From a virus, in the IMG/VR virus record IMGVR_UViG_3300044998_001035, positions 1 through 64,000 of that record: a stretch of DNA of 64,000 bases. One strand, written 5' to 3'. Positions 1-64,000 of the stretch are shown here, piece by piece. Within the stretch, counting starts at the first letter, position 1; the number at the start of each line of letters is the position of its first letter. Position numbers and translations under genes: made by a program. The notes beneath the pieces were generated by a model that was given only the letters and a program-made list of their open reading frames with translations, ran no database searches and had not been told where the DNA came from.

Positions 1-636
1 GGCGGGCTCGACGCCGGGGCCGTGGCCGACGCGGTCTGGGACGCGACGCGGGCCGACCACGGCGACGCGGGGACGTTCGGGGAGGTCTTGCAGGGCTTCG
101 ACGGCACGGCGGACGGTGCGACCGAGGACACGATCGACCTGGGCGCCAACGCCCCGGTCGCGGACGTCACCGGGCAGGGCGTCCGGATCGTCGCCGGGGC
201 GGGCGCCGGGCAGGCGAGGCGGATCGTCGCCTACGCCGACGGGGTGGCGACCGTCTCGCCCGCGTGGGACGACGAGCCAGACGACACGTCCAGGTGGGTG
301 CTGACGGGCATCGTCCCCGGCGGGCTCGACGCCGGGGCCGTGGCCGACGCGGTCTGGGACGCGACGCGGGCCGACCACGGCGACGCGGGGACGTTCGGGG
401 AGGTCTTGCAGGGCTTCGACGGCACGGCGGACGGTGCGACCGAGGACACGATCGACCTGGGCGCCAACGCCCCGGTCGCGGACGTCACCGGGCAGGGCGT
501 CCGGATCGTCGCCGGGGCGGGCGCCGGGCAGGCGAGGCGGATCGTCGCCTACGCCGACGGGGTGGCGACCGTCTCGCCCGCGTGGGACGACGAGCCAGAC
601 GACACGTCCAGGTGGGTGCTGACGGGCATCGTCCCC
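1..636 (+). repeat. 318-bp tandem repeat, two copies (1-318, 319-636)
   Basis: GGCGGGCTCGACGCC starts at 1 and at 319. Translations are identical in two frames (ORFs 116-304 and 434-622 are the same). Confidence 0.95.
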
Positions 637-990
637 GGCGGGCCGGTGGACCTTGCGGACGATGCGATCACGCCCGCGAAGCTGGCGGACGGGGCCATCA
701 CGGAGGCCAAGATCGCGGACGGGGCCATCACCGGGCCCAAGATCGCGGACGGGGCGTTCACGTCGGCCAAGGTGGGTCTCGGGACGGTCAATGCCGCGGC
801 GACGGGGTTCCTGGAGCGGCTGCGGAAGCTGATGGACGCGCTCGTGCCGGTCGGGCTCGGGGGCGTGACGCAGCCCCGGAGCGGGGCCGGGTCGCGGGTG
901 GTGAAGAACCCGGACGGGACGACCCAGGCGACGTACCCGGTGGACACGGAGGCGGCCGGTGGCACTCAGACGCTCGGCCCGGGGGCCTGA
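1..990 (+). CDS. Repeat-rich virion protein (fibre/decoration-like), 5'-truncated by the window edge
   Basis: Frame is open from base 1. Two identical 106-aa repeats are followed by (ITxxKIADGA)-type decapeptide repeats. Lies upstream of the head-tail/tail genes. Confidence 0.6.
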   Translation, partial: GGLDAGAVADAVWDATRADHGDAGTFGEVLQGFDGTADGATEDTIDLGANAPVADVTGQGVRIVAGAGAGQARRIVAYADGVATVSPAWDDEPDDTSRWVLTGIVPGGLDAGAVADAVWDATRADHGDAGTFGEVLQGFDGTADGATEDTIDLGANAPVADVTGQGVRIVAGAGAGQARRIVAYADGVATVSPAWDDEPDDTSRWVLTGIVPGGPVDLADDAITPAKLADGAITEAKIADGAITGPKIADGAFTSAKVGLGTVNAAATGFLERLRKLMDALVPVGLGGVTQPRSGAGSRVVKNPDGTTQATYPVDTEAAGGTQTLGPGA

Positions 991-993
991 CCG

Positions 994-1473
994 ATGGGCA
1001 CGCTCGACGGGTTCAGCGTCCTCTCGCTCTGGCCGCCGTTCGGCCCGTCGCCGGGCGTCGGCGACGCGCCGCTCCCGCCCTACGCGGAGCACCCGTGGCT
1101 CGTCCTGGGCTACAACGCCACGGTCCGTGTGGAGTACGACGCCAACGCCGACGGGGCCGCGACGACCGATCACGGCGGGATCGCGCCGGTCTGGCTCCCG
1201 CTCCCCGGCCACGGGGCGCTGCGCTGCGCGGTGGCGCGCCGGCCCGGCGGGGACCTCGTGCGCGTCCCGTCCGAGCCCGCCCACGAGCCGGGCTGGACGG
1301 CGATCTTCGGCCGGCCGGTCGCGCTCGACCTGAGGCACCGTCTCGTCGTCCTGGACGAGCACCGCGGCGGCAAGCCGCGACACCTCTACGTCGCGCGGCC
1401 GTCGGAGGATATCTTCTCCGACGGGGCGGCGTGGTCCGTGATGCTCCGCGAATACTACGACCCGAGGGGCTGA
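994..1473 (+). CDS. Putative head-closure/adaptor protein
   Basis: Size, beta-rich C-terminus and position before the tail terminator and tail tube. Synteny only. Confidence 0.4.
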   Translation: MGTLDGFSVLSLWPPFGPSPGVGDAPLPPYAEHPWLVLGYNATVRVEYDANADGAATTDHGGIAPVWLPLPGHGALRCAVARRPGGDLVRVPSEPAHEPGWTAIFGRPVALDLRHRLVVLDEHRGGKPRHLYVARPSEDIFSDGAAWSVMLREYYDPRG

Positions 1474-1477
1474 GCCC

Positions 1478-2161
1478 GTGCCCGCCTACGTGCTCCTGAA
1501 GACGGCCGGGTTCGGGCCCGACAACGCCGGGCTGACGACGGTCGGGTACGCCGTGGGCGGCGGGCCCCGGACGACGGTCGGCGTCGAGGACGTCGGCGGC
1601 GGCCATTACGCGGCCCTGGTCCGGTTCGAGGCGGCGTCGGCGCTGGCCTGGGACACGGGCGGCGACGACCCGGCGACGGTGCTGGACGCGCTCGACCCCG
1701 GCGACGTGACGCCGGGCGTGCCCGACTTCGGGGGGGCCCTCGCGGGCCTGTTCGCGCGGTCGGTCGCGGTCCGGGACGCGCTGCCGGGCGGGGTCCGCAA
1801 CCGGCAGGTGCCGCCGTCGCCGTCATACCCGTGCGCGACGTTCGCGGCGTCGGAGCCCCAGGACGGGGAGAGCCGCGACGACCTGCGATGCGACGTGGTC
1901 CTGTCGTGCCTGGCCGGCACGGACGCGGAGGCGGGCCGGGCGGGGGCGGCGGCGGGGGACTACCTGCTGCGGGCGTCGTCCCGCGTCCAGCTCGCGTTCT
2001 GGCGGTCGGGCGCGTGCTGGCTCGAGTCGGGCGTGCGGGCCGTCGGCCAGCCGTCCGTGCGGCCGTCCTACGCGGCGCCGGACGCGCGCGACCTGTGGCG
2101 GCACGAGCGGCGCTACGAGTTCCGGTTCGCCGCCCTGCCCGGCGGGCCGGCCCCCTGGTAG
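1478..2161 (+). CDS. Putative tail terminator/completion protein
   Basis: PSPSYPCATF...DVVLSCLAGTDAEAGRAG pattern in the C-terminal half; synteny. Confidence 0.45.
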   Translation: MPAYVLLKTAGFGPDNAGLTTVGYAVGGGPRTTVGVEDVGGGHYAALVRFEAASALAWDTGGDDPATVLDALDPGDVTPGVPDFGGALAGLFARSVAVRDALPGGVRNRQVPPSPSYPCATFAASEPQDGESRDDLRCDVVLSCLAGTDAEAGRAGAAAGDYLLRASSRVQLAFWRSGACWLESGVRAVGQPSVRPSYAAPDARDLWRHERRYEFRFAALPGGPAPW

Positions 2162-2180
2162 GCTAGGCGCGGGGGCGGTC

Positions 2181-2768
2181 GTGGCCATCAAGTATCGCGT
2201 GTATGCGAACGATTATGCGGGCGGGCCGGTGGACTACTCGACGCCGGTCGCGACGGTCACGGGGACGACCTGGACGCCCGACCCGATCCCGACCGGCTCC
2301 GACGTGACGTTCGCGGTCCGGGCGTTCGACGACGTCACGGGGCTGGAGGAGCGGAACGTCTCCGCCCGGCTGCGGCTGGCCACGGGCCCGGCGGGGGAGG
2401 ACCTGACGGGCCTCCCCCCCGCGCCGCCGTTCGCCTGGGCGGCGCCGCACGGGGCCGGGGGCGTGTCCGTGACCTGGGGCCAGCCCGTCGCCGGCCCGCG
2501 CCCGGCCTCGTACCGGGTCTACGGCGGGACGCCGGACGTCGACTACGGGGCCCCGCTGGCGACCGTCGCGCACCGCGAGGGCCTGCCCGTGCGGCGGGCC
2601 GTCGTCGCGGGCCTGACGCCCGGGGAGCCGTACCGCTTCGCGGTCCGGTCCGTCAACGCGGCGGGCGAGTCGCCGTCGTCCCCGGGATGCGCCGCGACCC
2701 CCGTCGGGTCCGGCCCCGAGGCCCCCGTCGCCCTGTCCGGCGCCGCCGGCTGGGCCGACCCCGCGTGA
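2181..2768 (+). CDS. Fibronectin type III domain virion protein
   Basis: VSVTW...YRVY...VAGLTPGEPYRFAVRSVNAAGES is a classic Fn3 signature. Confidence 0.8.
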   Translation: MAIKYRVYANDYAGGPVDYSTPVATVTGTTWTPDPIPTGSDVTFAVRAFDDVTGLEERNVSARLRLATGPAGEDLTGLPPAPPFAWAAPHGAGGVSVTWGQPVAGPRPASYRVYGGTPDVDYGAPLATVAHREGLPVRRAVVAGLTPGEPYRFAVRSVNAAGESPSSPGCAATPVGSGPEAPVALSGAAGWADPA

Positions 2769-2825
2769 GGCCGACGGGCTACCACGCGCCACCACCACCA
2801 GACCAGCACCGACGGGAGGCTTGCC

Positions 2826-3257
2826 GTGGCGTCGACGAAGAGATACCGGAACTTTGCGAACGTGTCGTTCAACTCCACGACGTTCGCGGGGGTCAAGGAC
2901 GTCGCGTTCGATCGTGGGATTCAGCAGATCCGCGACTCGGCCGACGCGGACGCGTACATCACGCACTCCGTCGTCGGGGTCCAGGACCCGTCGTTCCGTG
3001 TCACGACCACGGAGGCGTCGGCGCTGCTGGCGACCGCCGCCGGGACGCGTGGGGTGTTCACGTTCACGTGGCTGGAGAGCTACAGCCAGGTCGCGTCGGC
3101 GTCCTCGGGGTCGCTGACGTTCACGACGAACAGCCTGACGATGCTCGCGGCGCACTCCCTCCAGGGGGCCCACCAGCAGCTCGGGACGGCGCAGTTCACG
3201 TTCGCGACGTGCTCCGTGGACGGCACGACGAACCCCGTGACCGTGACCACGCTCTGA
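2826..3257 (+). CDS. Putative major tail tube protein
   Basis: 143 aa, Thr/Ser-rich and beta-rich, upstream of the chaperones and tape measure. Confidence 0.6.
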   Translation: MASTKRYRNFANVSFNSTTFAGVKDVAFDRGIQQIRDSADADAYITHSVVGVQDPSFRVTTTEASALLATAAGTRGVFTFTWLESYSQVASASSGSLTFTTNSLTMLAAHSLQGAHQQLGTAQFTFATCSVDGTTNPVTVTTL

Positions 3258-3276
3258 CCCGAACCAGGAGGCACCC

Positions 3277-3873
3277 GTGCCGATCCCAGACCGCAAGCCG
3301 GACGCGATCCTGAGCCCCGGCCCCCCGAACCTCGACAGGTGGTCCAAGCACCCGTGGTTCCGGGACCACCTGTACGGCCTGCTCTCGGCCCCGCCCGGCG
3401 TCCGGGTCGGGGCGAAGGAGCAGGGGCAGATGAGCCTGATCGCCCCCGTCGAGGCGACGCTGCTGTACCCGACGCTCCACCCTCTCGCGGGGCGGGAGCG
3501 TTACGACTGGTACGTGGTGGCCGAGGACACGCGGCTCAACTGGCTCGTCCCGCCCGTGCCCGTGGAGACCTGGTCCGCGATGCCGACCTCGGTCAAGTTC
3601 GGCTACCTCAGGGACGAGGCCGCGGTCGACCCGATGGGCGCGGACGAGCGGGCCGAGTTCGCGGCGTTCGTGGCGCGGCGCAACGCGCTCTACGCGGAGC
3701 TGGCGGCGCGGCGGGACGCGCTCGCGGCGGACCTCGACAGGACGGATGAGGAGCAGGCGGAGATGGAGGCGTGCGAGAGGAAGATGCTCGACCTCGCCGA
3801 CCTGAGCTTCGGCCGCGCCGCGACGGCCGGCGGGCTCGGCGTCGGCCCGGTGCCGAAGTGGCTGGGAGGCTGA
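3277..3873 (+). CDS. Hypothetical tail-module protein
   Basis: GGAGG RBS; colinear ORF. Confidence 0.6.
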   Translation: MPIPDRKPDAILSPGPPNLDRWSKHPWFRDHLYGLLSAPPGVRVGAKEQGQMSLIAPVEATLLYPTLHPLAGRERYDWYVVAEDTRLNWLVPPVPVETWSAMPTSVKFGYLRDEAAVDPMGADERAEFAAFVARRNALYAELAARRDALAADLDRTDEEQAEMEACERKMLDLADLSFGRAATAGGLGVGPVPKWLGG

Positions 3874-3874
3874 C

Positions 3875-4297
3875 TTGTCGGGAGACCTGGACGAGGTGGC
3901 GAGGCGGCGGCCGGACTTCGCGGGCGGCGTGCCCGTCAGGATGGCCGACGGCCGGGAGTGGACGCTGGCGAAGCCGCTGGTCACGTTCGGCTACTCGTCG
4001 GGCGAGATGGGCTTCGACGTGTTCCTGGAGGCGCCCGGCGCCGACGGCTACGCGGAGGCGATCCGCGAGCTGGAGGAGGCGGGCGAGGCCGGCGACATGG
4101 CCCGCGTGGTCCGCGCCCATCTGGCGCTCGGGGCGGCGCTGCTGCGGCGGAACTACACGCTCTCGGACCACGAGGTCGGGGCGCTGCTGCGGTTCGCGTA
4201 CGACCCGGGGCACGCCGAGGCGTACGCGAGGAAGGACGCGGTCGTGGCCGTCGCCCGGGGCGAGGCCCCAAAACCGCCGGCCGCCACCTCCGGCTGA
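3875..4297 (+). CDS. Tail assembly chaperone (gpG-like); -1 frameshift product extends to 4470
   Basis: In-frame slippery C CCA AAA at 4267-4273. The -1 frame is open to 4470, just before the tape measure gene. Confidence 0.8.
   Translation: MSGDLDEVARRRPDFAGGVPVRMADGREWTLAKPLVTFGYSSGEMGFDVFLEAPGADGYAEAIRELEEAGEAGDMARVVRAHLALGAALLRRNYTLSDHEVGALLRFAYDPGHAEAYARKDAVVAVARGEAPKPPAATSG
4267..4273 (+). other. Programmed -1 ribosomal frameshift site (CCCAAAA)
   Basis: X XXY YYZ heptamer in the correct phase (gcc cca aaa). The shift gives PKTAGRHLRLTLLL...MEALL*. Confidence 0.8.
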
Positions 4298-4476
4298 CGC
4301 TGCTCCTGAACGGGGTGATGGCGCCGGGGCCTGGCGGCCCGCTGCTGCTGGAGGACGCGCTGGACTTGTGGGCGTGGCTCGGCGCGCTGCGCCGCACGAT
4401 GCCGCCGGCGCGCTGGGTGGAGGAGTGGGCGAGCGAGGCGTCCTACCGATCGATGGAGGCGCTGCTCTAGCCGGGG

Positions 4477-6303
4477 GTGGCCGTGCCCGAGACCTACGAG
4501 ATCCCCGTACGCCTGGACCTGAGCGGCGCGAGGAAGGACGCGGCGGCGCTCGACCGCATCCTGGCGGGCGTCGAGGACAGGCAGGAGCAGGCGGCGCGTC
4601 GCAAGGAGCAGGCGTCGGCCCGCGCGGCGGAGCGGCAGGTCCAGGCGGCGGAGCGGGCCGCCGCGCGCGAGGCGGCGGCCGAGGCCCGCAAGCAGGCGCA
4701 ACTGGAGCGCGTGCAGGACGAGTTCCTCAGGAGGGACTACAGGCGCCGCGTCAATTACGAGGCGATGCTGGAGCGGGAGGCGCAGCGGGCCCGCTCCGCC
4801 GCCGCGTCGGGGATGGCCGCCGGGGCGCGCGAGGCGGGGCTGTTCGAGCGCGCGGCGCTGGGCGTGGCGACGCGGCTGGCCGGCGTCGCGACGGCCGGGC
4901 TGGCGCTCCACCAGGGCGTCGGCTACCTCCGCGACATGCGCGAGGAGGCGGCCCGGATGGCCCGCGACCTGATCGGGGCGAAGGACGCCCTGAGGTCGCT
5001 GGCGGGGGTGATGGACGAGCGGCCGACGACCGAGTTCGTGCTGGAGAACGCGCTGTTCGCGGCCGAGGCGGGGATGCGGCCGGGCGAGGCGAAGGACTTC
5101 CGCGAGCAGTTCCGCGGCCGCGCCCAGATCGTCGCGGGGAACACGATCTCGCAGGAGGGCTTCGCCCGGTTCGAGCAGCTCGCCGCCGGGATGGCGGCGG
5201 CGAAGGGAATCCCCGCGGAGATGGCCGGCGACCTGTTCGGCGGCATCCTGAAGGCGGAGAATTTCGCGAACAAGGGGCTCGCCGGCCCCGAGGAGGAGGC
5301 GGCTGCGGCCGGGGCCAGCGCGGCGAAGCTGTTCCGTATCCTCGACGCGAGCAGCGCCCCGATGCCGATCGCGACGCACCAGGCGTCGCAACTGATGGCG
5401 TTCGTCAGCGAGAACAACCTGGAATCGACCCTGCGCAGTTCGGCCGACGTGGCGGTCCTGATCGGGGCCATGTCCGAGTTAAACCCGGGCGAGGCGTTCA
5501 CGATGGCCTCGCGGGGCATCCAGGGGCTGACGGACTTCCGGGACGAGGACAAGGCCGGGTTCTTCTCCCGGACGGGAATCAAGCCCGGGATGGACGCGAT
5601 CGAGATGTTCAGGCGGTCGAACAGGTTCATCGCCGACGAGGTGGCGAAGGGGAAGACGGTCGACCAGGCGATCGCCGACGCCGGGTTCAAGGACATAAGG
5701 GAGCTTCGGGCGATGGCCGGCGCCTACCTGTCGCGGGACAAGGTGTTCGAGCCGTTCGCGAGGATGGCCGAGGAGCCCGGCGACATGGCGGCGGCCGGGG
5801 CGCTCGTCTCGGAGCACCTGGCGTCGCCGCAGGGCGTCATGGCGGCGGGGGAGGCGACGCTGGAGGCGCAGCGGGCCCGCCAGGGGATGCGCACGGAGGC
5901 GTTCGAGGCCCGCATCCCCGGGGCTCAGGCGCGCGTGCTGGCGCGGCACGGGACCGCGAGGCCGTGGTGGGCGACCGTCGCGACCGGGTTCGGCCTGCTG
6001 GGCGACCCGGAGCGGCTGGCGGCGGAGACCCAACTGGCCGAGGACGCCGGGGTCAGGGGGGCGCAGAAGATCGCCGGGCCCGTCGCCGGCATGCTGATGG
6101 ACGTGTGGGGGTGGGCGAGCGGCGGCGTCGCGGAGCGGGCGAACGCGGCGTTCGGGGGCTCGGACGCCGTCGAGTCGGCCACGGCCGAGCGGCTGGTCCG
6201 GGCGCTGGATCGGAACGCGACCGCGCTGGAGCGGAGGCAGGGCCCGGCCCCGCCGCCGCCGCCCCTGGCGCGCCGGCCGGCGAACCAGGGCGGGGCGCCG
6301 TGA
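4477..6303 (+). CDS. Tape measure protein
   Basis: 608 aa, Ala-rich helical/coiled-coil protein after the frameshifted chaperone. Confidence 0.75.
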   Translation: MAVPETYEIPVRLDLSGARKDAAALDRILAGVEDRQEQAARRKEQASARAAERQVQAAERAAAREAAAEARKQAQLERVQDEFLRRDYRRRVNYEAMLEREAQRARSAAASGMAAGAREAGLFERAALGVATRLAGVATAGLALHQGVGYLRDMREEAARMARDLIGAKDALRSLAGVMDERPTTEFVLENALFAAEAGMRPGEAKDFREQFRGRAQIVAGNTISQEGFARFEQLAAGMAAAKGIPAEMAGDLFGGILKAENFANKGLAGPEEEAAAAGASAAKLFRILDASSAPMPIATHQASQLMAFVSENNLESTLRSSADVAVLIGAMSELNPGEAFTMASRGIQGLTDFRDEDKAGFFSRTGIKPGMDAIEMFRRSNRFIADEVAKGKTVDQAIADAGFKDIRELRAMAGAYLSRDKVFEPFARMAEEPGDMAAAGALVSEHLASPQGVMAAGEATLEAQRARQGMRTEAFEARIPGAQARVLARHGTARPWWATVATGFGLLGDPERLAAETQLAEDAGVRGAQKIAGPVAGMLMDVWGWASGGVAERANAAFGGSDAVESATAERLVRALDRNATALERRQGPAPPPPPLARRPANQGGAP

Positions 6304-6309
6304 GCCGGC

Positions 6310-6693
6310 CTACCTGGGGGGCGCCGCGTCGTCGCCGGACAGGGGGAAGTCGATGGCCCGCGAGGGCCGGCCGGGGACGTGGAACCGGGCTAGCATCCGG
6401 TGCGGCTGCCCGGCGTTGACCCGTTCGAGCCACGCGGCGACCCGGACCAGGTCCGCGTCCCCGGAACCTTCGCGCATCGTGACGTCCACGACCATCCCGC
6501 GCGCGTCGCGGGTGGCCACCAGTTCGGCGACCGGGCCGGGCGCCCGCGCACGCCCCCGGGTGTACGCCAGCGCCGCCGCCGTCGCGACGACGGCGGCGGC
6601 CAGCAGGAGGCCGGGCAGGACCCCGGGCGTCCCCCCCGCCGGCCCCGCGACCCTGAGCCCGAACCCCGCCCGCGTCGTCGCCCCGGTGCCCAC
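6310..6693 (-). CDS. Small membrane-anchored protein (moron-like, antisense to the tail operon)
   Basis: Hydrophobic stretch LLLAAAVVATAAALAY; AT-rich upstream region at 6715-6780. Confidence 0.5.
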   Translation of the reverse strand: MGTGATTRAGFGLRVAGPAGGTPGVLPGLLLAAAVVATAAALAYTRGRARAPGPVAELVATRDARGMVVDVTMREGSGDADLVRVAAWLERVNAGQPHRMLARFHVPGRPSRAIDFPLSGDDAAPPR

Positions 6694-6793
6694 GGCAAGC
6701 CCTCCGGATGGGTGATGGAGACCGTGGTATTATCCACCCGGTGGCCCGGCCCGGGTATTCTGTATAAATGTATACCAATGGGAGGGCGGGGCG

Positions 6794-7300
6794 ATGGCGG
6801 GCCGGGCTGCGGTGATCGCGGCGCTGGGGCGCGACGTGGACTCGCTGTCGTTCCGCGGGCGGGGGCCGCGCGGGATGCTCGGGGAGGACGTGGCGGACAT
6901 GGTGGCCGAGATCGTGATGGACCGCACGGTCAACCGCCAGGCCCAGCCCGACGGCTCCCCGCTGGCCCCCCTGAGGCCGGCGACAGTCGAGCGCAAGCGG
7001 CGGCTCGGCTACCCCGACACGATCCTGGTCGAGACGGGGAGGATGCTGGCGCAGGCGCAGCTCCAGGGGGACGCGGACCTGAGCGACCCGCACGAGATGC
7101 GGGTGGTGTACGGGCTGGACGACGAGGCGAGGCAGAAGGCGGAGTGGGCGCACGAGGGGGCGCCGAACCGGGCGAGGCGGCCGTTCTACGAGATCGGGAC
7201 GGACCCCGCGGACCTGGCGGCGCTGGACGGTGTGGTCGCGGAGGGCCTGGACGCCCAGGCCCGCGAGCGCTGGGGCAAGGGGCCGGGGGGGGCGAGCTGA
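6794..7300 (+). CDS. Phage virion morphogenesis protein (Mu gpG / P2 gpS-like)
   Basis: PDGSPLAPLRPATVERKRR...ILVETGRM...RRPF family motif. Confidence 0.75.
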   Translation: MAGRAAVIAALGRDVDSLSFRGRGPRGMLGEDVADMVAEIVMDRTVNRQAQPDGSPLAPLRPATVERKRRLGYPDTILVETGRMLAQAQLQGDADLSDPHEMRVVYGLDDEARQKAEWAHEGAPNRARRPFYEIGTDPADLAALDGVVAEGLDAQARERWGKGPGGAS

Positions 7301-7301
7301 C

Positions 7302-7685
7302 ATGCCGGTCCCGACGTTCAACGGGGTGGCGATCTTCGGGGCCGCCTGGAAGCTCCGGGCGGGGCAGATCAACCCGGTCGCCTCGCAGGTCAACGCCTAC
7401 CCGGCCCTGGACGGGCTGGAGTCGCTGAAGCAGGGCAAGCGGGGCGGCCGGGCGCTGGCGACGGGGCGGCTCGGGGGCTACGGGGCCGCCGGGCTCAACG
7501 CCGCCCAGAACCTGTTCCGGTCGTACCACGATGGGTTTGCTTATATCTTGATCGACCAGTTCGGGAACGCCTGGCCGTTCACCAAGCTGGAGTCGTTCGA
7601 GGCGACGGGGCCGATCACCACGGACCCCGCGACGGGCTGGCTCTGGCAGCCGTACCAGGCGACGTTCGTCCACCTGCTGGTCTGA
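7302..7685 (+). CDS. Putative distal-tail/baseplate protein
   Basis: ATG 1 nt after the upstream stop; position after the tape measure. Confidence 0.5.
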   Translation: MPVPTFNGVAIFGAAWKLRAGQINPVASQVNAYPALDGLESLKQGKRGGRALATGRLGGYGAAGLNAAQNLFRSYHDGFAYILIDQFGNAWPFTKLESFEATGPITTDPATGWLWQPYQATFVHLLV

Positions 7686-7716
7686 GCCGGCGGGGCGGGT
7701 GAGGGGGAGGTGCCGG

Positions 7717-8433
7717 ATGCCGCACGAGACGGACCCGATCGCGCCGCCGTCGCAGGAGGGGATCGGGGAGGTCCGCGTCCGCCAGTCGGGCGGGGACGTG
7801 GTGGTGGAGTGGGATCACGAGGGGGGCGGCGAGCCGCACTTCCAGGTCTATCTGGACGGGCGGCTCGCGTGGTCGGGGGCGTCGCGGACCTGCACGCTGC
7901 CGGCCCCGGCGACGCCGCGCCGGGCCGCCCTGGACGTGCTGGCGGTGGACCCGCGCGAGGCGTGGGCGGACCGCTCCGCGGCGCTGCCGGGGCGTTCGGA
8001 CCGGGCGCACCTGACGTGGTCGGGCTCCGAGGGGGCGGCGCGTTACGCCGTGTACATGGGCGCCGCGCCCGGGTCGGGCTCGGTCTCGTACGCGGCCCCG
8101 GTGGCGACGCTGCCGGCGGCCCCGCTGGGCCGGGCGCCCGGCGGCTGGGGCGTCGGCGGGTTCGGGCGCGGCGGGTTCGGGGTCGGGGCGGCGGACTACT
8201 CGTGGACGAGCCCGCCGCTGGCGGGCGGGTCGTGGTCGTTCGGGGTGGCGGCGGTGGACGCGGCGGGGGTGGCGGGGGCGCCGGCCGAGGTGACGGTCGC
8301 GGTCGAGGCGCCGCCGCAGGCGCCGCCGCCGGTCGCGTCGCCGTCGTCGCCCCACTTCGGCCGCCGGCTCCGCGGCGCGTACACCCCGGGGACGCGCGTC
8401 CTGGTCCTGTCGTGGGAGGCGTCGCCGGCCTGA
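7717..8433 (+). CDS. Fn3/Ig-like tail protein
   Basis: LTWSGSEGAARYAVY...SWSFGVAAVDAAG; resembles 2181-2768. Confidence 0.6.
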   Translation: MPHETDPIAPPSQEGIGEVRVRQSGGDVVVEWDHEGGGEPHFQVYLDGRLAWSGASRTCTLPAPATPRRAALDVLAVDPREAWADRSAALPGRSDRAHLTWSGSEGAARYAVYMGAAPGSGSVSYAAPVATLPAAPLGRAPGGWGVGGFGRGGFGVGAADYSWTSPPLAGGSWSFGVAAVDAAGVAGAPAEVTVAVEAPPQAPPPVASPSSPHFGRRLRGAYTPGTRVLVLSWEASPA

Positions 8434-8492
8434 CGCCGGGGCCGTGCATCCGTGTTTCCGGGCAGGGTTCTGGGTCCGGGGGGGGGTCGGGC

Positions 8493-9200
8493 GTGGCCGT
8501 ACAGAGGACGACGAGGGCGGGCCTGACGTACCCGGGGGCGGTCGGGGACCGGGACTGGCACCAGCCGCTGATCGCGCAGGCGTTGCGCCTGGACGCCCTG
8601 GGGCCGGTCGGGGCGGGCTGCGTCAGCCCGGCGGCGGTCGGTGCCGGGCCGGGGTTCGCCCCCTCGGGGCTGGCGGTCCGGGTCGCGGCCTGCGTCGTCC
8701 GGGACGCGGCGGGGAACCTGGCGTCCTGCGCCGGGTCGTCGTCGTACGGCGTGACGCCGTCGGCGACGACGCGGGTCTGGGCCGGGCCGGACGGGGCGCT
8801 GGGGTCCGGGGCCGACTGGCCGTCGTCGCCGCACGCGCGGCTCGCCAGCGTGACGGCCGACGCCGACGACGTGACCGCGATCGTCGACGAGCGGGGCGCG
8901 CTGGGGCTCTCTGGGCCGGCCGTCGCGGCCCTGGCGGCGGACGCGACCCTCGCGGCGTGGCACGGGCTGGTGACGGTCGACGCGACGGCCGCCCCGGTGA
9001 CGCTGACGCTGCCGCCGGCCGGGGACGCGCCGGGTCAGGTGGTCAGGGTCAAGAAGATCGACGCGTCGGCGAACGCCGTCACGATCGAGCCGGACGGGGC
9101 GGAGGAGATCGACGGGGACGCGGATCGCGAGCTGGCGGCGCAGTGGGACGGCTTGACGCTCGTCTCGGACGGGACGCGCTGGCTCGCCTTCGGGGCCTGA
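8493..9200 (+). CDS. Tail fibre/baseplate-associated protein
   Basis: C-terminal VDATAAPVTLTLPPA...VKKIDASANAVTI...LTLVSDGTRW module seen in tail fibres. GTG start inferred. Confidence 0.6.
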   Translation: MAVQRTTRAGLTYPGAVGDRDWHQPLIAQALRLDALGPVGAGCVSPAAVGAGPGFAPSGLAVRVAACVVRDAAGNLASCAGSSSYGVTPSATTRVWAGPDGALGSGADWPSSPHARLASVTADADDVTAIVDERGALGLSGPAVAALAADATLAAWHGLVTVDATAAPVTLTLPPAGDAPGQVVRVKKIDASANAVTIEPDGAEEIDGDADRELAAQWDGLTLVSDGTRWLAFGA

Positions 9201-9236
9201 GCCCCGCGGGGATGCGAGAGGTTTGCGGCACATCGA

Positions 9237-9281
9237 GCCCCCGCCCGACGGCGAACCGTCGGGCGGGGGCGTTTCGCGTTT
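9237..9281 (+). terminator. Intrinsic terminator between convergent genes
   Basis: 15-bp perfect stem GCCCCCGCCCGACGG-cgaa-CCGTCGGGCGGGGGC followed by GTTTCGCGTTT. Confidence 0.7.
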
Positions 9282-9305
9282 CGAAGGGGCGCCGTCGCGC
9301 CCCCG

Positions 9306-9944
9306 TCAGTCGTCGTCGGGCGCGGCCCGGCCCCAGCCCAGGCGTTCCCGCTCGATCAAGAGCAGGGCGATTCGCGTCACGAGCGGCCGGACCCTGGCCG
9401 CCGTGACCCCGCCCGGCGGCGCCGGGCGCTCGCCGAGCAGGACCTCGAGCGTGTGGTAGGCCGAGGAGAGGTGGGCGGAGAGGCGGCGCCGCGCGTCGCG
9501 GGGCGGCAGCGTGCCCGCACGCCTGGCCTCGTCGTAGCGCCGCGCGGCCTGCTCGCGGCGGCGCCGCAGCACCTCTGGCCGCGCGGAATACGCGGCGGCG
9601 GCGGCGCGTCCGGCGGCCGTGCGGCGGTACTCGGCCGAGGCGATCCGGCAGCACGTCCGGCAGTAGCACTGGCCGCGCCCGAAGGCGTCCTGGCCCTTGG
9701 TCGCGCCGCATCGCGCGCAGCGCCGCCAGCCGTCGGGGGCGGCCGTCGCCGGCCCCTCCTCGGCCGCCCGCGCGCGGGCCTTCGCCGCCTTCTCGCGGGC
9801 GGCGACGCACGCCTTGCACATCGCGTCGCGCCCGCCCTTGTGTCGCTTGTGGCGGTAATACTCGCTTGGCGGCTTCGCGGCGCGGCACCGGGAGCAGGCC
9901 CGCAGCCCCGCCGCGTCGCCGCGCCCGCCCTCGTCGTCGCCCAT
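9306..9944 (-). CDS. Double zinc-finger protein (HNH/EndoVII-type N-terminal fingers, no nuclease domain seen)
   Basis: CSRC...CKAC and CARC...CRTC. Confidence 0.6.
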   Translation of the reverse strand: MGDDEGGRGDAAGLRACSRCRAAKPPSEYYRHKRHKGGRDAMCKACVAAREKAAKARARAAEEGPATAAPDGWRRCARCGATKGQDAFGRGQCYCRTCCRIASAEYRRTAAGRAAAAAYSARPEVLRRRREQAARRYDEARRAGTLPPRDARRRLSAHLSSAYHTLEVLLGERPAPPGGVTAARVRPLVTRIALLLIERERLGWGRAAPDDD

Positions 9945-10070
9945 CGTCCCCTCCCCGGCAAGACCTATGGCCCGCAGCCCCGCCGTGTTATCATCCAGGC
10001 CGGCGGCGATTCAAGTTCAGTTTGGGATTCGACTCGATTTCCGCATGGAATTCGGATCGTGGGGGTGGCG

Positions 10071-12449
10071 ATGCCCGGCTCCGTCGACCTGAACCTGGAC
10101 CCCGTCCCGCCGGCCCGGCCGTCGAAGGTCGTCGTCGTGTTCCGGTACGACCCCGAGGCCGGCGAGGGGCTGCGGTTCGAGCCCCAGCCCCACCTGCGGC
10201 TCGTCTCGGTCTCGCGGCACGAGGGGCCGCGGCCGTGGGCGGCCCGGTTCCGGTACGCGCTCGACGACGAGGTGCTGGCGGCGGAGTTCCCGGACATGCC
10301 CCGGCGGGCCGAGCACGTCTTCGGGCTGGCGGCGGCGAGCCCCTGGCGGGTCGAGGTCGGGGAGCGGCTGGTCGCGGTCGAGTACGACCCGGAGGCGCCG
10401 GGGGCGGCGCCCCGGATGGTCTTCGACGGGTTCGCCGAGGCGCCCCAGGTGGACCTGGGGCCGGACCTGGAGTCGGTGACGTTCGAGGCCGCGGCGACGC
10501 CGGTCCGGTGCTGGGACCGCGTGATCGAGTCGGCCCCCTACCGCGACGCGGACAAGTGGGACGAGGAGCTGCACGTCCGGGATTTGTCGTTCGCCGGCTG
10601 CTGGCGGTTCAACCCCGAGGGGGAGGGGAACGGGACGCGGCCGTTCGCCGACGAGTTCCCGGGGGAGCCGCACGCCTATCCGGTGTTCATCGACCACCGG
10701 ATTCCCCGCGAGCGTCGCGAGGTCTGGGACCTGGCGGGGGCGGCGCGGGCGATCGTCTGGTTCCACAACTTCAACGAGACGTACGTCAGGAACCCGATCT
10801 ACGGGGACTTCGAAAGCCTGCTCGTCGCGCGGGTGCCCCGGGAGGGTGCGGGGCCGATCGGGGAGGCGCCGCCGGCCGGGGAGGACCCGGAGGCGGGGCC
10901 GTCGGACACGTTCACGGTCGAGGACATCGACGTCCCGGACCTGGACTGCACGGGGATGTGCTGGCCCGACGCGCTCTGGCGGCTGGTCGAGCCGCACGGG
11001 TTCACGTTCCGTTGGGAGCTGGCGCTGACGGAGTCGGGGGAGCCGGACTGGCACCTCGTGCTGGACCGGAAGGACACGGCGGCGCAGGCGAAGGACCTGA
11101 AGCTCCAGGCGCCGGGGTCGGCGTACGACGCCCGGCTGACGAACCTGGGGGCGGCGGCCTGGAAGCGGGACGGGGAGGTCGCGAACGAGTGGGCGAGCCT
11201 GACGGTGCCGGCCCGGGTCGAGGCGCTGTTCGTGCTGGCGCCTCGGTTCGTGGTGGAGGCCGAGGACGCGGACGGGGACAACCTGGCGAAGTGGCGGGAG
11301 GGGACGCCCGACTTCGACCCGTCGCGGTATCGGCGCTGGGGCGTCGACGAGTGCGGGCTGGGGCACCCGGCCTGGGAGTCGTGGGAGGACGGCGGCTCGT
11401 GGAAGGCGGGCGACGGCGAGGGGGATTTCCTCAGGGAGCCGACGCCGCTCGACCGGGCCCTGGACGTCGGGGGCGGGTTCCCGCCGCCCCCCTACTCCGT
11501 CCGGCCCAGGCCGGGGACGCGGGACCTGCTCGGCAGGCCGGGGGCGGACGGGCGGCGGCGCAAGGCCCGGCTGTACGTCTCGACGGACTACCAGGGGGAC
11601 GTGCCGGGGGTGGGGGACGGGACCGGGACCTGGCAGGAGGTGACGGGGGGCGGGTGGCGGCTGCTGGAGGACGAGCTGGGGGTGGAGCTGACGGACCCGG
11701 ACCTGGAGCGGTGGTCGATCGGGGACCCGCCGGACGACCCGCCGCCGGGCGGGGCGGCGTGGCCGTTCCCGGCGGGGGTGGTGCGGGCGGTCTCGGCGAC
11801 GGCGGGGGCGGACGGGGCGGGGCCGGCGTTCGTGCTGGGGCTGCTGACGGCGATCGACCTGGACGTCGGGATCGGGGGCCTGGGCGTCACCGTGGCGGCG
11901 CGACGGGCCGCGAGCCCGGTCCCGTTCGACGTCCGCCGGGCCGACGAGACGCGCGACCGGCACCGGCTGGAGCTGGTCCACGAGTCGAGCCCCGACTACG
12001 GGCGGGCCGAGGCCGTCCCCGACCCGGGCGCGCCCGGCGGCGGGGGCGAGGGTGGGGATGGGGGCGAGGATGAGGGCGGCGGCGGGCCCGCCCCGCCGGC
12101 GGAGCCGTTCCTGGACCGCTTCAAGCTCGTCAGGGACGACCGGGCGCGCCTGAGGGCGCACCTGGCGGCGCGGCGTCGGGCGCAGGAGCTGGCGGCGGTG
12201 GCCGGGCCGGTGACGGTGCCGCTGATCACGCACGCCTATCGCGTCGGGGACCGGGTCCGCGGCGTGGCCGGGCGCGGGATCGGCCTGAGGCAGAACGTGC
12301 CGTTCGACGAGGCGGAGGCGCCGGTCTACCCGGTCGTGGCGGCGGTGTCGTGGACGTACGAGCCGGCGCAGTCGACGACGCTGCAGCTCGCCGACGTGCG
12401 GGGCCTGATCGGGCCGTCGCCTGAGGCGGCCCGCGAGGAGGGCGCGTAG
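10071..12449 (+). CDS. Large tail/baseplate hub-like protein
   Basis: 792 aa from ATG 10071; C-terminal YRVGDRVRGV...VAAVSWTY...TTLQL pattern typical of tail hubs. Confidence 0.6.
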   Translation: MPGSVDLNLDPVPPARPSKVVVVFRYDPEAGEGLRFEPQPHLRLVSVSRHEGPRPWAARFRYALDDEVLAAEFPDMPRRAEHVFGLAAASPWRVEVGERLVAVEYDPEAPGAAPRMVFDGFAEAPQVDLGPDLESVTFEAAATPVRCWDRVIESAPYRDADKWDEELHVRDLSFAGCWRFNPEGEGNGTRPFADEFPGEPHAYPVFIDHRIPRERREVWDLAGAARAIVWFHNFNETYVRNPIYGDFESLLVARVPREGAGPIGEAPPAGEDPEAGPSDTFTVEDIDVPDLDCTGMCWPDALWRLVEPHGFTFRWELALTESGEPDWHLVLDRKDTAAQAKDLKLQAPGSAYDARLTNLGAAAWKRDGEVANEWASLTVPARVEALFVLAPRFVVEAEDADGDNLAKWREGTPDFDPSRYRRWGVDECGLGHPAWESWEDGGSWKAGDGEGDFLREPTPLDRALDVGGGFPPPPYSVRPRPGTRDLLGRPGADGRRRKARLYVSTDYQGDVPGVGDGTGTWQEVTGGGWRLLEDELGVELTDPDLERWSIGDPPDDPPPGGAAWPFPAGVVRAVSATAGADGAGPAFVLGLLTAIDLDVGIGGLGVTVAARRAASPVPFDVRRADETRDRHRLELVHESSPDYGRAEAVPDPGAPGGGGEGGDGGEDEGGGGPAPPAEPFLDRFKLVRDDRARLRAHLAARRRAQELAAVAGPVTVPLITHAYRVGDRVRGVAGRGIGLRQNVPFDEAEAPVYPVVAAVSWTYEPAQSTTLQLADVRGLIGPSPEAAREEGA

Positions 12450-12770
12450 ATGGGCGACGGCGTGCGGGACCGGCAGGACGGGACGCGGCAGGACCTGGGG
12501 CGTCGCCCGCCGCCGCCCCCGACGGCGCGCGGGCCGCAGGTCTGCCGGACGGCGGCGCTGCCCGGCTCGGCCTACCCGACGCATCCGAACCGCTTCTACG
12601 GGGTCGTGCCGCTCCGGGAGGACGGGCCGGAGGTGGAGGGGGGCGTGGCGACGTTCGAGGACCGCGGCGCCGCGTTCCTGGCGCTGCACGTCGGGTCGAC
12701 GGCCCCGCCGTCGGGCTCCCGCGTGATCGTCTTCGACGTCGCCCGCGTGGGGCCGTGTTTCGAGTATTGA
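12450..12770 (+). CDS. Small tail-tip protein, similar to the N-terminus of the next gene
   Basis: Abuts the hub gene; shares an RF.G...A.(F/Y)ED...P..G.R pattern with 12801. Confidence 0.5.
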   Translation: MGDGVRDRQDGTRQDLGRRPPPPPTARGPQVCRTAALPGSAYPTHPNRFYGVVPLREDGPEVEGGVATFEDRGAAFLALHVGSTAPPSGSRVIVFDVARVGPCFEY

Positions 12771-12800
12771 TCGCTCTCCCGGGAAGGTGGGTGCGGCGGC

Positions 12801-14204
12801 ATGCGCGACGGGGGACGGGCCGGCGAGGCGAGGCGGCGCGACGACGCGGATCGGGAGGGCCTGGGCCGGCTCCCGCCCCCCGGGCCGTCGGACGCGGCGA
12901 CGTGGCTGGTGCGGGTGGTGGACGGCGGCTCCATGCCGTCGGCCGCGCCGCGCCGGTTCCTGGGCCGCCGGCAGGCGTTCGCGGGCGGCGGCGTGTCGGG
13001 CGCGGCGTCGTACGAGGACCTGCCGGGGGACGTGGTGTTCACGTGCCTCGACGGCGTGCCGTCGGTCGGGGACCGGCTGCTGATCCACCGGGCGGGCGGG
13101 CGCTGGGACGCCCGCCTGCGGGGGACGCCCCCGGGCCCGCCCGACTGGTCGCTCTGCGTGGTCGTGCGCGGCTGCGACGGGCCGTTCCTGAGGGGGGCGA
13201 CGGTCACGGCGCGGCTCGCGGGGGACGTGGTCGCGACCTGCGTGACGGACGACGGGGCGCCGCCGGAGGCGCCGGCGACGGGGCGGTGCTGCCTGGCCGT
13301 CCCCGGCCCCGGGACGTACCAGGTCACGGCGTCGCACCCGGACTACGGGGAGGTCACGTTCGCGGCGGTCTCGTCGTGGCCGAACATGACGTTCGCGGCG
13401 TGCGTCCCCGGGGCGGCGGGGATGGTCTGCGTGCCGGTCGGGGGCTGCGGCGGCGGCTTCCCCGACCCCGGCGCGATGGCGGTCCAGTTCCTCCAGGGCG
13501 GCGTCGTCGTGGCCGAGGTCCCGGTCAGCCCCTACGCCGACGACCCCGGGTCCGGCGGCCGCGCCTGCGCCTGCCTGCCCGCCCGCGTCGCGACGACGAT
13601 CCGGGTGGTCAACGTGCCGTCGCGGTACGCGACGACCGAGCGGACGGTCCCCGCCGCGCTGATCCCGCCGTGCGGCCAGACCCGGACGCTGCCGGAGGGG
13701 GGGATCACCCTGGACCGGGCGCCCGGGTTCGACTGCTGGCCCTGCCCGATCCTCGGCCCGGCCGCCTCGGGGTGCCTCTACCCGGTGGCGTCCGTGATCC
13801 ACACGACGGACCCGCTGACCGGCCGCGCCGTGGCGCTGGCGCGCTCGGGCTGGCAGTACCTCGGGACGGACACGGTTCCGTATCCGGGATGCCCGTACGG
13901 GTGCCCGCCGGACGAGATGGACGTGGAGTATTCGATCGCGCCGGCGACCGGGGACGCGTTCGGGCGCTGCCAGTTCGTGATCCGGTGGATGCGCTCGGCG
14001 AAGTTCGTCAACGGGGCCTGGATCTGGTGCCCCGGGAACACGCCGGGCGAGGGGGCCCCGTGGGCGTCGGCGTACGCGCTCATGGCCGTGGCGCGCGTGA
14101 CCGTGACGGACTGCCCGCCCGGGTTCGCGGCCGTCTCGACGCCGATCGGGCTGGGCTGGTGCGGCCCGGTCACGCCAACGTATACGTTCCTGTTTACGGA
14201 GTGA
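12801..14204 (+). CDS. Cys-rich tail-tip/receptor-binding protein
   Basis: 21 Cys; contains a GATVT...PGTYQVTASHPDY carboxypeptidase-regulatory-like Ig module. Confidence 0.55.
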   Translation: MRDGGRAGEARRRDDADREGLGRLPPPGPSDAATWLVRVVDGGSMPSAAPRRFLGRRQAFAGGGVSGAASYEDLPGDVVFTCLDGVPSVGDRLLIHRAGGRWDARLRGTPPGPPDWSLCVVVRGCDGPFLRGATVTARLAGDVVATCVTDDGAPPEAPATGRCCLAVPGPGTYQVTASHPDYGEVTFAAVSSWPNMTFAACVPGAAGMVCVPVGGCGGGFPDPGAMAVQFLQGGVVVAEVPVSPYADDPGSGGRACACLPARVATTIRVVNVPSRYATTERTVPAALIPPCGQTRTLPEGGITLDRAPGFDCWPCPILGPAASGCLYPVASVIHTTDPLTGRAVALARSGWQYLGTDTVPYPGCPYGCPPDEMDVEYSIAPATGDAFGRCQFVIRWMRSAKFVNGAWIWCPGNTPGEGAPWASAYALMAVARVTVTDCPPGFAAVSTPIGLGWCGPVTPTYTFLFTE

Positions 14205-14208
14205 CGCG

Positions 14209-15789
14209 GTGTCCGGACTCGGCGGGTTGGGGTCGTGGTCGGGGCCTGGGCCGTGGCCCGGCCTCCGGGAGGCGGCGGAGCGTGCGGCGGCCGTGACGGG
14301 GCACGGGCGGCTGCGGGTGCTGGCGCGGGAGCGGCCGGGGGACTACGCGGCGCTGATCCGCCGGCTGGACGCGGAGGCCGGCCCGCCGCCGGGGGGCGAG
14401 TTCCGGGCGGCGGTGGACGCCCGCTCGGCGGCGGCGCGGGCGGCGGGCCTGGCGCGCGCGGCGCTGGTCGGGCCCTGCCTGATGATGGGCGGCGCGGAGG
14501 CGCACGGGGCGATGCTCCTCGGCGCCGCGATGCCGGGCGTGGCCTGGGTCGGGGCCGCGGCGACGCACGGCGAGGGGGCGACGGACCCGCGCCGGGTCGC
14601 GGAGTACCGGGCGCTGGCGCCGCTCGGGCTCGGGCCGGCGGACGCGCGGCACCTCGCGGCCCGGTGCGACGTGCTGGTGGTGTGGGCGGTCCCGGAGGCG
14701 GGCCCGTGGGCCGACCTGGCGTCGCCGCGCCCGCGGGTCGTCTGCGTCGTCCACGCGCCGGCCGAGGCGCCCTGGGGGCGCGACGTCTACGCCGCGATGC
14801 GCGGCGTGGACCGCTGGGTGCTCGTCAGCGAGCTGTGCCGGGGTGCGGTCCCCGCGGGCGCGGCCGGGTCCGCGACCGCGATCCTGAACGCGGCCGACCC
14901 CCGGCACGCCGCGCCGGGGCCGGGCCGGTCGCGCGGGGAGACGCGGGCGCGCTGGGGCGTCCCGCCGGGCGCGTTCGTCGCCGGGGCGCTCCAGAGGATG
15001 AGCGCCGAGAAGGGGTGCGACGCCCTGATGCGCCTGGCCGCCGCGGCGCCGCGGTGGCTGCGCGTCGTGGCCGTGGGGGACGGGGCGGAGCGGGGCCGGA
15101 TGCGCGCCGAGGCGTCGTGGCGCGGGCTGCCGATCGCCCTGCCCGGGGCGGACGACGACCCGGGGGCGGCGCTGGCCGCGTTCGACTGCTTGCTGGCTTT
15201 GAGCGACTACGAGAGCTTCGGGCTGTCGATCGCGGAGGCCTGGCTGGCGGGGGTGCCGGTGATCTCGACGCCGGTCGGCGCGGCGGCGCTGCACCCGGGC
15301 CTGACGCGCGAGGTCGGGCCTGCGCCGTCCGGCGCGGAGGTGCTGTCCGCGATCGAGGCGGACCGGGCCGACCCGTGCGGGACGGCGGCCCGGGTCGCGC
15401 GGGCGCGCGGCTTCGCGGCGCGGGAGTTGGCCCCGGCGCGATTCGCGGCCGAATGGGGGCGGCTGATCCGCGAGGAGGCGGCGGCGGGCCGCCGGCCCCC
15501 GCCCCGGCCGTCGCCGCGCCGCCTGCCCGACGCGGAGCTGAAGCGGCTCCTGGCCGCGGTGGCGGCGTGCTCGAGCCGGGGGCCCGAGCTTCCCGCGTCG
15601 GCCGCGGGCGGCTGCTGCGGCGGCGGGCCGACGCGCTGGGCGTGCGCCGCCGGGCTCGGCTCGACGCCCGGGGCGCCGACGCTGGACGACTGCCTCGGCT
15701 GCCGCGCCGGGGCCTGGGGCCGCCCGGCCGCGGCCGGGTTGAAGCTGCTCAGGCCCGCCGGGTCCGTGACCTCCCTGTCGCAGAGGTAG
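14209..15789 (+). CDS. Glycosyltransferase family 4 (GT-B) with a Cys-rich C-terminal extension
   Basis: RMSAEKG...VGDGAER...SDYESFGLSIAEAWLAGVPVISTPVG motif. Confidence 0.9.
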   Translation: MSGLGGLGSWSGPGPWPGLREAAERAAAVTGHGRLRVLARERPGDYAALIRRLDAEAGPPPGGEFRAAVDARSAAARAAGLARAALVGPCLMMGGAEAHGAMLLGAAMPGVAWVGAAATHGEGATDPRRVAEYRALAPLGLGPADARHLAARCDVLVVWAVPEAGPWADLASPRPRVVCVVHAPAEAPWGRDVYAAMRGVDRWVLVSELCRGAVPAGAAGSATAILNAADPRHAAPGPGRSRGETRARWGVPPGAFVAGALQRMSAEKGCDALMRLAAAAPRWLRVVAVGDGAERGRMRAEASWRGLPIALPGADDDPGAALAAFDCLLALSDYESFGLSIAEAWLAGVPVISTPVGAAALHPGLTREVGPAPSGAEVLSAIEADRADPCGTAARVARARGFAARELAPARFAAEWGRLIREEAAAGRRPPPRPSPRRLPDAELKRLLAAVAACSSRGPELPASAAGGCCGGGPTRWACAAGLGSTPGAPTLDDCLGCRAGAWGRPAAAGLKLLRPAGSVTSLSQR

Positions 15790-16085
15790 TCGTACGTCAC
15801 CCCGAAGTAGCGGGCCATCCGGGCGAGGTCGGCGGGGGTGGGGAATCCCTCTCCCCGCGTCCACTTCGAGAGCCGCCCCTGCCCGCGCCCGATCCCCTGC
15901 GCCACGTCCTCCTGGCTGGCCCGCCGCGTCTCCTTCTGCACGGCGACGAGCGCCGCCAGTTTGCGATGGAAGTCGGTCAGGGTCCGGCGCGGCTTGCCCG
16001 CGCCCCCGCCGTCGCCCCCCGCCGCGCCCCCGCCGTCGCCCTTCGGCCTCCCCACGTCACGCCTCCGTATCGAAGTCCTGTTCAT
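15207..16085 (-). CDS. XRE-family HTH repressor (CI-like); C-terminus overlaps the GT gene antisense
   Basis: SQEDVAQGIGRGQGRLSKWTRGEGFPTPADLARMARYFGVTYDYL. ATG 16085 has GGAGG upstream. First in-frame stop is at 15207. Confidence 0.8.
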   Translation of the reverse strand: MNRTSIRRRDVGRPKGDGGGAAGGDGGGAGKPRRTLTDFHRKLAALVAVQKETRRASQEDVAQGIGRGQGRLSKWTRGEGFPTPADLARMARYFGVTYDYLCDREVTDPAGLSSFNPAAAGRPQAPARQPRQSSSVGAPGVEPSPAAHAQRVGPPPQQPPAADAGSSGPRLEHAATAARSRFSSASGRRRGDGRGGGRRPAAASSRISRPHSAANRAGANSRAAKPRARATRAAVPHGSARSASIADSTSAPDGAGPTSRVRPGCSAAAPTGVEITGTPASQASAIDSPKLS

Positions 16086-16185
16086 CTCCGGCCTCCGCGG
16101 TCGCCCGCCCCGCACCACTCGCGGACCATCGAATCCTATACCCGATTCCCAATTGCATCAATCACGAAAACGGGCGCGCAACCCG

Positions 16186-16252
16186 ACAACGGAAGCGTTG
16201 TGGAAAATTATCACGCTTCCGTATAGATTCCGTGTTCCCTGCTTATTATAAT
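16186..16252. promoter_or_regulatory. Divergent immunity-switch region: operator-like inverted repeat and rightward sigma70 promoter
   Basis: ACGGAAGCGT (16189-98) / ACGCTTCCGT (16213-22) perfect IR; TAGATT-17 bp-TATAAT (16224-16252). Confidence 0.65.
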
Positions 16253-16309
16253 CTGATGGGGACTACGGTTTGTCGTGGGGCGGGACGCCCTGGGGGCGGG
16301 GAGGGTGAC

Positions 16310-16594
16310 TTGTCGGGGACGGGGAACGGCGGCGGCTACCTGCCGCTGCGGGAGGTGACGCGGCGGCTCGGGACCGAGCAGGGGGTGGCGCGGTTCGCGG
16401 CGCACCTGTGCGGCGAGCGGCCGGAGCGGATCGGCCCGGCGTGGGTCTTCACGGCGGAGCAGGCGGGCCGGATCGAGCGGTGGCTGGACGAGGTGGACCC
16501 GGGGCGCGAGTTCCACGGCACGCGCGCGGCGACGGGCCGCGCGCGCCGTGCGGGGCCGCGCGCCGGCGCCGACGACGGGGGGACCAGGCTATGA
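16310..16594 (+). CDS. Cro/Xis-like small DNA-binding protein
   Basis: TTG start after GGAGGG; YLPLREVTRRLG...RIGPAWVFTAEQ is a MerR/Xis-type wHTH pattern; divergent from the repressor. Confidence 0.6.
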   Translation: MSGTGNGGGYLPLREVTRRLGTEQGVARFAAHLCGERPERIGPAWVFTAEQAGRIERWLDEVDPGREFHGTRAATGRARRAGPRAGADDGGTRL

Positions 16595-17415
16595 GCGACG
16601 CGGCGGGGTGGGCGTACGGGACGCGGTATCCGGAGCTGTTCGCGGCGCTGGCGGCGCCGTTTGAGCCCTGGGAGGTCAAGTCGAGGAACCAGGGCGGGCG
16701 CGAGCTGCCCTACATCACGGCGCGGTCGGCGATGAACCGGCTCGACGAGGTGCTCGGCCCGGAGAACTGGGAGTTCGAGCTGCACCCGTTCGGCGAGAAC
16801 GCGGTCCTGGCGCGGATGACGATCGCGCTGCCCGGCGGGGAGCGGGTGACGCGCTGCGACCTGGGGGCGACGGGCCGGATGTCCGCGCAGTCGGGCGCGG
16901 TGGACCCGGGCGACGACGACAAGGGCGCCGCCAGCGACGGCCTGAAGCGCGTCGCGGCCCACTTCGGGGTCGGCCGCTACCTCTACGGCGACGGCGTGCC
17001 GCGGTTCGTCCTGGATCACGTCCACGGCCCCGGGGCGGCGGAGCTGGCCCCCCGGGCGCGGGCGCAGGGGTACGGGTACGGGGGCGGCCACGGCCGGGAC
17101 GAGGGGCGGGAGCGGGTCAATCGCGACTTCCCCGCCCGCCCCCCCGGCGGCGATCCGGGGCAAGGCGGGGCGGGGAACGCCCCGCGCAGCGGGCGCGCCC
17201 TGTTCGCCTGGGTCAAGCAGAAGGAGGACGAGCACGGCGTCGCCCTGCTCAAGTACCTCAACCAGTGGGGCAAGCTCCAGGACCTGCCCGGCCGGATGGT
17301 CGACTGGGATGCGCTGCAGGTCAAGCTCGCCTACGACGAGGCGTGCCGCAAGCTCGGCGGCGGCGGCGGCGAGCCCGCGGCGGCGGCGGCCGGGCACGCG
17401 GACGAGCCGTACTGA
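16591..17415 (+). CDS. Rad52/Sak-family single-strand annealing protein
   Basis: ALAAPF...YITARSAMNRLDEVLGPENW...KGAASDGLKRVAAHFGVGRYLY. Confidence 0.9.
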   Translation: MSDAAGWAYGTRYPELFAALAAPFEPWEVKSRNQGGRELPYITARSAMNRLDEVLGPENWEFELHPFGENAVLARMTIALPGGERVTRCDLGATGRMSAQSGAVDPGDDDKGAASDGLKRVAAHFGVGRYLYGDGVPRFVLDHVHGPGAAELAPRARAQGYGYGGGHGRDEGRERVNRDFPARPPGGDPGQGGAGNAPRSGRALFAWVKQKEDEHGVALLKYLNQWGKLQDLPGRMVDWDALQVKLAYDEACRKLGGGGGEPAAAAAGHADEPY

Positions 17416-17457
17416 ACGCGCGTACAAATCGGCCGCGCGCCGGGTTTTATGCAGAAA

Positions 17458-17558
17458 CCGCCTCGCGCCGCGTATTGAATCCGGCGCGAGGCGGCGTTAT
17501 TGTTGGGGTCGGCCGTTCGAAATGCGACGGCCCCGGTCGTTACCCCCGGGGCCGTCGC
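17458..17558 (+). promoter_or_regulatory. Promoter with two 13-bp inverted repeats upstream of the initiator gene
   Basis: TTGAAT(17475)-17 bp-TATTGT(17498). IR 17458-70/17482-94 brackets the -35 box; second hairpin at 17524-17558. Confidence 0.5.
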
Positions 17559-17597
17559 GGAACTCAATCGTCCGCTTGGCAGGCGGACAGGAAGGCG

Positions 17598-18893
17598 ATG
17601 TCGATGAATCCTACACCGGATCGGCACAAAATGCAAGGCCGCGCGCCGGGATTCGCGATGCTGGCGCACTGGGTCGGGGACCGGGCCGACGTCGGCGACG
17701 CCGAGGTCCGGGTGCTCCTCTCGCTGATCCGGCTCGCCCGCGGGCGCGGGGTGGTCGCCTCGACGGACGCGCAGATCGGGCTCCACGCCGGCGGCAAGGG
17801 CCGCCACGCGGTCTCGCGCGCCCTCGCCGCGCTGGAGGCGTCGGGCCTGATACGACGCGACGCCGGCGCGGGCCGGCGCGGGCCGCGCATGATCTTCTTG
17901 GACGACGCCATCCTCGGCAGGCCGGGCCAGTGTGACGTCTGCGAGGATCGGGATGTCGCGGATTCGCGACAGGGGGGGTGTCGCGAAAGTGCGGCGCAAT
18001 GTGTCGCGGATTCGCGACAGGGGGGGTGTCGCGAAAGTGCGGCGCAATGTGTCGCGGATTCGCGACAGGGGGGGTGTCGCGAAAGTGCGGCGCAATGTGT
18101 CGCGGATTCGCGACAGGCCCCTGTCGCGGAGATGCGGCAGGGGTGTCGCGAGGAAGCGGCGCAGAGTGTCGCGGATTCGCGACACTCTGGAGAATTCCTG
18201 AGAAGAATTAAGACCCCCCCTACCCCCCGCGGGGGGGGCGTGTGCGCCGGGACCGCCTCGGAGGGGACGGGAGCCGCGGAGGTCCCCGGGGCCGGGACTC
18301 CTCCCGCACCTGAGGGCGAACCGGCCGGGACGCCCCCCCCGGCCCCCCCCGCCGATCCGCCGCTGTCGGCCCCGGCCCCGGCCGAGTTCAACCCGGCGGC
18401 GGTCGCGGCGGCCGAGGCGCACGTGGCGCGGCTGTTCGAGCTGTACGACGACAACGCCTCTCGGAGCGTGCGGCAGGCGTGCCGCGCCGGGGTGGACCCG
18501 GCCTGGATCGTCGAGGCCGCCGACGCGATGGCCGAGGCCGGCAAGCTCTCGGCGGGCTGGCCGTACCTGAGGGGCATCCTGAGGCGATACCGGGCGCAGG
18601 GCGGGACGGACCGGGCGACGGGGGACGGGCCGACGGCGACGGCGACGGCGGCGGCCCGCGGCGGCGCCTCGGCCCCGCGCGTCGCGCTGGGCGACCCGGC
18701 GGCCTACCTGCCGGCACACGTCCTGACGCCGGAGCGCCACGCGGAACTGACCCGGCGGCGGCGCGAGGCCGAGGAGCGTGGCCGCGCCGCCTACGAGGCG
18801 AGCCTGACGCCCGCCGAGCGGGCCGACCGGGACCGGGCGTTGCGCCGGATCGAGGCGCTGATGGCCGCCGCCAGGTCCGGGGGTGCTCGATGA
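17598..18893 (+). CDS. Replication initiator (lambda O-like, N-terminal wHTH)
   Basis: STDAQIG...VSRALAALEASGLIRR wHTH, internal iterons, WPYLRGILRRY (DnaD-like) C-domain; overlaps the dnaB start. Confidence 0.8.
   Translation: MSMNPTPDRHKMQGRAPGFAMLAHWVGDRADVGDAEVRVLLSLIRLARGRGVVASTDAQIGLHAGGKGRHAVSRALAALEASGLIRRDAGAGRRGPRMIFLDDAILGRPGQCDVCEDRDVADSRQGGCRESAAQCVADSRQGGCRESAAQCVADSRQGGCRESAAQCVADSRQAPVAEMRQGCREEAAQSVADSRHSGEFLRRIKTPPTPRGGGVCAGTASEGTGAAEVPGAGTPPAPEGEPAGTPPPAPPADPPLSAPAPAEFNPAAVAAAEAHVARLFELYDDNASRSVRQACRAGVDPAWIVEAADAMAEAGKLSAGWPYLRGILRRYRAQGGTDRATGDGPTATATAAARGGASAPRVALGDPAAYLPAHVLTPERHAELTRRRREAEERGRAAYEASLTPAERADRDRALRRIEALMAAARSGGAR
17954..18215. repeat. Replication origin: 48-bp tandem repeats with palindromic iterons, then an A-rich tract
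   Basis: TGTCGCGGATTCGCGACA at 17954, 18002, 18050, 18098 and 18167, alternating with TGTCGCGAAAGTGCGGCG; followed by AGAATTCCTGAGAAGAATTAAGA. Confidence 0.85.
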
Positions 18894-20365
18894 GCCGGAT
18901 CAACGGGCACGGGCACGGGCCCGGGGCGCCCGGCGGCGTCGCCGCCCCCCACCGGATGCCCCCGCACAACCTGGAGGCCGAGCGCCGGCTCCTCTCGGCG
19001 CTCTGCCTGGACAACGGCCTGATCGACGAGGCGCAGGCCCTGATCGGACCCGACGACTTCTTCCGCGCCGCGCACGGGGCGATCTTCCGCGCGATCGTGG
19101 ACCTGCGCGGCCGGGGCCGCGAGGCGGACGGCCTGACGCTCGCGGACTGGTTCCAGACGCGAGACGCCTGGGGGCAGATCGGGGCGACGGGCGCCCACGA
19201 CGGGGCCGACGCGCTCTGCGAGGTGCTGGCGGCGGCGCCGCACGCGGAGGCGGGCGCGGAGGCGCTGTGGATCGTCGCGGAGAAGTCGACGCTCCGGCGC
19301 ACGGCCGAGGCCGCGGAGCGCGCGATCCGGGACTGCTACGCGGGCCGCGACAGCTCCGAGGCGGTGCTGGCGCGGGCGTTTCGGGCGCTGGAGGACCTCG
19401 ACGCCGGCCGGCGGCTGCCGCCCGAGAGGGCGATGGACGCCGTGATGGCCGACGCGATGGCGTACCGCTGCTCCGCCGGCGGCGCGACGGACGCGCTGGC
19501 GACGCCCTGGGCGTCGCTCGACGACGTGCTCGGCGGCCTCCGCCCCGGCCACCTCGTCGTGATCGCGGGCCGGCCCGGCTCGGGCAAGTCGATCCTCGGC
19601 CTCCAGCTCGCCGTCCACGCGGCGCGGGCCGGGGCACGCGGGGCGAGCGGGGGCGCCGTGCTGCTGTGCAGCCTGGAGATGCCCTGCGTCCCGGACCTGG
19701 CGTTCCGGATCTTGTCCTCGCTCGGCGGCGTCCCGTACCGACGGCTCGTCGAGGCCGGCGCCTCGCTCGGCGCGGCGGACGAGGCGGCGCTGGCGGCGGC
19801 CGTCGCCGACGCCACGTCCCGCCGGCTGCTGGTGGTCGACGAGCCCTACCAGCGGGCCGGCAACGTGATCGCCGCGGCCCGGCGCCTCGCGCGGCGCGGC
19901 GGCCTGGCGCTGGTGGTCGTGGACTACCTCCAGCTCCTCGAGCACGAGGGGGACCGGCGCGACCTGAGGACCGAGCAGGTGGCGCAGATGACGCGCCGCC
20001 TGAGGAAGATGGCGCGCGACCTGCGCGTGCCCGTCGTCGTCCTGGCCCAGCTCAACCGCGCCGCCGACAAGGAGTCCCGTCCGCCACGGCTCTCGGACCT
20101 GCGCGAGTCGGGCGCGATCGAGCAGGACGCGGACGCGGTGATCCTCCTCGACCACGAGCGCCCGTCGCCGTCGGACCCGCTGCCGTCGAGCCGGACGATC
20201 GACCTGATCGTGGCCAAACACCGCAACGGCCGCACGGCGAAGGTCACGCTGCTCTGGCGCCCGGAGGTGTTCCGCGTGGACGACCCGCCGCCGGGCGCCG
20301 CGGGGATCGCGGTCGGGGCCGGGCTCCCCCACGCCCCCGCCGCCGACGACGACTCCCCCTACTGA
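18890..20365 (+). CDS. dnaB: Replicative DNA helicase
   Basis: PPHNLEAE, AGRPGSGKS, VVDYLQL, LAQLNR, SDLRESGAIEQDAD, AKHRNG. Confidence 0.97.
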   Translation: MSRINGHGHGPGAPGGVAAPHRMPPHNLEAERRLLSALCLDNGLIDEAQALIGPDDFFRAAHGAIFRAIVDLRGRGREADGLTLADWFQTRDAWGQIGATGAHDGADALCEVLAAAPHAEAGAEALWIVAEKSTLRRTAEAAERAIRDCYAGRDSSEAVLARAFRALEDLDAGRRLPPERAMDAVMADAMAYRCSAGGATDALATPWASLDDVLGGLRPGHLVVIAGRPGSGKSILGLQLAVHAARAGARGASGGAVLLCSLEMPCVPDLAFRILSSLGGVPYRRLVEAGASLGAADEAALAAAVADATSRRLLVVDEPYQRAGNVIAAARRLARRGGLALVVVDYLQLLEHEGDRRDLRTEQVAQMTRRLRKMARDLRVPVVVLAQLNRAADKESRPPRLSDLRESGAIEQDADAVILLDHERPSPSDPLPSSRTIDLIVAKHRNGRTAKVTLLWRPEVFRVDDPPPGAAGIAVGAGLPHAPAADDDSPY

Positions 20366-20469
20366 CCCCGCCGCCGGGCTGGCCAGCCGGATTTCCGACC
20401 GATTTCGATTCGATTTCGCGATTGAGTTTCTCGTCAAACGGGTGTAGATTCCTGGCAGGAGGTGAGACC

Positions 20470-21126
<657 letters not shown>

Positions 21127-21136
21127 GGGCATTCCG

Positions 21137-21421
21137 ATGCGCGTCCCGATCTATTCATGCGTCGAGGTGACGGTCACGGGCCGGCGGCTGCGTCGGCGCC
21201 GGTTCACGCCGGCCCGGGGCTGCGAGGAGGCCCCGGAGTGCGTCCTGGACGTTCCGGCGGGCTGCGCCCTGTGGCGGGCCGGGGACGACGCGCTCCTGGT
21301 CCTCGATTACGGCGGGGAGGTCGCCGAACTCGACGCGAAGGGGGCGCTCGACGCGGCGGCGGTGGGCGCGTTCGGGATTCGGCTGGCCGGCGCGGAGCCG
21401 GCCGGCGTCACCGGGCGGTGA
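21137..21421 (+). CDS. Hypothetical protein
   Basis: Colinear ORF filling the gap. Confidence 0.45.
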   Translation: MRVPIYSCVEVTVTGRRLRRRRFTPARGCEEAPECVLDVPAGCALWRAGDDALLVLDYGGEVAELDAKGALDAAAVGAFGIRLAGAEPAGVTGR

Positions 21422-21431
21422 GGAGGCCGGC

Positions 21432-21989
21432 ATGCGTGACGACTGCGAAGGCGACGGGCGCGAGGGCGGGGGGCCGCCGCGGGTCCGCTGGATGGTCCGC
21501 GGGGACTTGCCCGAGGTGCTGGCGATCGAGGAGGCGAGCTTCGAGGAGCCGTGGACCGAGGGGCGGTTCCTCTCGGTCCTCCGGGAGCGGAGTTCGATCG
21601 GCATGGTCGCCGAGGTCGGGGGCCGCGTCGCCGGCTACATGCTTTACCGCCTCCGGCCGCGCACGGTCGAACTGCTGACGTTCGCCGTCAGCCCGGCCCG
21701 GCGGAACCGCGGGGTCGGGACGCGGCTCCTGGCGAAGCTGGTCGAGAAGATCGACCGGGGGGCCTGGCCGGTCCGGCGCCGGACGGCGATCGAGGCGGAG
21801 GTCCCCGAGGAGCACGTCGCGTTCCTGATGTTCCTGAGGAAGCGCGCCGCGCCTGGCTCGGGCCTCAGGCTGGACTGCAAGCTCCGGCGGAGCGACACGC
21901 GGCCGACGGACGCGGTCTGGGTCCGTGTCGAGCACGCGTCGCCGGCCTGGTCGTGCCCCGGCGTCGTGGTCGTCGAGGAGTGTTCCTGA
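21432..21989 (+). CDS. rimI: RimI-like GNAT acetyltransferase
   Basis: VRWMVRGDLPEVLAIEEASFEEPW...IGMVAE...FAVSPARRNRGVGTRLL (acetyl-CoA motif RxxGxG). Confidence 0.8.
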   Translation: MRDDCEGDGREGGGPPRVRWMVRGDLPEVLAIEEASFEEPWTEGRFLSVLRERSSIGMVAEVGGRVAGYMLYRLRPRTVELLTFAVSPARRNRGVGTRLLAKLVEKIDRGAWPVRRRTAIEAEVPEEHVAFLMFLRKRAAPGSGLRLDCKLRRSDTRPTDAVWVRVEHASPAWSCPGVVVVEECS

Positions 21990-22036
21990 TCCGACGCCGA
22001 CGCGTCGGGCCTATCGGGGCGTGCGGGGGGGCGGCC

Positions 22037-22264
22037 GTGGGCGACGCGATCCTTGCGGCGGGGCTGGCGGCGACGGCCTCGGCGCTGACCTGGCTCGCGT
22101 ACCGGGGGGTGCGCGGGGCGCTTCTGCTGGCGATCTTCCGCCCCGGCGGCCCGGCCGCGAGGTACACCGCGATCGCGGCGCTGGCGGCCGGGCTGCTCGC
22201 CGTCGCCGGCTGGATCGCGGCGGCGGTCGCCGCGGCCAGGGCGTTCCTGGAGGCGACCGGATGA
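22037..22264 (+). CDS. Small two-TM membrane protein
   Basis: Two hydrophobic segments; overlaps the thyX ATG. Confidence 0.5.
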   Translation: MGDAILAAGLAATASALTWLAYRGVRGALLLAIFRPGGPAARYTAIAALAAGLLAVAGWIAAAVAAARAFLEATG

Positions 22265-23247
22265 CGGATGACGACGAGGACGCCGGCGGGCTCTGCTGGG
22301 CGCCGGAGATCAGGATCGTGGGGCGCCTGGCGCTGGACCGCGAGAATTTGCGCGACTTCTTCGGGCGCTTCGGGCCCGACGCCGACCGATTCCTCGAAGG
22401 GGCCGCGTCCGACGGCGAGTTCGCGGCCGAGGTCGCGGGGCGGCTCTGCTACCTGTCGTTCCCCCGCCCGCGCCCCGGGGGGCCCGCGGCGTACCACGAG
22501 CACATCCTGGCGTCCGGGCACGGCAGCGTCTACCACCACAGCGTCTACGAGTTCGTGATCTCCGGCGTCTCTCGGAGCCTGACTCACGAGCTGGTGCGGC
22601 ACAAGGCGGGCGTGGACCCGTCCGAGCTTTCCCAGCGCTACGTGGACGCGTCGATGGCGCGCGTCGTCGTGCCGCCCCTGCTGGCGCCGGCCGTCGACGC
22701 GTGTCTGCTCCGCGACCGCGTCTGCGGCGGGCGCGAGCCCGCCGCGGCGGAGGCCGAGCTGGCGCGCCTGATCCCGCCGTCCGGTCCGTGGGCGGACGGG
22801 TCCGGCGGCGTCTCCCTGGTCCGCTTCCACGACTGCGCCGACCTGGGTGCGTGCTGGCTGGAGGCCGTCGCGGCGGCGCGGGAGGCGTACGCGCGGATCG
22901 AGGACGCGGCGTCGCGCTATCTGCTCGGCGCAGGGGGCCGGCACGGCGCAGGCCCCGGCACGGCGGAGCGGAAGGCGGCCCGGGAGGCGGCCCGGAGCGT
23001 CCTGCCCGGCGCGACCGAGAGTGCCGTCTATATCACGGCGAACGCCAGGGCGTTGCGGAACGTCTTCGAGCAGCGCTGCTCGCCCCACGCCGACGCCGAG
23101 ATGAGGCGGCTGTGCCTGGCCTGGCTGCGGCTGATGCGGGCCGAGGCCCCGCACCTGTTCGCGGACTTCGAGTTCGCCACCGCGCCGGCGCCCGGGGACT
23201 CGGGCACGCCGATCGAATACGCGATTTGTAAATATCACAAGGTCTGA
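22261..23247 (+). CDS. thyX: FAD-dependent thymidylate synthase
   Basis: GHGSVYHH, SRSLTHELVRH...SELSQRYVD, REAARSVLP, NARALRNVFEQRCSPHADAEMR. Confidence 0.95.
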   Translation: MTDDDEDAGGLCWAPEIRIVGRLALDRENLRDFFGRFGPDADRFLEGAASDGEFAAEVAGRLCYLSFPRPRPGGPAAYHEHILASGHGSVYHHSVYEFVISGVSRSLTHELVRHKAGVDPSELSQRYVDASMARVVVPPLLAPAVDACLLRDRVCGGREPAAAEAELARLIPPSGPWADGSGGVSLVRFHDCADLGACWLEAVAAAREAYARIEDAASRYLLGAGGRHGAGPGTAERKAAREAARSVLPGATESAVYITANARALRNVFEQRCSPHADAEMRRLCLAWLRLMRAEAPHLFADFEFATAPAPGDSGTPIEYAICKYHKV

Positions 23248-23273
23248 ATGTTCCAGGCCGTTGGGGGGGAGGG

Positions 23274-24314
23274 GTGGCCGACATGATCGCCCGGTCGTGG
23301 TTCAGGCGCGCGCTCGACGCGCTCCGCCGCCTTGCCCCCGGCCCCGGCCCCGCCCCCGGCCCCTCGCCATCGCCGCTCCCGTACCCGCCGGCCCCTCCCT
23401 CCCCGCCGCCGGCGCCGGCCCCGCCGCCGGCGCCGGCCCCGCCGCCGGGCCCGGAGACGTTCGCCGTCCCTGCGTGCCGCGTGGTCGAGGACGGGACGGC
23501 CTACGGGGACGTGATGAGCCGCCCGCCCCGGATGCACACGGGCCACGACCGGGCGACGAACGCGCACGAGAGCGCCCACCTGCTCCACGCCGCCCTGCGC
23601 AACGCCAGGGCCGCGCCCGGCGCCCCGCGGGTCAACTGCTTCTACATGATGGGCGGGCGGGCCTGCGCCGTCCCCGAGCCGCCGATTGCGCTGGACCGGG
23701 TGCCCGGGTTCGTCCCGGCGAGGCTGCGCGGCTATCGGTTCCGCCTCTACCTGGAGCGGCAGGTGCGGGCGTGGAACGACCGGAGCCTGTACGTATTCGA
23801 CGAGGGCGCGGCGTACCTGATCGACGCGCTGGTCAGCCTGGACGACGCGGCCCGCGGCGTCCGCGGCGTGTCCGGGCCGGCCCCGTTCCTGCCGACGGCC
23901 GTCGCGTCCCGCGACCCCGGCCCGTCCGGCTCGCGGTCGTACCCGGCGCCGTCCCGGCTCTCCCGCTACGCGGCGGCGTCCGCGCCCGGCGAGCCCATGA
24001 GGGCCGTCGAGCGGGACGGGGTCTCCGGGTGCCTGGAGTTCGCGATCTACGGGCTGGCCCACGCGCTGGCGGTCCGGGAGCACGCGCCGGCGTACTGGCG
24101 CGGCTGCGGCCAGTACCGGGCGTGGCTCGGCTGGTTCCTCGGCCGCTGCGAGGCGGCCTGGCGCGAGGGCGCGGGGCTCCCCGGGTTCGCCGCCCTCTCC
24201 CAGCGCGGGCTGCTGGAGGCGCTGCGGGCGGACCCGTCGGCGGCGCCGCATCGCGACCTGCTCTCGGCCGAGTTCGGGGGCGCCTGGCTGTCGCGCCCCG
24301 GCCCCGGCGCGTGA
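23274..24314 (+). CDS. Pro-rich protein with an HExxH motif (possible zinc metallopeptidase)
   Basis: AHESAHLLH followed later by FDE. Confidence 0.5.
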   Translation: MADMIARSWFRRALDALRRLAPGPGPAPGPSPSPLPYPPAPPSPPPAPAPPPAPAPPPGPETFAVPACRVVEDGTAYGDVMSRPPRMHTGHDRATNAHESAHLLHAALRNARAAPGAPRVNCFYMMGGRACAVPEPPIALDRVPGFVPARLRGYRFRLYLERQVRAWNDRSLYVFDEGAAYLIDALVSLDDAARGVRGVSGPAPFLPTAVASRDPGPSGSRSYPAPSRLSRYAAASAPGEPMRAVERDGVSGCLEFAIYGLAHALAVREHAPAYWRGCGQYRAWLGWFLGRCEAAWREGAGLPGFAALSQRGLLEALRADPSAAPHRDLLSAEFGGAWLSRPGPGA

Positions 24315-24345
24315 TCTCCCGAGGCGAGGAAAGGAGGGGGGTAGG

Positions 24346-24591
24346 ATGCTGGTGCTGTCGAGGCGTGAGGACGAGTCGATCCTGATCGGGGACGACGTCG
24401 AGGTGGTGGTGCTCTCCATCGGGTGGGGGAAGGTGCGGCTCGGGATACGCGCCCCGCGCGGCGTGCGCGTGGACCGGGACGAGGTGCGCGCGGCGCTCCT
24501 GGCGGGCGCCGCGCCGCCCGGCGGCCCGCCGCCCGAGCCCGCCGCCGCCGCGCCTCCCGCCGCCGGCGGGTCCGAGGGGGGCGCGACGTGA
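24346..24591 (+). CDS. csrA: Carbon storage regulator CsrA/RsmA homologue
   Basis: MLVLSRREDESILIGDDVEVVVLSIGWGKVRLGIRAPRGVRVDRDEV; AAGGAGG RBS. Confidence 0.92.
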   Translation: MLVLSRREDESILIGDDVEVVVLSIGWGKVRLGIRAPRGVRVDRDEVRAALLAGAAPPGGPPPEPAAAAPPAAGGSEGGAT

Positions 24592-25508
24592 ACGCGAACG
24601 CGAGCGCGAATGTCGTCGAGATCCCGGTCGGCCGGGTCCGGCCGATGCGCGGCCAGCCGCGTGTGCACTTCGACCGGGAGTCGATCCGGCTGCTGGCCGA
24701 GTCGATCCGGGAGGCCGGCCAGGTGGTGCCGGCGAAGGTCTGCGAGGTCCGCGGCGACCCCGACGCGACCCACGAATTGATCGACGGCGAGCGGCGCTGG
24801 ACGGCGTGCAAGCTGGCCGGTGTCGCGACGCTCAAGGCCGAGGTCGTGGACGAGCCCGACCCGGAGCGGCGTTACCTGCTCTCGGTGATCGCGAACGCCG
24901 CGCGCGAGGGGCACACGCCGACGGAGACGGCGCGCGTCTGCGAGCGTCTGACGCGGACGATGACCGCGGAGGCCGCCGCGCGCGCGATGGGTCGGAGCGT
25001 CGCCTACGTCTATCAACATCTGTCGATACTCAAGCTCCACCCCGACCTGCGCGACGCGATGGAGCCGGCGGTGCCGCGCGACCGCCGGCTCCTTATGACC
25101 GTGGCGTGCCAACTCGCGCGGCTGCGCCACCACGAGCAGCGCCAGGCGTGGGCGAAGATCCTGGCGGCGCGCGAGGGGTCGTCGCGGGCCATCCCGCTCG
25201 CGACGATCGCCCAGGCCGTGCTGGCGGGCGAGGAGGTCGGCGGCGGCCCGGCCGCGGCCGGGCGTCCCCCGGGCTCGGGGCCGGGGACCGCCCGCCCCCA
25301 CGACTACAGGCGAGACTTCGAGCGCAAGGCGTCGCGGGTCCGCCTCCAGCTCGCGAGGGAGGAGCCGGCGACGCTGCGCGCGGCGGCGGCGCGCTGGCCG
25401 TCGCGGGCGCGCGAGGCGGCGGCGGCCGACCTTGAGGCGGCGGCGGCGCTGGCGTCGGCCCTGGCGGCGGCCGTCCGGGGCGGCGGGCCGGCGCGGGGGG
25501 GCGGCTGA
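24588..25508 (+). CDS. parB: ParB/Spo0J-family protein
   Basis: QPRVHFD...LAESIREAGQVVP...LIDGERRWTAC plus an HTH. Confidence 0.9.
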   Translation: MNANASANVVEIPVGRVRPMRGQPRVHFDRESIRLLAESIREAGQVVPAKVCEVRGDPDATHELIDGERRWTACKLAGVATLKAEVVDEPDPERRYLLSVIANAAREGHTPTETARVCERLTRTMTAEAAARAMGRSVAYVYQHLSILKLHPDLRDAMEPAVPRDRRLLMTVACQLARLRHHEQRQAWAKILAAREGSSRAIPLATIAQAVLAGEEVGGGPAAAGRPPGSGPGTARPHDYRRDFERKASRVRLQLAREEPATLRAAAARWPSRAREAAAADLEAAAALASALAAAVRGGGPARGGG

Positions 25509-25509
25509 G

Positions 25510-26136
25510 TTGCGCCGCAAGCGGCCCCGGCCGGCCGGCTACCACTGGGACGCCCGCGAGCCGGAGATCCACCCGTCGAACGGGCGCCGGTCCTGCCGCT
25601 GGTGCCGCGGCCCGGTGGAGCCGCCGCGCCGGAACTGGTGCGGCAACCCGGCATGCGTCGAGGCGTGGAAGATCCGGACGGACCCGGCGGCGCTGCGCGC
25701 GGCGGTCTTCGCCCGCGACCGCGGCGTCTGCGCCCGCTGCGGCCTCGACGGGGCGGCGCTCGACCCCGACGCGATCCGGCGCGAGCTGGAGGCGGCGGCC
25801 GAGGCCTTGCGCCGCGAGTGGGCGCGGCCGGGCCCGCCGCCCCGCCCGGACGGCCTGCGCCGGCTCCTCGACGCGCTCGGCGCGGCGCTCGAATGGCGGG
25901 CGCGGAACAACGTGCCGGCGCGCGAGCCGGCCTGGCAGGTCGACCACGTCACGCCGGTCAGCGAGGGCGGGGACTACTTCGAGATGGCGAACCTCGCCAC
26001 GCTCTGCGTGCCGTGCCACCGCGACAAGTCGCGGGCCGAGGCGCGTGCGGCTCGCGAGGCCGGGACGGCGGCGCGGTGCGAGCGGCGCCGGGCGAAGACG
26101 CGGGCGAAGGTCGCGGCGCGTCGGAGGATGGCGTAG
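25510..26136 (+). CDS. HNH endonuclease
   Basis: VFARDRGVCARC...WQVDHVTPVSEGG...NLATLCVPCHRDKS. Confidence 0.9.
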   Translation: MRRKRPRPAGYHWDAREPEIHPSNGRRSCRWCRGPVEPPRRNWCGNPACVEAWKIRTDPAALRAAVFARDRGVCARCGLDGAALDPDAIRRELEAAAEALRREWARPGPPPRPDGLRRLLDALGAALEWRARNNVPAREPAWQVDHVTPVSEGGDYFEMANLATLCVPCHRDKSRAEARAAREAGTAARCERRRAKTRAKVAARRRMA

Positions 26137-26160
26137 GCGTGAAGGAAGGTGGATAGCACG

Positions 26161-26713
26161 ATGGCGATCAGGGTCAGGGTCAGGGTCGGGATTGAGGGCG
26201 GGGTTCAGGATGAGGTCATCACGGCGGACAAGCTCAGGGAGGGCGAGATCGGGATCGTCATCAGCAGCCGTGCCGGGCAGTATTGCCCCGTCGAGCCCGG
26301 GGATGTCGCCGTTGGGACGCGAGACTCAAGCGTGATCTTCCCGCGCCATTGGGCACATTGCGTTGCCGGGAAGGAGTTCAACGTTCGGAGGCGACGCCCC
26401 GGCGAAGAGATCGTGATCGGGTCTGGGGGCGAGAAAATCAGGTGGGTCCGGGCGGTCGAGAATGATGTGGAGATCACGGGGGACGATCTCTGCACCGGCG
26501 AGTTCGCGATCACCCTGGAGCCATGCGAGGCGCGACGCATTTTTGGGGTCTGCAAAGATGGCCGTCCCGGCCGGGACCGTCGCCACGTATGCGGGAAACG
26601 GGGGGTGGATCGCCTGGATGGGGGACACGGCCTATGACGACCTGGATCTTTCCAGGGTCCGAATGCGTCGGCGCCGCAAGGGGGAGCGGGTCGTGTTCGA
26701 GGAGGTGGGCTGA
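26161..26713 (+). pseudogene. Lower-GC gene with a duplicated domain, split by a frameshift near 26530-26560
   Basis: Domain 1 is ITADKL...VRRRRPGEEIVI. Domain 2 begins ITGDDL... and ends MRRRRKGERVVF in another frame. Confidence 0.55.
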
Positions 26714-26991
26714 TGAGGCCGAATAGTCGCAGGATCAGGTTCGAGGCCGTGCCGCCGCCCGCGAAGGCCGTGCCCGATCCGCCGGGCCGCCGGGATCGGA
26801 TCGAGGGCGTCGTTGCGCGTGGCTGGCTCGCGGTCATGGCCTCCGCGACCGCCGCAATCCTGGCGACGGCGCAGGCGGTCCTCGCCTGGGCGGACCCCGT
26901 CGCGGCGATCGCCGGCTCGCTCGCGCTCGCCGTCCTGGGCATGACGAGTTGGTCCCTGTTCCGCCTCGCGGCCGAGAGGGACCGTGGATGA
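26713..26991 (+). CDS. Small two-TM membrane protein
   Basis: Two hydrophobic helices. Confidence 0.55.
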   Translation: MRPNSRRIRFEAVPPPAKAVPDPPGRRDRIEGVVARGWLAVMASATAAILATAQAVLAWADPVAAIAGSLALAVLGMTSWSLFRLAAERDRG

Positions 26992-27063
26992 GGCGGTTTC
27001 CGGCCCCGGCGCGTGCCGGCGCGGGGGCCCTGCGTTCGACTTCGATTCCTGGAGGCAGGCGTC

Positions 27064-27810
27064 ATGCGATTCCATTCCCAGAACCTGACGGACGGGCGGC
27101 TCCCCACCTGGCGCCACGGGCGGGCCTGGCTCGGGCCCTGGGGCTTCGAGTGGGGCGTCTTCCGGTGGTACTCGTGGTTCAGCGCGAGGGTCTATAAGGG
27201 GGGATATGAGGGGGACCGCGTCGGGTTCCACGTCGCCGTCCCCTGGTTCTTCCTGTTCGTCTACAGGTCGTGCGGCCGGTCGTTCGCCGCCCGCGAGGCC
27301 GGGGCCTACTGGTTCGGCGGGAGCCTCGTCCTGCTCCCCTGGGTCGGCGACGCCGAGGACCGGGCCTATGGGCGCGCGCCGCGCCGCGGGCCGATCTCCC
27401 TGGACGTCCGGCGATGGATCTGCGGGGCCCCGCGCGTGGAGCGGTCCGAAGGGGAGCCGGTCGCGGTGCTCGTGCCGATGCCGGAGGGCTGCTACCGGGC
27501 GACCGTCACGCGCGAGGAGACGACCAGGGTCTACCGCCTCGGCATCGCGAGGCGCGAGACCTGGTTCTGGCTGCGGGTCGACCGCCCGGGCGGCATCCCG
27601 TTCGCCGGCAAGGGCGAAAACGGTTGGGACTGCGGGGACGACGGCCTGTGCGGGATCGGCGGCGAGACGCCCGAGGAGGCGATCGGCCGTGCCGTGGCGT
27701 CGGCGCTCAAGACGCGCGGCCGATACGGCTGCGCGTCGCACCTCCGCGGCGCCGCCCCGGTGATGGCCCCCGCCGATGCCTCGCCCGGTGGGGAGGTGAC
27801 GCCATGCTGA
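27064..27810 (+). CDS. Hypothetical phage protein
   Basis: Trp/Gly-rich ORF with an RBS; IPFAGKGENGWDCGDDG segment. Confidence 0.6.
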   Translation: MRFHSQNLTDGRLPTWRHGRAWLGPWGFEWGVFRWYSWFSARVYKGGYEGDRVGFHVAVPWFFLFVYRSCGRSFAAREAGAYWFGGSLVLLPWVGDAEDRAYGRAPRRGPISLDVRRWICGAPRVERSEGEPVAVLVPMPEGCYRATVTREETTRVYRLGIARRETWFWLRVDRPGGIPFAGKGENGWDCGDDGLCGIGGETPEEAIGRAVASALKTRGRYGCASHLRGAAPVMAPADASPGGEVTPC

Positions 27811-28605
27811 TCGGGCTCGATCGCCTGCCGCCCGAGGGCCGGGCCGAGTGGCTGGAGTGGGAGGCAATCGACGTGGCCTGCGGCGTCTGGCAGTCCAAGG
27901 TGGACCGCTCGCGGCGGGCGATCGCGGAACTGGCCGGCTCCGTCCCGTGCTTCTGCGCCGAGTCGTGGGGGAAGGACGGGGTCGTGCTGGCCCACCTGTG
28001 CCGGGCCGTGAACATGTCCATCCCGCTCGTCCACTTCCGGGCCCGGGGCCCGCGCGACCCCGACGCGGACGCGACCCGGGACGCCTACCTGGCGGCCTTC
28101 CCGGGGCAGCGCGTCGTCGAGGTCGAGGTGGACGCCGGCCCGCCCGGCGTTGCCGACGACGGGAACGGGGCGGCGGGGCCTCCCGCCGCACGAGCTGGAC
28201 CGCGAGACGGACGCGGCTTGGAACGCGGCGATCCGGGCCTGCGCCCGGCGCCACGGCCCCCGGCACGTCCCCGGGATTCGCGCCGAGGAGTCGTCGGGCC
28301 GGCTGATCCGGCAGTGGGTGTACGGGGAGGCGAGCCCCAACGGCTGCGCCCCGATCACGCGTTGGTCGACCGCCGACGTGTTCGCGTACCTGGCGACGCG
28401 TCGGCTGCCGGTCCACCCGGCCTACGCGATGCTCGGGGGCGGGCGATGGCCCCGGGAGCGGCTCCGGGTCGCCGAGATCGGGGACACCCACGGCGCCGCG
28501 GGCGGGCGCCGCGAGTGGGAGCGCGAATACTACGGGGACGTGCTCCGCAGGGCCCTGGCGGGCCGGCTCAGCCCCCCCGCGGGGCCGACGCGACCGACAC
28601 CGTGA
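27804..28605 (+). pseudogene. PAPS-reductase (CysH)-like PP-loop protein, frameshifted near 28165-28180
   Basis: SWGKDG PP-loop in one frame; GIRAEES, PITRWSTADVFAYL and LPVHPAY in the +1 frame. Confidence 0.8.
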
Positions 28606-29422
28606 CCGTCGCGGGCCCCGGCACGTACAGCCACGCATAGCCCCGGTCGTCCACGGCCAGCTCCCGGGCCCTTCCGTCCAGCGAGATCGACCAGCCCCGG
28701 CCCGGCGCCATCGCGAGCAGGTAGACGTCCGCCCCATTGGCGCCGATCGAGACGGGGGCGGGGTCGAGCCCGGTCCGGCCCGCGAGCATCAGGACCAGCG
28801 CGTCCCCCAGCCCCGGCCGGCGGACCAGCACCCGGGGCGTCTCGGCGACCTGGACGGCCGCGCCGGGCCCCGGCGGGGCGACGACCGGGGGCGCGGGCCC
28901 CGGGGCGGGCGCGGGGGGCGGCGGTGCCGGGACGGGTGCCGGCGACGTCCCGGGGCCGCCCGCGAGCGCGACGAGCCCGGCCCAGACGGCGCCCGCGGCG
29001 GCGCCGTCGAATCGCCAGCGGGGGGCGTCCTCGCCGCACCACAGGTACACCTCGGGGACGGGGCCGGCCGGCGCGTCCCACGCGTCGCGCAGCGCCAGCC
29101 GGACGACGGCGCCGGGGCGCTCGTCGAGGTACAGGCGGTCGGCCACGACGCGCCGCGCCGCCGCCTCCGCGGGCGCGGCCGGGACGCGGGGCAGCGCCGC
29201 CAGCGCCGCCCAGATCGCGTCCCGCTCCGCGTCCTGGAAGTCGCGCGCGCCCTGGCCCCGGAAGTAGGCCGTCAGCACGCGCCGCGTCGGGGCGGACGGG
29301 TCGGCCCGGAGCAGCGCGAGGTAGATCGGGCTGGCGGGGTCGTCGTCGAGGTAGAGCGCGTCGGCGATCACGTGGCGCACGGCGGGGGCCTCGGAAGTTT
29401 CGGGTTTGAGTCTACAATTCAT
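28568..29422 (-). CDS. Hypothetical protein (start uncertain: 29422 or 29371)
   Basis: Long antisense ORF with internal repeat VIADALYLDD/VVADRLYLDE and a Pro-rich linker. Confidence 0.55.
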   Translation of the reverse strand: MNCRLKPETSEAPAVRHVIADALYLDDDPASPIYLALLRADPSAPTRRVLTAYFRGQGARDFQDAERDAIWAALAALPRVPAAPAEAAARRVVADRLYLDERPGAVVRLALRDAWDAPAGPVPEVYLWCGEDAPRWRFDGAAAGAVWAGLVALAGGPGTSPAPVPAPPPPAPAPGPAPPVVAPPGPGAAVQVAETPRVLVRRPGLGDALVLMLAGRTGLDPAPVSIGANGADVYLLAMAPGRGWSISLDGRARELAVDDRGYAWLYVPGPATVTVSVASAPRGG

Positions 29423-29455
29423 CAGGTATTCTAACCGAATTCGCAATAGAACCCA

Positions 29456-29484
29456 TTGACCCGCGCCGGCGGCGCTGGTAGACA
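29456..29484 (+). promoter_or_regulatory. Candidate promoter for the accessory gene-array-RAMP unit
   Basis: TTGACC-17 bp-TAGACA with a TG extension, at the edge of an AT-rich island (29395-29460). Confidence 0.4.
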
Positions 29485-29573
29485 TGGGTCATGGTGATGT
29501 AAGGCGGGCATGGCGGGCATGGCGCGGCATCGATTGGCACCGGGGACGGGCGGCACGCGAGGAGACGAGCGGC

Positions 29574-30053
29574 ATGGAAATGGCGAGGCGATACCCGCTG
29601 GACTTCGACGCGATCCGGAAGGGGGACGTGCTCACGGCGGACGTCCTCGAGGAAATCTTCGGGGTCGCCCGGTCGCGCCGGGAGTACAGCAGCCGGCAGG
29701 TCGGGCTGGCGAAGCGGATCGAGCGGGAGCTGGCGCTGCGGGGCCGGCCCGCGACCGTGCGGTGCGTGGGGCCGGAGGTGCGCGTGCTGCTGGACGGGGA
29801 GGCGTCGTCGCGCAACGGCCGGCTGTTCGTCCAGTACCGCGGGAGGATGAGCCGGCGGCACGTCAAGATGGTCGAGGTGGACGTCGCGAACCTGACGCCC
29901 GAGGAGCGGGACCGGCACGGCCGGGCGCTGGTCGGCCAGGCGGCCCAGCTCTGCGGGCTCAGGGAGCGCCGCGTCGAGGCTGCGGCGGCGCACAGGCGGT
30001 CCACGCCGGGCCTCGACGCGGGCGGCGCGGGGAGCCTGCCGCCGCCCCCGTGA
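29574..30053 (+). CDS. Accessory protein directly upstream of the pentamer array
   Basis: GAGGAG RBS; basic helical protein; its stop codon abuts the array. Confidence 0.75.
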   Translation: MEMARRYPLDFDAIRKGDVLTADVLEEIFGVARSRREYSSRQVGLAKRIERELALRGRPATVRCVGPEVRVLLDGEASSRNGRLFVQYRGRMSRRHVKMVEVDVANLTPEERDRHGRALVGQAAQLCGLRERRVEAAAAHRRSTPGLDAGGAGSLPPPP

Positions 30054-30486
30054 GGGCCGGCGTGACGGCACAGGGCATGGCGAGGCGGGGCATGGCTGGG
30101 CTGGGCGGGGCAGGGCAGGGCGTGGCGCGGCAGGGCCCGGCTGGGCAGGGGTCAGTGTTTATACCTGCGGCGTGCGGATATCCCCGGTTCGACCCCGGGG
30201 CGCCGCCATCCCGGTATGGCGTGGCATGGCTGGCCAAGGCGGGGCTGGGCCCGGCGGGGCGGGGCTTGGCTGGGCGAGGCAGGGGTCAGTGTTTATGCCT
30301 GCGGCGAGTGGCAAGGCCCCGGTTCGACCCCGGGGCGTCGCGATCCGGCAGGGCGTGGCGTGGCATGGCGAGGCAGGGCGTGGCTCGGCTGGGCGGGGCT
30401 CGGCTGGGCGGGGCTCGGCTGGACAGGGGTCAGTGTTTATACCTGCGGCGTGCGGATATCCCCGGTTCGACCCCGGGGCGCCGCGA
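30054..30486 (+). ncRNA. Array of three GGC-NN pentamer tracts, each closed by a conserved tRNA-like element (putative guide-RNA precursor)
   Basis: Phased tracts at 30074-30148 (15 units), 30213-30282 (14) and 30347-30426 (16). Constant elements at 30149-30206, 30283-30341 and 30427-30484; the first and third are identical. Confidence 0.85.
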
Positions 30487-30548
30487 TGGGGTGCGGGACG
30501 TCCCTGGCCCCGGTCGGGTCCGGTTTTGCATTGGTGGAGGAGGACATC

Positions 30549-31148
30549 ATGCTCATGCACAAGCACGTCTCGTTCATGGTCCGCGGGCTTTCCCCGCTGC
30601 TGCTGCACAACGGGCAGATCGCGAACCCGCTGAACAAGTATGCCAAGGCGCTCAAGGAGATCTCGGCCAAGCGCAAGAAGACCGACGCCGACTACGAGGC
30701 GATGGCGGAGATCGAGTGGATGGGCGGCCTCTACCTCGACGAGCACTCGCGCCCGATCCTCCCGGGCGAGGCGATCGAGTCCGCGTTCCTCAAGGCGGCC
30801 AAGCAGATCAGGATGGGCGAGAAGGCCAAGGCCGGGATCATCTCAGACGGCATGTGGCCGATCATCCACGCGGGCCCCAAGGACCTGGAGGCGCTGTCGA
30901 AGGACCCCAGGTTCCGGGACACCCGCCGCGTCCGGGTCGGGTCGGCGTCGGTGATGCGCACCCGGCCGATCTTCGTGCCGTGGTCCCTGGAGTTCGAGAT
31001 CAGCTACCTGCCCGACCTGTTCAACGAGAAGCAGGTCGTGGACACGGTCGTCACGATGGGCCGAGTCATCGGCGTCGGGGACTACACGCCGAAGTACGGC
31101 CGGTTCGCCGTCGAGTCCTCGAAGGCCGTCGCGCACAAGGCCGCATGA
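30549..31148 (+). CDS. Stand-alone Cas7/RAMP-like protein (Vipr-like)
   Basis: GGAGGAGG RBS; VRGLSPLLLHNG (RAMP beta1), ILPGEAIESAFLKAA, and C-terminal Gly loop GRVIGVGDYTPKYGRFAV. Confidence 0.8.
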   Translation: MLMHKHVSFMVRGLSPLLLHNGQIANPLNKYAKALKEISAKRKKTDADYEAMAEIEWMGGLYLDEHSRPILPGEAIESAFLKAAKQIRMGEKAKAGIISDGMWPIIHAGPKDLEALSKDPRFRDTRRVRVGSASVMRTRPIFVPWSLEFEISYLPDLFNEKQVVDTVVTMGRVIGVGDYTPKYGRFAVESSKAVAHKAA

Positions 31149-31157
31149 CCGCCCCGG

Positions 31158-31186
31158 CCCTGGCGATGCGCGGCGCATCGCCAGGG
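31158..31186 (+). other. 13-bp perfect hairpin just after the RAMP gene (transcript end or stabiliser)
   Basis: CCCTGGCGATGCG-cgg-CGCATCGCCAGGG; no U-tract. Confidence 0.55.
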
Positions 31187-31290
31187 GGCGCGCGGGACGC
31201 CGCGATGCGCCGCGCATCACTCAAGGCGCGGCGCCGGGCGCGCCGATAGACGGGCCGTGGGGCCGAAGGCGCCCCCGGAGGCCCGCCATC

Positions 31291-31522
31291 ATGTACACGG
31301 TCGCGTTCCTGAATCAGAAGGGGGGCGTCGGCAAGACGTCCTCCGCGTACCACCTCGCGGGGGAGCTGGCGCGGCGCGACCTGCGCGTGCTCGCCTGCGA
31401 CCTGGACCCGCAGGCGTCGCTCACTCAGGGGCGAGTTCCTGGTCCGGCTCGACGACCCGCACGCCGACGGCGCGGCGTTCGCGGAGGCCCTGCGGGCCGC
31501 GCTCGCGAAGGCCGCCGGCTAG
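31291..31522 (+). pseudogene. parA: ParA N-terminal fragment joined out of frame to an unrelated C-terminal fragment
   Basis: MYTVAFLNQKGGVGKTSS...DLDPQASLTQG, after which homology stops. Another frame reads EFLVRLDDPHADGAAFAEALRAALAKAAG*. Confidence 0.8.
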
Positions 31523-31740
31523 GCCGGGCGGCACACACGGCGCCCGGATCGCGATTGACTCCGGGCTCGAGTCGTGTTGAGATCGGGATGGGCCGGCCGC
31601 GACGAGCGCCGGCCCGGCGCGGCCCGCCGGCCGTCGCCGCCGGGGTTCGTCGGCCACCCGGGGGGGGATGGCCGGCGTCGCCCCGAGCGGGGCGCCCGCG
31701 CGGGCCGTCGCCGCACCCGGGCGAGGGGGAGGAAGGCGCC

Positions 31741-32274
31741 GTGATCCTCCGCTACGACTCCGAGGCCGGCACGGTGGTCGCCGAGCCGCCACGCGTCTGG
31801 GTGCTGGTCGGCCAGGTCGCCTCCGGCAAGAGCACGTACGCCGCGCGCCGCGCCCGCCGCGGCGCGATCGCGGTCTGCCACGACGATCTGGTCCGCGCCG
31901 TCCACGCGGGCGGGGCCCACGAGGCGGGGCTGCGCGACTTCTACCGCGCGGCCGAGGAGCACCTGGCGTGGTCGGCGCTGGCGGCCGGCCGGCCCGTGGT
32001 GGTGGACCGGACGAACCTGACGGCGGCGGAGCGGCGGCGCTGGGTGGCGCTGGCGGGGCGGGCGGGCGTCGAGGCCGTGGCGGTGGCGTTCCCGCGCGAG
32101 CGCTGGCCGGTCCACGCGCGTCGTCGTCACGAGCACGACGCGCGCGGCCTGACCCTGGCGGGCTGGGGCCGGGTCGCGCTGCGGCTGGAGCGGCAGGCGC
32201 TGGCGGAGCCGCTGGACGCGGCCGGGGAGGGGTTCGCGCGGCGCGTCGACGCCGGCCCGGCCCGGCGCCGGTGA
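31741..32274 (+). CDS. AAA_33 P-loop kinase (polynucleotide-kinase-like)
   Basis: VLVGQVASGKSTYA...CHDDL...VVVDRTNLTAAERRRW. Confidence 0.85.
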   Translation: MILRYDSEAGTVVAEPPRVWVLVGQVASGKSTYAARRARRGAIAVCHDDLVRAVHAGGAHEAGLRDFYRAAEEHLAWSALAAGRPVVVDRTNLTAAERRRWVALAGRAGVEAVAVAFPRERWPVHARRRHEHDARGLTLAGWGRVALRLERQALAEPLDAAGEGFARRVDAGPARRR

Positions 32275-32825
32275 GGCTGCGCCGGGTGGTGACGGGCGGC
32301 CAGTCGGGCGCCGACGTCGCGGCCTGGCGCGCGGCCCGCGCGGCGGGGCTCCTCACCTCGGGCTGGATGCCCGCCGGCTACCTGACCGAGGACGGCCCGA
32401 GGCCGGGATACGCCGAGGAGTTCGGCGCGCTCTGCCTGGACGGGCCTGCGCCGTCCGGCGCGGAGCTGGGGCGGCAGTACGCCGCGCGGCGTCGGATGAA
32501 CGCGGCGTGGGCGGACTGCGCGCTGCTGCTGGGGGACGCGGGCAGCCGCGGGGGCCGCGGCCTCGTCGCGGACTGCCGCGCCCTGGGCGTGCCGCTGCTG
32601 CACTGCGGGCCGGGCGGGGTCGCGCCCTCCGTCGCGGCCGACTGGGTCCTGTCCCACGACCCGCTCGTGCTGCTCGTGGCCGGGAACCGCGGCTCGGCCG
32701 GGCCCGACGTCGAGCCCCGGGCCGGCCGGTTCGTGCTGGCCGTGCTCCGGGCGCTGGCGGACGCGGACGCGACCCTGGGTGCGATCCTGGCGTCCCCGCC
32801 GCCGCGCCTCGCGACCGACCGATAA
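32271..32825 (+). CDS. SLOG-family (circularly permuted YpsA / 'MoCo carrier') protein
   Basis: VVTGGQSGADVAA...GWMPAGYLTEDG...Y..RRRMN...LLVAGNR. Confidence 0.85.
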   Translation: MRLRRVVTGGQSGADVAAWRAARAAGLLTSGWMPAGYLTEDGPRPGYAEEFGALCLDGPAPSGAELGRQYAARRRMNAAWADCALLLGDAGSRGGRGLVADCRALGVPLLHCGPGGVAPSVAADWVLSHDPLVLLVAGNRGSAGPDVEPRAGRFVLAVLRALADADATLGAILASPPPRLATDR

Positions 32826-32857
32826 CGGAAGTTATGTGCGCCCCGACGCCCGGGGCG

Positions 32858-33106
32858 TCACGCCGACGGCGGGAGCCCGTCCGCCAGGCGCCGGACCTCC
32901 CGGGCGATGTCGCGCTCCGCGGCCTGGGCCGCCAGCGCGGTCACGTACTCCGCCACGCTGACCCCGGTCAGGCTCGCGGCCAGCTTCGCCCGCTCCAGGA
33001 CCGCCGGGTCGATCCGCACCGCGGCCGCGTGCCTGCGCACCTCCGACTTCTTGCCCACGCCGGTCCCGCTCCCGCCCCCGTCCCCGCTCCCGTCCCCGCT
33101 CGCCAT
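32858..33106 (-). CDS. Ribbon-helix-helix-type small regulator
   Basis: AVRIDPAVLERAKLAASLTGVSVAEYV; GGAGG RBS. Confidence 0.75.
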   Translation of the reverse strand: MASGDGSGDGGGSGTGVGKKSEVRRHAAAVRIDPAVLERAKLAASLTGVSVAEYVTALAAQAAERDIAREVRRLADGLPPSA

Positions 33107-33186
33107 AACTCCCTCCCCCCGAGATCCCCGCCCGCGCCGGCCCGCGCCGACGACACTCCTCAGCATCGTAGGCGGCCCCGCCGACT

Positions 33187-33249
33187 GTGAACAGTGGCAA
33201 AAAAAATTCCTGGCACACTGTTGACACGGTGTACCGCGATCCGTATAGT
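33187..33249 (+). promoter_or_regulatory. Near-consensus sigma70 early promoter with UP element and operator-like IR
   Basis: TTGACA(33221)-17 bp-TATAGT(33244); upstream A-tract; GTGAACAGTG/CACTGTTGAC imperfect IR overlapping the -35 box. Confidence 0.85.
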
Positions 33250-33296
33250 ATGGGTGTAGGACGCAGCGACGGACACAATCAACCGGAGGCGAGGCG

Positions 33297-33572
33297 ATGA
33301 CGACCCTGACCCCGACTAAGAGCGCGAGCAGGCTGGCCGAGGCGACGAAGCACACCGTCAAGTACCTCAACGACGAGGACCTGTGGGCGATCTTCAGCCC
33401 GGCCGGCGAGGAGGTCAGCTCCGGCTGGGGGACGCGGGCCGAGGCGTGGGAGGGGGCGAGGGAGGAGCAGGACGCGCTGATGGAATCCGCGATCGAGGAG
33501 CGGCTGGCGAGGATGGGCCGGGCCGAGTACCACAAGCTCGCGGCCCTGATGGAAGCGGCGGGGCTCCTCTGA
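33297..33572 (+). CDS. Hypothetical early protein
   Basis: First ORF after the strong promoter; GGAGG RBS. Confidence 0.65.
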   Translation: MTTLTPTKSASRLAEATKHTVKYLNDEDLWAIFSPAGEEVSSGWGTRAEAWEGAREEQDALMESAIEERLARMGRAEYHKLAALMEAAGLL

Positions 33573-33583
33573 GCCCCGCGAGG

Positions 33584-33626
33584 CCCCCGGCAGGCAGGCC
33601 CCCCGGTTCGAGCCCGGGGGCGGGGG
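33584..33626 (+). ncRNA. tRNA-like minihelix (acceptor + T-arm) in an intergenic region
   Basis: CCCCCG-linker-CCCCCGG-TTCGAGC-CCGGGGG-CGGGGG; same architecture as the array separators. Confidence 0.6.
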
Positions 33627-33677
33627 ATGCCCGGATGGGCGAGACGACCACCAACCACCAGCAGAGGAGACGAGACG

Positions 33678-34058
33678 ATGGACGCGACGACGACCAAGAC
33701 GCAAGGCGACCTCCTCGACGCGATCGCGGCCGAACACGAGCTGAACCCGGAGCAACGGGCATTCCTGGGGCCGGACTTCCCGGCCGTCGAGTGGTGGGCC
33801 CACCTAGTAAGCCCGGACACCTCTTATCGTGGCGTTCAGGCGTCCTGGCTGCCGTACGGCAAGTGTGTTGATGCGGTCAAGTTCGACGCCGGGCGCCCGG
33901 CGTCTCGCGTCGCGCTGCTTGTGATCGGCGACGTCGTCCACGAGTGCGACGACCACACCGCGATCGAGTACCACGGGGCCCGCCTGACCGTCGCCCCGTG
34001 CGAGGGCGGGCGGAAGTGGCACAAGGCGGAGATCCACCGCCCCGCCCCCCACTGCTGA
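33678..34058 (+). CDS. Hypothetical early protein
   Basis: GAGGAG RBS. Confidence 0.6.
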   Translation: MDATTTKTQGDLLDAIAAEHELNPEQRAFLGPDFPAVEWWAHLVSPDTSYRGVQASWLPYGKCVDAVKFDAGRPASRVALLVIGDVVHECDDHTAIEYHGARLTVAPCEGGRKWHKAEIHRPAPHC

Positions 34059-34176
34059 CCACCCCCACCCACCCCGGGCCCCGGCGCGTGGCCGGGGCCG
34101 CATCGAGTCGGGCCGGCGGCGCGTGCGAGGCGCCGCCGGCCCCGGAGAGGACCCCCTGTTGCGGAGGAGATCCCCG

Positions 34177-34554
34177 ATGAGCACGTTCGCAGGTCTGCCC
34201 TTCGTGGTCAAGTTCGACAGCCGCCACCCCGCCTCGTACCGCGGCACCCGCCGCCGCCCGTTCGCCGCCGGGATCGACCCCGACGCCCGAACCTGGTTCA
34301 GCCCGCCCCCCAGCCCGGTCGCCAGGCTGATGCGGCATTTGCGTTACCCCCCGTGCAACGTCGAGGCCGCGGAGGCGTGGATCGCCGAGCGCGGCACCGT
34401 GGCGGGCTGCCCCGTGGTCGAGCCCTGGCACGTCGAGGCGATCGACGCCGCGGCCGGCGTCGCCCCCGCCCCCGCGCCGCCCTCGCCGCCGCGCTCGGGC
34501 GTGATCCCGCGCGCGCTGGCGGAGCGGCTGGCCGCGATGGGCAATCCCTGGTAG
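34177..34554 (+). CDS. Hypothetical early protein
   Basis: GGAGGAG RBS. Confidence 0.6.
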   Translation: MSTFAGLPFVVKFDSRHPASYRGTRRRPFAAGIDPDARTWFSPPPSPVARLMRHLRYPPCNVEAAEAWIAERGTVAGCPVVEPWHVEAIDAAAGVAPAPAPPSPPRSGVIPRALAERLAAMGNPW

Positions 34555-34944
34555 GACACCGGCAGGCCGCTTGAACGCGGTGTCGGATTCGGTTGGAATG
34601 GGGCCGGGCGCGCCGATGGTTGCGGCGCGCCCGGCCTTCGGTGTCTCGGTCGCGTGCCCCGGCGCGGGCCTGGATCCGCTCGCCCGACCCCGTGCTCGCC
34701 CGGCTGGGGCGGCTGGCGCTGGCGGCGGCGGGCGACCCGGCCGCCGACGTCCCGCCCCGGCCCGCGCCCCCGCCCCCGCCCCAGCCCCCGCCCGCGCCAC
34801 CCGCCGCCGCGTACGAGTCCGGCATTCAGGCCGATCCGGGATCGATCTCGGTCCCGACGCCGGCTAGGATGGCGGCCGGGGCCGCCGGAGCGGCTGGCGC
34901 GGCGCCGGCCCAGGCCGGCCCGGGTCCGGTCGGGGGCGGCGGCG

Positions 34945-35568
34945 ATGGGGGCGGCACCGGGTTACGTGCTGGGGTTGGCGGACGGGGACGCGCGGGCGCT
35001 GCTGGGGCGCCGGGCGGGGTTCGTGCCGCTGGGGGAGGAAGACCTGACGCGCGCGGGCTGGGCGCGGGCCTGCACGTTCCGGGGGCGCACCCCGGAGCTG
35101 GAGCGGGACGTTGCCTGGCGGCAATTCGCGACCTACTGCCTGCTGACCCGCGGCGCCCGCGTCTGGGGGTACGTGCGGGCGGCGGGTGACGGCCGGCTCC
35201 TGCGCCGGGCGAGCCTCGGGGTCGGCGGCCACGTCGAGCACCGCGACCACGGCGGGGGCGCGCCGACCCTGGCCGGGATCGCGCGCGCCGCCTGCCTGCG
35301 CGAGCTGGCCGAGGAGGTCGGGCTGGGCGTCGGGCCCGGCGCCGCGCCCGCCCTGCGCGGGGCGCTCCTGCTCGACGACGACGACGTGTCCCGCGCCCAC
35401 CTGGGGCTGGTCTACACGCTCCCCTGCCCGCCCGGCCTGGACCCGGCCCCCGCAGAGCGCGGCGTCGAGCCGCTGGGCTGGCTCCCCGCCCGGTCCCTGG
35501 CCGGCTCCGCCCGGTGGGAGGCGTGGTCGCTGGCCCTGATCCCCCTCGCGCCCGCCTGGGCCCCGTAG
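34945..35568 (+). CDS. NUDIX hydrolase (predicted phosphoesterase type)
   Basis: RL...SLGVGGHVE...ACLRELAEEVG Nudix box; VSRAHLGLVY. Confidence 0.85.
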   Translation: MGAAPGYVLGLADGDARALLGRRAGFVPLGEEDLTRAGWARACTFRGRTPELERDVAWRQFATYCLLTRGARVWGYVRAAGDGRLLRRASLGVGGHVEHRDHGGGAPTLAGIARAACLRELAEEVGLGVGPGAAPALRGALLLDDDDVSRAHLGLVYTLPCPPGLDPAPAERGVEPLGWLPARSLAGSARWEAWSLALIPLAPAWAP

Positions 35569-35631
35569 CGACCCCGCCGCGTATGCCGGTTTGAAACCGG
35601 ATACCAATTAAAAAATCACACCGATTCAGTA

Positions 35632-35659
35632 TTGACAGCGGTTAAGGTCCGGTTAGTAT
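35632..35659 (+). promoter_or_regulatory. Sigma70 promoter for ravA/viaA
   Basis: TTGACA-16 bp-TAGTAT with an upstream A-tract. Confidence 0.7.
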
Positions 35660-35717
35660 GTAGCCGTGCCCCGGACGTCCCGGGGCGGACAGGCCGCAGA
35701 CGACCGGAGGCCCGAGG

Positions 35718-36899
35718 ATGAAGACCGCGACCGCGACCGCGACCGAGGATCGGATCAACCACGCCCCCGCCCCCGCCGCCCCCACGCCCGACGAGGCGCG
35801 GGGCCGGCTGCTGGCGGCCCGCGACGCGATGCGCGCGGGGCTGATCGAGCGGGACGAGGAGGTGGACCTGGCCCTGACGGGCCTCGTCGCGGGCGAGCAC
35901 GTGCTGCTCGTCGGGCCCCCGGGCGTGGCGAAGTCGCTGCTGTTCGACTCCCTGATCTCGCTCTACCAGGGCCCGACGTTCAGCGTCCTGCTCACCAAGT
36001 TCACCACGCCCGAGGAGGTGCTGGGGCCGCTGTCCCTGGCGTCGCTCAAGGCCGACGTCTACCGGCGCGTCGTGGACAACCGGCTCCCCGCCGCCCACCT
36101 CGCGATGCTGGACGAGGTGTTCAAGGCCAGCAGCGCGATCCTGAACGCGACGCTCCGGATGCTCAACGAGGGCGTGTACGAGGACGCGGGCCGGTGGGCG
36201 GCGTCGCCGCTGCGGCTCTGCGTCGGCGCCTCCAACGAGTGGCCGAACCCCGAGCAGGGGGGGGCGGAGCTGGGGGCGCTGCTGGACCGCTTCACGCTCC
36301 GCAAGACGGTGCGGCCGATCCGGACGGCCCGGGGCCGGGAGCGGCTGCTGTTCGGGTCGGACGTCGGCGCCCCCGCCCCGGGCGCGGCCCGCGTCGCCCC
36401 CGCCGACGTGGACGCGGCCCGAGCCGCGGCGGCGTCGGTCCCCTGGGGCGCCGACGCGATGGAGGCGCTGCGGGAGGTGCTGCGGGAGCTGGCCCGCGAG
36501 GGGGTCGTCCCCAGCGACCGCCGGCAGCGCAAGGCGGTCAAGGTCGCCCGCGCCTCGGCGTTCCTGGCCGGGGCCGCAGAGGTCGCCCCGGCGCACATGG
36601 AGGCCCTGGCGCACGTCCTCTGGGACGACCCGGCCGAGCAGCCGGCGAAGGCCGCCGCGGCGGTCGCGCGGGTGTGCAACCCGCTCGGCCTCCAGGTCGG
36701 CAACCTGCTCGTCGAGGCCGAGGAGATCCTGGCGGGCATCGACGCGCGGAACCTCGCGCAGGTCGCGGCCTCCGTCACGAAGCTCGGCGAGATCGCCCGC
36801 AAGCTCAAGGGGCTCGGGCCCGACCCGCGCGCCCGGTCCGCGGCCGATTACGTCGCCGAGGAGGTCAAGGCCCTCCGGCACCGGGCCCTCGACGCCTGA
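35718..36899 (+). CDS. ravA: MoxR AAA+ ATPase, RavA subfamily
   Basis: LIERDEE, GPPGVAKS, TKFTTPEEVLGP, LDEVFKASSAILN, GASNE, ALLDRF, SDRR. Confidence 0.9.
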   Translation: MKTATATATEDRINHAPAPAAPTPDEARGRLLAARDAMRAGLIERDEEVDLALTGLVAGEHVLLVGPPGVAKSLLFDSLISLYQGPTFSVLLTKFTTPEEVLGPLSLASLKADVYRRVVDNRLPAAHLAMLDEVFKASSAILNATLRMLNEGVYEDAGRWAASPLRLCVGASNEWPNPEQGGAELGALLDRFTLRKTVRPIRTARGRERLLFGSDVGAPAPGAARVAPADVDAARAAAASVPWGADAMEALREVLRELAREGVVPSDRRQRKAVKVARASAFLAGAAEVAPAHMEALAHVLWDDPAEQPAKAAAAVARVCNPLGLQVGNLLVEAEEILAGIDARNLAQVAASVTKLGEIARKLKGLGPDPRARSAADYVAEEVKALRHRALDA

Positions 36900-36983
36900 C
36901 CCGCCCCCGCCCCGACGCGACGGCCCCTCCCCCCCGGGGCCCCGGCCCTCCCCCGCACCCACCACCGGACCGAGGACGAGACG

Positions 36984-38450
36984 ATGACGGACGAGACGAG
37001 GACGGACGAGACGAGGACGGACGCGCCCGAGGACATTCGGGCCCTGCTCGGGCTGGACGACGACCTGCCCCCGGACCGCGGCGGGCCCCCCGAGCCGGCC
37101 GAGGGCGCGGCCGGGCCGATCGGGGCGGCCCCGCCGCCCGCCCCCCCACCGCCGCACGCCCTGCGGCTCGACGCCTGGGGCGCCCGCAAGGGCCACGACC
37201 TGGTGGCGGAGGGCGGGGCATTGGCGGGCGCCGGGGCCACGCCCGAGGCCGCCGCCGACTTCCACGCGCTGGCCTTCGAGCCCTGCCCCGAGCTGGCCGA
37301 CGCCTGCGAGGACGCCCTGAGGCACGAGTACGTCCGGGACGTGCTCCAGACGCCCGACTGGAGGGAGCTGAACGCGTCGACCGCCCTGGACGTGGACGCC
37401 TCGGAGCTGGCGGCCTGCCACTTCGCGAAGGGCTACGCGGCGCTGGCCGAAGCCAGGGCCGAGGCCGGGGCCGAGGTGGGGTCGGGCCCGCGCGCCGAGT
37501 CGAAGCGGCGCCTCCAGGCGATGCGGGCCGCCTCCGCGGCGGCGAGGGCCGCCAGGGAAGAAGTCGAGGCGGCGGCCGAGGCCGCGGAGGCGCTGGGGCT
37601 CGGCCCCGGCCCCGACGGCGCCAGGATCGACCCGCGCCGGGCGGCCGAGGCGTACAGGAAGATCCGGGCGGACCCCGCCCTGCAGAAGATCGTCCGGATG
37701 GCCGGCGTGTTCCGGCGGGTCGCGCAGTCGCGGCGTCGAAACCGGGCCCGGCACGGCCGGGACGAGGTGGTGGGGGTGGAGCTGGGCGGCGACCTGGCGC
37801 GCCTGCTCCCGTCGGAGCTGGCGGCGCTGGCGTCCGGGGACGAGGACCTGGAGCTGGACGCCCTGCGCCGGCTGGCCGAGCGTCAGGCGCTCCAGCACGA
37901 GGTGCGGTCGTCCGAGCCGGTCGGGCGCGGCCCGGTCGTGGTGGTGGTGGACGAGTCCGGCTCGATGCGCGGCGAGAAGATCGAGGCCGCCAAGGGGCTC
38001 GCCCTGGCCGTGGCCTGGGTCGCCCGGAAGCAGGGACGCTGGGCGGCGCTGGTGGGGTTCTCCGGGGGCACCGAGGGGACGCTGTGCGTGCTCCCCCCGG
38101 GCCGGTGGGACGAGGCCGCGCTGCTCGACTGGCTCGCCCACTTCTACGGCGGCGGCACCACGCTCGACGTCCCGATCCGCGAGCTGCCGTTCGCGTACTG
38201 GCCGCGGCTGCTCGAGGCCGGCGCGGCGCGGGGGAAGACGGACATCATCATCATCACCGACGCGATCGTGCACGCCCCGGCCGAGGACGTGTCGCGGTTC
38301 AACGCCTGGCGGCGCGCGGAGCGGGCCCGCGTCGAGGCCCTGGTCGTGGACGGGGAGCCGGGCGACCTGGCCCTCGTCGCCGACGCCTGCTACCGGGTCC
38401 GGTCGCTCGGCCCCGACGACGGGCCGGTCTCGGGCGTGCTCGACCTCTGA
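36984..38450 (+). CDS. viaA: VWA-domain partner (ViaA-like)
   Basis: DLARLLPSEL, GPVVVVVDESGSM (MIDAS), GGGT, IIITD. Confidence 0.85.
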   Translation: MTDETRTDETRTDAPEDIRALLGLDDDLPPDRGGPPEPAEGAAGPIGAAPPPAPPPPHALRLDAWGARKGHDLVAEGGALAGAGATPEAAADFHALAFEPCPELADACEDALRHEYVRDVLQTPDWRELNASTALDVDASELAACHFAKGYAALAEARAEAGAEVGSGPRAESKRRLQAMRAASAAARAAREEVEAAAEAAEALGLGPGPDGARIDPRRAAEAYRKIRADPALQKIVRMAGVFRRVAQSRRRNRARHGRDEVVGVELGGDLARLLPSELAALASGDEDLELDALRRLAERQALQHEVRSSEPVGRGPVVVVVDESGSMRGEKIEAAKGLALAVAWVARKQGRWAALVGFSGGTEGTLCVLPPGRWDEAALLDWLAHFYGGGTTLDVPIRELPFAYWPRLLEAGAARGKTDIIIITDAIVHAPAEDVSRFNAWRRAERARVEALVVDGEPGDLALVADACYRVRSLGPDDGPVSGVLDL

Positions 38451-38512
38451 GCCGCCGGCCGGGCGCCGGCCCCCCCCGCGCGCCCGGCGCCGAAAATTAT
38501 GCAGGATCGCGA

Positions 38513-38541
38513 TTGAAATCGGTGTGACAACTGGATAATAT
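38513..38541 (+). promoter_or_regulatory. Sigma70 promoter
   Basis: TTGAAA-17 bp-TAATAT in an AT-rich intergenic region. Confidence 0.7.
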
Positions 38542-38621
38542 CCAAAACGGCGGGGGTGACGCGGGCGCGGCCCGCCCCCCGACAGGACGCCGAAGGGTTT
38601 TCAGGACGGAGGGTTGCGACG

Positions 38622-39536
38622 ATGGCGACGGCAGCATACGAGGTGGCCGTGGGCGAGACGACCGACCTGTCCCCGTTCGCGGTCCCCGCCGGGGCGGAGG
38701 TGCTGGGGGACGTGGTGACGTGGGACGTGGAGCACGCGGAGGTGCGGTACGAGCACCTGACGGACGCGCTGGAGGCGGCGGGCCTGGACCGCGGGCTGGC
38801 GCGGCCGGTCTGCTGGGCGGACGCGTTCCGGCGCGGGATGCGGCGGCTCGCCGACGCCGGGACGATCGTCCGCAAGCTGGACGAGGCGCCCGAGGCGATC
38901 CGGTATCAGGTCACGACCGAGCGCAGGGCCGACGACGGCTCGGAGCTGGTCTACACCACGCAGTGTCTGGTCGCGCTGCACAAGGAGGACGGGTCGATCG
39001 AGTGCCCCGACCCGGCGGTCCTCGACCGCGCCCGGGACGCGACGCACCGGGTCCGGGACTGGCGGACGGGCGCGGACATCTCCCGCGTGATGTTCGCCCT
39101 GTTCGACGGCCGCCGGCGCGCGGACCTGGACCTGATCCCGCTGCGCAAGTGCGGCGGGACGTACTTCGTGCGGCGCGAGGGCGCCGGCTGGCTGGACGCG
39201 GCGGGCGCGTTCCTGGACGCGGTCGGGTGCCGGCTCAACCGCTTCCCGGTCGCGAAGGGGCGAGACAACCGGGCGGTCCGCGAGGCGGTGTCGTCGCGGC
39301 TCGCGGAGCTGGTGCGGGAGTACGAGGGGGCCGTGGCCGAGTTCGGGCGCGACACGAAGGAGTCGACGCTGCGCGCGGCCGGCGAGCGGGTGGCCGCCCT
39401 GCGGTTCAAGGTCGAGTCCTACGCCGAGTACCTCGGCGAGGAGCAGGCGGCGCTGCTGGAGGCGGTCCGGGCGGCGAAGGGGGCGCTGGCGGCGGCGCTG
39501 GAGCGGGTGGCAGCCGAGAAGGCGGCCGGGGCCTGA
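38622..39536 (+). CDS. Conserved mobile-element protein (DUF6744-like)
   Basis: LGDVVTW...DAFRR...IPLRKCGGTYFV...coiled-coil C-terminus; follows ravA/viaA. Family name from recollection. Confidence 0.6.
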   Translation: MATAAYEVAVGETTDLSPFAVPAGAEVLGDVVTWDVEHAEVRYEHLTDALEAAGLDRGLARPVCWADAFRRGMRRLADAGTIVRKLDEAPEAIRYQVTTERRADDGSELVYTTQCLVALHKEDGSIECPDPAVLDRARDATHRVRDWRTGADISRVMFALFDGRRRADLDLIPLRKCGGTYFVRREGAGWLDAAGAFLDAVGCRLNRFPVAKGRDNRAVREAVSSRLAELVREYEGAVAEFGRDTKESTLRAAGERVAALRFKVESYAEYLGEEQAALLEAVRAAKGALAAALERVAAEKAAGA

Positions 39537-39616
39537 AGCCGGGGACGACCCGGCCCGGCGCGTGGCCGGGCCGGGGTGCGGCGCGGGCGAGGCTCGGGGT
39601 GGGGGAGGAGGAAGCC

Positions 39617-39946
39617 ATGCGGAAGGATGCAGGAACGGCGGCGGAGAAGGCGGCGGAGAAGGCGGCGGAAGTGGCCGGGGGCGTCGGCCGGCCGGGCGGG
39701 TCGCGGGCGAGGCCGGGGAGGGCGGGCGCCGCCTCGCACGCCGCGGCGCGCCGGGCGCCCCAGAGGGGCGAGTGCCTGGGGTGCGGGCGGCCGAGCTGGA
39801 CGCTGTATTGCGACGGCTGCGCGCCGCCCCCGTCGGGCCGCGCCCGCGACGCGTCGGCGCCGCCGGACCTGGACGACCGCGACGACCGGCGGTGGAACGG
39901 CGAGGCGTACCGCCCGATGCCGAGCGGGCGGGCTGCGCGCCGATGA
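39617..39946 (+). CDS. Small Zn-ribbon protein
   Basis: CLGC...CDGC; GGAGGAGG RBS. Confidence 0.5.
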   Translation: MRKDAGTAAEKAAEKAAEVAGGVGRPGGSRARPGRAGAASHAAARRAPQRGECLGCGRPSWTLYCDGCAPPPSGRARDASAPPDLDDRDDRRWNGEAYRPMPSGRAARR

Positions 39947-40055
39947 GCGGGCGCGGCCCGATTGAAGAAGGAGGTGGGTCATGGGTAGGGAGGTGAAGCG
40001 CGTCGCGGCCTGGTTCGACTGGCCGATCGGCGAGGTTTGGGAAGGAGACGAATCC

Positions 40056-41375
40056 GTGAGGGTGCTCGCGTATCGCGCGGTGAACTTCAAGGGCCTGAAG
40101 GACGTCCGGATCGAGCCCGGCCGGCACGTCGTGTTCGTGGTCGGCCGCAACGGGGCCGGCAAGTCGTCGGTGCTGGACGCGCTCCACGCCGCGCTGGCCG
40201 GGGCGCGGGCGTCGCCCGGGATGCCCGTCCGCCGCGGGGCGGCCGAGGCGTCCGTCCGGCTCGACCTGGGGGACGTGACGGTCACGCGGCGCTGGTCGGC
40301 CGACGGGTCCACCAGGCTCTACGTCGAGCACCCCGACGGCTCGGCGCCCCGGGCGCCCCAGGCGCTGCTGGACCGGATGCTGGGCGCCGTCGGCTTCGAC
40401 GCCCTGGCGTTCGCCCGCCAGGACCCCGCCGAGCAGGCGAGGACGCTGCGGCGCCTGGCCGGGCTCGACGCCGCGTTCGCGGAGATCGACGCCGAACTCG
40501 CGGCGCTGGCCGAGGAGCGGGCCGAGGTCGGCCGCGCCGTCCGGGCCGACGAGGGGGCGCTGGCGTCCTACCACGAGGGCGAGTTCGAGGGCGTCCCCGA
40601 CGAGGCACCGGACGCGGCCGAGCTGGCGGCGCAGTACCGGGCCGCCGTAGACGCGAAGGGGGAGAACGACGCGGTCCGGGCGGCGGCCCGGGAGGACGCC
40701 CGGAGGTTGGCGGAGTCGCGTCGGGCCTACGGCGCCGCCTGCGCCGAGACGGAACGGCTCCGCGAGCTGCTGGCCCGCGCCGAGTCCGCGGAACGATCGG
40801 CCTGCGAGGCGGTGTCGGACGCCCAGGCCGCCGCGTCCGAGTCGGCGGCGATGGCCGAGGGCCTGGAGGACCCGGACGTCGCCGGGGCGTGGGGCCGGCT
40901 CCGCGAGGCGCAGGCGACGGCCGCGAAGGTCGCCCGCAAGCGGGAGCGGGCCGACATCGAGGCGCGGCGGGCCGGGAACGCCGAGCACGCCGCGGCGCTC
41001 GCGGGCCGGATCGACGCCCTGAGGGAGAAGAAGAAGGACCTGATCACGCGCGCGCCGCTGCCCGTCCCGGGGCTGGACTGCGCGGGGGACGAGGTGCTGC
41101 TGCGCGGCGTGCCGCTGGCGCAGGCCAACACGGCGGAGCAGGTGCGGGTCGGCCTGGAGGTGGCGGCGGCGCTCTCCCCGCACCTGCGCGTGGCCGCGAT
41201 CCGGGACGGGTCGCTGCTCGACGACGGGTCGCTGGCGGCGGTCTGCCGCTGGGCCGAGGAGCGGGACTACCAGGTCTGGCTGGAGCGGGTCGGGCCCCCG
41301 GGCGGCCCCGGGGCGGTCGTGATCGAGGACGGGGCCGTGGCCGCGGCGCCGCCCGGGGAGGGGGTGGGCCCGTGA
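40056..41375 (+). CDS. SMC/Rad50-like coiled-coil ATPase
   Basis: NFKGLK...GRNGAGKSSVLDA, coiled coil, QANTAEQ, IRDGSLLD. Confidence 0.9.
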   Translation: MRVLAYRAVNFKGLKDVRIEPGRHVVFVVGRNGAGKSSVLDALHAALAGARASPGMPVRRGAAEASVRLDLGDVTVTRRWSADGSTRLYVEHPDGSAPRAPQALLDRMLGAVGFDALAFARQDPAEQARTLRRLAGLDAAFAEIDAELAALAEERAEVGRAVRADEGALASYHEGEFEGVPDEAPDAAELAAQYRAAVDAKGENDAVRAAAREDARRLAESRRAYGAACAETERLRELLARAESAERSACEAVSDAQAAASESAAMAEGLEDPDVAGAWGRLREAQATAAKVARKRERADIEARRAGNAEHAAALAGRIDALREKKKDLITRAPLPVPGLDCAGDEVLLRGVPLAQANTAEQVRVGLEVAAALSPHLRVAAIRDGSLLDDGSLAAVCRWAEERDYQVWLERVGPPGGPGAVVIEDGAVAAAPPGEGVGP

Positions 41376-42091
41376 GTCGTCGCGCGAAGGCGGCCACGGC
41401 CGCCGGACGGGCCGGGCCCCGCCGCTGGAACCCGGCCGCGGACCTGCTGGAGATCAAGGCCGCGTACGACGCCTCCGGGGTCGTGGGCAAGCCGCTGCCG
41501 TGCCGGTCGCGCCGCGGCGTCTACGCGGTCGGCGGCGGCCGGACCGGGTTCGACCTGTTCGCCCCCGGGCTGCGGACGTCGGCGCGGGACTGGGCGTTCG
41601 CGGCGATGGCCTCGTCCGGGACGGTCTCGTTCCTGGTCCCGACCCGGCACGAGGGCGCGGCGTCGGAGTACCTGGCGGCCGTCGAGCGGGACGCGGCCAT
41701 CGCCGCGGCCCGGTACGGGCGGTCGCTGCGGGCCATGTTCGAGCGGAACAAGCGGACGTTCCGGGAAGGCTACTCGCTCCCCGAGCCGCCGACGCCCGAG
41801 CTGCGGTGGCTGTACGACGCGGCGGCCGCCTTCGAGGCCGAACTGTTCCCGCCCCGGCCCCGGCGCCTGGGCGCCGCCGATCGACCTCGCCCCGGCGCCC
41901 GCGGCGGCGCCCGACCCGTCCGCGGCCCTGAGGCCGCGCGGGCGCGGGTTCTCGGCCGGGGAGTACCACTGGCGGCCCTGGCCGCTGGCGAACGTCGCGG
42001 TCTGCGTCGAGGGGCGGGGGTGGTGCGCGGCGATGCCGGGCCTTCCCGCGCTGTCGCGAGAGCTTCAGATCAGGATCAGAGAATACCTGTG
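41372..42091 (+). pseudogene. Degenerate or frameshifted DUF5131 (gp37/gp68)-like paralogue
   Basis: DLFAPG...AFAAMA...FLVPTRH...YL, with WPLANVAVCVE in another frame, parallels motifs of the family of the intact gene at 49655. The Cys triad is absent. Confidence 0.45.
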
Positions 42092-42123
42092 ATCGTCACA
42101 TCAACAGAAACCGAGGTGTTACG

Positions 42124-43398
42124 ATGAGCGAAGCATGCGCGGGCGAGGTCGAGTCGATCGCGTCGGGCCCCGACGGCTCGGCGCCCCGGGCGGGGTTCGA
42201 GGCGTGGTTCCGCCGGGACGCGCTGCTGGAGGCGTTCGCCCTGGCGTCGGCCGCGTCGGCGGCTCGGACCCCCAGGCCGATCCTCAGGGACGTGATGCTG
42301 GAGGTCGCCGACGGCGGCGAGGCCTCGCTGTCGGCGACCGACCTGGAGGTGGCGTCGCGGGCCCGGCTGCTCGGGCTGGACGCCCCCGCCCCCGGCCGGG
42401 TCCTCCTGCCGGCCGAGCGGTTCGCCGCGGCGCTGCGGTCGCTGCCGCCCGGCTCCGACGGGCGGGTCGCCGCGCCGCCCGGCGGCGGGTCCGTCGAGCT
42501 TTCGTCCGGCCGGAGCCGGTTCGTCCTGGCGGCGAACGACCCGGCCGAGTTCCCCGCGTTCCCCGAGCCCGACTGGTCCTCGGCCGTCGAGGTCCCCGCG
42601 CCGGCCCTGCGCCGCGCGCTGAGGCTGACGGCGTTCGCGTCCGACCCGAACGTCCAGAGCTACGCGCTGGGCGGGGTCCTGCTGGAGCCGGGCCCGGGGC
42701 TGCTGACGCTCGTGGCGACGGACGGCCGCCGCCTGGCGCTGGCGGCGCTGACGCCGCCGCGGACGCCGTGGGGGCCGGGATCTGCCGGGGCGTGGGGGGG
42801 CGGCGCCGGGGCGCCGCTGCTGCCGTCCCGGGGCGTCCGGCTGTTCGATCGGCTCCTGTCCGGGCTCGACGACGACGAGGACGTGGCCCTGGCGTCGGGC
42901 GAGTCGTGGGTGTCGCTGCGCTGCGCCCGCGGCGTGGCCCACTCCCGGCGCCTGGAGGGCCGGTTCCCGCAATACAGGCAGATCCTCCCGGGATCGCAAA
43001 CCGCCTGGGCGACGTTCGACGCGGGCGAGATCCTGCGCGGCGTGGAGCAGGCGTCCGTCGTGGCCGTCAAGGAGTCGCGCGGCGTCGCGATCCGGCTCGG
43101 CCCGCGCGGCGCGAAGCTGGCCGCCGACTCGGCCGACGCGGGCCGTTGCGACGCGGAGGTGCCGGCCGCGGGCGCGGGCGACGACGCGGGCGCCGACGCC
43201 GCGGGCGCCGACGCCGCGGGCGGTGACGTGGCGACCCTGACCCTTGACGTGCGCTACCTGGCGGAGGCCCTGAAGGCGGCCCGGGACGCGGGCGCGGAGT
43301 CCGCCAGGCTCGGCGCGACCGGCCCGGCCGCGCCCGCGGAGCTGCGGTGCGAGGCGGCCGGCGTCTCGTACCGCTACGTGGTCATGCCGATCCAGTGA
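42124..43398 (+). CDS. dnaN: DNA polymerase III beta sliding clamp
   Basis: RTPRPIL, SATDLE, DPAEFP, ALGGVLL, VATDGRRLA, LEGRFPQYRQILP, YVVMPI. Confidence 0.95.
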   Translation: MSEACAGEVESIASGPDGSAPRAGFEAWFRRDALLEAFALASAASAARTPRPILRDVMLEVADGGEASLSATDLEVASRARLLGLDAPAPGRVLLPAERFAAALRSLPPGSDGRVAAPPGGGSVELSSGRSRFVLAANDPAEFPAFPEPDWSSAVEVPAPALRRALRLTAFASDPNVQSYALGGVLLEPGPGLLTLVATDGRRLALAALTPPRTPWGPGSAGAWGGGAGAPLLPSRGVRLFDRLLSGLDDDEDVALASGESWVSLRCARGVAHSRRLEGRFPQYRQILPGSQTAWATFDAGEILRGVEQASVVAVKESRGVAIRLGPRGAKLAADSADAGRCDAEVPAAGAGDDAGADAAGADAAGGDVATLTLDVRYLAEALKAARDAGAESARLGATGPAAPAELRCEAAGVSYRYVVMPIQ

Positions 43399-43513
43399 CA
43401 AACCGGAATTTAGAAGAAAATCGAATAGAAATTGGCGTGGAATCGTTGTACTATTCGCGCATGGCCCGCGGCCCGCGGGCATCCGCGATCGGTGGAGAGA
43501 GGGGAGGTGTGGC

Positions 43514-43873
43514 GTGGTCAAGGTGCACGAGCAGAAGGCGTCGCCGGGGCCGTCGGCCGCCGCGGGCGCCGGCCCGCCGGCGGAGGCGTCGGCGCTGGAG
43601 CTGATCCGGGCCGCGGCGGACCCGGAGATCCACGGGTTCCTGACGGCGCTGCTGGCCGGGCCGCGGGGCCTGTCGGACCTGGGGATCGACCCGATGAAAT
43701 TCGCGCAGCGGCTGGGCAAGCTGCGGTTCGCGCGGGCGGTCGAGCGGCGTCGCGCGGGGCGGAGCATGACCTACGAACTGACCCCGGTCGGGGAGGCGCT
43801 GGCGCGCGGCATCGGGGCCGCCGCCGCGGCCGTGTCGGCCGCGTCCCGCCGCCAGGCCGGCGGCGGGTCGTGA
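43514..43873 (+). CDS. Winged-helix DNA-binding protein
   Basis: LLAGPRGLSDL...RLGKLR...VERRR...YELTPVGEAL (HxlR/ArsR-like). Confidence 0.7.
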   Translation: MVKVHEQKASPGPSAAAGAGPPAEASALELIRAAADPEIHGFLTALLAGPRGLSDLGIDPMKFAQRLGKLRFARAVERRRAGRSMTYELTPVGEALARGIGAAAAAVSAASRRQAGGGS

Positions 43874-43922
43874 CGGTCCTCCGGGAGCGTGGCGGGTGAT
43901 CGGCAAAATGAAGGAGATGAGC

Positions 43923-44162
43923 ATGGCTTTGCATCGGATCGAGCTGGTCCTGGACGACGACGACTACCGGGATCTCATGGCCGAGCTGGAGTTGCGCAAG
44001 GGGCGGGAGCTGCCCGAGGGCGAGTCGAACGACGCCGGCGCCCACGTCGGGGAGATCGTCCGCGACCTTCGGGACTACCGGGACCTGTACGACGCGGAGC
44101 ATCCCCGGGAATTCCGGGGGGCCGCGGGCGGCCCCCCGGCGGGCGAGGGGAGGGTCCCGTGA
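43923..44162 (+). CDS. Hypothetical protein
   Basis: AAGGAG RBS. Confidence 0.55.
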   Translation: MALHRIELVLDDDDYRDLMAELELRKGRELPEGESNDAGAHVGEIVRDLRDYRDLYDAEHPREFRGAAGGPPAGEGRVP

Positions 44163-44530
44163 TGCCCGGGGGATTGTCCGTGCTGAACGTCGGGGCGGGC
44201 GACCTGCGGTTCTCGTTCGACCCGTCGGACCCGGTCGAGCGCGAACGGGCCGGGCGCGTCGTGAGGGACATGCTGGCGCGTGGCTACGTGCTGTTCGTCG
44301 AGGTCGGGGGCGAGCTGCGCAAGGCGGTCGGGTTCGACCCCGACGCGTGCGCCTACGTCGTGACCGACGTCCCCGGCGACGCGGGCCACCCCGCGCCGGC
44401 CCCGGCGTCGCCGTCGGCCCCGGCCCCGCCCCCCGACGCGCCGGCCCGCCGCCGCGGGCGGCCGAGGAAGGTGCTCGTCCCGGCGGCCGACGCGGACGCG
44501 ACGGCCGTGGCCCCGACGGCGGGAGGCTGA
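44162..44530 (+). CDS. Hypothetical protein ending in AGG
   Basis: Coupled start; C-terminal APTAGG. Confidence 0.6.
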   Translation: MPGGLSVLNVGAGDLRFSFDPSDPVERERAGRVVRDMLARGYVLFVEVGGELRKAVGFDPDACAYVVTDVPGDAGHPAPAPASPSAPAPPPDAPARRRGRPRKVLVPAADADATAVAPTAGG

Positions 44531-44534
44531 CCCG

Positions 44535-45248
44535 ATGGCGACCGGCGAGATGACCTGGGAGTCCGTGTCCGCGGCCGTCCAGGCGCACGCCGCCCGGTCC
44601 GGCGAGTGGGCCGGCGCGCCCCTGCCCGTCTGGGGGGTCCGGCTCCGCATGGAGCCCCGGCACCCGTACCGCGGCCTGGACGGGGCCTGCCTCGGCGCCC
44701 CCCTGGACGGCGACGGAGACGGCGACGACGAAGGGGGGACGATCGTCCGCAACGAATTCCCCTGCTGGCAGCGGATGGTCCGGGTCCTCGTCTGCCAGGA
44801 CGGGCCGTCGGCGCCCGTGTACCACCTGACGCTGCCGCTGCTGGAGGACCGGCTCCGGCCGGCCCTGCTGACGATCGGGGCGTCGATGGCCTGGGACGTG
44901 GCGGCCGAGGCGCGGGCGGTCGAGACCCTGTCGGGGCTGGTGTCGCCGGCCGCGATGCGGTCCTACCTGCTCACCGGGTCGTTCCTGGAGACGTCGAGGC
45001 GGTCCGGGGTCAAGTACCTGTTCCGCAAGCTGCGGCCGACGGTGGCGCTCTCCGGGAATGGCGGCGGCGTCCGCGTCCTGGCGGCGCTCTGCCTGCACCC
45101 GATCGGCTACTACGAGGGCACGTACGCCGGGGCGATGGTCCCGACGGACGACGTGATCGCCCACCTCATGTTGATGCGCGGCGACGAGCACGGGTTCTGG
45201 AAGAAGGCGAACCAGCACCCGGCGTGGTCCGCGGCGGCCGGCATCTGA
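44535..45248 (+). CDS. Hypothetical phage protein
   Basis: Clean ORF; LCLHP...DDVIAHLMLMRGDEHGFWKKAN. Confidence 0.65.
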   Translation: MATGEMTWESVSAAVQAHAARSGEWAGAPLPVWGVRLRMEPRHPYRGLDGACLGAPLDGDGDGDDEGGTIVRNEFPCWQRMVRVLVCQDGPSAPVYHLTLPLLEDRLRPALLTIGASMAWDVAAEARAVETLSGLVSPAAMRSYLLTGSFLETSRRSGVKYLFRKLRPTVALSGNGGGVRVLAALCLHPIGYYEGTYAGAMVPTDDVIAHLMLMRGDEHGFWKKANQHPAWSAAAGI

Positions 45249-45733
45249 TGGGGCATGACCTGCCTGTTCCCGGTCTCGGAGGATTCGACGCGATGGCCAC
45301 GTTCCTGACGATCGTCCTGTCGCTGGCCGCGCCGACCCTGGCGGCGGTGGCGCTTGAGTCCTGGATGTCCCGCCCGCGGCCCGTGCACCGGCCACGCGGC
45401 GCGGGCGGCGACGAAGGAGATGAGGGCGAAGAAGATGATGGCAACGGGGACGGCGCGGGGGCCGTCCGCGTGTCCGGGGGGGCCCTGGGCCTGCGGGTCT
45501 CGTCCGGGGGCCGCGAGGAGTACCTGACGGGCCCTTCGATGGCGTTCCTGGGCGGCGGCCGGCTCGTGATCGCGGCCGACAACGCGGACGCGCTGCTGCT
45601 CCTGGACGGCCCGCGTGCCGAGGCCGACGCGTCGGCGCTGGCGGCGCTGTATTCCGGCCCCGAGGGCGTCTTCGCCGTCGCCCTGGCCGCGGAACTCCGC
45701 CGCGGCCAGGCCCCCGGGGAGGGCACGCCGTGA
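45248..45733 (+). CDS. Membrane-anchored hypothetical protein
   Basis: N-terminal TM helix and acidic linker. Confidence 0.5.
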   Translation: MGHDLPVPGLGGFDAMATFLTIVLSLAAPTLAAVALESWMSRPRPVHRPRGAGGDEGDEGEEDDGNGDGAGAVRVSGGALGLRVSSGGREEYLTGPSMAFLGGGRLVIAADNADALLLLDGPRAEADASALAALYSGPEGVFAVALAAELRRGQAPGEGTP

Positions 45734-45766
45734 CGGGCGCGATCTCAGAGGCCGACCACCCTGCGC

Positions 45767-46156
45767 GGGGCGTCGCGGGCGCGTGGCGCGCGAGCGCCGC
45801 GGGGGTTCGACTCCCCCGGCGTCCCCTGGGGGCGTGGGCACCCCCCCCTTCGGGCGAGAAGGTGCCAGGCAATCCGAGGGTTTCATGCACGCCTTTACGA
45901 GGATTCGCGCTCCGCCCCGATGCCCCACCCATATGGGGGGGCTCCCCTCCCTTGAAGGCGGAACTTTCCGGGCGCCGCCTCCCGCCCAGGACGTGATCGG
46001 AAGCATTCTGGGTCGCCATCGTCGGGGATCGACGCGAAAGGAGGTGGTCATGCGACGGTCGGGTTGACGGCCCGACGTGCGGGGGTGGGGAAACCGGCTC
46101 GCCGGCCCGCGGTTCGACTCCGCGGCCCCCGCATGCCCCCCCTCGCGGGGGGGGCC
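45767..46156 (+). ncRNA. Putative structured ncRNA bounded by two tRNA-like elements (45767-45826, 46079-46133)
   Basis: GGGGG-TTCGACT-CCCCC and CCGCGG-TTCGACT-CCGCGG T-arms, each closed by an acceptor-like stem. The interior has several stems and no convincing CDS. Confidence 0.6.
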
Positions 46157-46188
46157 GGACTGGACGGGCACGATCGGGAGGGGTGGCG

Positions 46189-46440
46189 ATGGACGGACGT
46201 TCTGCCGGGCCCGGCGCATACCACCGGGAATGCCTGGCGCGGGTCGTGGCGGCATACATCCGGATGCCGGCGCGAGACGACTACGCGCCAGGCTACCGCT
46301 ACCGGGCGGACCTGCCTGGCGGCGCGACGGCTTACACCGACGACTTCGGGGAGGCGTGCCGGCTCGTCCTGAACGCGGCCGGCGTCCCGCTCGGGGCGAT
46401 CCTCGGCGGCGTCGGGGAGGGGGGCGACCGATGGGCATGA
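46189..46440 (+). CDS. Hypothetical protein
   Basis: GGAGG RBS. Confidence 0.5.
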   Translation: MDGRSAGPGAYHRECLARVVAAYIRMPARDDYAPGYRYRADLPGGATAYTDDFGEACRLVLNAAGVPLGAILGGVGEGGDRWA

Positions 46441-46967
46441 GCTACGAGGACGCCGCGCGGGCCGGCATCGCCCACCTCCACCCCGCCCACCCCGGCGGCG
46501 GCCCCCCCCGCGCCGGGGGCCCGCCGCCCGAGCCCGCCGCCGCGCCGGCCCCCGCCGGGCCGCAGCGTCGCGCGACGAACGCCCTCGGCCAGAACAGGAC
46601 CGAGGCCAGGTTCGACGCGGCGCTGGCGGCGCTCCGGGCCGGCGGCGAGATCCGCGAATACTGGTTCGAGCCCGCGAAGCTCCGCCTGGCGGGGCGGACG
46701 TTCTACACGCCCGACTTCCTCGCCGTCCGGGCCGACGGCTCGCTGGCGGCGGTCGAGATCAAGGGGTTCCTGCGCGACGACGCCGCGGTGAAGGTCAAGG
46801 TCGCGGCCGACAAATACAAATTCATCGATTTCTTCCTGGCGTTCGCGGACGGCCGCGGGTGGGACGTTCGCCGCGTCACCCCGCGCGGGATCGGCCCCGC
46901 GGCGCCGCGGTGGTGGGAGGGGCCGCGGCGCGAGCCGCCCCCTGGGGTCGACGAGGGGGAGTCCTAA
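46431..46967 (+). CDS. PD-(D/E)XK endonuclease (DUF1064-like)
   Basis: NRTEARF...FEPAKLRLA..TFYTPDF...VEIKGF.RDDA.VK.K. Confidence 0.85.
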   Translation: MGMSYEDAARAGIAHLHPAHPGGGPPRAGGPPPEPAAAPAPAGPQRRATNALGQNRTEARFDAALAALRAGGEIREYWFEPAKLRLAGRTFYTPDFLAVRADGSLAAVEIKGFLRDDAAVKVKVAADKYKFIDFFLAFADGRGWDVRRVTPRGIGPAAPRWWEGPRREPPPGVDEGES

Positions 46968-46980
46968 GGGAGCTACGCCC

Positions 46981-47280
46981 GTGAAACTCAGGATCGCCAG
47001 GAAGATCATCAAGGCCGTCGGCACGTCCCGCGAGCCGGCCTACACGCAACACCAGATCGGCCGGGCGTTCGCCCGCATCGACAGAACCGCGAGCGAACGT
47101 GAGTCACGCCGCTTCGCCGCCTGGATGTCCCGCCTGTTCTGGACGGCCGCGATCCGTGGGGACGAGCGGGCCCGGGACTTCCTCCGTCGCGGTTTCGAGA
47201 GCACAGCCCGGCCCGGGGAAACGTTCGAGGATCGGCTGGCGTGGATGGAATTCAAGATGGCCAGGGAGGCCCGCCCATGA
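46981..47280 (+). CDS. Hypothetical protein
   Basis: Colinear ORF with an RBS. Confidence 0.55.
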   Translation: MKLRIARKIIKAVGTSREPAYTQHQIGRAFARIDRTASERESRRFAAWMSRLFWTAAIRGDERARDFLRRGFESTARPGETFEDRLAWMEFKMAREARP

Positions 47281-47519
47281 CCGACCCCCGCCTCGACCGC
47301 GTCGTCGGCGTCGTGACGCATCGCGGCGTGGTCTATCTGTTCACGGATGCCGGCCGCTACCGGGATTTCCTCGACGCGATCGGGAGGGACTTCGGGATGG
47401 TCGCGTGGGTCGATCGTGCCGTGATCGACCCGGATGGATGCGGAACCGCCACGCGACTGGACGGGGATGAGGAGCATTTATGGGAGACGATCGCAGACGC
47501 ATCAAAATCATCGACCTGA
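47277..47519 (+). CDS. Hypothetical protein
   Basis: ATGA overlap with the upstream gene. Confidence 0.45.
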   Translation: MTDPRLDRVVGVVTHRGVVYLFTDAGRYRDFLDAIGRDFGMVAWVDRAVIDPDGCGTATRLDGDEEHLWETIADASKSST

Positions 47520-47710
47520 ATGAACGGTGGGCTACCTGCTCGATGTGCGGGGAAGACACCCCGTCGAAGTGGGGCCTACCAATCTGTTCCGAGGACGGGA
47601 CGATCGTCGCGAACGACTACGAGGGGGAGTGGGGAGGAATCCCGGCGTGCGAGTCGTGCTGGGCCAAGCACGAGAAAGGAGCCTTCGTTGGGGAATGGCC
47701 GAAATTCTGA
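47480..47710 (+). CDS. Small Zn-finger protein
   Basis: CSMC...CESC; GAGGAG RBS. Confidence 0.55.
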   Translation: MGDDRRRIKIIDLNERWATCSMCGEDTPSKWGLPICSEDGTIVANDYEGEWGGIPACESCWAKHEKGAFVGEWPKF

Positions 47711-48431
47711 CCCCCGCCCCCTCAACCTCCGCCCCCGCGAGGCCCGCCGGCTGGCGAAGGCGGGCTCCGTGCTCGTGCTGCGGCCGGTGGAGCCCCAGCC
47801 GCCGGCCGGTTGTAGGTACGAGATCAGTGGGGCCGGCGACGCGGCGTTGTGCCTGTTCAACGACCCGGCTCGTCCTGGCGGGGTCGGTTTTTGCCCTCCG
47901 ACGCCTACCAGCGTGGACCACAGGCTTATGTCCCCCCTCGGCCCGCCCGGCTCGCGGCTGTGGGGGCGGGAGGCGTGGGGATTTGCTGTACCGCTCGACG
48001 AGCGGGAATGTTCCGATCTCGTCGATTCCGGGGAGGGATTCCGCGTCCTCTATCGCGCCGACGACCCGTCGCCATTCCTGATCGGAGAGGCGGTCGACCG
48101 CTGGCGACCCGCGACGCACATATCCCGCCACCTGTCCCGCTTCCCCGACCTGACCCATACGTCCTGCCGCGTCGTCCGCGTGTCGTCGCTGTCGGAGGGG
48201 GACGTCGCGTCGTCGGGGGCCTGCGAGTGGGCCGGCACGCTCGACGGCCGCACCTGCGACAACGCGGAGCGTGCGGCGATCCAGGCGACGAGGCGTCGCG
48301 ACCCGTCGGCCCCGTTCGTCGCTGGGCTGGGGTTCCTCGCGGCGGCCTGGGACCGCGAGAACCCACGCCACCCGTGGTCGTCCGACCCGTGGGCGTGGGT
48401 GTGTTTGGTGGAGAGGGGGGAGGGGGCATGA
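47688..48431 (+). CDS. ASCH/PUA-like phage protein
   Basis: PLGPPGSRLWGREAW...YRAD...WRPATHISR..SR...W..DPWAWV pattern. Confidence 0.7.
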   Translation: MGNGRNSDPRPLNLRPREARRLAKAGSVLVLRPVEPQPPAGCRYEISGAGDAALCLFNDPARPGGVGFCPPTPTSVDHRLMSPLGPPGSRLWGREAWGFAVPLDERECSDLVDSGEGFRVLYRADDPSPFLIGEAVDRWRPATHISRHLSRFPDLTHTSCRVVRVSSLSEGDVASSGACEWAGTLDGRTCDNAERAAIQATRRRDPSAPFVAGLGFLAAAWDRENPRHPWSSDPWAWVCLVERGEGA

Positions 48432-49459
48432 TCTACGGCTCGGTCTGCTCCGGGATCGAGGCGGCATCGGCGGCGTGGGGGCCGCTCGGGTGGAAGCCCG
48501 CGTGGTTCGCGGAGATCGACCCGTTCCCGTCGGCCGTGCTGGCGGAGCGGTTCCCTGGAGTCCAAAATCTTGGCGACTTCACGACGATCGGGGCGGACGC
48601 CGGACCAATCGACGTTCTCGTGGGGGGAACCCCTTGCCAGTCCTTCAGCGTCGCCGGACTCCGCAAGGGACTGGCTGACGACCGTGGCAACCTGGCGATC
48701 GCATTTCTTCGACTGGCTGGCCGCCTCCGCCCCCGTTGGGTGGTATGGGAAAACGTCTTTGGAGTCCTGTCATCGGGCGGAGGACGGGACCTTGGTTCCT
48801 TCCTCGGGGGCCTGGTCGAACTCGGGTATGGGTTCGCCTACCGAGTGCTGGACGCTCAGTACGTGCGAGTGGACGGGTTTGGACGGGCTGTCCCTCAGCG
48901 ACGACGGCGTGTGTTCGTTGTTGGATGTCTTGGAGACTGGCGATATCCCGCCGCGGTACTTTTTGACCGCGAAAGCCTGCACGGGCATTCTCCGCCGCTC
49001 CGGAAACCGGGGGAAGTCGCTGCCGCGTTTACTCCGAGCGGTATTGGAGGCTATCGCGAGGGATGCGGGACACTCAGGGCAGAGGGAGGCGACATTGGAG
49101 GGGGATCGAAAACGCTCGTAGCCTGCACGCTCCCGGCCAGCAACGGCGGGGCGTCGAGCGGGATGCACCCGGTCGTACCCGTGGCTTTCGGCGGCAACAA
49201 CACGTCCGGCCCGATCGACGTGGCGACGGCGGTCAACGCCCACGGCGGGCCCGACCTGCCGTGCGGCACGCTCCACCAGCAGCCGCACGTCGTCGCGTTT
49301 CAGGAGCGCGGGAGGGAGGGGGGCCGGTCGCTCGAATGGCAGGAGGACGTCTCGTATGCCCTGAGAGCGATTAGCGGCGGCGGGTGCAGCGATTGGTTCA
49401 ACGTCGCCTACCGCTGGGCCGTCCGCCGCGGGTGGGCCGAGCGGGAGCCCGCATCGTGA
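48428..49459 (+). CDS. DNA (cytosine-5) methyltransferase alpha chain, C-terminally truncated
   Basis: Motif I SVCSGIE, IV GGTPCQSFS, VI WENV, VIII PQRRRRVF. Ends AVRRGWAEREPAS without the usual LTP.ECERLQGF...GN tail. Confidence 0.85.
   Translation: MIYGSVCSGIEAASAAWGPLGWKPAWFAEIDPFPSAVLAERFPGVQNLGDFTTIGADAGPIDVLVGGTPCQSFSVAGLRKGLADDRGNLAIAFLRLAGRLRPRWVVWENVFGVLSSGGGRDLGSFLGGLVELGYGFAYRVLDAQYVRVDGFGRAVPQRRRRVFVVGCLGDWRYPAAVLFDRESLHGHSPPLRKPGEVAAAFTPSGIGGYREGCGTLRAEGGDIGGGSKTLVACTLPASNGGASSGMHPVVPVAFGGNNTSGPIDVATAVNAHGGPDLPCGTLHQQPHVVAFQERGREGGRSLEWQEDVSYALRAISGGGCSDWFNVAYRWAVRRGWAEREPAS
48570..49121 (+). CDS. Alternative-frame ORF nested in the MTase (M.EcoHK31I beta-like subunit)
   Basis: +1 frame open for 183 aa, ending CSLLDVLETGDIPPRYFLTAKACTGILRRSGNRGKSLP; local GC drop fits dual coding. 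Confidence 0.7.
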   Translation: MATSRRSGRTPDQSTFSWGEPLASPSASPDSARDWLTTVATWRSHFFDWLAASAPVGWYGKTSLESCHRAEDGTLVPSSGAWSNSGMGSPTECWTLSTCEWTGLDGLSLSDDGVCSLLDVLETGDIPPRYFLTAKACTGILRRSGNRGKSLPRLLRAVLEAIARDAGHSGQREATLEGDRKRS

Positions 49460-49662
49460 TCGCCAACCCCAGGCCCGGCCGTCGCGTGGTGCTCCGCTAC
49501 CGCCGGCGCGGCGCCCCGCTCCACGGCCGGCGGGGCGTCGTCGCGATCGTCGGCCGCGGCAGGCCCCGGAACCACGGGGTGATCGTCGAGGGTGTCGGGC
49601 TCGTGGTGGTGCCGTGCGGGCACCTGATGCCGGACGACAAACGGGAGGTCCCGAATGGGTGA
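49456..49662 (+). CDS. Small basic beta-barrel-like hypothetical protein
   Basis: GTGA overlap; PLHGRRGVV...PRNHGV...VVVPCGHL. Confidence 0.55.
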   Translation: MIANPRPGRRVVLRYRRRGAPLHGRRGVVAIVGRGRPRNHGVIVEGVGLVVVPCGHLMPDDKREVPNG

Positions 49663-50518
49663 ACAGACCAAGATCCAGTGGTGCGACCACACGTTCAACC
49701 CGTGGATCGGCTGCGCGAAGGTGTCGCCGGGGTGCGCCAACTGCTACGCCGCCGTCGACACGCCGGCCCGCGTCGCCCGCGCGCAGGGCGAGGAGCTGTG
49801 GGGCCGGCTCGCCTCGCGGCGGGTGACGTCCGACGCCAACTGGCGGAAGCCGCCCGCGTGGGACCGCGAGGCCCTGGCCGCCGGGGAACGCCGCCGCGTG
49901 TTCTGCGCCTCGCAATCCGACTGGCTCGAGGATCGCGAGGACCTGGTCGCGCCCAGGGCCCGGCTGCTGGAGCTGGTCGAGGCCACGCCGAACCTCGACT
50001 GGCTGCTGCTGACCAAGCGGCCCGAGGGCTATTACGCCCGCATGCGGGAGATCACGGGGGAGTGGCACCTGCCGGCGCACTACCCCCTTCCCAACGCCTG
50101 GATCGGCGCGTCCGTCGAGGACCAGTCCCGCGCCGACGTCCGCATCCCGGCGCTCATCGCGATCCCGGCCGCGATCCGGTTCCTGTCCGTCGAGCCGCTG
50201 CTGGGCCCGGTGGACCTCTCCCCCTGGCTCGGGCAAGACACGATCCGCTGGGTGATCGTCGGCGGCGAGAGCGGCCCCGCGGCCCGGCCGTGCAACCTCT
50301 ACTGGATCAGGGACGTGCTCGACCATTGCCGCGCCGCCGGGGTGGCGTGCTTCGTCAAGCAGCTCGGGGCGCGAATCTTCTTCGACGCGACCCGGGGCAC
50401 GCGGTACGACGACCACACGTACTACAAGTCGTCCGACACCAAGGGGGGCGACCCCGACGAGTGGCCCGGGGACCTGCGGGTGCGCGAGTTCCCGAGCGTG
50501 GCCGCCGGGCCGGCCTGA
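49655..50518 (+). CDS. DUF5131 (phage gp37/gp68, radical-SAM-like) protein
   Basis: TKIQWCDHTFNPWIGCAKVSPGCANCYA, LLTKRPE, RFLSVEPLLG, WVIVGGESG, FVKQLG. Confidence 0.93.
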   Translation: MGEQTKIQWCDHTFNPWIGCAKVSPGCANCYAAVDTPARVARAQGEELWGRLASRRVTSDANWRKPPAWDREALAAGERRRVFCASQSDWLEDREDLVAPRARLLELVEATPNLDWLLLTKRPEGYYARMREITGEWHLPAHYPLPNAWIGASVEDQSRADVRIPALIAIPAAIRFLSVEPLLGPVDLSPWLGQDTIRWVIVGGESGPAARPCNLYWIRDVLDHCRAAGVACFVKQLGARIFFDATRGTRYDDHTYYKSSDTKGGDPDEWPGDLRVREFPSVAAGPA

Positions 50519-50647
50519 CCCGTCCTTCCGCACCCCCCCCCTCCCGATTCCGCCCCGTCCCCCCTATGCGGCCCCGCCCCCCGCGTGATACCCTCGTTTC
50601 CAACCGATCTTGAGGTCGGATAGGTATCAAACGGGGATCTTCCACCG

Positions 50648-51217
50648 ATGGGCGACGTTCGCGGGCCCGCGCGTGCGGGCGGGGGGCCGGTCGAGGCGGG
50701 GCGTCGGCTGGCGGCGACGCTGGAGCCCGGGGACCTGACGCCGGAGGGGATCGCGCGGCTGCTCGCCGGCCCCGCCTGCGACGCGGCCCGGCTGGCGGCC
50801 CCGGAGATCCGGGGGCGTGCCGGGGCGGTCGCGTGGGCCGCGGCCTGGCCCGCCTGGCGAGTCCTGACGACCCGGCACGTGATGGCGATCCTGATCCGGA
50901 TCGCGGTCGAGCTGCTGCTGGCCGCGTTCGCGTTCCCGCACGCCCGGCTGATCCGTTCCGTCCTGGCGCTGCTGCGGGCAGTCCTCGCCGGCCCCGCCGT
51001 CGCCGCGACCTGGGTCGCGGCGACGGCCGCCCCGTACCCGCCCGGCGAGTCGCTGGGGGCGGCGCTCGACGCGCTGCTGGCCCGGGTCGCGGAATACCGG
51101 GCCGACCCCATGACGCGCCCCATGCTGGTCGCGGCCGAACGCCTGCTGGCCCCGGAGCCGGTCCGGGCGGACTTCTTCACCTGGCCCGTCCGGGAGGCAT
51201 TGAGCGATGACGCCTGA
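50648..51217 (+). CDS. Hydrophobic hypothetical protein
   Basis: Colinear ORF after an AT-richer gap. Confidence 0.5.
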   Translation: MGDVRGPARAGGGPVEAGRRLAATLEPGDLTPEGIARLLAGPACDAARLAAPEIRGRAGAVAWAAAWPAWRVLTTRHVMAILIRIAVELLLAAFAFPHARLIRSVLALLRAVLAGPAVAATWVAATAAPYPPGESLGAALDALLARVAEYRADPMTRPMLVAAERLLAPEPVRADFFTWPVREALSDDA

Positions 51218-51470
51218 CGAGGCGAGGGCGCTGGTCAAGGCGATCCGGGACGGGGAGTCCGCGGAGGCGACCCTGGACGCGCGGGCCCTGGACAAGATCC
51301 GGGCCGGCTACGCCGCGCGGGCGGCGCTCGGGCGCGCGATGCGGCCGGACCGGCTGTACTCGCCCGCGGCGAGCCCCCCGACGGTCTGGATGCTCGACCC
51401 GGCGACCGGCCTGGCCGCCGAGGTCCAGCCCGTCCCGTTCGAGGCCCCCGACGCGACGGGCGGGAGGTAG
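51207..51470 (+). CDS. Hypothetical protein
   Basis: GGAGG RBS. Confidence 0.55.
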   Translation: MTPDEARALVKAIRDGESAEATLDARALDKIRAGYAARAALGRAMRPDRLYSPAASPPTVWMLDPATGLAAEVQPVPFEAPDATGGR

Positions 51471-51473
51471 CCG

Positions 51474-52073
51474 ATGCCGCCGCAGACGGAGGTCCCCGGC
51501 CGGGGGTCCGGCCCCCGTCCGCCGTACTCCCCGCCCCCGTCCCCGCCCCCGTCGCCCGGCTGGGGGCGTGCCCTGGGGCGCGTCGCCGGCTACGCCGCCG
51601 TCGCGGCGCTGGCGGGCGCGCTGGCCCTGGCGGCACCCCGGCTGGGCTGCGGCGACGTCCGACCCGGCCCCGGGCCCGAGCCCAACCCCGCCCCGGCCCC
51701 GGTGGACCCGTCGGACCCGCGGGCGCAGGCCCGCGCGATGGCCTCGGAGTGGCTGGACGCCTACGCGCGCCGGCTCCGGGAGGCGTCGGCATCGATCCGG
51801 GCCGGGTCCGCGACGCCCGACGCGGCGGCGGCGGCGCTGGCGAAGGCGTGGGCGTCGGACCGGGCCGAGTCGCACCGGCTCCGGCTCGGGCCCCTGGAGG
51901 CGGCGATCCCGACCGGGGGCGTCGAGGGCGGGCCGGCCCACCGTGAGGGCTACGCCGCGTACCTGGGGCGGGTCGCGGACGGCGCCGCCGACGCCGCGGC
52001 CGGGGCCGCCTCCGGCGTCGCGCCCGCGTCGGCCCCCGCCGCACCCACGCCGCACCCGAGGGCCACGCCATGA
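51474..52073 (+). CDS. Membrane-anchored or lipoprotein-like protein with a Pro linker
   Basis: TM helix followed by LGC and PGPGPEPNP. Confidence 0.6.
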   Translation: MPPQTEVPGRGSGPRPPYSPPPSPPPSPGWGRALGRVAGYAAVAALAGALALAAPRLGCGDVRPGPGPEPNPAPAPVDPSDPRAQARAMASEWLDAYARRLREASASIRAGSATPDAAAAALAKAWASDRAESHRLRLGPLEAAIPTGGVEGGPAHREGYAAYLGRVADGAADAAAGAASGVAPASAPAAPTPHPRATP

Positions 52074-53041
52074 GCACCGGGGGATCGGCCGCGTACGACG
52101 GCGGCTACGTCCACGACCCCGAGGGGGCGGAGCGGTACGCCCGGTCCCTGCCCCACGGCGGGACGCTGGCCCGCGCCGCCCCGCACCTGCTCGGGGACGG
52201 GGAGGGTCAGGACCTGATGCCTTACTTGGCGTGGTACGAGGCCGAGATCAGGAACGGCGACGGCTCGACCTGGAAGCCGAAGGGCGTCGAGCCGCCGTAC
52301 GTCGCGCAGGTCGGGAACAACTGCACGAGCCGCGGCGACCAGGCCGTTATGGACCTGCTCCAGTGCGTCGACGCCGTGACGCGGGACGAGGGGGAGTCGG
52401 ACGAGGCGGTGCCGTACCGGACAAGCTGCGAGGCGACGTATGCATTCTCGCTGCTCACAGCCGGGATGCGCGGCGACCAGGGCTGCACCGGCCACGCCAC
52501 GGCGCGGAGCGCCGCGACGATCGGGCGGGTCGGGTATCGCGAGACGGGCCCGCCCTACGAGGAGGACCGGGGCCGGCTCCTGAGGTGGGCGAACGACCCG
52601 AGGGGCGCGACGGAGGCGCTGCGCGAGAAGGCGGCCCCGTACAGGCTGGCCGACCCCGTCCAGATCAAGACGACGGCGGAGGCGCGGGCCTGGATCGCGA
52701 ACCGGGGCCTGATCACGATCGCGTCGGGGGTCGGGTTCGAGACGCCCCGCGACGAGCGGGGGATCTGCGAGGAGCGCGGCCGCTGGATGCACCAGATGGC
52801 GCTCGTCGGGTACATCTGCTCCGACGGCGTCCCGAGCTTCGTGGTGGCGCAGTCGTGGGGGCCGAACAACCCGCGGGGCCCCCGGCCGTTCCACCTGCCC
52901 GGCTTCTGCTTCCGGGCCCGGGAATCGGTCGTGCAGAAGATTTTGGGGTGGAACGACTCGTGGGGGCACCGGGCCGGGCCGGGCTTCGAGCGCCGGCCGC
53001 TCCCGGCCCGCTGGCGCGGCGTGGACTGGTCGGGGGCGTGA
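52070..53041 (+). CDS. Papain-like (C1) cysteine peptidase
   Basis: QVGNNCTSRG (Q..C), WMHQMALVGY (H), VAQSWG. Confidence 0.75.
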   Translation: MSTGGSAAYDGGYVHDPEGAERYARSLPHGGTLARAAPHLLGDGEGQDLMPYLAWYEAEIRNGDGSTWKPKGVEPPYVAQVGNNCTSRGDQAVMDLLQCVDAVTRDEGESDEAVPYRTSCEATYAFSLLTAGMRGDQGCTGHATARSAATIGRVGYRETGPPYEEDRGRLLRWANDPRGATEALREKAAPYRLADPVQIKTTAEARAWIANRGLITIASGVGFETPRDERGICEERGRWMHQMALVGYICSDGVPSFVVAQSWGPNNPRGPRPFHLPGFCFRARESVVQKILGWNDSWGHRAGPGFERRPLPARWRGVDWSGA

Positions 53042-53053
53042 GGCTCGATCCCG

Positions 53054-53428
53054 TTGGCGATCCTCCTGGCGGCGTTGCTGGCGACGCAGTCCCCGGCCTG
53101 GCGCGGCGTGGACTGGTCCGGGCCCCCCTCCCGGCCCCCGGCCCCGGCCGCGCCCACGCCCGAGGCCCCCGGCTTCGCCCCCTCCCCGCTCCCGCCGTCC
53201 CTGGCGACGCCGGCCCCCCCGCGCCGCGAGCCGCCCCCTCCCCGTCCTCCCTCCCCCTCCCCCTCCCCCTCCCCCTCCCCGCGCCTCCCGCGTGCCGAGC
53301 CCGGCCCGCCGCCCGGCCGGCTCCGGGCGCTGGCGTCGCCGCAATCCCCCCCGTCCACGCCCCCGCGCCCGCCCCCCGCGCCCCGCCCCCTCCCCCCGGC
53401 CCTGGCCGTCCCGGGCGCGTGCCCGTGA
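53054..53428 (+). CDS. Secreted Pro-rich protein
   Basis: Signal-peptide-like N-terminus; (PS)n. Confidence 0.45.
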   Translation: MAILLAALLATQSPAWRGVDWSGPPSRPPAPAAPTPEAPGFAPSPLPPSLATPAPPRREPPPPRPPSPSPSPSPSPRLPRAEPGPPPGRLRALASPQSPPSTPPRPPPAPRPLPPALAVPGACP

Positions 53429-53608
53429 CGGCGGCGACGTCGCCTTTCCTGGCGTGACTCGATTATTACTGATCGCTATCAAACCCGGATGGAGGGTATC
53501 ATGTCCCTCGCGGCGCATTCGGCGGTCTCGGTCGGGATTCCCGCGTCGCCCGCGTCGGCGACGCCGACGGCGCGGGCCCGGCCCGCGCGACGATTGGGGG
53601 CGGACTCG

Positions 53609-54427
53609 ATGGTCGTCAAGGTCGCGGAAGTGGGGCTCGCGGCGGGGGCCGGGCTCGGGCTGTCGAGCTTCGTCCTGGCGCAGGCCGGCGGCGAGGGGCT
53701 GCCCCAGGCCGGCTCGGTCGGGGCCGCCGTCCTGATCTCGGTCGTCACGGCCGCCATCACGGCGATCGGGACGACGTTCTTCCAGCCCTGGCTCCGCACG
53801 AAGGACCTGGAGCTTCGCGTCCGGCACCTGGAGGCCCAGAACGCGGCGCTGCTGGCCAAGATCGAGGAGCAGCAGCGGTCCGAGACGACGCTGGTCGACC
53901 GCCTGGCGCGCCTCGCCGAGCAGTCCGTGCGGCTCAACGAGCGCAACCTGCGCCTCGCCCACGCGCTGCTCGCGACGACGGAGCGGATCATCCCCGGCTC
54001 GGCCGCCGTCGCGCCCCAGGACCCCTCGGCCGCCCAGGATTGCGTCGCCGGGGCCCGCGTGCTCGTGGTCGAGGACGAGGCGCGGGCGCGGGAGTCGCTG
54101 GCGCTGATGCTCGAGCGGGTCGGGTACGCGGTCCTCACCTGCGGCTCGGTCGAGGAGGCGCGGACGCTCCTGGAGGTGGAGCCGTTCGAGGCGGTCCTGC
54201 TCGACCTGTCGCTCCCGGACGGGGACGGGGTCGAGGTGCTGCGGCACGTCCGCGATCTGGGGTCGCCGGCCCGGGTGGTGGTGACGACCGGCCGCGACCC
54301 GTCCCAGCTCGGCCCCGTCCTGGCGCTCCAGCCGTTCGCGGTCTTCCGCAAGCCCGTCCACTTCGACGAGTGGCTGATCCCGTCGCTCCGCGGCGAGCGC
54401 GTGCCCTCGTCCCTGTCCCCGACCTGA
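53609..54427 (+). CDS. TM + coiled-coil + response-regulator receiver fusion
   Basis: RVLVVEDE, VLLDLSLPDGDG (phospho-Asp), VTTG, RKPV; N-terminal hydrophobic helices. Start could be 53501. Confidence 0.85.
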   Translation: MVVKVAEVGLAAGAGLGLSSFVLAQAGGEGLPQAGSVGAAVLISVVTAAITAIGTTFFQPWLRTKDLELRVRHLEAQNAALLAKIEEQQRSETTLVDRLARLAEQSVRLNERNLRLAHALLATTERIIPGSAAVAPQDPSAAQDCVAGARVLVVEDEARARESLALMLERVGYAVLTCGSVEEARTLLEVEPFEAVLLDLSLPDGDGVEVLRHVRDLGSPARVVVTTGRDPSQLGPVLALQPFAVFRKPVHFDEWLIPSLRGERVPSSLSPT

Positions 54428-54453
54428 GGCGGCCTGGCCGCCGGGGGTGCGCC

Positions 54454-55074
54454 GTGCCCGGACCCGTGCCCGACCCGGAACCCGTCCCCCCGCCCGTCGC
54501 GTACGGGCGGCTGCTCTCCGCCCTGTCTCACGACCTGCTCAACGCCGCGCACGCGCTGGCGTCGGCCGCGGCGTCGGCGTCCCTGTCCCTGGCGCGAGGG
54601 GCCTCGTCGCGGGCGTCGCGGGCGCTGGCGTCCGCCCCCGAGGCGGCGTCCCGGCTGGCCGACGCGGCGACGGCGGGTGCGGGCCCGCCGGAGCCGGCCG
54701 CGTCCCCGCCGGGGGCGCTGCTGCGGCTGGCGTCCTCGAACGCGCGCCTGGCGGCCGCCGCGTCGCGGCCGGGGGCCGTGGCCCCGGGCACGCCCGCGGC
54801 GTGGGCGGAGCCGCGCGGGCTGGCCCGGCTGGTCGCCGACCTGGCGTGCGAGGCCGCCCGGCTGGCCGGCGGGCCGGGCGCCGCCGTCGCGCTCTCGGCG
54901 GCGTCCGCGGCCTGGCACGCGGCACGGCTCGGGCTCGCGCCCGAGGGCCCGGGGCGGGGCGGGGACGCGGGCGAGGGCGATGGCGGGCCCGTCCGGTTCC
55001 GCGTCGTCGTCCCGGCCGCGCACGCGGTCCCCGGGGCGGCTTCCGATGTCGGAGAAAATCCGGGATCTAGTTGA
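54454..55074 (+). CDS. Ala-rich helical hypothetical protein
   Basis: LSALSHDLLNA resembles a histidine-kinase H-box; otherwise degenerate. Confidence 0.4.
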   Translation: MPGPVPDPEPVPPPVAYGRLLSALSHDLLNAAHALASAAASASLSLARGASSRASRALASAPEAASRLADAATAGAGPPEPAASPPGALLRLASSNARLAAAASRPGAVAPGTPAAWAEPRGLARLVADLACEAARLAGGPGAAVALSAASAAWHAARLGLAPEGPGRGGDAGEGDGGPVRFRVVVPAAHAVPGAASDVGENPGSS

Positions 55075-55171
55075 AATCCTAGATTATTTCGTGATAACGT
55101 GATCGGCGGCGAAGGACGCCGGACCCGGCGAGGAGACGCTTTCCGATGGCCCATTACAGGTATGGACCGCG

Positions 55172-55513
55172 ATGGCGATGGCACTCGGCTGGGGCGGCGG
55201 GGAGGCGGCCGGCGCGGCGATCCCGCCCGGGGGCTCGGCGGCGTTGCGCCGGCGCCGGCGGACGCTTGACGGCGTCCGGGCGGCCCGGATCAGGGACCTG
55301 ATCTACCTCCTGCTCGTGGACGACTCGGGCCTGAGCCCGGCCGACGCGGAGCTGGTCCTGTCCGCGCCGTGGCCGTCGTCGAGGCAGGGCCGGAACGACC
55401 GGCTCCGGCCGGCCCGCTCGGCGCTCTCGGGCGTCCAGGGCGGGGCGCTGGCGGCGCTGCTGGCCGAGGTCGGGGCGGCGGCCGACGACGCCGGCGACGG
55501 GTGGCCCTCGTGA
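55172..55513 (+). CDS. Hypothetical protein
   Basis: Follows an AT-rich promoter-like island at 55055-55105. Confidence 0.45.
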   Translation: MAMALGWGGGEAAGAAIPPGGSAALRRRRRTLDGVRAARIRDLIYLLLVDDSGLSPADAELVLSAPWPSSRQGRNDRLRPARSALSGVQGGALAALLAEVGAAADDAGDGWPS

Positions 55514-56097
55514 CCGCCTCCGCGCCCTCCTGGGGCCGGTTCCTGGCCGAGCTGGAGGCCGCCGGGCGTCGGCTGCGGGCCCGGGGCAGCCGCGACCCCT
55601 TCGCGTACCCCCTGGCCCGCTCCGACTGGCGGGGCTCGTCGCTGAACTTCGAGATCTTCGTCCGGCGGTCCTACCCCGAGCTGGTCGTGGACGAGTCGGA
55701 CGCGACGCTGGCGCTGTGCGACGGCTGCCGGCGGGGCGACGCCCCGGCCCCGTTCCCGGCCGGCAGCTCGCGCGTCTGCCCGGTCTGCCACGTCACCGGG
55801 CGCGAGGACGCCCTGGGCCGTCAGCTCGCGCTGGCCGGCCTGCCGCCGGCCGAGCGCCCCGCGCCCCCGGGCCGTCGCCGGCCCGCGCGCGCCCCGCGCG
55901 GCGGGGTGATCCGGATGCGGCGCGGGGCCTGGCACCTCGCCACGGCGCCGACCGCCTCGGGCTTCGCGGCCTGGGCGCGACGCGACGCGCCGACGACGGC
56001 CGAGGACCCCGAGGACGAGCCCGGAGAGGTCATGGTCGAGTTCGGCGACTCGCGCTCCGAGGCGCTGAGGAAGCTGTCCCGGTCGCTGCGCCCGTGA
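55510..56097 (+). CDS. Zn-ribbon hypothetical protein
   Basis: CDGC...CPVC. Confidence 0.5.
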   Translation: MTASAPSWGRFLAELEAAGRRLRARGSRDPFAYPLARSDWRGSSLNFEIFVRRSYPELVVDESDATLALCDGCRRGDAPAPFPAGSSRVCPVCHVTGREDALGRQLALAGLPPAERPAPPGRRRPARAPRGGVIRMRRGAWHLATAPTASGFAAWARRDAPTTAEDPEDEPGEVMVEFGDSRSEALRKLSRSLRP

Positions 56098-56355
56098 CCC
56101 CGCGGCGCCGGCCGAGACGCGGAGGGAAGGGGGGCGTGATGCTCCGGTTCGCGATCGGGCTGATGGCCGTCGCCCTGGCGCTGGCCCTGCTCGCGGCCTA
56201 CGCCCGCGACGAACTCAACCGCCGGGGGTTCTTCTGATGGCGCGAGGGATCTGGGCGGAACTGGCCCTGCTCGCCCTGTTCGTCGCCGCGTGCTACGGCG
56301 CGTCGGGCGTCGTCGTCGCCGCGGCCGAGGCCCGCCGTCGCGGCGGGGGCGGCCG

Positions 56356-56925
56356 TTGAGCGCCCGCCGCCGCGCCGTCCCCGCCGTCGAGGCCCTGGAG
56401 CACCGCGACGCCGCGGCCGTCGTGGTGCCGGGATACCTGACGTGGTCGATCGTCCCCGACGGGACGGCGGTCGTCGGGGGGCCGAGCGTGCTCCGCTCCG
56501 CGATGGCCGCGAAGGACCCGGCCTGGGAGGCCAAGGTCCGGCGCGCGATGGCGGAATGGTCCAGGGCGCTGGGGGTCGCGATCGCCTACGTGCCCGACTC
56601 GGGCCCGCTCGGGTCGACGATCCGGGTGGGCGGGTCGATCGTCCCGGGGACGAACGTCGCGGCCTGGGCGTACTACCCGTGCCCCTGCCCCGAGGGCTCC
56701 GACATCACGATCAACGTGGCGCAGGACTGGGGCTCGGTCGACCTGTATACCGTGATGCTCCACGAGCTGGGGCACGCCGTCGCGGGCCTGGACCACGGCG
56801 CCGCGCCGATCATGGGGCCGTACCGCGGCCCCGTCGCCGGCCTGTCCGCCGCGGACGTCGCCGCGGCCCGCGCCAGCGTCGTCGTCCTCGCCTCCCCCGT
56901 CGGGGTGCTCTCGAAGGGCGTCTAG
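56356..56925 (+). CDS. Matrixin (M10) metallopeptidase with a planctomycete-type leader
   Basis: RRRAVPAVEALEHR leader; DLYTVMLHELGHAVAGLDH...IMGPY (Met-turn). Confidence 0.85.
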   Translation: MSARRRAVPAVEALEHRDAAAVVVPGYLTWSIVPDGTAVVGGPSVLRSAMAAKDPAWEAKVRRAMAEWSRALGVAIAYVPDSGPLGSTIRVGGSIVPGTNVAAWAYYPCPCPEGSDITINVAQDWGSVDLYTVMLHELGHAVAGLDHGAAPIMGPYRGPVAGLSAADVAAARASVVVLASPVGVLSKGV

Positions 56926-57101
56926 CGCCCTCCCCCGCGACCCGTTCACAATCTTGAAGGCGAAGCCCCCCCCCACGGACGAGGCCGCGTCGCGCGACGC
57001 CACGCATCGCGATCGACACCACGCCGAGAGGCGCGACGCATCCCGAGGTGAGGCACGGGGACCGCGAGAACCGCGGCCCACGCGAGGATCGGAGAATGCT
57101 T

Positions 57102-57404
57102 ATGAATTTGAGGTGGCCGAAGGACGCGGCGACGTGGGTCGGGCTGGTCGGCGTGCTGGCCGGCGCGGTCTACCACGCGACGCAGGGGCAGTACGAGGCG
57201 GCCTGGGCGATGCTGGCGGCGGCGCTGGCGATGCTGGGGATCGGCCAGAACGCGGCGACGGCGGCGGCCGAGGCCCACGCCGCGGCCACCCAGGCGACGT
57301 TCGCCGCGGCCGACGCGCGGGCGATCCGCGACGACCCGAGCCTGCCGGGCGCCCCGCTGGGCGCCGCGGAGCGGGCGATCCGCGACGCGGCGGGGGGGGG
57401 CTGA
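57102..57404 (+). CDS. Holin-like two-TM protein
   Basis: TWVGLVGVLAGAVY and AAWAMLAAALAMLGIG. Confidence 0.55.
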   Translation: MNLRWPKDAATWVGLVGVLAGAVYHATQGQYEAAWAMLAAALAMLGIGQNAATAAAEAHAAATQATFAAADARAIRDDPSLPGAPLGAAERAIRDAAGGG

Positions 57405-57407
57405 GCC

Positions 57408-58118
57408 GTGGCGAGGCCCCGACCCGAGCCGGGCCACGGTGCCGACGCCCCGGCGTTGCCCGAGGGCGCGGTCTGGCGCGGCAACCCGCGCCTGGTCCCG
57501 CTGCTGGTCCCCGTGGCGTCGCTCCACGAGGACCCCGCCAACGTCAACACGCACCCGGAGCGGTCGGTCGCGGCCATCGCGGCGAGCTACGCCCGGTTCG
57601 GGCAGCAGAAGCCGCTGGTCTGCGGGCCCGACATGACCGTGCGGGACGGCAACGGCCAGCTCCACGCCGCGGCCGAGCGGCTGGGCTGGACGCACGTCGC
57701 GGCGATCCCGAGCGACCTGGACGGGGTGGAGCTGTCGGCCTACGCGCTGGCGGCCAACCGGACCGCCCAGCACGCCGAGTGGGACTTCGAGGCGTTGTCC
57801 GACGTGCTCAGGGCGATGCGGGACGGCGGCCACGCAATCGACGACCTGGGGTGGGCAGACTACGAGCTGGAGCCGCTGCTGGCCGCGACGTGGACGCCGC
57901 CCGAGCCCGGCCCGCTCCCGGGCGGGCCCGAGGCCCGCGACGCCGGGGAGCCCGTCGCCGGCGGGAAGGTGCGGTTCGTCCTGGAGGTTCCGGCCGACGA
58001 CGCGGACGTGCTCCGCAGGGCCGTCGCGGCGGCGCGCGGGGACGCGGCCGACGATTCGGTGGCGTCGGGCCTGGTCGAAATCTGCCGGGCGTACCTGGCC
58101 GCCCGCGGCGAGGGCTGA
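57408..58118 (+). CDS. ParB/Srx N-terminal domain protein heading the deazaguanine cluster
   Basis: VASLHEDPANVNTH...SYARFGQQKPLV...DGNG...ANRTA...EWD. Confidence 0.85.
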   Translation: MARPRPEPGHGADAPALPEGAVWRGNPRLVPLLVPVASLHEDPANVNTHPERSVAAIAASYARFGQQKPLVCGPDMTVRDGNGQLHAAAERLGWTHVAAIPSDLDGVELSAYALAANRTAQHAEWDFEALSDVLRAMRDGGHAIDDLGWADYELEPLLAATWTPPEPGPLPGGPEARDAGEPVAGGKVRFVLEVPADDADVLRRAVAAARGDAADDSVASGLVEICRAYLAARGEG

Positions 58119-58122
58119 ATGC

Positions 58123-59225
58123 ATGGGGCCGAGCGCGACGGGGCCATGCGACGGGACGACGGTCCGGCTCGCGGTCGGCCTGAACCCCAACGCGGCGACC
58201 GCGCGGGCCCTGGCCGCGCCGGCGGTACGCCTGGCATACCACCGCGAGGGGGACCGCACGTTGTCCGAGGCGTCCGAGACATCCGCCTCGCCCGCGGTGC
58301 GGCTGGCCATGCCCGCGGGGGCATTGCCGGCGAGGGGCGGGCCGTGGACAAGGGGCTGGAGCATGCGGACGCGCCCGCGCTGCTCGTCTCGTACGCGTAC
58401 CTCGGCCCGTTCCTGAAGAACCGGGCGCGCTACAGGTATCGCGACTGGGCGCTGGACTCGGGCGCGTTCTCGGCCCACAACAGCGGGGCCGAAATCCGGC
58501 TCGACGATTACATCGACACGTGCAAACGGCTGATGGACGAGGACCCGACGTTGGCCGAGGTGTTCGCGCTGGACGTGATCGGGGACTGGCGGGCGTCGGT
58601 CCGGAACGCGGAGGAGATGTGGCGCCGGGGGGTGCCGGCGATCCCGTGCTTCCACGTCGGGAGCCCCGAGTCCGTCCTGGTCGGGCTCGCGAAGGATTAT
58701 CCGAAGATCGCCCTCGGGGGCTGCGTCGGCTACCGCAAGAAGGACGAGTTCGCCGCCAACTGCTTCGCCAGGGTCTGGCCGAAGAAGGTCCACGGGTTCG
58801 GGTTCGGGTCTCGGAAGTCGATCATGGCCCTCCCCTGGCACTCCGTGGACGCGACGAACTGGGAGATCGGCCCGTGCAAGTTCGGCCGGTGGGCTTCCTT
58901 CGGCAGCATGAGCGTGCGGGGCGGCGGCCAGAACCTGCGTGCCGAGGTGGAGTTCTACCTGGCCCTGGAGCGTCAGGCGCGCGCCCGGTGGCGGCGGCAG
59001 ATGGCGGAACTCGACGCGGCCGGCCCCGCGTCGGCCCCCGCCGTCCGGCTGGCCGCCCAGGCCGGCGGCGACGCCCAGATCGCGCGGTCTGGCCTGGCCG
59101 GACCGGTCCGGACATCGGGCTCGCCGTTGACGCCGGCAGCGCCTCGGGCGCCCGGGTCGCCTCCGCCATCGCCCGCAGTCCGTCTGGCGGTGAAGGAGAG
59201 CGGGAGGCAGGGCTGCCTCGGATGA
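58123..59225 (+). CDS. dpdA: DpdA-like DNA guanine transglycosylase (TGT fold); 5' end frameshifted at G-run 58317-58321, or starts at GTG 58344
   Basis: [44 protein letters not shown]; directly upstream of queC. Confidence 0.8.
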
Positions 59226-59265
59226 CGGGCGGTCGCCGATCCGAGGGACCAAGGGGGGTGCGCGA

Positions 59266-59934
59266 ATGAAGGTGGTCGCGGTCGTGTCGGGCGGCATGGA
59301 CTCCGTGACGCTGGCCCACTCCCTGCGCGCGGAGGGGCACGACCTGGCGCTGCTGTCGGTCGACTATGGCCAGCGGCACGCCAGGGAGCTGGCGTGCGCC
59401 GCCGCCTGCGCGGCGAGGCTGGGCGTCCCGCACCGGGTCGCGGACCTGAGGGCGCTGGCGCCGCTGCTGGGCGGGTCGAGCCTGACGGACCCGGCCGTGC
59501 CGGTCCCCGAGGGCCACTACGCGGCGGAATCGATGAAGGCGACGGTGGTGCCGAACCGGAACATGATCCTCCTGGCCGTGGCGGCGGGGTGGGCGATCTC
59601 CCGGGGCGCCGAGGCGGTCGCGATCGGGGCCCACGCCGGGGACCACGCGATCTACCCGGACTGCCGGCCCGAGTTCGCCGACGCGATGGACCGGGCGTTG
59701 TCGCTCTGCGACTGGTCCCCGGTGAGGGTCCTGCGGCCGTTCATCGGCGAGACGAAGGCCGGGATCGCCGCGCTCGGGGCCCGGCTGGGCGTCCCCTGGG
59801 CCGAGACCTGGAGCTGCTACAAGGGCGGGGACGCACACTGCGGGCGGTGCGGCACCTGTGTCGAGCGTCGCGAGGCGTTCGAGTTGGCCGGCGTCCCGGA
59901 CCCCACCCGCTATGACGTCGCCGAGGCGGCGTGA
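59266..59934 (+). CDS. queC: 7-cyano-7-deazaguanine synthase
   Basis: [36 protein letters not shown]. Confidence 0.97.
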
Positions 59935-59958
59935 ACGGCCAACGCGAGGAGCGTCCGC

Positions 59959-60450
59959 GTGCGTCCGCTGAGGCGTGGTGAAGTCGCCGGGAAGGGGAAC
60001 CCGTTCCTGGTGTTGGCCGATCGCGGGGTCGAGGTTAGGTCGCCGCTGGGGGAGGACGAGATCCGTCGTCGCGACCTGGTCCTGACGACGAATTGCTGCC
60101 GCGAGAAGCTGGCGCGTCGCGACCCGGCGGACCACCGGGAGATCTACCTGGGGAGGATTCAGAGGCGGACCCATGAGTATGCCCGGTTGCGGGGGATACC
60201 GTCCGGGACCCTGAACGCCTACAACGGGATCTTCTTCGACGGAGACCCGGTCCCGCCTTACGACATCCACCCGAGCCAACTCGACGACGCCCGCCTGGTG
60301 GAACTCGGCCGGAACATCGGGCGCCGCTGCCGGTCTCGCGGCGTCCCGGGGGTCGCCTACTATCAGTCCACGCCGTACTTCGCCATGCCGTACCTGGTGA
60401 TGCTCTCCTACAGCGGGATTCCGTTCGTCTACGCCAGCCGGTTGTCCTGA
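59959..60450 (+). CDS. DUF6884-like protein within the deazaguanine cluster
   Basis: TTNCCREK...EIYLG...YA...LNAYNG...VPPYD pattern. Family name from recollection. Confidence 0.5.
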   Translation: MRPLRRGEVAGKGNPFLVLADRGVEVRSPLGEDEIRRRDLVLTTNCCREKLARRDPADHREIYLGRIQRRTHEYARLRGIPSGTLNAYNGIFFDGDPVPPYDIHPSQLDDARLVELGRNIGRRCRSRGVPGVAYYQSTPYFAMPYLVMLSYSGIPFVYASRLS

Positions 60451-60538
60451 CGCGTCGCGGCGGGCGTCGATCGGCGATGTTCGCGGGCCTCGCCGCCCGC
60501 GACGGCTTGTCGTCGCATTGGAACCTGCGGAGGTTGCC

Positions 60539-60901
60539 CTGTTCCGGATCACGAAGCAGTTCTCGTTCAGCGCGAGCCACGTCCTGGACCATTTGCCGGC
60601 CGGCCACCCGTGCGCCCGGCTCCACGGGCACAACTACCGCGTCGAGGTGGTGGTGGAGTCGCCGTGCCTGGACGACCGCGGGTTCTGCCAGCTCGACTAC
60701 CGCGAGCTGGACGGGTTCGAGGCGTACCTGGACGAGGCCCTGGACCACCGGCACCTCAACGACGTGCTGCCGTGCCGGACGACGGCGGAGAACCTGGCCC
60801 GGTTCCTCCACGCGGAGGCGAGGAAGGCCAGCCCGTTCGTGGTCGCGGTTCGGGTCTCGGAGACGGAGAAGACGTGGGCCGAGTACAGGGGGCCGGCGTG
60901 A
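60539..60901 (+). CDS. queD: 6-carboxytetrahydropterin synthase (probable CTG start)
   Basis: FRITKQFSFSASH...CARLHGHNY...LDHRHLN...TAENLA...VSET. Confidence 0.95.
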   Translation: MFRITKQFSFSASHVLDHLPAGHPCARLHGHNYRVEVVVESPCLDDRGFCQLDYRELDGFEAYLDEALDHRHLNDVLPCRTTAENLARFLHAEARKASPFVVAVRVSETEKTWAEYRGPA

Positions 60902-61566
60902 GGTACGCGGCCAACGACGTCTACGCCTGCATCCAGGGCGAGGGGTGCATGGCCGGCCAGTCGATGGCGCTCGTGCGCCTGATGGGCTGCGCGGTCGGGT
61001 GCCCGTGGTGCGACACGAAGGAGACGTGGGAGGCCGCCGAGTCGTCGCGGCGCCCGACGCTGGCGGCGGCGCTCGGAACGGGGCCCGCGTGGGCCTGGGC
61101 CTCCCCCGACGAGCTGGCGGCGGCGGCCCGCGCCGCGGGGCCGGCGATCCCCTGGGCGCTCGTGACCGGCGGGGAGCCGGCGGAGCAGCCGCTGGGCCCG
61201 CTCTGCGGGTCGCTGCGCGCCGCCGGATTCCGCGTGGCGCTGGAGACGTCGGGGACGGCCGCCGGGTTCGAGGGGGCCGCGATCGACTGGCTGTGCGTCT
61301 CGCCGAAGCTCGGCATGCCGGGCGGGAAGGCGGTCCTCCCCGGCGCCGTGGCGGCGGCCGACGAGGTCAAGATGGTCGTGGGGCGGCCGGCGGACCTGGA
61401 CGCCCTGGACGCGCTGCTGGCGTCGTGCCCGGCGAGGCCGGGGCGCCAGGTCTGCCTCCAGCCCGTGAGCGGGAGCCAGAAGGCGACGACGCTGTGCGTC
61501 GAGGCGGCGAAGGCGAGGGGGTGGCGGCTGTCGCTCCAGGTCCACAAGTTCCTGGGGGAGCGATGA
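60898..61566 (+). CDS. queE: 7-carboxy-7-deazaguanine synthase (radical SAM)
   Basis: IQGEG, CAVGCPWCDT, TGGEP, ETSG, VSPK, SLQVHK. Confidence 0.96.
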   Translation: MRYAANDVYACIQGEGCMAGQSMALVRLMGCAVGCPWCDTKETWEAAESSRRPTLAAALGTGPAWAWASPDELAAAARAAGPAIPWALVTGGEPAEQPLGPLCGSLRAAGFRVALETSGTAAGFEGAAIDWLCVSPKLGMPGGKAVLPGAVAAADEVKMVVGRPADLDALDALLASCPARPGRQVCLQPVSGSQKATTLCVEAAKARGWRLSLQVHKFLGER

Positions 61567-62144
61567 GCGAGGACGCGGATCGCGGCCCGCGCCGGGTGGA
61601 CCACGCCAGGGTGGAGCGGCTGGCCAGGGAACTGCTGGAAGCGGTCGGGGAGGACCCGTCCCGCGAGGGGCTGCGGGACACCCCGCGGCGGTTCGCCGAC
61701 TGGTGGCGGGAGTTCCTGGAGCACGACCCCGGCCGCGTCGCCACGTCGTTCGAGTCCGACGCGTCGGACCAACTCGTCGTGGTCTCCGGGATGCGCGCGT
61801 GGAGCCTGTGCGAGCACCACCTGCTGCCGTTCTGGTGCGACGTGGCCATCGGGTACATCCCGAGGGGCCGGCTGCTCGGCCTGTCCAAGCTGGCCCGCGT
61901 GGCGCACAAGCACGCCCGCCGGCTCCAGGTCCAGGAGCGGCTGGCGGCCGGGGTCGCGGACGAGGTGTCGGCCCTGTCCGGCTCCCCCGACGTGGCCGTG
62001 CTGGCGCGCGGCGAGCACCTGTGCATGACGATGCGCGGGGCCAGGACCCCGGGCCTGATGACGACGAGCGTCGTCCGCGGCGCGTTCCGCGCGTCGGCCT
62101 CGGCCCGCCAGGAGTTCTTCAGCCTGGCCGCGCCCCGCGCGTGA
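61563..62144 (+). CDS. folE: GTP cyclohydrolase I
   Basis: REGLRDTPRR, SLCEHHLLPF, GLSKLAR, QVQERL, HLCMTMRG. Confidence 0.97.
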   Translation: MSEDADRGPRRVDHARVERLARELLEAVGEDPSREGLRDTPRRFADWWREFLEHDPGRVATSFESDASDQLVVVSGMRAWSLCEHHLLPFWCDVAIGYIPRGRLLGLSKLARVAHKHARRLQVQERLAAGVADEVSALSGSPDVAVLARGEHLCMTMRGARTPGLMTTSVVRGAFRASASARQEFFSLAAPRA

Positions 62145-62331
62145 CGCCCGGCCCCGCCCCCCCGCGCCGCCCGTCCGCCTCGATCTTCTCGGCGACGGCC
62201 CGGCGGACGTAGTCGGCCGCCGACATCCCGGCCGCCGCCGCCGCGCGCCGGATCGCCTCCCGCTCGTCCTCCCTGAGCCGCAGGTTGAACAGCCTCGTCT
62301 GCGCCCCCGGGCCGGACCTCCGCTCGAACAT
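62119..62331 (-). CDS. Ribbon-helix-helix small regulator
   Basis: FNLRLREDEREAIRRAAAAAGMSAADYVRR. Confidence 0.75.
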   Translation of the reverse strand: MFERRSGPGAQTRLFNLRLREDEREAIRRAAAAAGMSAADYVRRAVAEKIEADGRRGGAGPGVTRGARPG

Positions 62332-62418
62332 CGACCACCCCCCCTTCTGTTCCTCGCGCCAGGGCCTCGGGCATGGAGGCGGGCCCCGCCGGGACGGCCG
62401 GCGAGGCCCGCGGGCGGC

Positions 62419-62838
62419 TCAGGCCGCCGGGTCGTACCCGATCGCCGCGAACGCCTCGGCGACCTTCGCCGCGGAGTCCGGGGTGAGCGGGTGCCGCACG
62501 TCGCCCAGCTCCTCCAGGGCGAACAGGACCTCGCGGACGGCCTCGGCACACCCCCGGGCCCTGGCGTACTCCAGCGCCTCGCGGTACGCCCCGGCGGCGG
62601 CCCCGCGGGAGGCCGCCTCCAGCGTCGCGTCCACGATCGACTTCAGCACGAACCCGGAGTCGGCCTCCGCCGCGACATCCAAGACCTTCGCCCGCGCCTT
62701 CGCCGCCTGGTCCAGGCTCCGCAGCAGCCCGTTCGCCAGCGCCCGCGCCGCCATGTTCCAGTAGGACGCCTCAAGCTGCTCGGGGGTCAGGGCCACGTGG
62801 GTCGCCTTCGCCGCCGCCTTGATCGCCTTGCTCGCCAT
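62419..62838 (-). CDS. Hypothetical early protein
   Basis: GGAGG RBS; lies under a TTGACA promoter. Confidence 0.6.
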   Translation of the reverse strand: MASKAIKAAAKATHVALTPEQLEASYWNMAARALANGLLRSLDQAAKARAKVLDVAAEADSGFVLKSIVDATLEAASRGAAAGAYREALEYARARGCAEAVREVLFALEELGDVRHPLTPDSAAKVAEAFAAIGYDPAA

Positions 62839-62877
62839 CGTCCTGCCTCCGGTTCCGGTCGTCCTCGTTCGTGTGTC

Positions 62878-62958
62878 GTAGCTGTGTGCTACACTGGTAA
62901 TATCCACCGTGTAGCGCTGGTGTCAATGCGGAATCCGGATCGAATCCGGATTTTTTTT
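62878..62958 (-). promoter_or_regulatory. Leftward sigma70 promoter with operator-like IRs
   Basis: TTGACA (62926-62921), TATTAC at 18 bp, upstream A-tract; GCTACAC/GTGTAGC IR; AATCCGGAT-cga-ATCCGGATT palindrome. Confidence 0.6.
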
Positions 62959-63017
62959 CGGCCCCGGCCGTCGCGGCGTCTCGGCCGGGGCCCCGGGCCG
63001 GGCGTGCCGGGTGGGCG

Positions 63018-63542
63018 GTGAGCACGAGCGAAGAACGCGGCGGGGTGGGCGGCGATTCGGCCGCGCCCCGGTCCACAGATTCCACGCGGCGACGCGTGCG
63101 GCCCCAGCCGTACCGCGAGTGGCGGGCGAAGTTCCTGGGCGCCCTGGCGCAGACCGGGAACGTCCTGGCGGCCACGACGCGGGCGGGGATCGACCGCACG
63201 ACGGCGTACAAGCGGCGATACCGCGACGGCAAGTTCGCCGCGGCGTGGGACCAGGCGCTGGAGGACGCGGCGGACCTGCTGGAGATCGAGGCCAGGCGCC
63301 GCGCCACCAAGGGCGTCGCGCGGCCGGTCTTCCAGGGCGGCAAGCACGTCGGGGACGTGACCGAGTATTCGGATACGTTGCTGATGTTTCTGCTGCGCGG
63401 GGCGAACCCGAAGAAGTACCGCGAGCCCCGGCCCGGCGCCGGCGACGCGCCGGCCGTGTCGACGCCCGACGAGGGCGGGGCGGTGCAGCTCATCGAGGTC
63501 GTGGTGCCGCCCCCGGCCGATCCGCCGGCGGACGGCGGCTGA
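63018..63542 (+). CDS. terS: Terminase small subunit
   Basis: FLGALAQTGNV..A...AGIDRTTAY...FAAAWDQA...LEIEARRRA..G...YSDTLLMFLL...PKKY. Confidence 0.85.
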   Translation: MSTSEERGGVGGDSAAPRSTDSTRRRVRPQPYREWRAKFLGALAQTGNVLAATTRAGIDRTTAYKRRYRDGKFAAAWDQALEDAADLLEIEARRRATKGVARPVFQGGKHVGDVTEYSDTLLMFLLRGANPKKYREPRPGAGDAPAVSTPDEGGAVQLIEVVVPPPADPPADGG

Positions 63543-63554
63543 CGCGGGGCGCCG

Positions 63555-64000
63555 GTGGCGACGAATCTCTACAAGGTCGATCGGGACGAGGCGGGGCGCG
63601 GGCGGCGGCTGCGGTTCGCCCCGCACCACGGGCAGTACGCGGCGTGGGCGAGCCGGGCCCGGTTCGTGGGCGTGCTCTCCGGGACGCAGGGCGGGAAGAC
63701 CAGCTTCGGCCCGCTCTGGCTCCACCGGGAGGTCTACGGCGGCCCCGGACTGCCGGGGCGCGGGCCGGGGGACTACCTCGGCGTGACGGCCACGTACGAC
63801 CTGTTCAAGCTCAAGATGCTGCCGGCGCTCCTGGAGCTGTTCGTCGGCCACCTGGGGCTCGGCCGGTACTGGGCGGGGGACCGAATCCTCGAGCTGAGGC
63901 CGGACCGCGACACGCCGTTCCGGGCGCAGCGGTCCTCGGACCCGATGTGGGCCCGCGTGATCCTGAGGTCGGCCGAGGCGGGCTCGGGCCTGGAGTCGTC
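63555..64000 (+). CDS. terL: Terminase large subunit, 3'-truncated by the window edge
   Basis: My translation: MATNLYK...FAPHHGQ...RFVGVLSGTQGGKTSFG (adenine-binding Q and Walker A); follows terS. Confidence 0.85.
   Translation, partial: MATNLYKVDRDEAGRGRRLRFAPHHGQYAAWASRARFVGVLSGTQGGKTSFGPLWLHREVYGGPGLPGRGPGDYLGVTATYDLFKLKMLPALLELFVGHLGLGRYWAGDRILELRPDRDTPFRAQRSSDPMWARVILRSAEAGSGLES

Follow-up and report, generated by a model that had tools for sequence, protein, structure and literature searches.

How are several guides, laid out in tandem between two protein genes of a phage, separated into single molecules? The question is raised by an array in a window of 64,000 nt (the whole stretch of DNA analysed here), which forms the first part of a 78,806-bp phage record that carries direct terminal repeats and is rated complete. 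The window has a G+C content of 75.8%. A non-coding gap of 495 bp separates the plus-strand genes 29574–30053 and 30549–31148, and three tandem units, spaced by 134 and 144 nt, occupy positions 30054–30485. The first-pass annotation had described the separators of the array as tRNA minihelices, had suggested processing by the RNase P and RNase Z of the host rather than by Cas6, and had referred to a RAMP family.

Identity of the locus

VIPR is a CRISPR-related gene silencer that was first described in 2026 (bioRxiv 10.64898/2026.04.26.720920, 10.64898/2026.04.26.720927). In the account given by the preprints, a phage-encoded RAMP protein (Vipr) acts with vrRNAs, each consisting of 9–16 GGY/NN repeats and then a constant 3′ tail; the vrRNAs silence DNA, with one Vipr protomer modelled per pentamer and the NN dinucleotides reading the DNA target, one base being skipped between successive pairs. 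Because the 'RAMP' gene downstream of the array encodes the Vipr protein, the locus is a VIPR system; the array belongs to a system reported in preprints of 2026 and is not an unknown CRISPR-like one.

The vipr product (30549–31148) matches phrog_4652 over its full length (E 1e-50), and its AlphaFold2 model (pLDDT 94) has Csm3/Cmr4 Cas7 subunits as best Foldseek matches (E 4e-6, TM ~0.5). A profile of the Vipr family matches PDB 36pp_D, 'SUSP1 Vipr protein', over its full length (E 4e-50); direct comparison with SUSP1 Vipr (YP_009199429) gives 34% identity (BLASTP, E 6e-39), and phrog_4652 includes both of them. Homologs are present in Felixounavirus-type coliphages, Mycobacterium phage LittleE, Gordonia phages and Pseudomonas phages. 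No close relative emerged when viral_contigs was searched with the single protein; searches based on an alignment were successful. A period-5 signal is conspicuous beside vipr in 80 viral loci. Across 245 Vipr loci, drawn from viral, genome and metagenome collections, the tract caller assigns 632 pentamer tracts to the vipr strand and 2 to the opposite strand. From these sequence comparisons we consider the assignment to the VIPR systems firm, and interpret the tracts as vrRNA guides.

A CRISPR array was rejected, as the units consist of pentamer tracts plus a tail rather than of identical 25–40-nt direct repeats with unique spacers in between, and no match to a cas family was obtained among the neighbour genes of the array. 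Our first ideas (a ParA-type centromere, a replication origin and a TRAP-like protein-binding RNA) were dropped after the link to Vipr had been found. Searches with the guides themselves gave no self-targets in the phage above shuffled-unit controls, no exact match in viral_contigs to the 3′-proximal 11 units of any of the three guides, and no blastn match of the array to phage records.

The locus is most likely a phage VIPR operon in the order accessory gene, three vrRNA genes, vipr. Its features, all on the plus strand, are as follows (R1 is the covariance model described below).

29574–30053, plus strand: accessory gene, 159 aa, first gene of the probable operon (GC3 0.92; ribosome-binding site and ATG seen at 29574)
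30054–30148, plus strand: vrRNA 1 tract, four degenerate in-phase units and then 15 GGC-NN pentamers (30074–30148) (unit parsing, period-5 signal)
30149–30166, plus strand: junction 1, terminal GGG unit and AU-rich 18-nt handle (sequence)
30167–30207, plus strand: tRNA-like minihelix 1, with acceptor-like stem, GG linker, T-arm and discriminator C30207 (structural scan; model R1, 19.6 bits)
30208–30282, plus strand: vrRNA 2, 5-nt lead and 14 pentamers (30213–30282) (unit parsing)
30283–30300, plus strand: junction 2, with one A-to-G difference from copies 1 and 3 (sequence)
30301–30342, plus strand: tRNA-like minihelix 2, with a different linker, a G-U in the acceptor-like stem and discriminator G30342 (model R1, 25.1 bits, E 7e-4)
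30343–30426, plus strand: vrRNA 3, 4-nt lead and 16 pentamers (30347–30426) (unit parsing)
30427–30444, plus strand: junction 3 (sequence)
30445–30485, plus strand: tRNA-like minihelix 3, with discriminator G30485 (structural scan; model R1, 20.8 bits)
30549–31148, plus strand: vipr gene, 199 aa, Vipr RAMP protein, guide-binding filament subunit (phrog_4652, PDB 36pp_D)
31149–31195, plus strand: GC-rich inverted repeat I7, directly 3′ of the vipr stop (23-nt arms, 83% complementary)

Homologs of the accessory gene adjoin vipr in 46 of the 245 loci and are co-oriented with it in every case (tblastn). The gene is without a match in Pfam, PHROG and PADLOC, and sequence similarity to SUSP1 vap1 was undetectable. 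A promoter/terminator scan found no consensus promoter or terminator inside the operon; a weak promoter-like TTGACC-17-TAGACA, spotted by eye, lies at 29456–29484. The inverted repeat at 31149–31195 is possibly the end of the operon; it has no T run, and the terminator scan made no call there.

Some observations on the surroundings may be added. The 5′ leader of the accessory gene contains, at 29500–29540 and directly upstream of the ribosome-binding site, a short degenerate GGC run in partial 5-nt phase, which from its pattern is a possible candidate for a Vipr binding site in autoregulation. Downstream of vipr, two long plus-strand ORFs overlap within 31291–32825: the first (31291–32274) has a ParA-like N-terminus (aa 3–47) and an AAA_33 kinase-like domain (aa 169–270), the second (31668–32825) a cpYpsA SLOG domain (aa 207–359), and the pair may represent a frameshift or a fusion. 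Further on, at 33221–33249 and preceded by an A-run, a sigma-70-type promoter close to consensus (TTGACA, 17 nt, TATAGT) stands where a block of small rightward genes starts; no other strong promoter match occurs within 28800–33400. DNA near-identical to the phage record occurs in hot-spring and microbial-mat metagenomes, and partial matches (about half of the sampled words) in bioreactor-sludge and wastewater metagenomes.

Anatomy of the separators

Each unit of the array is laid out as a pentamer tract, a terminal GGG unit, an 18-nt AU-rich junction and a 41-nt minihelix. Unit parsing gives tracts of 15, 14 and 16 GGC-NN units in strict 5-nt register. The junction (GGGTCAGTGTTTAT(A/G)CCT) has the same base at 17 of its 18 positions in the three copies and is not predicted to form a stable hairpin. 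It is followed by GCGGCG, a linker of 9–10 nt, CCCCGG-TTCGACC-CCGGGG and CG(C/T)CGC (30167–30206, 30301–30341 and 30445–30484), and then by a discriminator base (30207, 30342 and 30485). VIPR guides have a constant structured 3′ tail, and here the element in that position, junction plus minihelix, is near-identical in three copies, although its structure is unlike the published pseudoknot.

Aligned with a tRNA, the minihelix comprises a 7-bp acceptor stem and a 5-bp T-stem (or 6 + 6), giving 12 stacked layers in all three copies, a total that other loci retain through compensatory changes; the 7-nt T-loop is closed by G53–C61, and the D and anticodon arms are absent. The motifs reported in the first-pass annotation are all present, as are the different linker of copy 2 and its C-to-T change, which keeps the pairing as G-U. 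Its reading of '...CGCCA' in copy 1 as a CCA end does not hold: the stem ends with the first C of this supposed CCA, the sequence in copies 2 and 3 is CGA, and CCA is encoded in none of about 26 homologous copies.

A full tRNA gene was rejected, as the 9–10 nt between the acceptor strand and the T-stem leave no room for D and anticodon arms. ARAGORN makes two calls on the window, both dubious. The 93-nt 'tRNA-Pro' at 30393–30485 is false, the tract being borrowed for the missing arms, and the 'tRNA-???' at 8263–8354, which has a 4-base anticodon and lies in a GC-rich coding region, is almost certainly a false positive. On the 245 loci the program made 8 tRNA calls, none convincingly within an array. 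An Rfam scan of 28000–33000 (E up to 1) returned no family, no tRNA and no ribozyme.

The 19-nt T-arm word occurs exactly in three places; with up to 3 mismatches allowed there are 6 matches against 0.69 expected, and none of 100 shuffles reaches 6. The single-sequence folding energies of the minihelices are no better than those of shuffles (z from −0.6 to +0.7), so that support for the structure comes from comparison across loci.

These results bear on a sceptical interpretation, which denies the elements any role in the array and sees in them decayed tRNA genes, tRNA fragments of the attP type or GC-rich hairpins due to chance. Phage attachment sites often hold 3′ fragments of tRNA genes; one element is called tRNA-Pro by ARAGORN, and the folds are no more stable than shuffles. 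Yet the three copies stand in register with the tracts, an Rfam tRNA match is absent, and both acceptor strands are present, unlike in attP fragments. The distribution of the element over other loci, described below, bears on the same point.

Two further observations concern the array and the window. In relatives from sludge and wastewater metagenomes, tract 1 (near 30114) is shorter by 10 nt, exactly two pentamer units, and the near relative from bioreactor sludge in which these two units are missing carries several NN substitutions too; because the deletion comprises whole units and is accompanied by NN substitutions, guides seem to change by whole units. Elsewhere in the window, three further T-arm/acceptor-like elements occur on the plus strand at 33585–33626, 45795–45822 (45777–45824) and 46080–46131, all intergenic and with no adjoining pentamer tract. 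In the last, the stem is 7 bp long (GCGGGGG/CCCCCGC), the linker contains GG and there is an additional hairpin of 4 bp; the first two score weakly with model R1 (~18–20 bits). On their sequence these elements may punctuate other phage transcripts in a tRNA-like manner, or may be terminators.

The module across Vipr loci

A structural scan of the Vipr loci for an acceptor strand, short linker, T-arm and second acceptor strand found 24 elements on the vipr strand and 1 on the opposite strand, with stem sequences that are quite different. A covariance model (R1), built from six copies and searched against both strands of 1.2 Mb, gave 31 matches in about 15 of the 245 loci, every one of them on the vipr strand. 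Four of the copies lie in LittleE and three in Gordonia phage MakoManhole; other carriers are contigs of Streptomyces, Piscicoccus, Methyloceanibacter, a Saccharibacteria MAG and an Alistipes MAG. Three weaker copies occur in Trine, likewise a Gordonia phage. The model has no match in SUSP1, wV8 and LESphi2, which have pseudoknot or hairpin tails. Exact searches of genome_contigs and viral_contigs with the junction and the T-arm/acceptor motifs found none.

Covariance analysis over homologous loci had been named in the first-pass annotation as a check on its reading. In the model-fitted alignment, which is biased towards the structure, 91.8% of cells are paired, compared with 52.5% in shuffles and 43–48% in controls with slid partners; double-sided changes are seen in 11 of the 12 pairs and number 115 (35 expected). 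A count that is independent of the model gives the same strand preference, in steps. The bare pattern G-TTCRA-NN-C occurs 288 times on the vipr strand and 132 times on the other, falling to 53 and 5 when a perfect 5-bp stem is demanded and to 18 and 0 when an acceptor stem is demanded as well. Of the 53 T-arm hairpins on the vipr strand, 32 adjoin a tract, in 19 loci.

The earlier description of the separators as an acceptor/T-arm mimic whose structure is conserved over its sequence is upheld by this covariation across very different phages. The comparison shows that the minihelix did not arise by chance and supports the separators as real mimics of the tRNA acceptor/T-arm. Decayed genes, attachment-site remnants or chance hairpins would have to occur in about 15 unrelated loci with different stem sequences, always on the vipr strand and beside tracts; the cross-locus covariation comes close to refuting such origins, which we consider hardly credible.

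Within the module the T-loop and the GG of the linker hardly vary: all 26 copies have U54, U55, A58 and the G53–C61 pair, 25 of them have C56, and the linker contains GG in 25–26 of the 26, with a consensus like A-A-U-G-G-C-A. The D-loop of tRNAs follows the pattern A14 R15 .. G18 G19. A21, and the linker consensus reads like a D-loop without its stem, in which the GG would take the place of the D-loop and close the tRNA elbow. The three copies in the window are divergent members (19.6–25.1 bits) that retain the GG and the T-loop. Over the 26 copies, position +1 shows no preference for G, and C or G predominates at the discriminator.

The surroundings of the module vary. The next tract starts 0–8 nt past the discriminator across loci (5–6 nt in this phage), and in several loci the minihelix follows its tract by only 2–5 nt. 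In LittleE, L009, L012 and L138 a small hairpin lies between tract and minihelix. Three loci have a leading minihelix with no upstream tract, before the first guide: in MakoManhole (L001:1651) it follows the stop of gene 79, in L082 (position 4138) it follows a coding region, and in Trine three minihelices alternate with two tracts directly 3′ of the vipr stop, a minihelix coming first.

The junctions of the other minihelix loci are short and GGUA-type, or are hairpins, the AU-rich type being specific to this phage. This bears on the idea that a general endonuclease (RNase E, G or J) cuts the AU-rich, single-stranded junction (GUGUUUAUAC), with the GC-rich minihelix as a barrier or insulator only. 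AU-rich single-stranded sites are typical targets of RNase E, and within a genome of 76% GC the 18 nt of the junction stand out as an AU-rich island, near-identical three times over and with no stable structure predicted. Such a cut site would be limited to this phage, whereas the tRNA-like module is what all minihelix loci conserve, and the conservation of the T-loop and of the linker GG would be left unexplained; we regard this idea as improbable.

On a Vipr tree made with MAFFT and FastTree the carriers are scattered, eight of them in one actinobacterial clade of 13 tips and the others dispersed; a Fitch count of minihelix presence gives 11 changes, compared with 15.6 for shuffled labels. 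The nearest relative of the window's locus, L008, has plain hairpin tails.

Proposed release of the guides

We propose that host tRNA-maturation enzymes (RNase Z and RNase P) cut the guides apart at the mimics, and put the probability of this reading, which is based on sequence comparison, at roughly 0.6. The three guides would be transcribed as one precursor, in which the mimics would serve these enzymes as punctuation marks. Cuts after 30207, 30342 and 30485, made by RNase Z or by another activity that does the same at the 3′ side, would close one unit and make the 5′ end of the next guide; this would be the step required at each junction. The geometry leads one to expect RNase P cuts at 30166/30167, 30300/30301 and 30444/30445, where each mimic has its 5′ edge. 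If both enzymes cut, the guides would be ~93–102 nt long and carry a constant 3′ handle; with no RNase P cut they would be ~135–143 nt long and end in a tRNA-like 3′ tail. We infer the single precursor, both cleavages and the form loaded into Vipr; the predicted cut sites coincide with the boundaries of the minihelices.

Several features favour this proposal. The leading minihelices of MakoManhole, L082 and Trine argue for punctuation, since there is nothing upstream for them to cap, and a single cut after the discriminator would make both ends, because the next tract starts 0–8 nt further on. RNase P, RNase Z and the CCA-adding enzyme all read the tRNA elbow, and the invariant T-loop with its D-loop-like GG points to a reader of that elbow. 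An encoded CCA is an anti-determinant for RNase Z, whose substrates lack it, and for this reason the CCA-less copies fit RNase Z substrates. In its scattered occurrence the module looks more like a portable element for host enzymes to read than like a handle that co-evolves with the protein. By analogy, the vrRNA arrays with interspersed hammerhead ribozymes would be a precedent for array processing by inserted RNA modules.

Other features count against it. Four sequencing runs labelled RNA-Seq, which are probably DNA, gave mostly cross-mapping from other pentamer tracts and no usable RNA ends. The lack of a preference for G at +1 and the predominance of C or G at the discriminator set the minihelices apart from typical bacterial tRNAs. 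A gap of 2–5 nt between tract and minihelix counts against an RNase P cut in those loci, because almost no tail would remain. The 5′ end of guide 1 needs another explanation, as no minihelix precedes tract 1 here. The first-pass annotation had also held that the mimics explain why no processing nuclease is encoded. This argument fails: VIPR loci in general, including that of SUSP1, which is free of minihelices, encode no such nuclease, so its absence does not in itself demand tRNA mimicry.

The 3′ tail of SUSP1 vrRNAs is a pseudoknot that remains on the mature vrRNA and caps the filament (VIPR preprints), and by analogy the minihelix might simply be the tail. It would then be a structural counterpart of that pseudoknot, kept on the mature guide, capping or nucleating the Vipr filament and blocking 3′ exonucleases, whilst general RNases and trimming to the protected complex would make the ends, with tRNA enzymes unnecessary. 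Because the SUSP1 tail (~40 nt, structured) stays on the guide and has been seen capping the filament, a purely structural role is a serious rival, if an unlikely one; each tract of the present array has its own 3′ minihelix, and in the loci where the minihelix follows the tract by 2–5 nt it would be the sole tail. Leading minihelices with no tract to cap are difficult to reconcile with such a role, which moreover would need neither an invariant T-loop nor a D-loop-like GG. Nor does the module track the protein on the Vipr tree, where its carriers are scattered, and in LittleE, L009, L012 and L138 the tail might instead be the hairpin 5′ of the minihelix.

Processing by host tRNA enzymes can be set beside known systems. 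The type II VIPR of SUSP1 (Vipr, vap1 and vrRNAs; 10.64898/2026.04.26.720920, 10.64898/2026.04.26.720927) is alike in its homologous Vipr (34% identity, same PHROG), in guides of 9–16 GGY-NN pentamers followed by a constant 3′ element, and in being a phage-encoded minimal locus of vipr and one accessory gene. It differs in its ~40-nt pseudoknot tail, which has no likeness to tRNA; in the window, moreover, the accessory gene lies upstream, is unlike vap1 in sequence, and is separated from vipr by three guides. Arrays of vrRNAs with interspersed hammerhead ribozymes are reported for VIPR types I and V (fig. S19 of 10.64898/2026.04.26.720920). There, too, a structured RNA module lies between guides and is thought to split the array into single vrRNAs, but the hammerhead cuts itself, whereas the minihelix, with no catalytic motif or Rfam ribozyme match, would rely on host RNase P/Z.

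Outside VIPR, the tRNA-like domain of tmRNA and the minihelix model substrates of RNase P consist of an acceptor stem stacked upon a T-arm; they have an analogue of the D-loop and lack an anticodon arm. The window's minihelix shares the stacked stems and the missing anticodon arm, and its linker GG is a candidate D-loop analogue; it differs in lacking a tag reading frame, an encoded CCA and the G3-U70 identity pair, and it gives no tmRNA or tRNA match in ARAGORN or Rfam. Polycistronic tRNA-gRNA arrays were reportedly engineered for CRISPR multiplexing by Xie et al. in 2015. Such arrays, which are in use (PMC4736081), likewise alternate guides with tRNA-shaped modules for release by the RNase P and RNase Z of the cell; they are synthetic, contain full tRNAs and serve Cas9, whereas the present array is natural, has a 41-nt half-tRNA and a Vipr filament, and its cleavage is putative. 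In the MALAT1/mascRNA and MEN-beta 3′ modules (PMC11693755) a tRNA mimic within a longer transcript sets ends via RNase P and RNase Z; these are eukaryotic, and mascRNA is cloverleaf-like with a remnant of the anticodon arm, whereas the window's minihelix has neither a D-stem nor an anticodon arm.

VIPR is very recent among RNA-guided systems, and the splitting of its arrays into single guides has barely been treated. The preprints describe guides with their own transcripts, staggered arrays and hammerhead-interspersed arrays. In the main text of the VIPR discovery, cryo-EM and SUSP1-satellite preprints the terms 'tRNA', 'RNase P' and 'RNase Z' are absent, and a language-model survey has no mention of a tRNA-like element in VIPR arrays. 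The earlier suggestion of a possible new feature within a known RAMP family agrees with this, in that the VIPR system is known and a separator of the tRNA-like type is undescribed in the text of these preprints; the authors' 'staggered arrays' might include minihelix loci without the mimicry being named.

If the separators act as proposed, they would be a third solution for guide release, one that depends on the host, and would make the supply of guides dependent on host enzymes that are essential and not easy for a competitor to eliminate; they would also explain how several guides can lie within one operon between two protein genes, and would be a natural counterpart of the engineered tRNA-gRNA arrays. 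A broader generalisation, whose prospects we judge to be evenly balanced, is that some VIPR systems mature their arrays by hijacking host tRNA processing (RNase Z, RNase P and perhaps CCA addition) through a portable 41-nt half-tRNA, that in this phage the same kind of module also punctuates other transcripts, at 33585, 45795 and 46080, and that it moves between Vipr lineages independently of the protein.

Conservation of the 41-nt module extends from actinobacteriophages to contigs of Bacteroidota and Saccharibacteria, and the cultured phages LittleE, MakoManhole and Trine carry it; being short, conserved and present in cultured phages, it is directly testable and could serve in the construction of multiplexed VIPR guide arrays. 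In two of these phages an annotated gene overlaps the vrRNA array with its minihelices, namely gene 40 of Trine (MH271318; locus 3073–3876, array L249:3056–3340) and gp35 of LittleE (locus 3542–3931 on the opposite strand, array L002:3654–3906), and both genes are probably mis-annotated, at least in part.
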